DNA from: Eledone cirrhosa
Lineage: Eukaryota
Length of the DNA: 64,000 nt
Assembly: GCA_964016885.1 (NCBI GenBank)
Contig: OZ024751.1
Coordinates: 11,160,001 to 11,224,000, forward strand
Reading direction: 5' to 3'
Below are positions 1 to 64,000 of this stretch, one piece after another. The translations under genes were made by a program, and so were the position numbers. The notes below the pieces were generated by a model. That model ran no database searches and was not told where the DNA came from. It saw only the letters and a program-made list of their open reading frames with translations. Within the stretch, counting starts at the first letter, position 1. Every line of letters starts with the position of its first letter.

Positions 1-7
1 ATATATA

Positions 8-252
8 TCTTAAATCGTTTGGAAGCCTCGACAATGCAAATGGGTAAATCTCCGGGTAACAAGGTCCGGTGGTGGAGAGAGAGATGTAAGTGGGTGTACG
101 TTGAGATGCGTGGTGTGTATAAGATGTGTGAGATGTGTAGAATGAAGGGAAGAGTATAAAGGATAAAATAAAAATAACAACACATGAGAGAGTTACCTTG
201 GGAGAGATTTAATAGTCCCTATATATTTCGGATTCACACCCATCAACTGGGT
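8..252 (-). repeat. 3' pseudo-LTR copy of the PLE
   Basis: Near-identical direct repeat of ~3091-3338. Confidence 0.9.
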
Positions 253-536
253 TTTTTTTCTGGGGTGGGGGAAAACGTTGTCTGTCGGACAAGTCCGGAA
301 CGCGTCCTTCGCTGTTTGTTGTTTTGAATATCTGAGGTATTCGGCAGAGCGCGCGTGCGCGTGAAATGGGGTCGGTCGTACAGAGGTCAGCGGCCGAATG
401 AGGGAGTAGGATGGAGCTAGCTGTCAGTTCATTCTCTGCCTGTTTGTTACTGTGTGTGTGTGTGCGTGTGTGTATGAAGTTGTCTCGTTTGCGTGTGTGT
501 GTGCGTGTGTTGTGTGTTGTTGCATCGCTTGTTAAC

Positions 537-3121
537 TTAAACCAGCCATCTCATTTCGCTTCTCTCTGATCGGTTGTTTATTTGCGGTTGCAGTCGTTTG
601 ATAAAAAGCGCTTCCTTGATACGTAACGTGCCGACGTTTCTTTCAGTCGCTAGAATTGTGACAATGGGCCTTTGTTTCCGCATTTGTCTATGTGTTTCCG
701 GAAAGACGAGGCCCTGGTTTTAATGTGTTCCTTGATCCGGATGTGCAAAGGTCGAATTGTGCTACCTATGTAGTATTGGTTGCACCTGTCACATTCTATC
801 TTATACACGACGTATGTGCGTAGGCAACAGTTCGCATGGCGTATCGGGCAGTCCCTGAGGGAGCATGCGTCAGTAGATTTTTCGGGTTTCCTGGAGAGGC
901 ATCTTCGTAGGGAGGGGCCCGAGTGGGCCAGGTGGATGTCGAGGCCCTCCCTCCGTATAGCCTTGCGGATAGCGTTGGTGGTTTTCTCGCTCAGGTGTGG
1001 CATTTTAAGGAAGCACTTGCCTTGGGTGCTTCTCTGTCTCTTGCGTCTGGTGTCTCCTATTCTGTCTGTGATCGAGGTAGGGTACCGGTTCGTCTCCAGC
1101 ACCTCGAGGAATCGCTTGGTATGAGTGACACCACTCGCGGGATCGCTGCATCTGTTTTTGATTCGCGCGATCTCGTTCGTGATGTATCCTCTTTTGGCAC
1201 TGTTAGGGAGGGCGGACTTGTAGTGAACGAATAGGTCCCTGCAGGCTGCCTTTCGGTAGAAGTTGCAGTGGATCCTTTCCTGTTCCGTGATGTTGAACGT
1301 CTCATAGATTCTGTTCGCCGTGTCTTGGGAAGATGTGAGGATGAGGATATCGTCCACGTACCTTGAGAAAAAGGCTACGGCGTTGGGGTGGCAGGCGTTG
1401 AGTGCCTTGCGTTCGAGGTTGTCCATGTAAGAGATCGCTAGGACACCTGATAGGCTTGATCCCATGGGCAATCCCGAGGTTTGTTGGTATATTTGGTCAA
1501 GGAATCCGAAATAGGTGTTGTCGACGACGATGGATAGGAGTTGGTGGATGTCAGTGGTGGTGAGCCCGAAGCAGTGTAGGTCGGTGGATTGGACGCGTTC
1601 CATTAGTATATTGACAGCCGGGAGTGCCGGGACCGAGGTGTAGAGAGCGACTACATCAAGGCTGAAGACATATCTGTTATTCCTTCTGGTGTCGGGATCC
1701 ATTTGATGCAGGCACTTTAACACCTCCTCGGAGCTGTTAACCTGTCCCGGCAAGGTGTCTAAGATGGGTTTGAGTATTCTGGCTAGGAGCCATGAAATTT
1801 TGTAGAGTGGTCCCTCCACGCTCGATACGATGGGTCTGATTTTCAGGTCGGGTCCCTGTTTGTGTGTTTTCACGAGATGGTAGAAGGCGGGTAGTCTGCT
1901 GTTCCTCGTGAGGAGGTTGTATCTCAGCTTCTTCGGGAGCTTCCGTCGGTCGCAGATGTTGGTCCAGGCGGAGTTGATGTGTTCTTCTATCTGCGCGGGA
2001 GTGATTCCCGTGACCTTGGAGTAGAGGTTGTCATCGTCAAGGTGTTGGAGGGCCAGGGTGTTGTAGGCCTCTCTGCTGATGACGCAGAATTCTTTTCCCT
2101 TGTCGGAGGGGAGATAGATGAGGTTCTTCGATTTTAGGTTGGAGAGAGTGGTGAGTTGAAATTTGGTGAGGTTATGTGTTGTGCGTGTGTGTGTGTGTTT
2201 TTGAAGTATATCCGAGATGGAGTGTTTTAGCCTGATGAGTTTAGTGTCGAGTTCGTGGTTGGTAGGTGGGGGGTGGAGTGGGTTGTCGGGGTGGTAAGTG
2301 GGGAACTTGGGGTGGGTTGCGTCGGCGCTGTTATTTTCTGTGGCGCTGTTGATGGCGGTCACCCATTTAAGTTGGTAAGCGGCTCGACAAAAGTTGGCCT
2401 CGGTGTTGAGTTTGAGTCTGTCGTCGAGACGTTGTGTGACGATGAACTTAGGTCCGAGGTGTAGGAGTTTCAGCTCGTCGCTCGTGAGAATGCCGGTTAG
2501 GTCGGTGACCAGGTGCGTCGCATCGTTGAGGTATGGCTCGGTGTTGGTGGTTGCGGCGGTGGCGGTTGTTAAGTTGTTGTTTTCCACGTGGTTCTGGTCC
2601 GTCTGTTCATTAGTGTCGATGTTCTCGTTGTGGCGTTTCGACAAGATCCATTCATATTTTCGCTTGAGCCGTTTTTTCTCATATTGGACTCTGGAGTGGT
2701 AGCACTGGTCGATTGCTTTAGTGATTTTCAGGAGCAAGTCTCCGGGTGCTATTGGCAGTCGATGTGTCCGCTCTGAGAGTGTCCGCTTATGGACGTGTAA
2801 TTGGCGGTTGAGATGTCTCAGGATATGTTTAATACACGTGCGATGTATGCGGTTAGTGGTGTTTTGGAAGGCTGGTGTACGTAGGCTTACTGGTAAGCGG
2901 ATGTTCTTGATGGTGTTGGGGATGACATCGTTTTTTAGGCAGCGTTTCAGGAAAATAAGTTGGGAGCCAGCGTTGGCCCATTTCTCCGACAGTCTAAACA
3001 GTTCCCTTACGGTTGCAAACAATTCCTGGCTCAGGTGTAAGGATAAGAGAGTATTGAAGTTTGCTTGAAGCATTGTGGAATAATAAGTAAATATCTTTAA
3101 GTCGTTTGGAAGCCTCGACAA
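537..3121 (-). pseudogene. PLE polyprotein (reverse transcriptase + GIY-YIG endonuclease), disrupted
   Basis: Motifs PSDKG, LVKTHK, IRPIVS, SLDVVALYT, GLPMGS, RYVDD, FYRK, VVYKIECDRC-YIGSTIRPL-R-KEH. The 823-aa ORF stops at 650; the GIY-YIG C-terminus (ILATERNVGTLRIKEALFIKRLQPQINNR...V*) continues in another frame to a stop at 537-539. The usual xFLD motif between RYVDD and FYRK is absent. Confidence 0.9.
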
Positions 3122-3340
3122 TGCAAATGGGTAAATCTCCGGGTAACAAGGTCCGGTGGTGGAGAGAGATATGTAAGTGGGTGTACGTTGAGATGCGTGG
3201 TGTGTATAATATGTGTGAGATGTGTAGAATGAAGGGAAGAGTATAAAGGATAAAATAAAAATAACAACACAAGAGAGAGTTACCTTGGGAGAGATTTAAT
3301 AGTCCCTATATATTTCGGATTCACATCCATCAACTGGGGT

Positions 3341-3528
3341 TAGGAGCCATGCAATTTTGTAGAGTGGTCCCTCCACGCTCGATACGATGGGTCTGATTTT
3401 CAGGTCGGGTCCCTGTTTGTGTGTTTTCACGAGGTGGTAGAAGGCGGGTAGTCTGCTGTTCCTCGTGAGGAGGTTGTATCTCAGCTTCTTCGGGAGCTTC
3501 CGCCGGTCGCAGATGTTGGTCCAGGCGG
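3341..3528 (-). repeat. Duplicated internal RT segment of the PLE (copy of 1784-1971)
   Basis: taggagccat...gtccaggcgg matches 1784-1971 with about 3 substitutions. Confidence 0.92.
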
Positions 3529-3831
3529 GAAAAAAACCCCAGTTGATGGATGTGAATCCGAAATATATAGGGACTATTAAATCTCTCCCAAGGTAACTCT
3601 CTCTTGTGTTGTTATTTTTATTTTATCCTTTATACTCTTCCCTTCATTCTACACATCTCACACATCTTATACACACCACGCATCTCAACGTACACCCACT
3701 TACATCTCTCTCTCTACCACCGGACCTTGTTACCCGGAGATTTACCCATTTGCATTGTCGAGGCTTCCAAACGACTTAAAGATATTTACTTATTGTTCCA
3801 CAATGCTTCAAGCAAACTTCAATACTCTCTT
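3529..3831 (+). repeat. Inverted pseudo-LTR copy of the PLE
   Basis: Reverse complement of ~3044-3339; gives mirror ORF starts (MSRLPNDLK at 3755+ and 3121-). Confidence 0.92.
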
Positions 3832-4166
3832 ATATATATATATATTTATTTATATATATAGATATATATATTTATTTATGTGTATATATATATATATTTA
3901 TTTATGTGTATATATATATATTTATTTATGTGTATATATGTATATATATATATATATTTATTTATATGTGTATATATATATATATTTTTTTGTATGTGTA
4001 TATATGTATATAGATATATATATTTCATTTATATGTGTGTGTGTATATATAAATATTTTTTATTTATATGTATATATATAAATATATATATATATATGTA
4101 TTTGTGCGTATATATATTTTTTGTTTATATGTGTATGTGTGTGCATATATGTATATATTTTGTTTA

Positions 4167-4259
<93 letters not shown>

Positions 4260-4407
4260 ATATATATTTTATTAATTTATGTGTATATATGTGTGTATAT
4301 ATATATATAGTAAATTATATATACTTATTTATATGTATATATATATATATATATATATTTAAAATGTATGTGTGTGTAAATCCATTACGAATATTCGTGT
4401 ATATTTA

Positions 4408-4448
<41 letters not shown>

Positions 4449-4776
4449 AGGGAGGATGATATGAGGATCATCAGAACGTGACGATAACAAGATGGTGATG
4501 TGTTCGAAATATTTATAGGTGGAGAGTTATATATAATGTGTTACCTTTACATTTCCAGTTTAGTTCAGTTTAATTAAGTGACGACAACTTTGACTAACAG
4601 CCACGAACCTCATTAATTATGTATGTAAAGATGAGAGGTCATGCCCTTTCTTCTCTGAATGAATTATAAGAAAATACAGATGTAGCCGCATGTTACATAC
4701 CTCATGTAATACTATTATAAGTACATCAATCTCTCGGTCACATAGTATGTTGTGTGTATGTATATATATGTATATA

Positions 4777-4864
<88 letters not shown>

Positions 4865-6032
4865 TATTAGTACACAGACACAACACACACATACACACAC
4901 ATATATGTGTGTGTGGGTGTTGTTGTGTTGTGTGTGTGTATATATATATGTATATATATATATTCAACTTACTATGTAGTAAGCGCCGAAACATCTATGA
5001 TCCGTAGTAAACAGCTGATGAAGGGCCACTTTTCTTCTCTTGTTTATGTTCCTACTACCTTCTTACACTTTGTTTTCAGTTACCTCACAGCTTGCCTCTT
5101 TACGTGTGTGTGTGTAAACACACACACACACACACACATACATATATATATTTAGATACGTCTCTCTCTCTACATATATATATATATATTTATATATATA
5201 TATATGCATGTACAAATGCTTTTCCTCAAACCATTTTTACGTTCCCTTCTCTTGTCACTCTGTATGGTTTTCAATTCCATCTTTTATTCCTCATTTTAAC
5301 TGCTGATGAAAGACTAATGTCCGAAACAAAAATGCACTCTTCCTAATATATCGCTACAATGTACTGTATTGTTGACTTTGTTATACCCATTTATGTTTAG
5401 CATATATATATCTATACACACACTCACATATATATTTATATATATATATATATATATAATGTGTGTGTGTGTGTGTGTGTGTATATGTATGTATTAGTAT
5501 ATACATGTATGTGTATGTATGTGTGTATGTGTATATACATGTATGTATGCATGTACGTGTGTATACATATATATATAATATACATAACATGTAAGTGTGT
5601 GTACACGTAGTAGAATTGAGAAAAGAAAGTTAGAACACATTCACCATTGTGTTAGTGTACAGTTCTATGTTTCACATATAGCTATATACTGTAGTAAACT
5701 TACCGTACATAGTTTTCAGTACAGCTAATAGTATCACAAAGATCTACACATGGCCGCCATTTGGCTTCAGTCCATGTGATAATGCAATTTATAGCATACG
5801 TATATAGCGGAGATAGCCATGTATCTTTTACATATATCGCATATCTCCATTCAATATCGAATTTTCGAAATATTTAGCTTAAAATTGGGGCTTGCGACGA
5901 TATTAGTGGAAAACAAATATGTTTTAGCAGTTCCTAAATATGGCAGATGAACAGATATTTTAGATAATACATATTTATGTTGATATTTAATAAATGAATT
6001 AATAATTTGAACTAGATATAGAATGTATGTGC

Positions 6033-6069
<37 letters not shown>

Positions 6070-6253
6070 CACACACATACACAAACACAGATGCATACAG
6101 AGAGAGAGAGAGAGATAAACAAACACACACACACGTACATACATATCAGTGAGAGTAGAGGATCTATCACGTGCTCGGGGGACTCGGTTAGTTACCTCTT
6201 CTAGCAAGAAGCATAAAGCAATTACGGTGAAATAACCCAGTCTTAACTACTGT

Positions 6254-6333
<80 letters not shown>

Positions 6334-6614
6334 AAAGTATGTCCATAGAATCATTTGATAACATATATACACCATTTCCTCTCCCAATTAGCATAATTAA
6401 CCACATAAAAAATCAATTAAACCAGGCTATAAGAAAAAAGGCTCCTATGAAGAAATATTTGATAAATAAACGACAGCAGCCTCTTCGCGGCCGACCGCTT
6501 AAGAATCTTTACCCCAGATTTCAACAGCATGTAGAACTGACTAAATATATCGTCAAACATACACATTAGGTATAAATTTTAAGTTAGAAGAAATGTGTAC
6601 ACTCTTACCACGAT

Positions 6615-6689
6615 TATGTCTCGACTCTGGGGTTTTGAGATATCCTATTAAGGATAAAATCTCGAGTTTCGAACTCATCAGGAGACATA
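6615..6689 (-). ncRNA. Hammerhead ribozyme-like motif, variant (extra hairpin, G12>A)
   Basis: Minus strand: TATGTCTC-CTGATGA-GTTCGAAACTC-GAGA..TATCCT TAAT AGGATA TCTC-AAAAC CCCAGA GTC-GAGACATA; perfect 8-bp stem I, GUC site. Confidence 0.55.
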
Positions 6690-6775
6690 CATAGGTAATT
6701 TTTCAAAGCAATCCCCGCCAGAAATAGATTAAAAAATGGCTAAGAATCGTGACGTCGCAGTGGTCAAGTTAGAAA

Positions 6776-6864
<89 letters not shown>

Positions 6865-6865
<1 letters not shown>

Positions 6866-7053
6866 GTTATTCCGGGTTGAATCGGAGGTAACCACAGTAA
6901 GTAAGGTACTCAATACATTGCAGAGTATAACAGTTTTAATATAGATGAGATTCTACAGGACTAGAACTGTTTCATTCTTTAGAAATCATCAGGAATCTGA
7001 TGATTTCTAAAGAATGAAACAGTTCTAGTCCTGTAGAATCTCATCTATATTAA

Positions 7054-7057
<4 letters not shown>
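6865..7057 (-). mobile_element. Short hammerhead-bearing fold-back element (family B) in (TA)n
   Basis: Inverted arms 6932-6992 / 6997-7057; homologous to 41044-41197 and to a fragment at ~34031-34066. Confidence 0.75.
6948..6998 (-). ncRNA. Type I hammerhead ribozyme (family B)
   Basis: AGATTC-CTGATGA-T TTC TAAA GAA T-GAAA CAG TTCTAGTC CTG TA-GAATCT: intact core, 6-bp stem I, 4-bp stem III, GUA site. Confidence 0.8.
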
Positions 7058-7088
<31 letters not shown>

Positions 7089-7330
7089 ACCTTCTTTTAC
7101 TACTCCTTGGAGTTTCTGTTCTCTCTCCGAACTTTGCTAATGAAGGACTCCGATCCGCAATATCGAACTCTCTTCTACTAAGCGTGAATCTAAGATAACT
7201 GTGTAAAATTGCCTCCTGTGTTTTATTTATTCATTTTCAACTATATATATATATTATATAAAATATCTATCTATCTCTATATATATCTATACATATTCAA
7301 TTAGAAAGTAAACAACACAATATATAACTA

Positions 7331-7400
7331 CTCCATTACTAAAGGTTTCAGGACCCTTAGATAGTACTGATATACGTCTAGGATCGTTCATCAGACAGAG
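7331..7400 (-). ncRNA. Type I hammerhead ribozyme with long stem II
   Basis: CTCTGT-CTGATGA-ACGATCCTAGA...TCTAAGGGTCCT-GAAAC CTTTA GTA-ATGGAG; 6-bp stem I with two G-U pairs. Confidence 0.7.
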
Positions 7401-7478
7401 ATGTTAAATAGCTCTGTTCTATACATAGAGCACTCTTTTTTCATTTGCTTTTTCTTCGGAATTACCTAACACACACGC

Positions 7479-7595
<117 letters not shown>

Positions 7596-7705
7596 ACACA
7601 CACATATATATATACTTAAATGTGTATGCTTATACCAACATATGTATTCACGTATAAATATAACTTCGCATTTATATATATAACTCTATGTATATATGTA
7701 TATAT

Positions 7706-8130
7706 AACGAATGAGTTGTGGTAAGGAATCAGATGGACCATAACGCACCAGAGTACTCAATACTTAGGGTAGTAGAGTGGGAGATAGGAAATGTATGACC
7801 CCGACGGCAGAGCTCAAGCCGTTTCAACGTTGAAAGTGAATTCACTTTCAACGCTTGACCGGCTCCACCCACTCCCTCATTGTTCGACAGGCAAGTTCAG
7901 CCACCCCTACCCACACGAAATGCCATGATAGACTTAATTGTGTTTACAAGAAAATTTGATCAATCCTCTTGACAACTACAGTCTTCCCATAAAAGGAATT
8001 ATCCTTGAAAAGTTCGGCTATTTATTCACCACGCTAAATATTCTAATTTAGTCCAGAAATTGCAGTCGAAAAGGCTTGAGCTCTGCCGTTTGGGTCATAC
8101 ATTTTCCTATTACCCACTCTACTACTCTAA

Positions 8131-8133
<3 letters not shown>
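7706..8133. mobile_element. Fold-back element family A (carries the 3' half of a hammerhead)
   Basis: Inverted arms ~7760-7826 / ~8067-8133; homologous to 17491-17690, 17982-18042 and 61077-61266. Confidence 0.7.
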
Positions 8134-8202
<69 letters not shown>

Positions 8203-8309
8203 ATGTATATAACGTTAACACGTTCTTGCTATTTCAAGCGTTAACCTAATATATTCCTTCCATATATTGTACCGATTGTGTTGTTATTTCTGTTTAACTT
8301 TTACACACG

Positions 8310-8417
<108 letters not shown>

Positions 8418-8434
8418 TATATATATATATACAC

Positions 8435-8620
<186 letters not shown>

Positions 8621-8625
8621 TATAA

Positions 8626-8690
<65 letters not shown>

Positions 8691-8713
8691 TAAATATATA
8701 TATATGTATACAT

Positions 8714-8760
<47 letters not shown>

Positions 8761-9097
8761 TATATATATAAATATATGTGTTTGGTATGTATATTTAATT
8801 TTGATAGTTTGTATAATTTTGTATAATTTTGTACATAGATCTGTTGAATATGCATGCCAATTCTAACACATATATATCCTAGAAACGATCGTTAAATAAT
8901 GAACTTTTTTTGTTTAATATAAGGAACTGTTTCATTGTTTTATTCATTATTTTTTTAATATTTTATCTTGACTCTGTATTCCGTTTATCTTTCACCGAAA
9001 GTGATTTTTCATTGCATCTCTTCTTTCCATGATATCCGGATTACATTGAGTTCTTCATACGGATTGGACACTACCGTAAACTCTTGGTAGATTTATC

Positions 9098-10601
<1,504 letters not shown>

Positions 10602-11056
10602 GAACGTGTATATGTGTGCAGAAGCGGATACTACAGAGTAAACACAAAGTTGACGATATGGCTTGACTGTGTAATGGAGTCTTGAGAAAACAAACGTTAT
10701 TTTTAACAAAGTTATCTTTTTTGGTCGCCATCTTCTATTTTACAAGAGATCCTTCGTTTGTCTGCCTCCATAGCTTTTGTCACTATTTAACTGTTTAACC
10801 AGTATCAATGTCTAATTTCACACCATCTCGATCAGAATGTTCGCAGGATATGCAGTTGTAATAATGCATTTAAGAGCATGAAAGTCCACCATTTTTAACT
10901 GTTCGGTGCAAATGTTTAGATCAAGCAAATATTTGCTAGTGTCAAGTTTCACCTTAGATGGGTGATGCAGTGAAATCTTCAAATGCTCTGTGCTCTCCAG
11001 CGTTTTACATTATGTGTATAGTGTATATGAATGGCTCAGTATATGTGTATGTGTGT

Positions 11057-11351
<295 letters not shown>

Positions 11352-11460
11352 TATATTATACACATATAGATATATATATATATATATAAAGAAAAAGGGA
11401 TGAAATAGAAAATGCAACTGAAGTCTTATTTTTTTTTAAAATATATATATTTATTTGGTT

Positions 11461-11498
11461 CCTTTACCTGTTTCGCAGTTCTTCTGCTTTTCAAAAGG
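11461..11498 (-). ncRNA. Minimal type I hammerhead, U3-A8 core variant
   Basis: CCTT-TTGAAAA-GCAG AAGAA CTGC-GAAA CAGG TA-AAGG. Confidence 0.7.
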
Positions 11499-12021
11499 TG
11501 AGTTGAGATGGAGGGTCTGTGGTTTTTTCTCACATCTGGTTGGTCTCTAAATGTTACTTGTTTTATATGGAAAAAGTGGCTCGAAAGCCAGGTTTTTCGA
11601 GAAGTAATTTGATTGGTTTGTCAATAATTATAATAAATTTCGCGCCAGTTCGCGTTACAATAGTTCTTCAAATAAGAGAGAGGGTGGGTGTGGGGGTGTC
11701 ACAGGTTGTTTTTTTCATATATGAGTGTTTGAATTTCTTTTTACTTGAAAAAATAAGGCTCACGAAGGCTTTTTTTTGGGTTGGTTATAAATGAAATGTG
11801 GCTGTCACGTGAACAAGTTTTCATTACATTTTTGCGCCCTTATTTGGAAAACTATTCTCTAGTCTTTATAGTGAATGTTATGACAATGGAGAGATAGTGG
11901 TCAAGGGGAAAAGGGATTGGGAGAAATGTTCTGGTTCAGTGAATATGGCCAGGTGTCAGAGTTCAGGTGTCAGAGTTCAGATTTTCTATTGAGACTGAAG
12001 ATATGTGTTTATTTGTGTGCT

Positions 12022-12066
<45 letters not shown>

Positions 12067-12535
12067 TGGAAGATGATTCTATTAGTAGAGATGGGGGGAG
12101 GGAGTTGGTGTGTGTGTATATGGGTGTTATGTGTGTGTGTGCGAGTATGTTAGATGGAGAGAATATATATTTTGTGTGTGTGTATATATATATGTGTGTA
12201 GGAAAGTGGTTCTATTAGTAGAAATGGGGAGGGTGTTGTAGGTGTGGGGGTTGTTATGTGTGTGTATGGGTGTTATGTGTGTGGGAGTATGGTTAGCATG
12301 TTAAGATGAAGAGTATATATATATATATTGTGTGTGTGTGTGTGTGTGTCCCCCCTCTCTTATTTGAAGAACTATTGTAACGCGAACTGGCGCGAAATTT
12401 ATTATAATTATTGACAAACCAATCAAATTACTTCTCGAAAAACCTGGCTTTCGAGCCACTTTTTCCATATAAAACAAGTAACATTTAGAGACCAACCAGA
12501 TGTGAGAAAAACCACAGACCCTCCATCTCAACTCA

Positions 12536-12572
12536 CCTTTTGAAAAGCAGAAGAACTGCGAAACGGTAAAGG
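12536..12572 (+). ncRNA. Minimal type I hammerhead, U3-A8 core variant (mirror copy)
   Basis: CCTT-TTGAAAA-GCAG AAGAA CTGC-GAAA CGG TA-AAGG; 1-nt deletion in the stem III loop. Confidence 0.6.
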
Positions 12573-12702
12573 AACCAAATAAATATATATATTTAAAAAA
12601 AAATAAGACTTCAGTTGCATTTTCGATTTCATCCCTTTTTTTTTATACTTCCACTCGTGTAGGACACCTCGGTTATTTTTCATTTTGTAAAAAAAACCTC
12701 AC

Positions 12703-12784
<82 letters not shown>

Positions 12785-12907
12785 TCTTTGTAATTATTAT
12801 TACTACTATATATACGTGTGTACATACATACGAACATATATACGTACAGATACACAGTTCTTTCTCTCCCTCTCTATACCCGTAACTCCCTGTATATATA
12901 TATATAC

Positions 12908-12946
<39 letters not shown>

Positions 12947-12957
12947 CATATATATAC

Positions 12958-12994
<37 letters not shown>

Positions 12995-13126
12995 CATATA
13001 TATTTATATATACATATATATATATACATATATATATATACATATATATATATATACTTATATATATATAATATATATATATATATACATATATATACAT
13101 ATATATATATATATACATATATATAC

Positions 13127-13272
<146 letters not shown>

Positions 13273-13304
13273 AGATCAATAGATGGTTAAAAGAGTTCCA
13301 TGTA

Positions 13305-13370
13305 TTTTATTATGCGCATTTCAAAAACAAATATCATCATGAAATAACATTTGTGTTTTCGTCAGATAAA
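13305..13370 (-). ncRNA. Type I hammerhead (family C; element ~13272-13464)
   Basis: TTTAT-CTGACGA-AAACACAAAT...ATTTGTTTTT-GAAA TGCGCA TA-ATAAA; palindromic stem III. Confidence 0.75.
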
Positions 13371-14306
13371 TAGGAAGACATGATATGAAGGTTAAAATAC
13401 ACTTGTGAATAGAGCAGTTTTAAATCAACATATTTTATTGTACTACAATAAAACTCACCTCCGATATATATATATATACAGGGGAGTTTATATGTTTAGG
13501 TATGTCACATGTGTATATATATATATTTGTGTATATATATATATTTTGTATATATTATATATATATATGTGTGTGTGTGTGTATGTGTGTATGTGTTTAT
13601 ATGTGTGTGTGTGTATATATATGCGTGTGTGTGTGGTATATATGTGTATGTGTGTATAAATGTGTGTGTGTATATGTGTGTGTGTATATATATATATAGG
13701 TGTAGGTGTGTGTGTGTGTATATATATGTGCGTGTGTGTGTATATATGTGTGTGTGTATGTATGTATGTGTGTGTGTGTGAATACAGATAGCTAGTTGGG
13801 TAGATAAGTATGTAAATAAATAACTAAACAAATATATAACTAAATAGACATAGTTATATTTACATATACATATATCATATACACACTTTTGGTGTTGTAA
13901 TTACACGTGTATAACGTAAACACTGTAGCACATGGAATGCAGGCAATATAGCAAGTTATATAAATATATTTTTTGAATCTTTCCATATGTTACTAGGCAT
14001 ACAGATAGTTACAAGGGAACTCCTTCTTCTCATCTTCAATGCCATCAAATTGAAAAATGATTGTATGTATTGTTGAAGTGTCATTGTTCTCTGAGAGGGA
14101 GGCTAGAGAAAGTTTTTTCTATAACATTTATTACATTCGTATACATACATCACCCACTCACACACATGTACACCCACTAACACGTTTTTTGCGTATATAT
14201 AAATACACACACACACATACAAACACACACACACACACGCACATATGTGTGTGTGTGTATAAATGTATATATATGTGTGTGTGTGTATATGTATATATGT
14301 GTGTGT

Positions 14307-14347
<41 letters not shown>

Positions 14348-14920
14348 GTATATATGTGTGTGTGTGTGTGTGTGTGTATATGTATATATATATGTGTTTG
14401 TATATATGTATATATATATGTGTGTATATATATGTATATATATATATATGTGTGTGTATATATGTATATATATATGTGTGTGTGTATATATATGTATATA
14501 TGTGTGTGCGTATATATATATGTATATATGTGTGTGTGTGTGTATATATATGTATATGTGTGTGTGTGTATATATATGTATATATGCGTGTATATATGTG
14601 TATATATATGTATATATGCGTGTATATATGTATATATATATGTGTGTGTATATATGTATATATATATATATATGTGTGTGTATATATGTATAATGAGTGT
14701 GTGTATATATATATGTATATATAAATATATATGTGTGTGTGTATGTATATATATATATGTGTGTATGTATATATATACGCGTATATGTGTGTATACGGTT
14801 ATTTATCATGTGCGTATATGATGATGATTTTCATCATGTTCATTTTTAACGTCCGTTTTCCCTGACACACAGACACACACACACATACACACACAGACAC
14901 GACACACACACACATATATA

Positions 14921-15010
14921 TATAGTAATAATAAGTGTGAGGACTAAAATCTGAAGAGAGCTCGATTAGGGTGAAAGCAGCGATTCTTTGCTTAAACTTT
15001 AAACTGTTCT

Positions 15011-15012
<2 letters not shown>
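14921..15012 (+). repeat. Short repeat family E; second, fold-back copy at ~15497-15717
   Basis: gggtgaaagcagcgattctttgcttaaactttaa recurs at 15575-15610 and inverted at 15512-15546; CTGAAGA...GAAA present but the fold is non-canonical. Confidence 0.6.
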
Positions 15013-15064
<52 letters not shown>

Positions 15065-15076
15065 CAATATATTAAT

Positions 15077-15250
15077 TGTTTCTACTTTAGGCACAAGGCC
15101 AGCAATTACCCAGTGTATTACTGGTACTTTATTTTATCGACCCCGTAAGATGAAAGGCAAAGTTAACCTCGGCGGGATTTGAACTCAAAACGGCAAGGGC
15201 CGTAACTCAATGCGCCAAAGCATGGCGTCCGACCCTCTACCGATACTGCC
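15077..15250 (-). mobile_element. tRNA-derived SINE nested in a family-D element
   Basis: Box A/B-like (TGGCAGTATCGG, GAGTTCAAATCCC) and central GCCTTTCATC..GGGGTCGATAAA..AGTACCAG domain; homologous to 41313-41491. Confidence 0.85.
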
Positions 15251-15281
15251 AAAATGGAAACTATATTTATAAAACCATAAT

Positions 15282-15347
15282 TATTTTATTATATATATTT
15301 CAAGGGCCTCCAAAGGCAGTCTTGGTGCGCTTTCATCAGATAAAATA
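15282..15347 (-). ncRNA. Type I hammerhead (family D)
   Basis: TATTTTAT-CTGATGA-AAGCGCACCAAG...TTTGGAGGCCCTT-GAAA TATATA TA-ATAAAATA; perfect 8-bp stem I. Confidence 0.8.
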
Positions 15348-15417
15348 CAAAATTTGTTTCATAAATATTGACATAAACCGTGGAAAACAACCTTGACGGT
15401 TGAAAATCGCTGGATAG

Positions 15418-15499
<82 letters not shown>

Positions 15500-17235
15500 T
15501 AAAATAACAGATTAAAATTTAAGCAAAGAATCGCTGCTTTTACCCTTAACGAGATCTTCAGAGGATCCCGGTAAGGGTGAAAGCACCGATTCTTTGCTTA
15601 AACTTTAATCTGTTATTTTAAAAAATATTTGCTCTACGGTTCTTTATATATCTGATATATGTTTATCCTTATCGAACCCTCTTCGGATTTTAGTCTTCAA
15701 ATTTATTATTATTACTATATATATATATATATATATATATGAATAAAGTTAGTCCTTCATCAGTGATCTTCCAACCATCATTAGTATTTCATCGCTTTAA
15801 AGACCATATACCTCCGGTTGGTGCGAGCAACGGCTAAAAAAAGTCGTTGGGACACGTAATAAAGGGCACACAAGAGTGTAAACAAACAAAGATGGTGAAG
15901 CAACGAAAAGTGAGGAAGAAGGAGTCAAGTCCCAAATTTCCATGTATATAAGTTCGGTGAAATCGTGAACGAGAGAGAATAAAGACCATCAAACCTGGTT
16001 GGAATGTGAGCAAGGAAGGAATTCCGTACAGGTATAATGGGAGGAAGAAGGAATCTAGTCTGTGAATTCGGTGAACGTAAGTTCTGTGAAATCGTAGACG
16101 AGAGAGAGAAAAAAAGCGACCTGCCTGACCAAGGGTGCGAAAGAAAAGAATTACGCACAGGTCAAACGGGAAGGAGGAGGAGAGGTAGTAACAGAGAGTG
16201 AGTGAGTGAAGGGTGAGGAAGAGGCTAACAGAGAGAGTGACTGTTAGAGAGGGTAATGATACAGAGAAAGAAGAAGCAGTAAGAACGAAATAGACGTGTC
16301 ACAGCGGGGGAGATGTCCGGAGTAACAGTTACTTATAGGTAGAAGTTATTTGGTATAGAAAATATTAAGAACTCGAAGATGCTTACGGGGCTAATTCTTT
16401 GGTGGGGAATTTAGTGGAGAGTAAATGTTGATTCGGTATAGAAAATATTTCAAACTGAAAGATGCTTATGTTGATATTTTTTGTGTGGGTAAGTGAACAC
16501 TAAACGTTGATCGGGTATAGCAACTTTTTTTTTCTATTTGGAAATTGTTTGGGTGTAGAAATTGTTTAGTTCGAATATATTGGGTTGTCAATTATGAAAT
16601 TTGTAGAATAAAACTTACGACCATATGGCTCACTACAAATTTCATATTTGACGACCCAATATTTAGTACAGTAGTTATACATTTTGTGAGTTTGTGTGGA
16701 CGATGATTCGGCAAACCTTTACACAATAGAATTTCAGTCACGGCTCTTACATCTTTTAGAAATAGGCAGGGTTATATTAATGCCTTGTTTCGGTGGAGTA
16801 GATGTACTTTGGAGGAAATTTAGATATTATTTCTAACAGGTTAAAAGACACTATAGAGGTTTCCACGTTAAAATAGTTATTTCAGGTGTGACTGTTGGTT
16901 AGCTGAATGTGTTTATCAGGTCGGGTAAGATAGGTGTGATCTAATTGTGTAGGTGTTGGTTATTGTGATGGTGATGGTCATATGGATGGAATCGTAAGAG
17001 GTGATGTCGAGCTCTAATCAAATAAAAATATACGAGGTAATTGATGGTCAGTGTCGAGGAATTGGACAAAATATAATTATTGCCGCTTAAAGGCGATACA
17101 GTTGAAGGAAGAACTATGAAGACCATAGAAGACGTCAGTTGATTGATGAAAAATGGCTGACTTACTCACATAAACAGTCACATAGAGAGAGGGGGTGAGG
17201 GAAAGAGAGAGTGATGTGAGATTGGAAAGAAATTT

Positions 17236-17289
<54 letters not shown>

Positions 17290-17415
17290 AAGACACACAC
17301 ACACGTATATATAATGAGAGGGAGAAAGAGATAGAGGGATATGTGTGAGATTGGAGAGAAATAGAATACACACATAACAGACAAAAACACAGACACTCAC
17401 GCACACACAAACACG

Positions 17416-17490
<75 letters not shown>

Positions 17491-17495
<5 letters not shown>

Positions 17496-17687
17496 AAAAA
17501 GTATGACCCCAACGGCAGAGCTCAAGCCGTTTCGACGGCCATTTCTGAGTCCAAAGAAATAACCGTCGAAACGGCTTGAGCTCTGCCGTCGGGGGTCATA
17601 CTTTTTCCTATTTCCCACTCTGCTACTCTAAGTATTGAGTACTCTGGTACGTTATGGTCCATCTGGTTCCTTACCACATTTCCTTTG

Positions 17688-17690
<3 letters not shown>
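17491..17690 (+). mobile_element. Fold-back element family A
   Basis: Palindrome 17491-17611 followed by the shared tail ...taagtattgagtactctggt.cgttatggtccatctggttccttaccac, flanked by (TA)n. Confidence 0.75.
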
Positions 17691-17743
<53 letters not shown>

Positions 17744-17882
17744 GGAGAGAGAGAGAGGGAAAATCTAAAATGAAAAAAAAATAGTTATATCTTTAGATAT
17801 TTGCGCACAACCTACACTCACACACACACACACACATCGTAATAGTTATGAGTATAACATTTGTTTCCCCCTCCCTCGTCGC

Positions 17883-17985
<103 letters not shown>

Positions 17986-18103
17986 AACGAGTAGGACCCC
18001 GAGGGCTGAGCTCAAGCCGTTTCGACGGCTAATTCTGGACTAATATATATATATATATATACAATATGTTAATAAATGGAAACTATATTTATAAAACCAT
18101 ATT

Positions 18104-18168
18104 TATTTCATTATACATATTTCAAGGACACCAAAGCAAATTATGGTGCGCTTTCATCAGATAAAATA
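18104..18168 (-). ncRNA. Type I hammerhead (family D, second copy)
   Basis: TATTTTAT-CTGATGA-AAGCGCACCA...TGGTGTCCTT-GAAA TATGTA TA-ATGAAATA. Confidence 0.78.
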
Positions 18169-18208
18169 TTTGCTTTTGTATCCCAACAAATTAAAAATAA
18201 CTTCTACT

Positions 18209-18291
<83 letters not shown>

Positions 18292-18293
18292 AT

Positions 18294-18619
18294 ATATCAC
18301 AGAAAAAAGAGAATCAGTGTTGCGACGAATGGAATTTATTAGACATATTACAATCGTTTCTCTGGTGACCAGCTCGAGGCACGATCGATGTAATAATCGA
18401 ACCTGACTCTGAAAATCGCAAGGTCCTCAGATAAGTCTTGATTCTACGAAGCAGATTTTCCTTCGTAGAATCAAGACGTATCTGAGGACCTTGCGATTTT
18501 CAGAGTCAGGTTCGATTATTACATCGATCGTGCCTCGAGCTGGTCACCAGAGAAACGATTGTAATATGTCTAATAAATTCCATTCGTCGCAACACTGATT
18601 CTCTTTTTTTCTGTGATAT
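18294..18619. repeat. Near-perfect palindrome (~158-bp arms, 9-nt spacer), family F
   Basis: 18294-18451 is the reverse complement of 18461-18619 with about 2 differences. Confidence 0.95.
18474..18571 (+). ncRNA. Hammerhead-like motif with ~63-nt stem II (mirror copy 18341-18438 on minus)
   Basis: AGACGTAT-CTGAGGA-[63 nt imperfect hairpin]-GAAAC GATT GTA-ATATGTCT; 8-bp stem I. Confidence 0.65.
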
Positions 18620-18943
18620 CTTACTCTGCTCTATGAGAGCATCGAGTGCTCATACGGACGCTTTAAGCATCCACCACCAGTTATATATAGTTACATATAT
18701 ATATGAAATTACGAGAGAGAGAGAACCAGTGGGTGTGTTAAAGAGAAGGAGAGTAAGAAATATTTGATATAGAGAAATAAATATAAAGGTAGATAGGAAA
18801 AAGACTAATGGAAACAAACACACACACACATACATACATACATGTATGTACTGAAACACAAACACACATACACGTAAACACATACATATGTACTCACATG
18901 CACACACATTATTACATACAACTACACTTACATATGAATGTTT

Positions 18944-18974
<31 letters not shown>

Positions 18975-19361
18975 GTGCGTATATATGTATATAAATACAG
19001 TATATGTGCTTATATACATAAATACCTATATGCATATATATACACATATGTGTATGTGTATGTATGCGTGTGTTTATATGCATATGGGGATGGTATGAGA
19101 TATTGATAGATAACGGAAATATAAACACGACAGACGGCCAGGCATGCAGACAGACAAGTAATAAAGGTGGGGGTGGATGATGTATTAAAAAATGTTATAT
19201 AGAATATGAAAAGTCAAGATAAAATAGGTAAAAATAATCATAGAAAAAATATGAAAATCAAATGAGAAATACAGTGTGAGTGAGTGAGAGGGAGAGAGAG
19301 AGACGGAGAGCGAGAAGGAGGGCTAAAATGAGGAAGGGAGAAGTAATGAGAGAAGGGAGAA

Positions 19362-19502
19362 AGAAAATCAGAGCGAGAGAAGGAGAGAGATACAAACAGA
19401 CAGAGAAAGAAAATCAGAGCGAGAGAAGGAGAGAGATACAAACAGACAGAGAAAGAAAATCAGAGCGAGAGAAGGAGAGAGATACAAACAGACAGAGAAA
19501 GA
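19362..19502. repeat. Purine-rich tandem repeat, about 3 copies of a ~45-bp unit
   Basis: gaaaatcagagcgagagaaggagagagatacaaacagacagagaaa repeated. Confidence 0.85.
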
Positions 19503-19962
19503 CACAGAGGGTGAGAGCGAGAGGAGAAATCTAATTAGAGAAATAGGAAAGCCATGATAGTGAGGGAGATAAAAGTGAAAGATCTAGATTGATTGTTGTA
19601 TTCGAGGTTCAAACCTGCGCACTAAAAGAGGTTAGATGGCAGCGAATAAGGTTTATGGCGGTGGTGTGCAGAATATCTGCAAAAAAAAAACAAAAAAAAA
19701 ACAGGGTAAAAACATTACTAAAAGAAACAAGAATAAAAAATATGGAAAGAAAATTATAGTGATAGAACTAATGTGACTTGAAATTTCTCCAAGTTGCCAT
19801 CAATTTTTGGAGTGCGTTCCAGAAAATAACAGCTCTGCTCTTTGACCGAAAACAAAACACTGTAATTGTAAAGGACAATATCACTGGGGCAAACTTATCA
19901 AATACTCAATTGGAAGCCACATTTAAGATGGCCGCGTCAAATACTGGAGTATATATATATAC

Positions 19963-20054
<92 letters not shown>

Positions 20055-20167
20055 ATATATAATATGTATGTATATGTATATATACATATCTTTACATACA
20101 TATATATATAAATTTATACCCACATATATATATATGTGGACATATATATAATATATATGTGTGTGTC

Positions 20168-20203
<36 letters not shown>

Positions 20204-20682
20204 CGTATATATATGCATGTAAGTACGCGAGTATGTATATATATCTATATATATGTATGTTTGCTTGTATGCATGTGTAAATATATATTAGTGTTAGTTT
20301 TATCTATGTATGTTATATATGCGAATGAATCTGCTCATGCATACACACACTTATATATATATATGCATACATACATAACTATATACTTATATACATATAT
20401 TTACAATTATATGTGTATGTGCGTGTATCTTACGTGTATATTCTATAATGAAATATATCAAACTAACTGCGTATATAATTGCATGTGCATATTATTTTTT
20501 TTACATTCTATATACATCACTATAAACATGTTTAAGTGAGTACATATATTTCGCTATATGCATGCATGCATAGATTTCACACACAAACATACCAACAAAG
20601 GCACGCTCTACAATATATAAACAAACGCATTTATGTATATATCTAAACACACACACACAGAGACGCACAGACACACACACAC

Positions 20683-20759
<77 letters not shown>

Positions 20760-20782
20760 TATATGTATATATATATATACAC

Positions 20783-20835
<53 letters not shown>

Positions 20836-20871
20836 TATATGTATATATATATATACACATATATATACATA

Positions 20872-20911
<40 letters not shown>

Positions 20912-20959
20912 TACATATATATATATACACACACACACACATATATCTGACTCTTTTCC

Positions 20960-21027
<68 letters not shown>

Positions 21028-21077
21028 TATATGTATATTTATATATGTATATATATATATATGTATATTTATATATG

Positions 21078-21137
<60 letters not shown>

Positions 21138-21191
21138 TATATATATACACATATATATAGATACATATATACACACACACATATATCTGAC

Positions 21192-21244
<53 letters not shown>

Positions 21245-21553
21245 TATTTACATGCACACTCTGAGTCACACACATATCAAAGACATATCTACACACTTGT
21301 GTATTACACATATACACAAAGAGTACCTAACATGTGTAGAATAACGAATTATGCGTGGTGTCGTGCGAATAACTCATTGAGAAGGACACAAAAAATACAT
21401 ATTGCGAGGTAAATAGCTGAATATAATGTTCAAAGATAGATAGGTAGATAGATAGATAGATTGATAGATAGATAGATAGAAAGACAGATAGATAGATAGA
21501 TAGAAAGACAGATAGATAGGTAGATAGATAGGTAGATAGATTGATTGATAGTC

Positions 21554-21593
<40 letters not shown>

Positions 21594-21786
21594 GTATGTA
21601 TGTATCTGTATATATGTATATGTATGTATGTATGTATATATATATATATATATATATGTAGGTATATGTATATATATATATATATATAGATATGTATGTA
21701 TATATATGTATATATATATATGTATGTATATATATATATATATGTGTATGTATATATATATATATATATGTATGTATATATATATG

Positions 21787-21818
<32 letters not shown>

Positions 21819-21864
21819 GATATGTATGTATATGTATGTATATATATATATATATGTATGTATG

Positions 21865-21895
<31 letters not shown>

Positions 21896-21904
21896 ATATG
21901 TATG

Positions 21905-22019
<115 letters not shown>

Positions 22020-22034
22020 GTATATATATATATG

Positions 22035-22079
<45 letters not shown>

Positions 22080-22080
22080 G

Positions 22081-22113
<33 letters not shown>

Positions 22114-22242
22114 GTAATTATATGTATATATATATATGTAATTATATATATATATATGTATGTATGTATATATATATGTATGTATGTATATATATATATG
22201 TATATATGTATGTATGAATATATCTATATCTATATATATATG

Positions 22243-22313
<71 letters not shown>

Positions 22314-22362
22314 GTATGTATGTATGTATATATGTATATATATATACGTATGTATGTATGTA

Positions 22363-22411
<49 letters not shown>

Positions 22412-22984
22412 ATATGTATGTATCTATGTATATATATATATATATATATGTATGTATATATATATATGTGTATGTATGTATATATGTATGTGTATATATA
22501 TATATGTATGTATATATATATGGAGACAAATAAAGAGAGAGAGAGATGGGAGGATAGGTTGTATATAATTATTTATAAGTGTGTAAATATATACATAAAT
22601 AAATATATGTATATATATGTATATATATATATATGTGTGTGTGTGTCTGTTTGTGTGTGTGTGTTTGTGTGTGGGGATAGGTAGAGGAGGAGACAGGGAG
22701 ATAGACACATGTGAAAGAGGAGAGAGGGCGAGATTGAAAGAAAGAAAGAGAGAGAGAATGGTTGGTTGTGAGAGGTGTGATGATGTGAGAGAAAGAAGCA
22801 TATAGACAGATATAATGAGGGATATACCGAGTATTTGGCAATCTGACAGTAGACATCGACGAAAAAATATGGATGAATGAAAATAGAGAGCATATATGCA
22901 TATGTTTATGTATGACGTTAAACTCAGTTACTAACGGAGGATTGAGATATATATATTTGACATAATAAAAATAATAATAATGAT

Positions 22985-23187
22985 TTTTACATTAGGCACA
23001 AGGCCAATGATTTTGGGGAGAGGGGGAAAGTCCCTTATATCAACCCCAGTGCATTGCTGGTGCTTTATGTTATCGACCCCGTAAGGGTGAAAGGCAAGTT
23101 AACCTAGGCGTGATTTGAACTTAGTACGTAAAGGACCACAACTCTAAACTGCAAAGCATGGTGTACGAAGCTTTACCGATACTGCCA
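22985..23187 (-). mobile_element. tRNA-derived SINE (same family as 15077/41313)
   Basis: ggcacaaggcc...atcgaccccgtaagggtgaaaggcaagttaacct...gatttgaact...taccgatactgcc. Confidence 0.8.
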
Positions 23188-23869
23188 ATAAAAATAAAAA
23201 TAATAATCATTATTATTATTATCAGTATTTCTTTTGCTGGCACCACGGGCCCAAGCCTGGACAATACAAGAACGGATTCCAACACAAAGTGGGGTTAAGA
23301 TCGAATAAAAACTTTCGCAGTGAACAAAATCAATAATGTAATAAGAAATTTGCAACAAGAAAAATTTCTCAATAGTGGAGGAAGATCATCTGGGATAATT
23401 CGGGGTGAAAACCCCACACAAATGTCACAGATTACTCTTTGTAAGCAAGGCACTGAAATTACTCTCACTCAGTCATGTTTCTTCCAATTTCTGAAAAGCA
23501 TAGTCAGAGAAATCCGATTCAGCCTTAACATTATCACTGCTCTCCTCCGCCTTTCGCGAAAAACTCTAGAACGCAGAAACTTCCCCCCCACTACAACCAA
23601 CACCAACCTCATTTAAATGTGAACTGTGATATCTGCCAATGTTTGTCGGGATTAGATCACTGACCATTCGGCCGCCAATTGCCCGCTAGTGCCTCTCCAA
23701 TACATCAGATTTTGGTAGGTTGCCAACGTAAGGCAGAAGATTGCGAAATTTAGCGTCTTAATGTGAAATTGTCCGAGAACAGTCAACAATCAGCTTGATA
23801 GAATCTTGTAGAAGGTTACTTAAATCACAATATCAATACATTGTTTCTGGTTGCATTGCTACATACGCT

Positions 23870-25545
23870 ACCACCTTCACCACTTCCATAACCTGTATAA
23901 CTAATATAATCACTACTTATACTAATACCTCCACTTTGACTAACACTATCACTACCACCTTCACCACTTAGACTACCATCCTCACTTCACTACCACTGCC
24001 ACCAACATCACTTACACTACCATCTTCACTTCACTACCAGTGCCTCTACCACCACTTACACTAGCATCTACACTTCATTACCACCATACCACCATCATCA
24101 CTTACACTACCATCCTCACTTCACTACCACCATCACCACTTACACTACCATCCTCACTTCACTACCACCATACCACCATCACCACTTACACTAGAATCTA
24201 CACTTCACTACCATCATACCACCATCACCACTTACACTACCATCCTCAATTCACTACCACCATCACCACTTACACTAGCATCTATACATCACTACCACCA
24301 TACCACTATCATTACATTACCATCCTCAGTTCACTACCACCATCACCACTTACACTACCATCTATACATCACTACCACCATACCACTATCATTACATTAC
24401 CATCCTCAGTTCACTACCACCATCACCACTTACACTACCATCTATACATCACTACCACCATACCACTATCATCACTTACATTACCATCCTCAGTTAACTA
24501 CCACCATCACCACTTACACTACCATCTATACATCACTACCACCATACCACTATCATCACTTACATTACCATCCTCAGTTCACTACCACCATCACCACTTA
24601 CACTACCATCTATACATCACTACCACCATACCACTATCATCACTTACATTACCATCCTCACTTCACTACCACCATCACCACTTACACTACCATCTATACA
24701 TCACTACCACCATACCACTATCATCACTTACATTACCATCCTCACTTCACTACCACCATCACCACTTACACTAGCATCTATACATCACTACCACCATACC
24801 ACTATCATCACTTACATTACCATCCTCACTTCACTACCACCATCACCACTTACACTACCATCTATACATCACTACCACCATACCACTATCATCACTTACA
24901 TTACCATCCTCACTTCACTACCACCATCACCACTTACACTACCATCTATACATCACTACCACCATACCACTATCATCACTTACATTACCATCCTCACTTC
25001 ACTACCACCATCACCACTTACACTACCATCTATACATCACTACCACCATACCACTATCATCACTTACACTACCATCCTCACTTCACTACCACCATCACCA
25101 CTTACACTACCATCTATACATCACTACCACCATACCACTATCATTACATTACCATCCTCACTTCACTACCACCATCACCACTTACACTACCATCTATACA
25201 TCACTACCACCATACCACTATCATCACTTACATTACCATCCTCACTTCACTACCACCATCACCACTTACACTACCATCTATACATCACTACCACCATACC
25301 ACTATCATCACTTACATTACCATCCTCACTTCACTACCACCATCACCACTTACACTACCATCTATACATCACTACCACCATACCACTATCATTACATTAC
25401 CATCCTCACTTCACTACCAGTACCGTTACCGCCAACACCGCTTACAATACCATCTACACTTCACTAACACTACCACTACCACTTCCACCATCACCACTTA
25501 CACTACCACCTTCACTACCAGTACCACTACCACCACTACTTATAC
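23870..25545. repeat. CAC/TAC-rich minisatellite with 84-bp (and 80-bp) units in its homogeneous core
   Basis: catcaccacttacactacca recurs at 24341, 24421, 24505 ... 24841. Confidence 0.92.
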
Positions 25546-26235
25546 CTTCTCTTTCCCCCTGTAACTTCTGAGGGAGTCGTAGGGGCGCCGCTGTGATATA
25601 TAGTATTTCTAGGGCATTTTACCCAAACTTTGCGCAACCTAGCTCTTTTCCAGGTTTAAATTTAGCAGATTTCTTCTAGTGAGAGATATAGAGGAAGGAT
25701 CGACCTAGTACTTAACTGGTATATTTTAATCGATCTTGAATGGATGAAAGGCAAAGTTGAACTCTGAAGGATTCTCTGTATGGAAGGTTTGAGCCCAAGA
25801 ATGTGTTTATATTCCCATTCAGAACAGTATTATCTAAGAAACGCGACGAATTGGGAAGCCATTAGAACGTCAGATAGAATGCTTTGTGGTATTCGTTCCC
25901 GCGCTTTGCTCTCTGATTTTATATCCTGCCGAAATCAACATTGTCTTTCATTCGTTGGCGACCAATAAAAATGTACCAATTCAATACTGGGAAGAATCTT
26001 CAGGAATATTGGAGTCATGACTGGAATAATGAGATCACAACTCGAACACTGGAGTTACATATGCTGAATAATTTAGAATCCTGATAATGGCACGGGATAT
26101 ATGGTGCATTCATTACAATGTACGATACTATACAACATACAGACTTAAGATGATGATGATGCTGATATGGAAAACGTTATCGAATTGTAGTTAATGTTTC
26201 GGAAAATAGACGAGGACTAAACATATGATCTAGAT

Positions 26236-26523
26236 CAGTCATGGGCAACCTGCGGCCCACGAACATTTCTGAATGGCTCGCCTACGTCACCTAAGTGAAA
26301 TCTTTCTGATTTTTTACACCAACTTTTCTCTCGTAATTCATCTTTCTATCATTTTTACGATCGAAGAAAACAACGTGTACGAATTCTGAAGAAACAAATC
26401 AAAACAACCTGAGTTACCGCCTTTTTTAAAATGTGGGCACGAATGTACATTAGCGCTTGCGCCCGCCTCACGATGGACCATATCTCATGCGGCCCGCTTC
26501 TCGAAAAAGTTTGCCCATGCCTT
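26236..26523. mobile_element. hAT (Charlie-like) MITE
   Basis: TIRs CAGTCATGGGCAA / TTGCCCATGCCTT; subterminal GCGGCCC motifs; 8-bp TSD ATCTAGAT/ATGTAGAT. Confidence 0.85.
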
Positions 26524-26774
26524 ATGTAGATGAAGAGATGGTTCATTCATATTGAATTTTGTTTGGATTTAAGAAAGTTCATATAGCTGGGACTGGAGAT
26601 GGTTAATGATTTTGGATGACCTATCCTACATGGTCATTTTATCATCATCATACCATCATAATTAACATCATATCATCAACATCATCCTCATTATCATCTC
26701 CATCTCTTCATCAATAACATCATCTTCTTATTTACATTTTCTTACTCTTCTAATTCCTCATTACAACCACCACC

Positions 26775-26882
26775 ATCATCGTCATCATCATCATCATCAT
26801 CTTCTTCTTCTTCTTCTTCTTCTTCTTCTTCTTCTTCTTCTTCTTCTTCTTCTTCTTCTTCTTCTTCTTCTTCTTCTTCTTC
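26775..26882. repeat. (CAT)n-(CTT)n compound microsatellite
   Basis: Seen directly; similar (CTT)n-(TAG)n at 55102-55234. Confidence 0.95.
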
Positions 26883-28182
26883 TCCGCCTCCTCCCCTCTC
26901 ATAAATCATTATTTCCATGATCTTCTTGTACATCTTAAACTTCACCTTCCAACTACATAACCTTCCGCCCACTCTCACTCCCACTCCGACCATTCCTCTT
27001 CCTCCTGCTCTCCTTCTACTCTTCCAACACACCACGAAGAATTCAAGAATTCTTCAATATTAAATCTTAGTGACGTCATCACGCCCCCCTTCCTCTTCTC
27101 CTCGTCTTCCTCCTACTACAACGCTGCCACACCTTCTGTCTCTCGACATCCACGTCCTTATCCTTCAATCCCAGTCTATTTGTCACTTCCGTTCTCCAGC
27201 CTTACACTGGCATTTTATTACATCCGATCCCTTTACTAAACTTACTCCCGATCATGTCACCCCCGCTCTATCTCTCTCATTCACACACACATACACACAC
27301 AAACATGCATAGCCGCACATACATAGACACTCATACATAGACACACATATATATCTATATCTATCTACCTTCTCTCTCTCTCTCTCTCTCTCTCTGTATA
27401 TATATATATATATATATATATAATTCCCCTTTAATCTCGCTGTCGTGACATCATCTCGGTATAGCTCTCTACATGTCATTCTTATTCCATTAACACCACC
27501 CGACCTCCACCTCATTCCCGTTCCGATGTCTCTCTCTCTTTCACTCAGTATCAATTTACCCCTCTCTCTGGCACACTTTCCCTTCTCTTTATCACCCGTT
27601 TTTCACCCACTCTCACTCTCAGCCTATTTCTCCCACTCTCTCTGTCAGACTTTTTTACATCTATCTCAGTCAGACACTACCTCTCCCCCCCTCTCTGTCA
27701 TACTCCCTCCTTTCTTTAACTCCCGTTTTTCTACCTCCTCTCTGTGTCAAACTTTATCTCTTCCTCTCTCTGTCACACTTTTTATCCCCCTCTCTCTCTC
27801 AGACACATTTTCATCCCCTCTCCCTATCAGATACATTTTCTCCTCCCTCTCCCTATCACCCATTATTTGCCAAACTCTCTATCGACCATCATATCATGAC
27901 GGTTTCTTTTAACCCTAACCCTAACCCCTGCTGCTGCTGCTGCTGCTGCTGCTGCTACTCTGGATGTTGTTGTTGTTGTCCTATTCTAGGGTTCGATATT
28001 AGGTCATGGAACTAAGTGGCCCCTAAATTCTTGGTTGTGACTTCACACATACATTCCTGTTCCAAACCTCGTCATCTACTGATTTCTTTAATACATTGAC
28101 CCTCTCAACCCCGGAACTCTGCCAATTCCTTCATCCCCTCTTCACCCCATACCATCTACACACACATATATACAAGAATTCC

Positions 28183-28214
<32 letters not shown>

Positions 28215-28264
28215 TCATATATGTATATATATACATTCATATATACATGTATATATATATATAC

Positions 28265-28325
<61 letters not shown>

Positions 28326-28326
28326 C

Positions 28327-28373
<47 letters not shown>

Positions 28374-28386
28374 CATATATATATAC

Positions 28387-28580
<194 letters not shown>

Positions 28581-28974
28581 CACACACACACACACATGTA
28601 CATATATCCCTCATGCTTTTATCTTAATCAAAAAATAGCTTGTGTTCTTTCAGTTTTGAATTATCATTTTCTCTCTCCCTCTCTCCCTCTCTTTCTCCCC
28701 CTCTCTCTCTCTCTCCCTCTCTTTCTCCCCCTCTCTCTCTCTCTCCCTCTCTCCCTCCCCCCCTCTCTCTCTGTACACACACACACATATATATATGTGT
28801 GTGCATGTGTGTGAATCAACCTCTCTCTGTATATTTTTGCCAATCTCTCTTTTTCCATTCCTCCCACACCAGAAATGATTCTACCCTTTATGCATGACAC
28901 CCACAAATTCTCTTTTACTCTAACAATTTCATCACCACCACCAGTACCACCACCACAACTACACCACCACAACT

Positions 28975-31005
28975 AAACCACCAACACCAACACCACTACA
29001 CCACCATTACTACCGCCAGTACCAGCACCACAACTACACCACCACAACTACACCACCGCCAACACCAACACCACTACACCACCATTACTACCGCCAGTAC
29101 CAGCACCACAACTACACCACCGCCACCACCACCACCACTACACCACCATTACTACCGCCATTACGACCAGCAGAACTACACCACCAACACCACCACCACT
29201 ACACCACCATTACTACAGCCAGTACCAGCACCACAACTACACCACCACCACCACCACCACCACTACACCACCATTACTACCGTCTGTACCACCACCACCA
29301 CTACACCACCATTACTACAGCCAGTACCAGCACCACAACTACACCACCACCACCACCACCACCACCACTACACCACCATTACTACCGCCATTACGACCAC
29401 CACAACTACACCACCAACACCACCGCCTGTACCATCACCACCACCACTACACCACCAGCACCACCGCCAGTACCACCACCACAACTACACCACCATCACC
29501 ACCGCCTGTACCACCACCACAACTACACCACCATTACTACCGCCTGTACCGCCACCACAACTACACAACCATCACCACCGCCAGTACCACCACCACAACT
29601 ACACCACCATCACCACCGCCAGTACCACCACCACAACTACACCACCATCACTACCGCCAGTACCACCACCACAACTACACCACCATTACTACCGCCTGTA
29701 CCACCACCACAACTACACCACCATCACCACCGCCAGTACCACCACCACAACTACACCACCATCACTACCGCCAGTACCACCACCACAACTACACCACCAT
29801 CATCACCGCCAGTACCACCACCACAACTACACCACCATCACTACCGCCAGTACCACCACCACAACTACACCACCATCACCACCGCCAGTACCACCACCAC
29901 AACTACACCACCATCACCACCACCAGTACCACCACCACAACTACACCACCATCACTACCGCCAGTACCACCACCACAACTACACCACCAGCACCACCGCC
30001 AGTACCACCACCACAACTACACCACCATCACCACCGCCAGTACCACCACCACCACTACACCACCAGCACCACCGCCAGTACCACCACCACAACTACACCA
30101 CCAGCACCACCGCCAGTACCACCACCACAACTACACCACCATTACTACCGCCAGTACCACCACCACAACTACACCACCAGCACCACCGCCAGTACCACCA
30201 CCACAACTACACCACCATTACTACCGCCTGCACCACCACCACAACTACACCACCATCACTACCGCCAGTACCACCACCACAACTACACCACCATTACTAC
30301 CGCCTGTACCACCACCACAACTACACCACCATTACTACCGCCTGTACCACCACCACAACTACACCACCATTACTACCGCCTGCACCACCACCACAACTAC
30401 ACCACCATCACTACCGCCAGTACCACCACCACAACTACACCACCATTACTACCGCCTGTACCACCACCACAACTACACCATCATCACCACCGCCTGTACC
30501 ACCACCACAACTACACCACCATCACCACCGCCAGTACCACCACCACAACTACACCACCATCACCACCGCCAGTACCACCACCACAACTACACCACCATCA
30601 CCACCGCCAGTACCACCACCACAACTACACCACCATCACCACCGCCAGTACCACCACCACAACTACACCACCAGCACCACCGCCAGTACCACCACCACAA
30701 CTACACCACCATTACTACCGCCTGCACCACCACCACAACTACACCACCATCACTACCGCCAGTACCACCACCACAACTACACCACCATTACTACCGCCTG
30801 TACCACCACCACAACTACACCACCATTACTACCGCCTGTACCACCACCACAACTACACCACCATTACTACCGCCTGCACCACCACCACAACTACACCACC
30901 ATCACTACCGCCAGTACCACCACCACAACTACACCACCATTACTACCGCCTGTACCACCACCACAACTACACCACCATCACCACCGCCTGTACCACCACC
31001 ACAAC
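28975..31005. repeat. 38-bp minisatellite (ccaccaccacaactacaccaccatcaccaccgccagta), roughly 50 units
   Basis: Period 38 (29581 to 29619; 29701 to 29739). Confidence 0.93.
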
Positions 31006-32344
31006 CACTACCAATCCTGCAAATGTCACCACCCCCACATCCACTAAACCATTCGATCACTGACATTCACATTCTTTTTCACAACCACTAACAGCCCACC
31101 ACCACCAATACCACAACCACCACCAATACCACAACCACCACCACCAATACCACAACCACCACCAATACCACAACCACCACCACCAATACCACAACCACCA
31201 CCACCAATACCACAACCACCACCATCAACCACCATCAGCCTAGTACGAGCCTCAAAACCACATCCACTACAACCAATACCACTACCATCACCAACAACTA
31301 TAACTACCACCATCAACACAACCACCACAAGACCACAAACTCCAATCTCCACTAACATTACCACCAGCACCACCACCACTCTCACACCGACCATCGCAAT
31401 CAACACCACCTCCATCAAGTACCCACATCACAACCGCCACCACCACCACCCGACCAACAAAACCAACCACCAACTACACCATTAACACCACCACCACCAC
31501 CACCACCAACCACTAACACCACCAACCACCAACTACACCACTATCCCCAACCCACGACAACAACAACCATCACTACCACCACCACCACCAGCAACATGAT
31601 CACCGCACACACACTTACTCCACCCCACCATCACCTCTACCACCACCACCACCACAACCCCACCACCAACACCACCAATCGCCACCACCAGTACCCCCCC
31701 CGCGCCACTCTAACCACCCACACTCTCCCCCCCGCACGCCTCCTCCCCAGCCCTCTAACCCCCCACCACTATAACCAAAACCACCACCACTCTAATCCCC
31801 CCTCTAACCACCACCACCACTCTAACCACCGCCACCACCACCACTTTAACCCCCCCCCACTCTAACCAACACCACCACCACCACTACCACCACCACCATT
31901 CTAAAACCCACCCATCCCCACCACTCTAACCACCGCCAGCACCACCACCACTTTAACACCCCCCACTCTAACCACCACCACCACCACCACCACCACCACC
32001 ACCACCACCACCACCACCACCACCAACACCACCACCACCATTCTAAACCCCCCCCCCCACTCTAACCAACACCACCACCACCACCACCATTCTAATCCCC
32101 CACCCCCACCACTCTAACCACCACCACCACCACCACCACCACCACCACCACCACCACCACACCTCACTGTAACGAGGTATATTAAGGTTTATCACCAATT
32201 ACACTTGCATCGCTGCAGCTTTTCTTCCAATCTATTTTATGTTCCAAACGTTAATTCTTTTCTCTTTTCTTTGTTCTCTGCCATTCTTCACCTCTCGTTA
32301 CCCCGACTACATTCATTTCGCTTATCTTCTCTATGTCTCTTTAC

Positions 32345-32404
<60 letters not shown>

Positions 32405-32450
32405 ATCTTTGTATCTTTGTATCTATATCTATCCATCTATCTATCTATCA

Positions 32451-32507
<57 letters not shown>

Positions 32508-32615
32508 CGTATGTATCTATCTATCTATATATCTGTTTATCTATCTATCTTTGTATCTATCTATCTCTCTTGTGAATGTCTATTTTATCTAAGTATCGGT
32601 TTATCTCTGTTCTTT

Positions 32616-32680
<65 letters not shown>

Positions 32681-32765
32681 TATATATATATATATACATA
32701 TATGTGTGTGTGTGTATAAGTATATTTATATATATATACATATATATATGTGTGTGTGTGTATAA

Positions 32766-32828
<63 letters not shown>

Positions 32829-33005
32829 ATGTGTGTGTGTGTATACATATATATATATGTGGGGGGGGGGGGGTGTATAAGCATATATATATATATATAT
32901 CCATCATTTAGCCCCCCCCCTCTCTAATTCTTTTGTTTCGGTCGTGTCTGCAAGGGAGACCAGCGACGAAGGAACAATTAATATTGACCTCTCCCTCTCC
33001 CATCT

Positions 33006-33040
<35 letters not shown>

Positions 33041-33334
33041 CCACCGCCGCCCCTAACGCTGAACAATCATGTGAGGTCTTCGCAGTGATTGGTCAAGGCA
33101 CTGATGTCATTAGATCCAAAGTATTCCAGATCCTTCTATGTCTATAACTCTGCCATACAGAGAGAGATTGTTATTGGACAAGACAAAAAGGCAGAGACTC
33201 CATCGAGCGTGTTAATCTTTTAGAGACGTTTTCTAGCGGAAGGTGGAGTCACAGGTTACGTATTTTTTTTGTAGATAAATTCAAACATGCATACATACAT
33301 ACGTATATGTACATACATGTAAATAAGTACATGC

Positions 33335-33441
33335 ATGCATACATACTACATACATATATACATGCATATATATATATATATATATAATATTATCTACATA
33401 CATACATATATACATGCACACATACTACATACAGATATACA

Positions 33442-33527
<86 letters not shown>

Positions 33528-33576
33528 TCTACATACATACATATATACATGCATACATACTACATACAGATATACA

Positions 33577-33650
<74 letters not shown>

Positions 33651-33699
33651 TCTACATACATACATATATACATGCATACATACTACATACAGATATACA

Positions 33700-33775
<76 letters not shown>

Positions 33776-33826
33776 TCTACATACATACATATATACATGC
33801 ATACATACTACATACAGATATACATG

Positions 33827-33860
<34 letters not shown>

Positions 33861-33892
33861 TCTACATACATACATATATACATGCACACATA

Positions 33893-33928
<36 letters not shown>

Positions 33929-33940
33929 ATTATCTACATA
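33335..33940. repeat. Compound tandem repeat: ~60-bp unit plus variable (TA)n, about 6 copies
   Basis: aatattatctacatacatacatatatacatgca...catactacatacagatatacatgca(ta)n at ~33386, 33521, 33644, 33769, 33854, 33926. Confidence 0.9.
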
Positions 33941-34078
33941 TATACATACACAGACACACATTCACATATACACGCCTACGCATTCATATATATATGTGTG
34001 TGTGTGTATGTGTGTGTATATAACACATTAAATATAGAAATAGCTTCTGCAGGACTAGGACTGTTTGAACCTGGGACT

Positions 34079-34112
<34 letters not shown>

Positions 34113-34114
34113 GA

Positions 34115-34445
34115 GGCACATGGCTTAGTGGTTAGAGCATTGGGCTTGCAATCGAAAGGTTGTGAGTTCAATTCTCAGTCCGGGTGATGTGTTGTTTCCT
34201 TGAGCAAGACACTTTATTTCACATTGCTCCAGTTTACTCAGCTGTAGAAATGAGATGATAGGGACTGGGATCCATATCATTCCACTACAAAGTGGTCGTG
34301 GAGGTGCCACGGCAAAAAGCACCCAGCACTCACTGTAAATGAGGTTGGTGTTAGGAAGGGCATGCAGCTGTAGAAATCAAGCCAGAATCAGTTGCCGTCC
34401 CACCCTTGCAAGCAGGGAAAAGCGGACGTAAAATGAAATGATGAA
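34115..34445 (+). mobile_element. tRNA-derived CORE-type SINE with LINE-like tail
   Basis: Box A TGGCTTAGTGG, box B GAGTTCAATTCT, CORE-like TCCTTGAGCAAGACACTT, tail ggttggtgttaggaagggcat...ggacgtaaaatga. Confidence 0.85.
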
Positions 34446-34709
34446 ATATACATCATTGCACATAAACATACATATACACACATATACAAATACATATTTA
34501 GATATATACATATGAACATCCAACATTTTGTAATACATTTATCAGCCCTAGAGACCCGAAATACAGACCAGGCTTTAATGAGATTCGAGCCTAGATCTTA
34601 AAGGGAGGTAATTAGCTGATCTGACACTTTGTTAATAATTATAAAACCTCGGACATATTTTTTTTTTATGTATTTGCTATTACTACAACTACAGTTGCTG
34701 CTGCTGCTG

Positions 34710-34760
<51 letters not shown>

Positions 34761-36033
34761 TTACTACACATATTGCTGCTGTTACGAATAGTGCTTCTAA
34801 ATCGGATGCCACCATCATCATCAAGACACCACCGCTACGACGACCACCACCAACAACAACATACCACCACCATCATCATCATCAACACACCATCGCCACC
34901 CCACACCCTCACCAACATCAAGAACACATCACCACCACCACCACCATAAACACATAACCACCACCATCATCAACACACCATCGCCACCCTACACCACCAC
35001 CAACATCAAGAACACATCACCACCACCACCATCACCATCAATACATAACCACCACCATCATCAACACACCATCGCCACCACCACCTCCACCTCCATCAAC
35101 ACACCATCGCCACCACCACCTCCACCATCAACACAACATCGCCACCACCTCCTCCACCTCCATCATCAACACACCATCGCCACCACCACCACCTCCACCA
35201 TCAACACACCATCACCACCACCACCTCCACCATCAACGCTTCACCACCACCACAATCATGAACACACCATCGCCACCACCACATCACCACCAGCACCATC
35301 ATTAACCCGCCCCCCCACCATCACCATCACATCAGCATCATCAACTTCATCAACACACCATCGCCGTCACCACCACCACCAACTTCATCAACACACCATC
35401 GCCGCCACCACCAGCACCAACACCAACACCACCACCACCACCACCACCATCAGCAACACACCATCGCCACCACCACCGCCACCACCACCACCATCAACAC
35501 ACCACCACCACCACCGCCATAAACACACCACCACCACCGCCATCAAAACACCACCACCACCACCACCACCATCACCATCACCACTACCAACATCAACACA
35601 CCACCACCTCCACCACCACCACCTCCACCACCACCACCACAAGTAGAAACAATTATTATTATTATTAATATTACCATTAATATTCTCTATCATTCTCCGT
35701 CATACAAAATGAGAGACTTCCTAATTAGTAGAGTGGCGGGGCAGGCCCATAAACATAACACTCAGTCTTGGCTTTTATGGTTTCTTAGATTGGCCATGAA
35801 ATGTTAGACGTCAACCAATGGTGATAGATAGATCTGTGTGTGCGTGTGTGTATATATATATATATGTATATATATGTGTGTGTGTGTGTGTATGTGTGTA
35901 TCTTCGTATAAACATGTGTGCGCGCCTTACACACATACACATATATATGGATAGGCACATACATACATGTGTATTTGTATGTATGTATTTATGTATAAAC
36001 ACACACACACGCGCGTATACACACACACACACA

Positions 36034-36075
<42 letters not shown>

Positions 36076-36098
36076 CACACACACACACACGCACGCAG

Positions 36099-36155
<57 letters not shown>

Positions 36156-36368
36156 TATGTGTGTGTGTTGTGTGTGAGGTAAACACAGAGATCGGATTTG
36201 TATAGGTGTGTGACGAATAGATAAATCAATTTGTATTTTTATGTATATATGTTACCGAAAAATGTAGGATGAAACATGTATCCAGAGAGGGACGAAAGCA
36301 TTTTTATGTATGTGTGTATATATGTATATATGTATGTATATAATCTCTTTCTCTTAATTTTGAGTATA

Positions 36369-36560
36369 TTTTTTTGACCGGCCACCTTCCAGGTGGCAAG
36401 GTTGTAAAAGAAAAGAAATTGTCATCCCTTGAATCGCAAGAATGTTTTGCAAATTTTGAAGGTGCCAACTATCGCAGCCATTTGTAGACTATGAATTAGG
36501 GAGCTGCGCTCTTTGTCCGCAAATCCAAGTTCAGTCATACTTTTAGTCCAAGCGGGTTGG
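36369..36560 (-). mobile_element. 3' end of an RLE-type (R4/Dong-like) non-LTR retrotransposon
   Basis: C-terminal peptide ELGF...LIHSLQMAAIVGTFKICKTFL resembles RLE LINE termini; short 3' UTR with GCCACC/GGTGGC hairpin and oligo-A. Confidence 0.6.
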
Positions 36561-36667
36561 TATACAACCCGCAGCTTCAATAATGATGGGTATGAAGCTA
36601 AAGGTGTATCTTGGATACTAGATTTGTATGTATATATGTATGTATGCATGTATATATGTTTATGTTA

Positions 36668-36945
36668 GGTCACCAGTTGGTGCTACTGGTAACATGTATC
36701 CCAGTACAACCTGTCTCATGGTCGGGTCGTTGGCGACTAAACTGGCAACCCCACCAAGGTTTCTTGGTGAGGAGGGTAACTTTGGACATCCTGCAGGACT
36801 AAAAACAAAACCTGTCAAAGGGCAAAGGAGCTCTTAAGAGTCAATGGCAATCCAAAATCACTGGGAGAGTTAACACCTTAGCCTTTGTCAGGGCAGAATT
36901 CTAGGAAAAGGAAAACTCTGATATAACACCTGCAACTCTGATGGT
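36668..36945 (+). mobile_element. Probable LINE (RTE-like) 5' UTR fragment
   Basis: ctaggaaaaggaaaactctgat motif resembles RTE-type leaders (recognised from memory only). Confidence 0.35.
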
Positions 36946-39900
36946 ATCCAATGATGTTGACTTGTTCTTCTTTTTGGTAAATATCATCTTGGTTAAGAGT
37001 GTGGGACTGGCTTTGTGCAGTGCCTGTGCTCACTATAAAAGCTTCACGGCACAGGCATTGCCTTATATCTGGAGATCTCTCTGCACTTGTCGTTACATGG
37101 TACCATGGGCCCAGCACTATGTGTCAATAATTGTCACAAGTGTAGTGTTTGTACCAGAGTTTTCAAGTCGCTGGCTGGACTAAAACGTCACACTCGTTCA
37201 GCGCATCGGTAGGAGTTCTCCTACATGGCCGTACTCGAAAACGAGTTGGCAGCCACCATGTATATATGTATGTATATTCTTCTGGCTTTATAATTTCACA
37301 AATGTTTACCAATAGAGAGAGAGAGAGTCGGTTTCTAACATAGATACAAGACTCTCACATTGGAATTTACACAACATCAACTAGGTAGATATGTATGGAT
37401 ATCTGCATGTATACATGTATGAGCAGTTATGGATGTTATTGTATGTGTAGAGGCGTATGTCTTGAGTTATATGTGCGCATGCGCATATGCTCTGTATCTG
37501 TATATGTGTATATGCAGTTTTTAGATGCAGAACTTTTGACATGTTTTACATATTTTTACTGTTCCTTAAATGAATTGTACTTGTAATATATGTATGTATG
37601 AATATATGCATGTATGTATTAATGTAAGTATGCATGTATGTATGTTAGTGTATGTATGTATGTATGTATGGATGTATGTAAGTATACATGTATGTATGTT
37701 TATGTATGTATTAATATATTTAAGTAAGTATGCATGTATGTATGTACATATGTATGCAACCGTACCTGTATATATACGTGTATGTAAATATGTTCTTCAG
37801 ATAATATTATTTTATAAATGTTCACCATTAGAGAGCCAGTTTCTAGCATGGCCACAAGACCTTTTCATTGGAATTTAGATAATATCAACTTCGTAAATAC
37901 GTGTGCATGACTATGTGTATGCCTGTGTGGTTATGTGTGTGTGTATGCCTGTGTGTTTGTGTGTGCATGCATGTGTGTTTGTGTATGTGTGTATATATGC
38001 GTGTCTATGTGTGTATAAAAAGCCACAGAAAAACATTTTAACAGAAACCTTTCTCGTAACAACCAACGACCCACCCAACACTCCACACCTTACACCTTAC
38101 CATATATACCTCGTACCACCATACCTACCAACCAGCAAACCAATCACCATACCATACCACACCTTACACTATTCGACCATACCAAACAACCAGTCACCAC
38201 AGCTTACACCATACCATCATACCAACCAGCCAATCAACCAGCCACCACACCAATTACACTATACTACCATACAACCCAATCAACAACCACACCACCAATT
38301 ATATCACACCACCATACCATCATACCACCATACCCACCAGCCAAACAACCATGCACCATAACATACAAACACCATACCGTAAAACCTTCATATCAGCCAC
38401 ACCACCCCTTACACTATACCACTATACCATAATACCACCATACCACCATACCAACCAACCAACCAACCATCCACAAAACCACCAATGACACTCTACCACC
38501 ATACCACAACCACTCCATCAATTACACCGTACCACTATACCACCATACCACCAGACAAACAACAATGCACCATACCATACAAACACCATACCGTAAAACC
38601 ACCATACCACCATACCACCATATCAACCAACCAAACAACCAGCCAACCAGCCAACCAACCAACTAACTATTTACAATACCACAATGCCAAACATATCCCA
38701 GGGACCACCTCCATCGCTCCTTCAAGTCGCCCATATCAGAACCCAAACCCCTCCCTCCTCACAATCTGCCATTACTCTCACATATACTTTACTATATTAA
38801 ACTCCTTAAATGTCCAGTCAGCTCAATTACTAATGAGAATAGCGACAATGTCCCAATCCAATATTCTATATTATTTACAATATTGTTGACCACCATCATC
38901 CCCGCCTAGTCTCTGTCACTTTCTATTAAAGTTTCTTATGTGAGCTGAATCTACAGAGAGGACCACGAACGAGTTTGGGTAGCTTCTCTTAGTTTTTGAT
39001 TTTGTGACTGTTATATATATATATATATGTGTGTGTGCGTATAGAGATATGTGTTTTATACACACATACACAATATATATATATTTATATATATATATAT
39101 ATATAAATATATATATTGTGTATGTGTGTATAAAACACATATCTCTATACGCACACATATGTAAGGACATATATACACAAATGTATACGTCTATACATAT
39201 ATATTTACACGCACTCTCTCACACACACAAACAAACACACGCACACATATATATATATATACACACGTTGACACACACACTATATATATATATATATATA
39301 TATATAGTGTGTGTCATATATATATATAGTGTGTATATATATATATATATCTGCATACATTCGTATATATAGTGTGTCATATATATATATAGTGTGTATA
39401 TATATATATATATATATATACCTGCATACATTCGCATATACATACATACACGCATACATACATACACGCATACATACATGTATACATACATACACACACA
39501 TACGTAAATACGCACATACACACATACATACATACATACATACATACATACACACATACATACTCACATACATACTCACATACATACATATCGTTTCTAT
39601 TTTATTTTAGTGTTCCTATTTCCTTTTCGTTCTTCATATTTCATTAACTGTTCTTTTGCTTTGTTACTTTCTTAAGTCGTTATTCCTGGCTTATTGCTAT
39701 GGTCAGACTTTCTTAGTCAAAGTATTCATGAGTTATACAACAACCAATAAGAAACAAGGAATATTTTCCATTTCTCTTTCCCTTTATATATATATTTTAT
39801 TCATTTATCTTTTTTTTTCTTTTTTACTCTGCAGTTTCTAGACCAAATTAGATATACTTTGCAAAGCAAGCAAATTTTCGCTGCTTTCAGCTGCTTTCTT

Positions 39901-40232
39901 TCGAGAAGTTACACAATATATGTATTACTAGAATCTGTCTGCCTGTAGAATATTGGTTAGTTTATTCCCAGTAGACAAACCTAGCAACGCTGCTATAGTC
40001 ATGAGATAAAGAATATTCCCAATAAAAATCTCCTCAAAATTTTTCTCGCCTAATAAACATTTCTTTGTTTTAATAATGATTATCTAATTGGATTTTTTCT
40101 AATATATATATATATATATATATAGAGATAGATATGTAGGAGGTGAGTTTTATTGTAGTACAATAAAGCAATGCAGATATCGGATAAGAAGCACTCTACA
40201 GTTTATAGGACTGGAGTATACATAATATATAT

Positions 40233-40462
40233 GATCAAAAGATGGTTAAAGGAGTTCCATGTATTTTATTATGCGCATTTCAAAAACAAACATCATCATG
40301 CAATAATATTTGTGTTTTCATCAGATAAAACAGGAGGACATGATATGAAGGTTAAAAAACACTCTGTTATCTGATGAAAACACAAATATTATTGCATGAT
40401 GATGTTTGTTTTTGAAATGCGCATAATAAAATACATGGAACTCCTTTAACCATCTTTTGATC
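40233..40462. mobile_element. Fold-back element family C with two mirror hammerheads (40262-40332 minus, 40367-40429 plus)
   Basis: 96-bp inverted arms 40233-40328 / 40367-40462; TGTTTTAT-CTGATGA-long stem II-GAAA TGCGCA TA-ATAAAATA. Confidence 0.82.
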
Positions 40463-40463
40463 T

Positions 40464-40514
<51 letters not shown>

Positions 40515-40518
<4 letters not shown>

Positions 40519-41015
40519 TATGTATACGTACATACATATGTGTATACATACGTACAGTAGTATGTATATATATACATACATGCACACACATATATATATA
40601 TGTACGTATGGGTTTAGCGAACATTTATTATAATGTTCGGTTTGTTTGTAAGCAAACAGCCCGAATTAAGCCGTACAGTGTTTAGCAACCAACGTTGCCC
40701 TTTTGTTCAACACTGACAAAGGAACACTGTACTAGTTTCAAGCTTATTAGCTATCGTCAGCATCGTATACCTCCCTGGTAGATGATTGAACGTCTGAAAG
40801 TATATACTTTCCTTATGCATATTAACGGCTGAGCAACCTAATTTGCATATCGAGTGAGTTAGTCGGCCGGGCGCACCGAAAACCGTAAATGGAAAAAAAG
40901 AAACGAAATTTCATTTCTCACTCACAGTACGGCTGTTACTTAAATATAAGTATGTATACGTACATAGATATATGTATACAGACGTACAATAGTATGTATA
41001 TATATACATACCTGC
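40515..41015 (-). mobile_element. Retrozyme-like element family G (~432-bp unit with ~70-bp terminal redundancy)
   Basis: taagtatgtatacgtacata...cgtaca.tagtatg at 40515 and 40947; homologous to 56605-57350; hammerhead at 40724-40766. Confidence 0.7.
40724..40766 (-). ncRNA. Minimal type I hammerhead (family G)
   Basis: ACGATG-CTGACGA-TAGCT AATA AGCTT-GAAAC TA GTA-CAGTGT. Confidence 0.75.
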
Positions 41016-41043
41016 ATATACATATACATATATATATATATAT

Positions 41044-41197
41044 CCTTTTTAATATAGAAATGGCTTCTACAGCACTAGAACTATTTCATTCAAAAGAATT
41101 ATCAGGAAAGCCATTTCTATATTAAAAAAATTATACTCTGCTATGTATTGTATACCATACTAACTGTGGTTAAACCCGATTGAACCCGGGATAAACA
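41044..41197. mobile_element. Fold-back element family B with decayed hammerhead at 41062-41112 (minus)
   Basis: GGCTTTC-CTGATAA-TTC TTTT GAAT-GAAA TAG TTCTAGTG CTG TA-GAAGCC; tail is the reverse complement of 6865-6930. Confidence 0.7.
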
Positions 41198-41312
41198 TAT
41201 ATATACATATAATATATATATGTATGTATATGTAGTAATATCCGTATGTGCGAAAAGTTCTCAATCGGGAAAAGAGCAGGAATATTATATTATTTATTTA
41301 TGTTGATTGCTG

Positions 41313-41491
41313 GATTGGCAGTATCGGTAGAGGGTCAGACGCCATGCTTTGACGCATAGAGTTACGGCCTTTGCCATTCTGAGTTCAAATCCCGCCGAGG
41401 TTAACTTTGCCTTTCATCCTAACGGGGGTCGATTAAATAAAGTACCAGTAATACACTGTGTAATTGCTGGCCTTGCGCCAAAAGTAGAAAC
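41313..41491 (+). mobile_element. tRNA-derived SINE, full length
   Basis: TGGCAGTATCGGTAGAG...GAGTTCAAATCCCGCCGAGGTTAACTTTGCCTTTCATCC...AAAGTACCAG...GGCCTTGCGCCAAAAGTAGAAAC. Confidence 0.88.
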
Positions 41492-42016
41492 AGTTATTTA
41501 TTTATGTTGATATAGGGGACAAAAGCGGTACCCAAGGTTTCTAGGCCAAAATTTTACCATACTTCTAGAATATAAGAGGCATCAAATTAGTGTCTTTTCT
41601 TCAGGCGATTATACTTGTATGAAGTGGAAGATAAGTACCTATATTAACAATTTGACTTAACTCTGTATTACCAACTGTTTCAAGTGCCTGATAAGGTTCT
41701 TGCTGTAAATTACTGCTAAAATACTTATTTCCCCGCTGAGTGGACTGGGGAAATGTAAAATATATGATTTTTCTGAAGCACACAACGCGCCAACTTGAAT
41801 CAATAACACGACCTTTCAACCTTCAGCCGAAAACCCTAACCACTAAGTGTTCAGTAACGATAACAAAATGAAAAGACAATGGAAGGAACCCCTCGGATAT
41901 TTCATATTCTATGATAGGGCCTATTCCTATTTAAATCTGAACATATATTTACCGTTTGATCATGGACTAAGGAAGAATAAATAAAATAAATAAATAAATA
42001 CTTAAATATATGAATA

Positions 42017-42396
42017 CTCTCGGGTTTCGAATAATAGTCCCCAGCCCAACGCTTATTAATTTTTCAGACCCTAACAGCTGCACCTCTGCTTATTAAACTT
42101 TGCTAATCTATCTCCGACGAAAGTTTATTTAATCGGTAGCATTCCTGTGACAATTTTCTTCATCCATTAAAAAACATTATACATGGCAAAGAAAATACAT
42201 CACTAGAAATCCTACAAGTTATAAAATAAATAGGATGGGTTGGAATCTCAATATCTAAACTAAACGACTAATTCTGTTTTTTTAAGAAAAATCCACAGAA
42301 ACAACCAAGAACAATTAACGATTCGCCACCCTCCACATATTACAACAACCCCGCTTATTCCAACTCCCCCCCCCCCAATTATTTGGGACCCGAGAG
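42017..42396. mobile_element. Tc1/mariner-type MITE
   Basis: TA|CTCTCGGGTTTCGAATAAT ... ATTATTTGGGACCCGAGAG|TA inverted termini. Confidence 0.75.
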
Positions 42397-43063
42397 TAAA
42401 TTACTTTTAAAAAACATGATGGTGGTGGTTTTGTTGATTTTGTTGGTTTTGGTGACAGTGTTGTTGTTAGGAAAGGATGATGGTCATGGAAAGTTAATGA
42501 TGTCGGTGATATTGGTGAAAAAATGGTTGAAGTCTTAATCAAGAAACTCATAAGGTTTTCTGTTTTGAAATTACGCTGCTATTGTCATGAGAAATTGCTG
42601 AAAAGAGGGTATAATATATGCTAAAAATTCGTATGGAGTTTCTGATGGATTATGTGAAAGGAAGGTTTAATATCATTCAGTATAACTTAGAGAATATAAT
42701 GCTTCTGGCTGGAAATTCTAAAACATTTCAGCTTTTGTCTCTTACTGTACAATAATTACATAAGAAGGAGTGGCTGTGGTGTTGGTGATGGTGTAGGGTT
42801 GTGGTGATGAGTTAATGTTGTGTTAGTGGGCAGGTGATGAGGGCTTTGATGGCGTAATACATGTATGTTTCTCACTATGTCTAACTAGGGTGTGTGTGAA
42901 TGTGTGTGTGCGAGTGAGTGTGGATCTAAGTGTATTTGCAGTCTATGTATGTATGTATGTATGTATGTATGGTGGAGTTGTAAAATTATAATGACCTCCT
43001 CATTAATATCTCATTTCATACAAAAATGCTAGCAGGACGCAACGCCCCTCTAACTGATACCGC

Positions 43064-43118
<55 letters not shown>

Positions 43119-43124
43119 CACACA

Positions 43125-43173
<49 letters not shown>

Positions 43174-43179
43174 CATATG

Positions 43180-43234
<55 letters not shown>

Positions 43235-43303
43235 CATATGTATGTATATATACATTTATATATATAAATAAATAAATATATATATATATAAATATATATA
43301 TAT

Positions 43304-43358
<55 letters not shown>

Positions 43359-43379
43359 TAAATATATATGTATATATAT

Positions 43380-43536
<157 letters not shown>

Positions 43537-43581
43537 ATACATATGTATGCATGTATATATATATATAATACATATGTATGC

Positions 43582-43615
<34 letters not shown>

Positions 43616-43626
43616 CATATGTATGC

Positions 43627-43662
<36 letters not shown>

Positions 43663-43673
43663 CATATGTATGC

Positions 43674-43707
<34 letters not shown>

Positions 43708-43718
43708 CATATGTATGC

Positions 43719-43756
<38 letters not shown>

Positions 43757-43807
43757 CATATGTATATTATTATACATATGTATATATATATATAATACAT
43801 ATGTATA

Positions 43808-43905
<98 letters not shown>

Positions 43906-43972
43906 ATACATATATATATAAATAAATATATATATTTATATATATATATATAATACATATGTATGTATATAC

Positions 43973-44006
<34 letters not shown>

Positions 44007-44352
44007 CTAATACATATGTATGTATATACATATATATATAAATAAATATGTATATTTATATATATTTATATTATATGTATTTACATATATATATACATAT
44101 ATATATATATATAAATAAATATATATATTTATATATATATATACATAAATATATGTATTTATGTATGTATATGCATAGATATATATATACATAAATATAT
44201 ATATTATATGTATTTATGTATGTATATACTTATATATATAAATACATATATATATTTATATATATTATATGTATTTTTGTATGTATATACATATATATAT
44301 GTATACATATATATATATATGTGTCTGTGTATGTGTATACATATATATATAT

Positions 44353-44386
<34 letters not shown>

Positions 44387-44388
44387 GC

Positions 44389-44526
<138 letters not shown>

Positions 44527-44960
44527 TTATTTGTTTATTCCTACCGGGAGAGAAAGAGAGAAGGGAGGCAATTTTGAAATTACATAGACAACAGATTGTT
44601 CAGTCCACAAATTCTAGACACAGTCACACAGATGCTCTGACGGACAGACATACATACATACACAAACACAGACAGACAGACAAACATACATACATACACA
44701 CAGACAGACAGATAGATAGACAGGCTGACAGACAGGCAGACAGACAGATTACAATAAAATACTTACAACAGAATGCCCAACGGTTGAAGCACTATACCCT
44801 TCATGCCCACCCATTTATCAAATTCATTTACTGACAATCACACATACTTAAAAACACACACACAACACAACAACAAAACCAACTGCAATACATACACATT
44901 CACACATGAAGAAACATATATATTGATATATACACGCGCACACACACATACATACTCACT

Positions 44961-45015
<55 letters not shown>

Positions 45016-45122
45016 ATGTATGCATATACATTTGTGCGTGTGGGTATATAAGTGTGTGTGTGTGTGTAAGAAACAAAAATGAAATATTACCTCCTCTTTC
45101 TCTCTCCCTCCTACCCCCTCTC

Positions 45123-45210
<88 letters not shown>

Positions 45211-45262
45211 AATGTTTATGTATGCATATATATATATATATATGGCAGAGACATGTGTATAT

Positions 45263-45358
<96 letters not shown>

Positions 45359-45444
45359 GAGACATGTGCATATATACACATATATATATATGTTATATTA
45401 TGGAATACTGTTGGCTTCTTGTTACAATACTTTCTATACCTTTC

Positions 45445-45479
<35 letters not shown>

Positions 45480-45542
45480 TATATATATATATGTTTATAT
45501 ATATATATATATATATATATGTTATATATATATATATGTATA

Positions 45543-45610
<68 letters not shown>

Positions 45611-45612
45611 CA

Positions 45613-45651
<39 letters not shown>

Positions 45652-45911
45652 CTCCCAAGATTTATCTTCCTCACTGTCAATGCCCTCATAGCGACATGAA
45701 GCCAAATCCCCCCCCCTACACCCACCCTCATCCTCCACACCCCCACAACCCCAACACGCCACCGCAGTTCTACCCTGCTGTGAATGTATGTTGGGCGGTT
45801 AAGTTAATCGGTGCATTAAAACACACGTTTGGACAATTCAGTTGTTAAGTAGCAATTAATGATATTTCTGCGGACCTACCTTAGTCTTCATCATTATCTA
45901 CCCTACCATCC

Positions 45912-46252
45912 ACCCACGACCACCCCACGGCATTCCCTATCACACACGACCACCTCCCGTCATTCCCTTCCACCCACGATCACCTCCCGCTATACCCCCC
46001 CCCCCCCCCCCACGACCACCTCCCGCCATTCCCTTCCCCCCCAGGACCACCTCCTGCCATTCCCTTCCACCCAGGACCACCTCCCGCTATACCCTTCCAC
46101 CCTCGACCACCTCCCGCCATTCCCTTCTACCCACGACCACCTCCCGCCATACCTTTCCTCCCACGACCACCTCCCGCCATACCTTTCCTCCCACGACCAC
46201 CTCCCGCCATTCCCTTCCACCTACGACCACCTCCCGCCATTCCCTTCCACCC
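45912..46252. repeat. 30-bp minisatellite (cacgaccacctcccgccattcccttccacc)
   Basis: Period 30, seen directly. Confidence 0.9.
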
Positions 46253-47250
46253 TCAAATCAACGTAATCTTGCAATCTTATCGTGATACGTCAGCAATATT
46301 CCCTCTCACCACCACCATCTCCATCACCACCACTGGCACCACAACAACAACACCAACGCTACTACTACTTCAAGAACAACAACAGCAATAACTACAACAC
46401 CTAACACAATCATAATCACCTCTACTAACAGACCTCCATATCACCCCCACCACCAACAAATACAATACCACCACCACCGCCAACACCATCACCATCCTCA
46501 TCACCATTACCAACACCACCACAACACTCAACATCTATCTACCGCTACCACCACCGCCGCCACTACCAACAGCATCACCCCATCACCATCACAACACTCA
46601 ACATCTATCTACCACCACCGCCAACACCATCACCATCCTGATCACCATTACCAACACCACCACAACACTCAACATCAAGTCTACCCTCACCACCGCCATC
46701 ACCACTGTTACGCCCAATCATCACCACCAACAATGTTTCCTTCCCCATCACCAGTAATACCACTGTCACTACAGCGAACAAAACCAACAAACACAACAAA
46801 AACAAGCACAATATGAACGGACCACCCCCCTGTTGACGCTAATCTACCGATTGGTAAAACTCATTTGATCTTTACCGCAAACAATTGCGAAATATTCTTC
46901 AAAGACGGCCGCCCTTTTACTTTGGTAAAACAATAAAAAATAAAGAAAATAAAATAGAATAAAATAATAAAAGTAAAACAAAACAAAACAAAATAAAATA
47001 AGAAAAGCATAAAATAAAATAAAATTTAAAACATATAAATAAGATAAGAAATATAAATGAGAAAACAAAATTCTTTCCTTAAATTTTATGTAGGTTTTAT
47101 CATCAGATCTTTCCATGTTTTTCTACTTTTAAATTTCTCTTAATCTTTCTTCTCTTAATCTCTTTCTCTCATTACATCACTCAACCATCTCTCTATCAGT
47201 CTCTACGTGTCTCATTCTGAAGTGTCTATGATTTGTCTTTCAGTCAATCA

Positions 47251-47301
<51 letters not shown>

Positions 47302-47304
<3 letters not shown>

Positions 47305-47770
47305 GTGCTCCCGTGGAGAAGGGTCGCACACTTTTTTTCGGGGGTGTGTGTGACCCCAAAACGATCCCTCCCTATTGAGGACCTTCTTGTTATTATTTTG
47401 TTTGTTATATTTTTCTTACTCGATTTTTATGTAAACTCCCCCCACCCATGTACATGTCCCTTTCTTCTGTGCCCTAGTGGCAAATAAACAGGAATTTATC
47501 TATCTATCTATCTGTAGGTTGAGGAAGATAAACAGAGGGAAGACGGGAACACCTACAAAACGTGTTCCTGGTGTTGAGGGTCGTTCTATCCACGGGATGT
47601 AAAACAACCCTACAGTAACGTTCACCCATATTGGGGATTTCAATTGTTATTTTATTATATATAGTTTATTGTTATTTATTAATGTTGAAGTTATATGGTT
47701 TTTATGTAAACCCCTGCCGTTACGTCTTGTAATGTTCCATTTTTGTACGCCCCTGTGGCAAATAAAAAGA
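47302..47770 (+). mobile_element. Two tandem 3'-end fragments of related retroelements within (TATC)n (47302-47495, 47514-47770)
   Basis: Both contain tttttatgtaaac and end in gccc..gtggcaaataaa followed by tatc repeats. Confidence 0.6.
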
Positions 47771-47859
47771 TATCTATATATCTCTATATATATCTATCTA
47801 TTTACCTATCTATTTACCTATATATCTGTCTATCTATCTGTCTATCTGTCTATCTATCT

Positions 47860-49300
47860 GGGCCCGAGTGGCGGAGGCGAAAAGTGGCAACAAGTCCACG
47901 ATTCGGTCTTTGAAGGACCAAGACGGACGCGTGATACGTGAGCCGAAGCAGATGTGCGCAGCCTTTTAGCGGCACTTTGCTCAACTGTTCGGGCAGGGCG
48001 GCGCGCCGGGAGGGGCTATGGATTTCGGTCCATACCTCGACGGCCTGCCGCGACTCTCGGACAGCGAGGCGAAGTTCTGCGAAAAGGCGGATTTCGGCCG
48101 CTGAGATAGGAGACGCGCTGAGTCGAAGCGGCAAACGCAAATCTCCAGGTCTCGACGGTCTACCCTACGAATTTTACGTAGCAATGCCGGACTTGTTCTC
48201 CGGTCTCCTGGAAGCGGTCTACTGCAACTGGCAGAAGGACGGGAGAATTCCCAGTTCTGTAACCAAGGGCGTAGTCACGTTAGTCAGGAAGGACGAGAAT
48301 AAGGGGCATGACATAGGCAACTTCCGGCCCATAACTCTGCTATACGCAGAGTTACAGATTTTGGCCAAGGTGTTGGCAAAGAGGCTGGCGCTTGTTGTCG
48401 AAAACCTGGTGGGAGAAGCGCAGACATGCGCAATCCCGACCAGGTCCATACACGACAACCTCCACCTCATGCGATACATCATAGTGAGGGTAGGGTGCAA
48501 ACCTGGCTTCGGTGGGTCCCTGATCAACTTGGATCAGTCTAAGGCTTTCGATAGGGTTGACCATCGTTACCTGGATGCGGTGCTCGAGGCGGCAGGTTTT
48601 GGACCCGTGTTCAGGTGCTGGATTGCTGCAATTCACAGCAGCAACATCTGCTCAATGGTCAAGGTGAACGGCTACCTCTCGGAGCCGTTCCATATCGCGA
48701 TCCATCCGACAGGGATGCCCTCTCTCCTCCCTTCTGTACATACTGACTCTCGAGCCACTACTGCGGAAGTTGGAGCTATTGCAGGGCATCCCTTTGGAAC
48801 CGGGACTAAGAAAAGCAGCGTCGTGTCTGTAATGGTGTCGAGCACCTCGAACATCGGGAAGTCGGCACCTTACTGAAAGAATACGAAAGGTTCACAGGAG
48901 CGAAGCTGAACCGGGACAAATCCGTCGGTTTACAACTTGGAAAGTGGAGAGGCAAACCAATGCCTTCCGATGGCGTCGTCGGACGCTGGACGGAAGGACC
49001 GGTAAAGCTGCTCAGGGTATGGTTTGGTCCGGACCTCCAGGTGGAGAAGAACTGGAACGAGGTGACGGCCGAGGTGTTTGCGCTCACCCAGATGTGGGCC
49101 GAGTGCAAACTATCCTTGAAAGGTCTAGCGGAGGTGGCGAACACTTTTATAGCGTCCGTCATCTACTACCGCTTGACCTTCGTGCCTTGTCCAGCCAAAA
49201 TGCGCACCAAAATGGAGCGCGTGCTCTTCCAATTCCTTTGGAAGAAGCGGGCTCCTTTAGTGAGAAGATCCATCTGCTGCCAACACCTTTCAAACGGAGT
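47860..49300 (+). mobile_element. Tx1/L1-clade non-LTR retrotransposon ORF2 fragment (frameshifted)
   Basis: KSPGLDGLPYEFY, NFRPITLL, ILAKVLAKRL, LDQSKAFDRVDHRYL, then LSLKG.A.VANTFIAS...FQFLW in a later frame. Confidence 0.9.
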
Positions 49301-49306
49301 GGGCCC

Positions 49307-50111
49307 CTTCACACTAAGAGTTTTGTCCTTCAAAGTAATCCCCCTGGAGTCTAATGCACTTTTCCATCCTTTTCTGCCACGCTTGCATGCACTCCTGGAT
49401 GGATTCTTCCGGATCCTCCGCAATTCCATCGTCACGGCCTTTTTGATGTCGTCCACGTCTTCAAAACGGGTTCCCGACGGGTCGTACTCGAAGATCCATG
49501 ACTCATCACCGGTGATGACTGTCCCTAGCAAGTCTGGTTCCGTTTCAAGACGCTCGAAGATATCCTGGCACACTTGCATGCGTCGACCATTCTGGTCATC
49601 GTTCAGCAGTTTTGGCACCATCTTCGCGCAGACTTTCCGCATGTCCAAATCTTCAGTGAAAATCTTCCATCCGCTGTCCCGATTCATGCCCAGCTCATTT
49701 GCAATCAGTCGAACAGTCAGCCGACGATCACTACACACCATCTGCCTGACGCGCTCAACGTTGACCTCAGTCTTGGTTGTTGAAGGCCTTCCGCTCCTGG
49801 GGGTCATCTTGCACCACTCAAAAACACGTGAGCGTGACATCGTCTCATCTCCATAGACCTGCTGCAGTAATCCCAGTGCTTCTGACGGAGTTTTCAAGTT
49901 TGTTCGTTGCTCTATGCTCATTGTTTGACGACCTGAAACAGAGGACATGTATATAAAATTATGAAGGAAAACGTTTGATCGCTGCAGAGAGCTAAGATTA
50001 CAGTTACATACTCCAGGGGGATTACTTTGAAGGAGAAGACTCTTAGTGTGAAGTTTGGGTTTGAAATAAATCTTTTGTGACATCAGTCCTGGAACTTTTC
50101 TGACACACCTC

Positions 50112-50112
<1 letters not shown>
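49307..50112 (-). mobile_element. mariner transposon, internally deleted, one TIR truncated
   Basis: VYGDETMSRSRVFEW, RSGRP, CAKMVPKLL, VITGDESWIFEYDP joined directly to GTRFEDVDDIK; terminus TA|CGAGGTGTGTCAGAAAAGTTCCAGGACT at 50112; inner inverted repeat 49307-49350 / 50010-50053. Confidence 0.92.
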
Positions 50113-50145
<33 letters not shown>

Positions 50146-50147
<2 letters not shown>

Positions 50148-50430
50148 TCGGAAGCTCATGAGGTCGATTACAGGTAGTGATTTATGTCCTTGAGCTAGAC
50201 ACTTCATTCCACGTTGTTCAAGTCCACTTGAGCAGAAAAATGTATTATACCTGTAGTTCAAAGCGCCAGATTTGTCACACACAGTGCCACGTTGAATCTT
50301 CCTGGGAACTAAATTAGGCGTACATGTGTCTTTGGACTGTTGAGCCACCTGTAAGCTAATTTCATGAATAGCTTGTTCCGTTAGCCAAGCAACTGGAACA
50401 CTCATCTACGGAAACGACGAAGACCCCAAA
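50146..50430 (+). mobile_element. Decayed CORE-type SINE
   Basis: tgtccttgagctagacacttcattccacgttg matches the CORE-like segment of 34115-34445. Confidence 0.7.
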
Positions 50431-51918
50431 ACTTTGTACCATGAATAGAAGAAAACTCTTGTAGAAATAGTGTCGATAAGAAGTTACTACCAAAGTATAA
50501 TAGTGGAGGAAGTGTAGCTGAGCGTCGGCTATAACATCCTAACGTGGTTCACCGTCAACGATCATATTTCTACCAACGTGTAACAGGAACACTGATAATT
50601 TCAACATCGGCAATGAGTTACTACAACGAAAATAATACAAAATCAAAAAAAAAAAAAATTGTGTAGCCTAGCGTCGGTACCACGAAAACAGGAAAAAAAA
50701 ACCCAGAAAATTAGTTCAGTGTAGTGTAGGCAGTAAGTTATTAACGGCGTAAAACAAACAGCACACGTAACTTCCTGTTCTCTTTTACGATAAAAGACTT
50801 GAATCTGAAGCATGGACAATTTCCTTTTTACTTGCATTAACTTTATTCAATTCATCTATCACGATTTATCGCTCTCTTCTGATGTGTGTTTCAACCTTAA
50901 TATCAATCTCCGTATTATTTGAACTCAGAACTCAAACCTTGTTCTCAATAGTTCGTGTTTATTTGATGTAAATGACAAGATATATAGACTGACAATTAGT
51001 TTTATAGTGTCAAATAGTTCCATTTATTTACTTGCCCTCTATCTTACTTTCATCTCTATGTCTTTATCCTGAAAATTATCATCATACAAGAGGTTCCTCT
51101 TCTTTGATACATATATTTATCTCTAATAATAATCTAAGTTGTTTATATCACAAATGCCTTGTACATGTGTTTATGTGTAGTTGTAGCAATCTCTAAATAT
51201 CATTCATTTACTTATCTTGTATGCTATATTAATGTCTATGCCTGCTTATGTCTGCATTTATGTGATATCATCAACTCTATTACTTGGTAACTCAACCAAC
51301 TTGACCACATGTATTGCTTATATATATTCCACTTTAATCTGCTTTATCTTAACAAACCTTTTAACCTTAAAGTTTTTCTAACTTTAAGCAGTTCTGTTGC
51401 TCTGTAGTTATATATGTTCCCCATTCATATGTCCATTATCATTCTATTAATCTATGCATTTACGTTACAATGTTATTTCCCTCCTAATTTATCTAAAGAC
51501 TCGATCACACCAATCATTTTTTCGTGTTAGATATTGAACTTTGATCCACAGGTAAACTCATGATCTGGGAGATGACGTACAACGACATTTTCTCCAGTAG
51601 CAACCTGTGGCCTTCACCGACAGACCTAGGTTTCGTTGCCCGATAAGCTGAAGATTAAAAGCTATTGAAGTATCGATCGATCACTTTCCGATAGGTTTTC
51701 ATTGAACCTTTAGCGGTGTAAACTTCTGGTGTTTTTAGTCTAGGGGACGGAGTTGACCACCCACCGGAATAAACGACGCGTATTCCGATGCCTGTTTCAA
51801 AACGTTCCCTCTTTATCTGTTGGGGTAAAGCTCTGTCTACACTGTCCGCTGGGACAAGAAAGCAGCTTGCGTCTGCGTGTCTGCACGCCAGGGAGCTCTC
51901 CGCCATTATTTAGGTATA

Positions 51919-52525
51919 CAGTAATCCCCCACTATATCGCAGTTCACTTTTCGCGGTCCCACTACATCGCGGATTTTCTTTGGGATGTATCTAATTTCCT
52001 ATCGCGGTAATCCTTTCCTCATGGTGGATTTTTCGTTAGAACATATCTATTTTCTTATCACGGTACGTACGTGTGAATAAAACGTGTTTAAAATTTAAAC
52101 TTATTCAATAAGTTTCGATGTGATTGAAGTGTCTATCGTAAGGAAGGGGCATCTTAAGGCTTTAACTATGAACAAATGTTTTTATTTTTCATTCCATTAC
52201 TATTTTACTAATTGTGTTTTTCTCTAATCTACTACAAACCCTTCATAGATTGACGGGAGATGTGCAGTGTGTTACCAAGTGGCTACCGTGGCTGGTAATG
52301 GTCGTCATTGGTAACTAGTGGTACGATCGTTCCTGTATATATTTGGGGTTTAAATACAAAAGTGTGTGTTAATGAGTTTATATGTACTTAAAGCATGTAG
52401 AAGAGGTATTTTAAGACTTAAACTACGAAAACAACGGTTGTCTTTATGGTCCATCTATAACGCGGCTTTTCATTTATCGCGGTTGGTTGTGGAACGTATC
52501 CCCCGTGGATAGGGGGTTTATACTG
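51919..52525. mobile_element. Tigger/pogo-like MITE
   Basis: TA|CAGTAATCCCCC...GGGGGTTTATACTG|TA with subterminal TCGCGG repeats. Confidence 0.75.
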
Positions 52526-52646
52526 TATAAGATTGTGGTGGTAACAGTATATGGCACTCACACACCTAACAAATACACATACACATTCACTCACAGGCAC
52601 ATTAACAATTTACAAAACATCCTGTCTATAATTCTATAGTCTATAG

Positions 52647-52978
52647 CAGCGTTTCTCAACCTTTTTACCCTTGTGGAACCCTTGAAATAGGTTCATGTCT
52701 CAGGGAACTCCTACATAAAAATTATTATATACCATTATTAATATCTATCTCTTATATTGACCTAGTTTTACATAATATAAGAGGTTGAAGCCTTTCTTAA
52801 AATAAACAAGGATTTTCCCACAATATGCCGTAAATGCATAGTAAAATTACGAATATAAAATTAAACAAAAATTACTTTTCAGAAATACATTAGTTTATTT
52901 ATCACTGGTTCTCGCGGAACCACTAGCGACCTCTTGCGGGATCCTAGGGTTCCGGGGAACACCAGTTGAGAAATGCTG
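52647..52978. mobile_element. hAT MITE
   Basis: TIRs CAGCGTTTCTCAAC / GTTGAGAAATGCTG; perfect 8-bp TSD GTCTATAG. Confidence 0.92.
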
Positions 52979-53231
52979 GTCTATAGCAACACTAGTGTTT
53001 AGTCAGACAGATTTGGAATCGTTCTCGTGAATTATGAACTGGTGACTTACTTTGACACACTACAAATATATGGAGCAAGACTATGGGTTCTTGAATATTT
53101 AAGTATTAATGAATGACAAATTGAACACATAGTGATTTAGGGACCCTTATAAGATTTTGCTATGAATTTAGTCAGGCATTTATACAATTTTTGCCACTCC
53201 ACTATTCTCTCCCTATATTTATTATTATTAT

Positions 53232-53352
53232 ACGGCCCTTTAAGGTCTGAGTTCAAATCCCGCCGAGGTGAAATTTGCCTGGGGTCGATAATATAAAGTA
53301 CCAGTAATGCACTGGGATAATTGTTGGCCTTGTGCCAAGCGTAGAAAGAATT
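53232..53352 (+). mobile_element. 5'-truncated tRNA-derived SINE
   Basis: ctgagttcaaatcccgccgagg...ggggtcgataa...agtaccagtaatgcactgg...ggccttgtgcc. Confidence 0.8.
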
Positions 53353-53624
53353 ATTATTTTCCTATATATATCTACCCGTTACCCTGTAATATTTTTTACA
53401 ATTTTACCTGAAATGTGAATCACATTAGTGGAAGTGTGAGCCTCTACGTGGTAGCCTTAACTCTCTCTATAAAAGACATACTACTGCATTGGAAAATATA
53501 GACTTAAATACAGAAAAATCAGATAGGAACTAACATTAAAGGGACAGTAAAATATCCTAGGGTTGCCACCTCTATACCTGATTCTTTCCCTCGATTGCTT
53601 CAAGAATAGCAGAACATTGTGTAG

Positions 53625-53832
53625 TGGATTAGCAGTATTAGGAGAGCCTCAGACACCCTGCTTCGAGGCATAGAACTACGGCGCTTTGCTTTCTGAGTTC
53701 AAATCTTGCCGAGGTTAGTTTTGCCTTTGAGCTTTACGGGTTCGATAAAATGAAGAACCAGTTATGCACTGGGGTCCATTAAATCGACTTTCCTCTCCCC
53801 CAAAATTGCTGGCCTTGTGCTTAAATCAGATA
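53625..53832 (+). mobile_element. tRNA-derived SINE
   Basis: Same family: tctgagttcaaatcttgccgagg...gcctt...gcactggggtc...ggccttgtgc. Confidence 0.8.
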
Positions 53833-54257
53833 CCGATAATCAGTTAATCACAACACAAACTGCTTAACATCTACAAATAACTGATGACAAATCTATCGTT
53901 AATTATACATTTATATTTCACATAATTACAAATTGATTTCTTTCTACATGTCTACATCGCTGAGATGTAGACATGTTTCCCAATACTTTACCCAGTCCCA
54001 AAATGTTACCAAGCTAGGGTCGGAAAATACTCCATTTTTAGTCTCTAAATGAAACAAAAAACAAAACAAAACAGGGATCACATTAAGCATTAAGTAGACT
54101 TATACATGAGTATGTAAGATCTATCATTTTAATTTAGGGTCAAATAAGATTAGAAGTACTTACGTAATTATGATAGCTTAGAGTTTGGGTAATATTTCAA
54201 TAGAAAAGTTTCAGGGTACAATTTCAAATATGAAAAAGGTATATTTGTAATCCTTAC

Positions 54258-54313
<56 letters not shown>

Positions 54314-54363
54314 GTATCCATCCATATATATACACATACATCCAAACACAAACACACACACAC

Positions 54364-54415
<52 letters not shown>

Positions 54416-55189
54416 GTTCATACATGCACTGTATATATCTGCGTTGGTTTTCGGTTGTGTATTTTTGAGTGTGGCGCAATATGTATAATTTTGTATGTGG
54501 AAATGTGATTGAGTGTAAATATGTGTGATTTTTATGTTTACGTATATTTCCCTTTTTTCATCTTTCCTTTTTTTTTTGATGCGTGAAATGAAAAAACCGA
54601 CTTTTAGCAACCAAAAAAGAAAGAAAAAAAATATATATATAATAATGATAATAATAAAACCCTGGCGATAAGCCAGAGTTTTGTTTCTTAAATTAAATTT
54701 AGGAATAAAAAAAAATGTAAAATATATGAAATTCTCCAGAATGAAAAAAATAATAGTGAGTAATAAAAAAAATAAGGACAAGTATAAAATTTGATAAAGA
54801 AAAAAAATGGCGAAATATTCAAATCCGGAGTAAGTCTTAAAAGTGATTTTTGTTGAAGAGTTTTAATACCTGAGGTAATATGGGTAAGAAGTTGCATTGA
54901 AGGTGAGGAAAAAAAGTGGAGGGAATGGAGGGGGAGGGAAATAGATATATAAAGAATTGTATAAGGAAAAAAGTTTGCAGTGGATCTGGTAAATTAATTA
55001 GCGAAAAAAAAAAAATCACCATTGTCATTAAAATTTGGATATATCACGTGGTGTTATAGGTGGGAATGATGATAGTGAATATAGTGAATAAGGATGGTAT
55101 ACTTCTTCTTCTTTTTCTTTTTCTTCTTTTTCTTCTTTTTCTTCTTCTTCTTCTTCTTCTTCTTCTTCTTCTTCTTCTTCTTCTTCTTC

Positions 55190-55235
<46 letters not shown>

Positions 55236-55967
55236 GAATAGTAAATCTAGCGGTAGTCATTGTGGTGGTTATAGAATTGCTTTGATAAGGCGAGCTGAGG
55301 GACTTCGTTCGATTGAATTAAGAATATTTTCGCGTATATATATATGTATATATATATACACACACAAATATGTTTTGGCGTATTTACAAATGTGAGAGAA
55401 TGTATCTATGGTATTAGTTTCAGTCTCTGCACAACTATCTGTGTGTGTGTATGTGTATGTGATAGAAAGAGGGAAGATGGAGAAAGAGTTTGTTTGATAT
55501 TAAATAGTTAGGAACTGACTATATAAAGCACACAAGTTATATCTGTTGCCTTGGTGCCACCGAGAAATTACATATGAAAAATCATGATTATCAAATATAT
55601 CTTGTCTTTCATAGAATATTTGTAATCTTTTTAAATCCGATTCACTGTTACATATACACATATACACTCACCAAATCACACACACAAAAACACATACTTA
55701 CAGCTGCATACACGCCGCGCGCACACACACACAGCCGCATACACGCGCACTCACACACACAGCCACATATGTCCGCGCACACACGTATGTATACAGATAC
55801 CCAGAAACGCAAATATAGCAAAATATCACTTTATATTGTGTATCCATATAGGTTTTAAATATATTTTCACGTGTGTGTGTTTGTGGATCTCTGCTCATAT
55901 GTAAATACATTTGATTTAAAGATGCCTAAATCTGCGTGTTTAAATGACAATATAAATTATAATAATA

Positions 55968-56352
55968 GTTTCAGATTTAGGCACAAGGCCAACAATTTGG
56001 GGGAGGGGAAACTCGATTGAATTGACCCCAGTATGTTACTGGTGTTTTATTTTATCGAGCCCGTAAGAATGAAAGTCAGAGCTAACCTCGGCGCGATTTG
56101 AAATGGGAATATAAATGACTGTAATATTATGCGACGAAGCTAATTGCCGATGCATTAAATTCTGGCCAATTACGTTCTGATTTCAGATGCAGCCATGGTA
56201 AAATTTACATTTTATCCTTAAGGGGGTCCATAAAATAAAGTACGTTTAAGACACGGGGTTCAATTTAATCGACTTTCACCTCCCCAAAAATTGTTGTTCT
56301 TGTACCTACATCAGAAACCAATATGGTGGTGGATTGGCAGAATCGGTAGAGA
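55968..56352. mobile_element. Cluster of decayed SINE copies (minus ~55968-56135, plus ~56165-56320, head at ~56330-56352)
   Basis: ggcacaaggcc...gaccccag...aacctcggcgcgatttgaa; ggggtccataaaataaagtac; gattggcagaatcggtagag. Confidence 0.7.
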
Positions 56353-56433
56353 GAGTGAGAGAGAGTGCGTAATTTTATATATATATATAATTTTATATAT
56401 ATATTTATATATTTATATATATATTTATATATT

Positions 56434-56464
<31 letters not shown>

Positions 56465-56479
56465 ATTTATATATATATA

Positions 56480-56584
<105 letters not shown>

Positions 56585-56604
56585 ATATATATATTTATAT
56601 TTAT

Positions 56605-57147
56605 AGAAAAACGGAAAAAATGAAACGAAATTTCATTTCTCACTCTTAGTACGACTGTTACTTAAATATAAGTATGTATACGTACATACATATATGTATA
56701 CAGACGTACAGTAGTATGTATATATATATATACATACATGCACACATATATATATATGTACGTAAGGATTCACCGAACATTTATTATAATGCTCGGTGTG
56801 TTTGTAAACAAATATCCCGTATTAAGCCGTAGTGTTTAGCAACCATCGTTGCTCATTTGTTCAACACTGACAAAGGAACTCTGTACTAGTTTCTAGCTTA
56901 TTAACTATCGTCAGCAGCGTATACCTTCCTGCCAGATGGTTGAACGTCTGAAAGTATATACTTTCCTTATGCATATTAACGGCTGAGCAGCCTAATTTGC
57001 ATATCGAGTGAATTAATCGGCCGGGGTACCGAAAACAATAAACGAAAAAAATGAAACGAAATTTGATTTCTCACTCTTAGAACGGCTGTTGCTTAAATAT
57101 AAGTATGTGTAGGTATACAGACGTACATATATATATATACATACATG

Positions 57148-57184
<37 letters not shown>

Positions 57185-57350
57185 GTATGGATTCACCGAA
57201 CATTTATTATAATGCTCGGTGTGTTTGTAAACAAACATCCCGAATTAAGCCGTGCATCCCGAATTAAGCCGTGCATGTATGTATATATATATACATACTA
57301 CTGTACGTCTTTATACATATATGTATGTACGTATACGTACTTATATATAT
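56605..57350 (-). mobile_element. Retrozyme-like element family G: ~1.5 head-to-tail units (~425-430 bp) plus an inverted terminal segment
   Basis: Direct repeats 56611/57042 and 56758/57181; ~57273-57345 is the reverse complement of ~56668-56741. Confidence 0.75.
56878..56920 (-). ncRNA. Minimal type I hammerhead (family G)
   Basis: ACGCTG-CTGACGA-TAGTT AATA AGCTA-GAAAC TA GTA-CAGAGT; intact core, palindromic ACTAGT stem III. Confidence 0.82.
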
Positions 57351-57599
57351 ATGTATGTACGTAAACATACTTATATATATTTATATATATATATATATAT
57401 ATTTTTATATATATATATATATATATTTATATATACATATTTATATATATATATATATTTATATATATATTTATATATATATATATGTATAAATATATAT
57501 ATATATATATGTATATGTATATATGTATATGTATATATATATATGTGTATGTATATATATTTATATATATGTATGCATATATATATATATGTGTCTATG

Positions 57600-57712
<113 letters not shown>

Positions 57713-57815
57713 GTTTATGTATATATATATGTATATATATATATATGTATGTATATATGTATGTATATATGTATATGTATATATATGTATATATATATAT
57801 GTAAATATGTATATG

Positions 57816-57846
<31 letters not shown>

Positions 57847-57987
57847 GTATATATGTATATATATATATATATGTATATGTATATATGTATATGTATATAT
57901 GTATAAGTAAATATATATATATGTATATGTATATGTATATATATGTATGTATATATATATATATATATGTATTTGTATATGTATATT

Positions 57988-58030
<43 letters not shown>

Positions 58031-58093
58031 GTATATATATATGTATATATATATATATGTATATATATGTATATGTATATATATATGTATATT

Positions 58094-58124
<31 letters not shown>

Positions 58125-58157
58125 GTATATATATATGTATATTTATATATATATGTA

Positions 58158-58220
<63 letters not shown>

Positions 58221-58293
58221 GTATATGTATATATATATATATGTATATTTATATATATATATATATGTATATGTATATTTATATATATATATG

Positions 58294-58336
<43 letters not shown>

Positions 58337-58407
58337 TTGTATATATATATATGTATATTTATATATATATTTGAATATATATATATGTATATTTATATAT
58401 ATATTTG

Positions 58408-58438
<31 letters not shown>

Positions 58439-58461
58439 TCGTATTTATATGTATATATGTA

Positions 58462-58540
<79 letters not shown>

Positions 58541-58541
58541 A

Positions 58542-58578
<37 letters not shown>

Positions 58579-58661
58579 TAAGATAAGCAGAACAAGCAAA
58601 ATTTAACTAATTTTTTAAAATAAATTAAAAAATATAATTTAAATATTTACCTACTGAAGTC

Positions 58662-58737
58662 GCCCTTACCGATCGGTTTCCCTTTGCAAAACACTAGAAA
58701 TCCATTGGATTTTTAATGGGAAAGCAAAGTTCATCAG
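58662..58737 (-). ncRNA. Hammerhead (family H), 5' strand of stem I lost
   Basis: CTGATGA-A CTTTGC...GCAAAG G-GAAA CCGATCGG TA-AGGGC. Confidence 0.65.
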
Positions 58738-59406
58738 TATGTATATATGTATATATATATGTATATGTATATATGTATATGTATATATAGATATAGATAT
58801 ATGTATATATATATATGTATATATATATTTATTTATGTATATGTATATATATACATATGTATATATATATATATATATATTTATGTATATGTATAAATAT
58901 ATATATAGATGTATATATATATATATATATTTATGTATATGTATATATATATATGTATATGTAAATATATATATATGTATCTGTATATATGTATATGTAT
59001 ATCTATGTATATATGTATATATATATGTATATATGTATATATATATGTATATGTATATACATATATATATGTATATATATATATGTATATATATATGTAT
59101 ATGTATATATGTATATATATATGTGTATATGTATATGTATATATGTATATATATATGTATATATATATATGTATATATATGTCTATGTATATATATATAT
59201 GTATATGTAAATCTATATATATGTATATGTATATATATATTTATATGTATATGTATATATGTATATGTATATATATATACATGTATATGTATATATATAT
59301 ATGTATATGTATATATATATATGTATATGTATATATGTATATAGTATATATATATACATATTTATATATATGTATATATATATATGTATATGTATATATA
59401 TATATG

Positions 59407-59442
<36 letters not shown>

Positions 59443-59636
59443 TATATATGTATATATAAATATGTATATGTATATATAGGTATGTATATGTATATATATA
59501 TGTATATATGTATGTATATATATATGTATATATGTATGTATATATATATGTATATATAGATATATATATGTATATATATATATATGTGTATATATGTATA
59601 TATATGTATATGTATATATGTATATATATATATATG

Positions 59637-59667
<31 letters not shown>

Positions 59668-59869
59668 ATGTGTATATATATGTATATATGTATATGTATA
59701 TATGTATATACATATATATATGTATATATACATATATATATGTATATATATATGTATATCTATATATATATGAGTGAATGCAACTGGTGCATGTGTTTCT
59801 TATTGGCAACATGACCCTCCCAAAGTATAACAATATATATATATATGTATATGTATATATATATATGTA

Positions 59870-59910
<41 letters not shown>

Positions 59911-59943
59911 GTATATGTATACATATATATATATGTATATATC

Positions 59944-59974
<31 letters not shown>

Positions 59975-60211
59975 TTATATGTATATGTATATATGTATAT
60001 ATATATATATTTGTATATATATATATGTATAGATATATATGTATATATATATATATGTATATATATATATGTGTATATATGTATATATGTATATGTATAT
60101 ATATATAAATGTGTATATATGTATATATTTATATGTATATGTATATATATAAATGTGTATATATGTATATATTTATATGTATATATATATATGTGTATAT
60201 ATGTATATATT

Positions 60212-60269
<58 letters not shown>

Positions 60270-60380
60270 AAATGAGATTAATATGCCCACAGGTACTAAG
60301 TACCCACGGAAATATACAAGGTGTCTATAATACATTTGTTGTTCAATGGTATCAATTTGAATACCAGAACAATAAAATTG

Positions 60381-60436
<56 letters not shown>

Positions 60437-60925
60437 AGAAATATATATATATATATATTAGTAATGAACGGAACAAGTAAACATTAAACAATCATTTAAA
60501 TAAATTAAAATACGATTTAAATATTTACCTATCCAAAATGCTTTTACCGCCGGTTTTGCCTCACAAAAGATTGAAATCCAAAGGACTTCCAATGGAAAGA
60601 TCGGCTCTTCAGAAAGCTATTTCCATTCTATAGGACGTAAAGTCTCACAGTATGTAAATATATCGCTTACTGCCAGCTAGCTTAAAATGACCAACACATA
60701 AACTTGTCGTTAGTGAGAGCGGGAATATTATAGACGTGTTGTTTGCTACGCTACTAAAAATAGCAGTTAGGTACAACGCTTTTTTCTCTAGACACATAGG
60801 AGAATATACATAAAATGAGATTAATATCCCCACAGGTACTAAGTACCCACGGGAATATATAGGGTGTCTATAATACATTTGTTGTTCAATGGTATTAATT
60901 TGAGATACCAGAACTATCAAATTGA
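60270..60925. repeat. Dispersed direct repeat, ~110 bp (60270-60380 and 60812-60925)
   Basis: aaatgagattaatat.cccacaggtactaagtacccacgg...ataccagaac occurs twice. Confidence 0.85.
60540..60617 (-). ncRNA. Hammerhead (family H, diverged copy, G12>A)
   Basis: GCTTT-CTGAAGA-GCC...GGC-AAAA CCGGCGG TA-AAAGC; flank 60470-60531 is homologous to 58588-58653. Confidence 0.6.
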
Positions 60926-61076
60926 GATGACCGGAATAATTCCGCTAATCTCAATAATATATATGTATATTCATGTTTATTTATATGTTAATCAATTTCT
61001 AGTTATTATGTATATATATGTATATATATGTATATATATATATATATGTGTATATGTATATATATAAATGTATATA

Positions 61077-61263
61077 TAGGAAAATGTTAGACCCCGACGG
61101 CAGAGCTCAAGCCGTTTCGACGGCTATTGCTGCTAGCCGTCCAAACGGCTTGAGCTCTGCCGTCGGGGTCTAACATTTTCCTATTACCCACTCCACTCTA
61201 CCCTAAGTATTGAGTACTCTGGTGCGTTATGGTCCATCTGGTTCCTTACCACACTTCCTTCGT

Positions 61264-61266
<3 letters not shown>
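61077..61266 (+). mobile_element. Fold-back element family A
   Basis: 50-bp arms across 61077-61183 around a 7-nt loop, followed by the family tail. Confidence 0.78.
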
Positions 61267-61298
<32 letters not shown>

Positions 61299-61391
61299 CT
61301 ATATATATTGTTATACTTTGGGAGGGTCATGTTGCATATAAGAAATACACACACCAGTTGCTTTCACACCAATTTATTATGAATATGGAAC

Positions 61392-63130
61392 GTGTGGACC
61401 AGTGCCATACGGGCCCCCGAAAACCATGATGAACTAAAGAAAATGATTGCACATGCGGTGGGGGCCAGTATAAAACTAACCATTAAGGAACATATGTTCA
61501 TATTTAATGGAAAAACATATGCCCAAAAGGAGGGAGCAGCCATTGGTGATAGCATTGTAGGTGACATAGCTAACCTATTTATGGTATGGTTGGACAATAA
61601 ACTTAAAGAACAATTAGAAGACAACAACCTCTTAACCTTGACTATGTACTCCCGCTACGTTGATGATATAAACATCGTAGTAAAAACACTCCCACTAGAG
61701 AACAGTCAGGAATTAGAGAAAAACACAATGGAAAGCTTCCAGCAAATAGCTAACTCCATCCACCAGAGTATTAGAGTTACTATAGACTACCCAAGCAAAC
61801 ACCTCAACCATCGATTACCTGTCTTTACAAATCCTCCATTCCCATTATGCCAAACCCATGACTTCCAAATACCTGATCCACCGAAACTCAACTGTTTCGC
61901 ATCACACCAAAATCAACATACTGATTGCGGATATAGTACGGGTGATGAGAAACGTGTCCCGTATGTGCAACGCCAAAGAACTAGAGAGACACATACAACA
62001 CTTCATCCACTGTATGCAGTTCTCTGGTTACATTCAGAGAGATAAAATCAGAGTATATTGAACAGCCAGAACTAAATGGGAAAAAATGGTAAATAATGAT
62101 ACAAATGGGACCTGCCCCTTGTATAGGAGCAAATTTTGGAATAGAATAGAAAGAGCTAGGAATAAGGTTAATAGAATGGTATGATATCAATAAATACCAG
62201 GTTGTAATGTTCATCAATACAAACCCTAGGGGTGAACTAGGTTACAAATTTAGAAGGGCCCTAGATACACTTAAACTAAATATTAAGATAGTGGAAAGAC
62301 CAGGTACCTCCATAAAAACACTTATTAGAAATACATACCCTTTTCAAAGACCTCCCTGTATAGATAAGAAATGCATAATCTGTAAACTAAGCCCCCATAT
62401 TAACTGCAAAAGTAGAAACATTGTATATAGCATAAGATGTACTGAGGGACCATTTAAATATAAGAATATAATGTACATAGGTGATACTACAGCTCGTAGT
62501 ATAGGAGAACGATTAAATGAACAGTGGCGAGGGCTTCAAGATAGAAAAGACTCATCAGTACCCCACCAATATGCTAAAATAGAACATAAGGGCAAATTAG
62601 AGAACATAGAAATAAAAATAAAATCTACACAAAGAAAAAACGCAATGTTTAGACAAATCACAGAGACACTAAACATTAATGAACTTCAACCAAAATTAAA
62701 TAGAAAAGATGAATGGAATAGCTACATCACAACATACAATCAAGGACAAAATGGAAACACACACGCATAGAACAAACAACCAACTAGTAACATGTAAATA
62801 AACAAATAAATAAACAAATAAATACACACACAGACACCCGGATGTAACACATGCGCAAACTAAGCACACAACACACACAAAAACAATATGGCGCGAGACA
62901 GGACAAAGGAGAGGCACGAAAACAAAGAAAAGAATCCTCGGCCACTGATGAGGTCACAAAATGTGTGACGAAAGAACTTTGACAATATATGACCTACCAT
63001 GCGGTTGTGGATCCAACCAACCAACCGGAAATTTATAAATCTTTTTAAATTTATAATTTTATTTATAATAACGATATCGGTTTCAAGACACGTTTTCAGA
63101 TAAAGAATCTTGCTAAACAAATTCAGAAAT
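61392..63130 (+). mobile_element. Second, 5'-truncated and frameshifted Penelope-like element
   Basis: RT motifs YAQKEGAAIG..IANLFM, YSRYVDD, VTIDYPS; Cys linker CIDKKCIIC and GIY-YIG IVYSIRC..MYIG.T..RSIGER, RQITE..I....PKLN (62207-62770); hammerhead in the 3' UTR. Confidence 0.88.
62941..62983 (+). ncRNA. Minimal hammerhead in the PLE 3' UTR
   Basis: GCCA-CTGATGA-G GTCACA AAATG TGTGAC-GAAA GAAC TT-TGAC. Confidence 0.65.
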
Positions 63131-63139
63131 GTATATATG

Positions 63140-63217
<78 letters not shown>

Positions 63218-63352
63218 AATATGTATATATGTATATATATATGTATGTATATATATATGTATGTATATATATGTATATATATATGTATATATATATGTAT
63301 ATATACATATATATACACATATATATGTATATATGTATATATACATATATAT

Positions 63353-63406
<54 letters not shown>

Positions 63407-63489
63407 GTGTATATATATATGTATATATATATATACGTATATATATATACGTTGGTGTACGTATGTGTATTTTGTATGTATGTGTGTGC

Positions 63490-63535
<46 letters not shown>

Positions 63536-64000
63536 ATGTATGTATGTGTGTATTTATATGTATATAAGGTTGCGCGTAGGTATGTGTGCACTCGTATGTG
63601 TGTGTATATGTGTATGTTTGCGCGGGTCGTGCGTGTCGGACCGGATATATGGCGCGACTTAGGCAGGCGCTATTAGGCTTGTGGCGCTTGGTATTTAGAA
63701 GTGGGTGTGCCTGGGTCTATGGAAGAGAGGAAGAGTGTGTGCGTGTATATATGTGTGGGGATGTGTGTTTCTACGCATGTATGCGTACATATGTGTATGC
63801 ACGCATGTGTCTGTGTCTGCCTGTGTGTGTATATGTGTGTGTGTATATGTATGTGTGGTTGCATACTCTGGAGTGTGAACAGACGTGTGAGAGACCGAAC
63901 TCAGCATGACTCCATTGAAGTGTGTCGGACGGAAAATGGCTGATGACCCGTGTACCAGTAAGTTGTGACTAGAACTTAAGATGACGTGGAGTAACAACAG

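Follow-up and report, generated by a model that had tools for sequence, protein, structure and literature searches.

An abundant hammerhead repeat of Eledone cirrhosa carries the insertion signature of Penelope-like elements

We analysed a 64,000-nucleotide stretch of the Eledone cirrhosa genome (hereafter the window) that holds two insertions of a non-coding tandem unit of about 430 nt, called Family G in an initial annotation and the hammerhead repeat here. In every genomic test that we ran, this repeat behaves as a passenger of Penelope-like elements (PLEs). It is most likely a new and very abundant non-LTR retrozyme, or non-autonomous PLE, and a candidate for the retrozymes proper. Probably a co-resident Neptune-type PLE supplies the RT/GIY-YIG protein that copies the repeat, and this protein probably acts in trans on the repeat RNA. 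So far, the case for mobilisation of animal retrozymes by PLEs has drawn only on their co-occurrence and on similarity to pLTRs. The retrozyme class itself was already known. In this genome, thousands of copies of an ORF-free, retrozyme-type repeat show all the hallmarks of PLE insertion, as do autonomous elements that reside with it, and this makes the question of mobilisation directly testable.

Structure of the hammerhead repeat in the window

Features of the two loci are collected in Table 1. Positions within the unit are given in the ribozyme sense, with c1 the base right after the ribozyme cut and the 429-nt natural unit of locus L014 as reference. The unit is 420–430 nt long with a GC content of 0.37–0.39, and both protein coding and LTR structure are absent. 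As the initial annotation had stated, it holds no meaningful ORF, the ORF listing consisting of microsatellite-type peptides only, and the hairpins named there are present in the sequence. The first locus had been described as tandem over 56605-57350. About 1.5 units do lie at 56606-57256, but 57271-57346 is an inverted arm that had been overlooked, so that the whole locus (56606-57346) is a head-to-head pair of arms with ends B and A. The second locus, a lone arm with end A, had been described as one unit with a terminal redundancy of about 70 bp; it has 1.2 units, and the redundancy is about 95 nt. The two copies are 87% identical. We take the motif ATGCAAAT at c311-318 to be octamer-like and, by analogy with newt satellite 2, a putative element of an internal promoter.

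Table 1. Features of the two hammerhead-repeat loci, in window positions
Feature	Position	Strand	Details
Main arm of first locus (L001)	56606..57256	-	1.5 head-to-tail units, 651 nt, period about 430; 5' truncation at c53; 3' end is distal fixed end B, at 56606
Type I hammerhead motif, first locus	56878..56920	-	CUGACGA from 56914; cut between 56884 and 56883
Tail	56606..56665	-	59 nt, between proximal 3' end A (c216-219) and distal 3' end B (c272-275)
Arm-arm junction	57257..57277	.	19-nt duplication and microhomology
Inverted partner arm	57271..57346	+	c141-c216; stops at proximal end A into (TA)n
Left (TA)n target tract	56372..56605	.	second long TA-rich tract after 57346
Octamer-like ATGCAAAT	56995..57002	-	c311-318, upstream of hammerhead
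Second insertion	40509..41036	-	single arm, 1.2 units; 5' end c126; 3' end A (about 40512) into (TA)n
Hammerhead motif, second copy	40724..40766	-	CUGACGA 40760; cut between 40730 and 40729

Conservation and predicted folding of the hammerhead

The motif of the first locus consists of helix I (ACGCUG/CAGAGU, where a single mismatch occurs at this locus), CUGACGA, helix II, GAAA, the palindromic A-CUAG-U and the GUA site. Core, palindrome and cut site had been recognised before; both hammerheads lie on the minus strand. The earlier label of a minimal hammerhead does not apply in the published min-HHR sense, because U.U replaces the conserved G10.1-C11.1 pair in 214/218 rows. Helix I has 6 bp and is predicted to continue beyond an internal loop; helix II is 4 bp long, and helix III has 2 bp and a palindromic loop. 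These sizes agree with those canonical for non-LTR retrozymes (helices I to III of 6, 4 and 1–2 bp, the last with a palindromic loop), in which 10.1-11.1 is G-C. As a comparison, the min-HHR of PLE pLTRs is described as having a long helix II (7–8 bp), a short helix I and a G10.1-C11.1 preceded by an extra base (Cervera 2014). The hammerhead repeat resembles it in the type I core, in the palindromic helix III that is predicted to work as a dimer and in AU-rich flanks, but differs in its longer helix I, shorter helix II and lack of G10.1-C11.1. There is one hammerhead at each of the two window loci, compared with several at the family loci L014 and L268.

In blocks from loci chosen without regard to the hammerhead, 82/92 cores are intact. 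The rate of mutation is 13/1,048 (1.2%) in the core versus 546/22,306 (2.45%) elsewhere (P = 0.009). When compared with the old L136 subfamily, conservation of the hammerhead is not significant (4/43 versus 42/265, P = 0.36). Helix I pair c396-c3 is U.G in 175 of 202 rows, G.U in 9, C-G in 6 and A-U in 3, which includes two-sided changes from U.G to G.U or A-U. The core conservation suggests ribozyme function.

Predicted folding of the monomer gave a value of -5.3 for the single-hammerhead fold versus -18.4 for the minimum-energy fold; the active fold is not adopted at minimum energy and the fold z is not significant. A monomer with a dimer-type motif is expected not to fold actively (Cervera 2014). 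Fold z-scores of the circular monomer range from -5 to -7, but these are inflated by a TA-like hairpin and are no evidence of a circle. An Rfam search matched no hammerhead family to the repeat, and we discarded its miRNA matches as AT-repeat noise. If the motif is active, it would cut as a dimer through the palindromic helix III and release monomers. In vitro, 8/9 predicted Xenopus retrozymes were reported without cleavage (Li, Clavereau and Pollet 2026, bioRxiv 10.64898/2026.07.22.740005).

Abundance, arrays and subfamilies

Exact matches to a 19-mer from the hammerhead number 10,195 across the 3.0 Gb genome, compared with 0 for a reversed-pattern control. In a DNA search, top copies among the best 40 of 2,865 candidates were 94–96% identical to the window copy. 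Subfamilies were analysed on 417 aligned blocks out of 155 loci. There are two main subfamilies of overlapping age with median divergences of 1.7% and 1.4%, in locus samples that were drawn with exact patterns, mostly on contig C1, and that are biased towards young copies. Older tandem relatives of the unit, with 77–88% identity, occur at 7981-9500 of L136, where the hammerhead core is retained, and at 2401-2963 of L137. Pieces of the unit were also found in contigs of two other organisms, which indicates presence only.

Copies range from solo arms to arrays of at least 42 units. The longest (L266-L267, G000:C1:51.77-51.79 Mb) has higher-order repeats of three units and array-specific variants (339G, 354T and 25T). 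These private variants are atypical of dispersed copies, which argues that this array is not a master. At 580-4675 of L181 and 2544-4115 of L066, two unit variants alternate strictly (ABAB). We considered this alternation as a sign of dimer circles and rejected it; the internal variants are missing from the terminal units, which makes local duplication or assembly effects likelier, and the ABAB arrays are probably a local dimer duplication or an assembly effect. Some arrays of the hammerhead repeat were enlarged later by local duplication.

Fixed 3' ends, TA targets and inverted pairs

To describe the 3' ends, we used the first 96 of 100 listed hammerhead matches on C1, at 55 loci, with one segmental duplicate dropped and the local duplicates of L070 kept; this yielded 70 arms with a mappable 3' end. 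These ends fell at A in 31 arms, at B in 27 and elsewhere in 12. End A ranges over c209-224 (mostly c216-219) and end B over c262-278 (mostly c275), the two sites being 59 nt apart. A TA flank follows directly after 52/58 of the A and B ends, and this targeting of (TA)n microsatellites is as in Neptune/Naiad. In non-LTR retrozymes, target-site duplications, when present, are longer than 4 bp; TA tracts as targets mask such duplications. Genome-wide, we counted 3,946 cases of B followed by TA and 4,999 in which the sequence continues past B into another unit, with 0 for the controls. The A-end pattern was found 1,736 times (control 192), which is a lower bound since it suits one subfamily only.

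The initial annotation had taken the end points to be circularly permuted. By contrast, the 3' ends in the window are fixed (B at 56606, A at about 40512 and 57346), and 58/70 arms of the genomic sample stop at one of the two sites. The argument from permutation for a circular template therefore falls away. Fixed 3' ends, which the initial annotation had named as counter-evidence, point to PLE target-primed reverse transcription, and not away from a retrozyme. The retrozyme-type reading holds for a non-coding, hammerhead-bearing tandem retroelement, but not for permuted ends.

The two ends are paired in a specific way. From 91 B ends at 89 loci (L160 duplicate dropped), 4 were unmapped and one further duplicate was taken out, leaving 86 mapped B arms, and 41 of these have an adjacent inverted arm. 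The partner ends at A in 36/41 cases, elsewhere in 5/41 and at B in 0/41. The probability of this B-A pairing, were the ends independent, is 1.6e-10. A-A inverted pairs exist too (L010 and L023, in the first sample). With 36 partners at A and 0 at B, this distal-proximal rule constrains the mechanism of PLE integration quantitatively.

Unlike the 3' ends, 5' ends are scattered broadly across the unit. An accumulation at the ribozyme cut was hinted at by the first 30 loci and was not upheld in the larger sample, where 4 ends were observed versus 3.0 expected at c425-c6, and 7 versus 8.6 expected within c420-c20. A tally by eye of 100 rows (one local duplicate dropped, rows other than truncations continuing through indels) gave about 60 truncations, with 5 at c427-c3 versus 8 expected. 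The median length of 122 arms is 378 nt; 46 exceed one unit, in agreement with the longer-than-unit insertions noted initially, and 7 exceed two units.

We compared this syntax with that of the autonomous PLEs of the genome. A GIY-YIG search, in which the best 150 of 10,596 candidates were scored, gave some frames of 600–1,100 aa. Six PLE proteins were scanned, with RVT_1 in 6/6 and GIY-YIG in 4/6. The CX2-5CxxC linker, a feature given for Neptune/Nematis (Craig et al. 2021, PMC8557442), is present in 5/6 PLE families of the genome. For one co-resident PLE protein, the nearest relatives with a name come from bivalves and from records labelled as bivalve symbionts. PLE families A, B and D have two 3' ends some 40–65 nt apart into (TA)n and form long/short inverted pairs. 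This two-end, inverted-pair syntax was seen in autonomous PLEs at L067, L084, L131, L135, L116, L138, L141 and L226, and the PLE-A 3' motif alone occurs 8,101 times in the genome. As an internal control, the same two-end syntax in co-resident autonomous elements shows that the hammerhead repeat is inserted with PLE syntax.

Template and source of the two arms

Results from comparing units and arms show that those of one insertion are related. The pairwise distance is 2.7% for tandem units, 3.8% for inverted arms and 5.9% between loci, and rare variants are held in common at 31%, 12% and 1.2%, respectively. Agreement at subfamily-diagnostic sites is 0.93 for tandem units and 0.92 for inverted arms, compared with 0.56 between loci, and discordant comparisons (<0.7) number 5/49 for tandem units and 5/53 for inverted arms. 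At L268, the seven monomers of the two arms are within 1 nt of one another and 4 nt away from two other young insertions. L014, L196 and L091 are mosaic insertions. The shared variants indicate a single source for both arms, as expected from one circle or one homogeneous multimer. Local duplication (L181, L066 and the long array) and gene conversion make this signal less clear, and the concordance between arms could also be due to gene conversion or to bursts within one subfamily.

Both the insertions longer than a unit and the 5' ends, which ignore the ribozyme cut site, indicate that the templates were circles or uncut multimers. We put the circle at slightly short of an even chance, and the uncut multimer is a substantial possibility as well. 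The more specific idea of a ribozyme-made circle of about 425 nt, with rolling RT by a Neptune dimer that initiates two cDNAs on that one circle, one fixed site per (TA)n break end, is tentative. If true, it would be direct genomic evidence that PLEs use animal retrozyme circles as substrates, and a single model would account for both the PLE tail and the inverted arm.

The strongest competing explanation is that PLEs mobilise the repeat strictly from uncut multimers of a few master arrays, with a weak or idle hammerhead and circular RNA absent. This overlaps with our preferred explanation, the template being the sole difference, and we regard it as a serious contender, though somewhat below even odds. 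It agrees with the lack of a surplus of 5' ends where the ribozyme would cut (4 against an expected 3.0), with the atypical helix II base, with the existence of long arrays and with variants that are common to only some units across arms (L014, L196); ribozyme cleavage was also dispensable for a PLE in vitro (Frangieh 2024, PMC11167929). Against this, the single private haplotype in all units and arms of L268 demands a source that was already homogeneous, the core conservation suggests function, and the 42-unit array is not a master.

In our preferred explanation, that of a retrozyme copied by a Neptune-type protein, the RNA would be made from tandem loci, possibly under an internal promoter that lies upstream of the hammerhead. 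Acting probably as a dimer, the PLE protein would cut both strands of a TA tract, and each cut end would prime cDNA at one of two internal starts, c216-219 or c272-275. The two cDNAs would be templated by the same RNA, or by RNAs of one source. Both would pass the ribozyme site for a random length before microhomology joining yields single arms or head-to-head pairs. As a comparison, a PLE RT in vitro has two internal start sites that delimit the tail, and a PLE protein, predicted to be dimeric, acts on AT-rich DNA, where both strands are cleaved and extended (Frangieh 2024, PMC11167929). As the two putative RT start sites are defined to the nucleotide, PLE assays in vitro could use the 430-nt RNA directly as substrate.

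Search for a parent among autonomous elements

Alternatively, the repeat could be ordinary debris, made up of 5'-truncated pLTRs from an autonomous PLE, with the ORF-bearing copies lying outside our sample. The insertion syntax is indeed entirely PLE-like, PLE hammerheads are described as mostly sitting in such debris (Cervera 2014), and about 155 loci were examined out of thousands. However, arms that cross the unit start enter the previous unit and not a 3' UTR, and 46/122 are longer than the unit. PLE protein matches occur at 13/155 loci, none of them joined to an arm, and in agreement with the initial annotation no arm in the loci sampled runs into an RT/GIY-YIG ORF. Among arms cut near the unit start, no common foreign flank was seen in 43/43 rows. 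No third continuation past end B was found in 100 of 221 rows, which is a weak test since the pattern caught mostly read-throughs. Common sequence beyond B ends comes after TA runs of varying length and is part of other TA-seeking repeats. There is also no long match of the repeat to six PLE 3' regions, and arrays of 42 or more units are ORF-free. Given these data, we consider pLTR debris unlikely.

The tail has short, AT-rich matches to the ends of PLE-A (P = 0.003) and PLE-B (P = 0.017), within 18 tests. The motif common to the tail and PLE-A is at the proximal end of PLE-A, but at the distal end of the hammerhead repeat. Two candidate parents were rejected. L137 looked like a PLE with the unit as its pLTR, but this arrangement results from nested insertion into the TA tract that follows a PLE-A proximal end, and the PLE fragment of L230 lies 370 nt upstream of an arm without a hammerhead and is not joined to it.

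Spread as a satellite at the DNA level, through extrachromosomal circles or TA-tract recombination and with an incidental hammerhead, would suit the clear local amplification (the ABAB arrays of L181 and L066, the higher-order repeats of the 42-unit array) and the TA-like tracts inside the unit, but is largely refuted by the strand-specific polarity of fixed 3' versus random 5' ends, and is very improbable given also that end B lies outside any TA-like part of the unit, that inverted arms pair B with A and that RT-encoding elements have the identical syntax.

Several PLEs of the genome carry motifs of their own. In the abundant families A, B and C (3' regions of L126, L132 and L143), a degenerate hammerhead-like fold precedes the 3' ends, with a core of UUGAAAA or UUGAUAA, GAAA or GCAA, a palindromic CCGG and UA. 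Upstream of this fold, PLE-A and PLE-B have repeated CCAAT and GGCGCGAAA/GGCGCAAAA motifs, which we take to be E2F/NF-Y-like. The young family PLE-D (L129, L130, L139, L141, L269-L288), with 97–99% identity among top copies, has a hammerhead with a canonical core, U.U at the helix II base and a 4-nt helix III palindrome, as in the hammerhead repeat. PLE sequence also occurs in the window. An inverted pair with a PLE-A (Neptune-type) 3' end, its distal end into TA, lies at 11040-13048 (+; motif at 12612). A broken PLE ORF at 564-1888 and 3332-3445 (-) shares 54% identity with the L136 protein, which is linker-less (Penelope/Poseidon-type); this ORF lies 37 kb or more away from the hammerhead repeat.

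Comparison with known systems

The hammerhead repeat is like the metazoan non-LTR retrozymes described from coral, mussel and axolotl/newt in having a short, low-GC (37–39%), non-coding tandem unit with one type I hammerhead, thousands of copies from solo units to long arrays, a strongly self-paired predicted circle and co-resident PLEs (Cervera and de la Pena 2020, PMC7229834). Its 420–430 nt fall within the retrozyme size class of 150–450 bp and low GC. Non-LTR retrozymes are characterised by self-cleavage and by abundant monomer RNA, both linear and circular. The hammerhead repeat differs from them in the U.U at the helix II base. For Xenopus retrozymes, a sister pLTR was reported for 24/57 families (Li et al. 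2026, bioRxiv 10.64898/2026.07.22.740005), whereas none was found for the hammerhead repeat among the PLE 3' regions compared. The taxa given in that study are 31 vertebrates, three insects and a coral. Within the portions of PMC7229834 and bioRxiv 10.64898/2026.07.22.740005 that were covered, no fixed RT starts, TA targeting or inverted-arm pairing are reported for retrozymes.

Insertions of Neptune-type PLEs, as described in parts of PMC8557442 and PMC11167929, have two 3' ends, a tail confined to one end, truncated 5' sides, partial tandem copies, an inverted arm, a microsatellite target and a hammerhead upstream of the 3' end, all of which apply to the hammerhead repeat. By contrast with these elements, it has no ORF, its tail is 59 nt versus 30–40, and the complete element is the size of a pLTR and is itself repeated. 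In the loci sampled, it lacks the RT plus GIY-YIG ORF that lies between the pLTRs of an autonomous PLE. The non-autonomous Chlamys PLEs, such as MRC1 of Chlamydomonas, are similar in forming multicopy head-to-tail insertions by PLE machinery; they have 3' sequence in common with their autonomous family, and most of them are without canonical hammerheads (Craig et al. 2021, PMC8557442), whereas the hammerhead repeat has a hammerhead and only weak 3' resemblance to PLEs.

No cephalopod retrozyme was found in the literature searched, which was mostly open papers, and the family may stand in Repbase/Dfam as Penelope or unknown. The terms "octopus" and "cephalopod" occur 0 times in the main text of Cervera 2020 (PMC7229834), whose supplement might list cephalopod repeats, and hammerhead, ribozyme and retrozyme occur 0 times in the portion covered of the Octopus vulgaris repeat annotation PMC13282606.

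Other motifs in the window

An unrelated second hammerhead repeat (CUGAUGA, 7-bp helix II, GAAA-GAAC-UU) lies at 62930-63130 (+) and ends in (TA)n; its family was also seen at L018, L022, L030, L110, L128, L141 and L144. By pattern alone, further CUGANGA..GAAA matches are at 5303 (+), 49656 (-) and 6992/6997 (both strands, in a long palindrome). At 34120-34179 (+), a tRNA-like head follows a TA tract, and this element is probably a tRNA-derived SINE.
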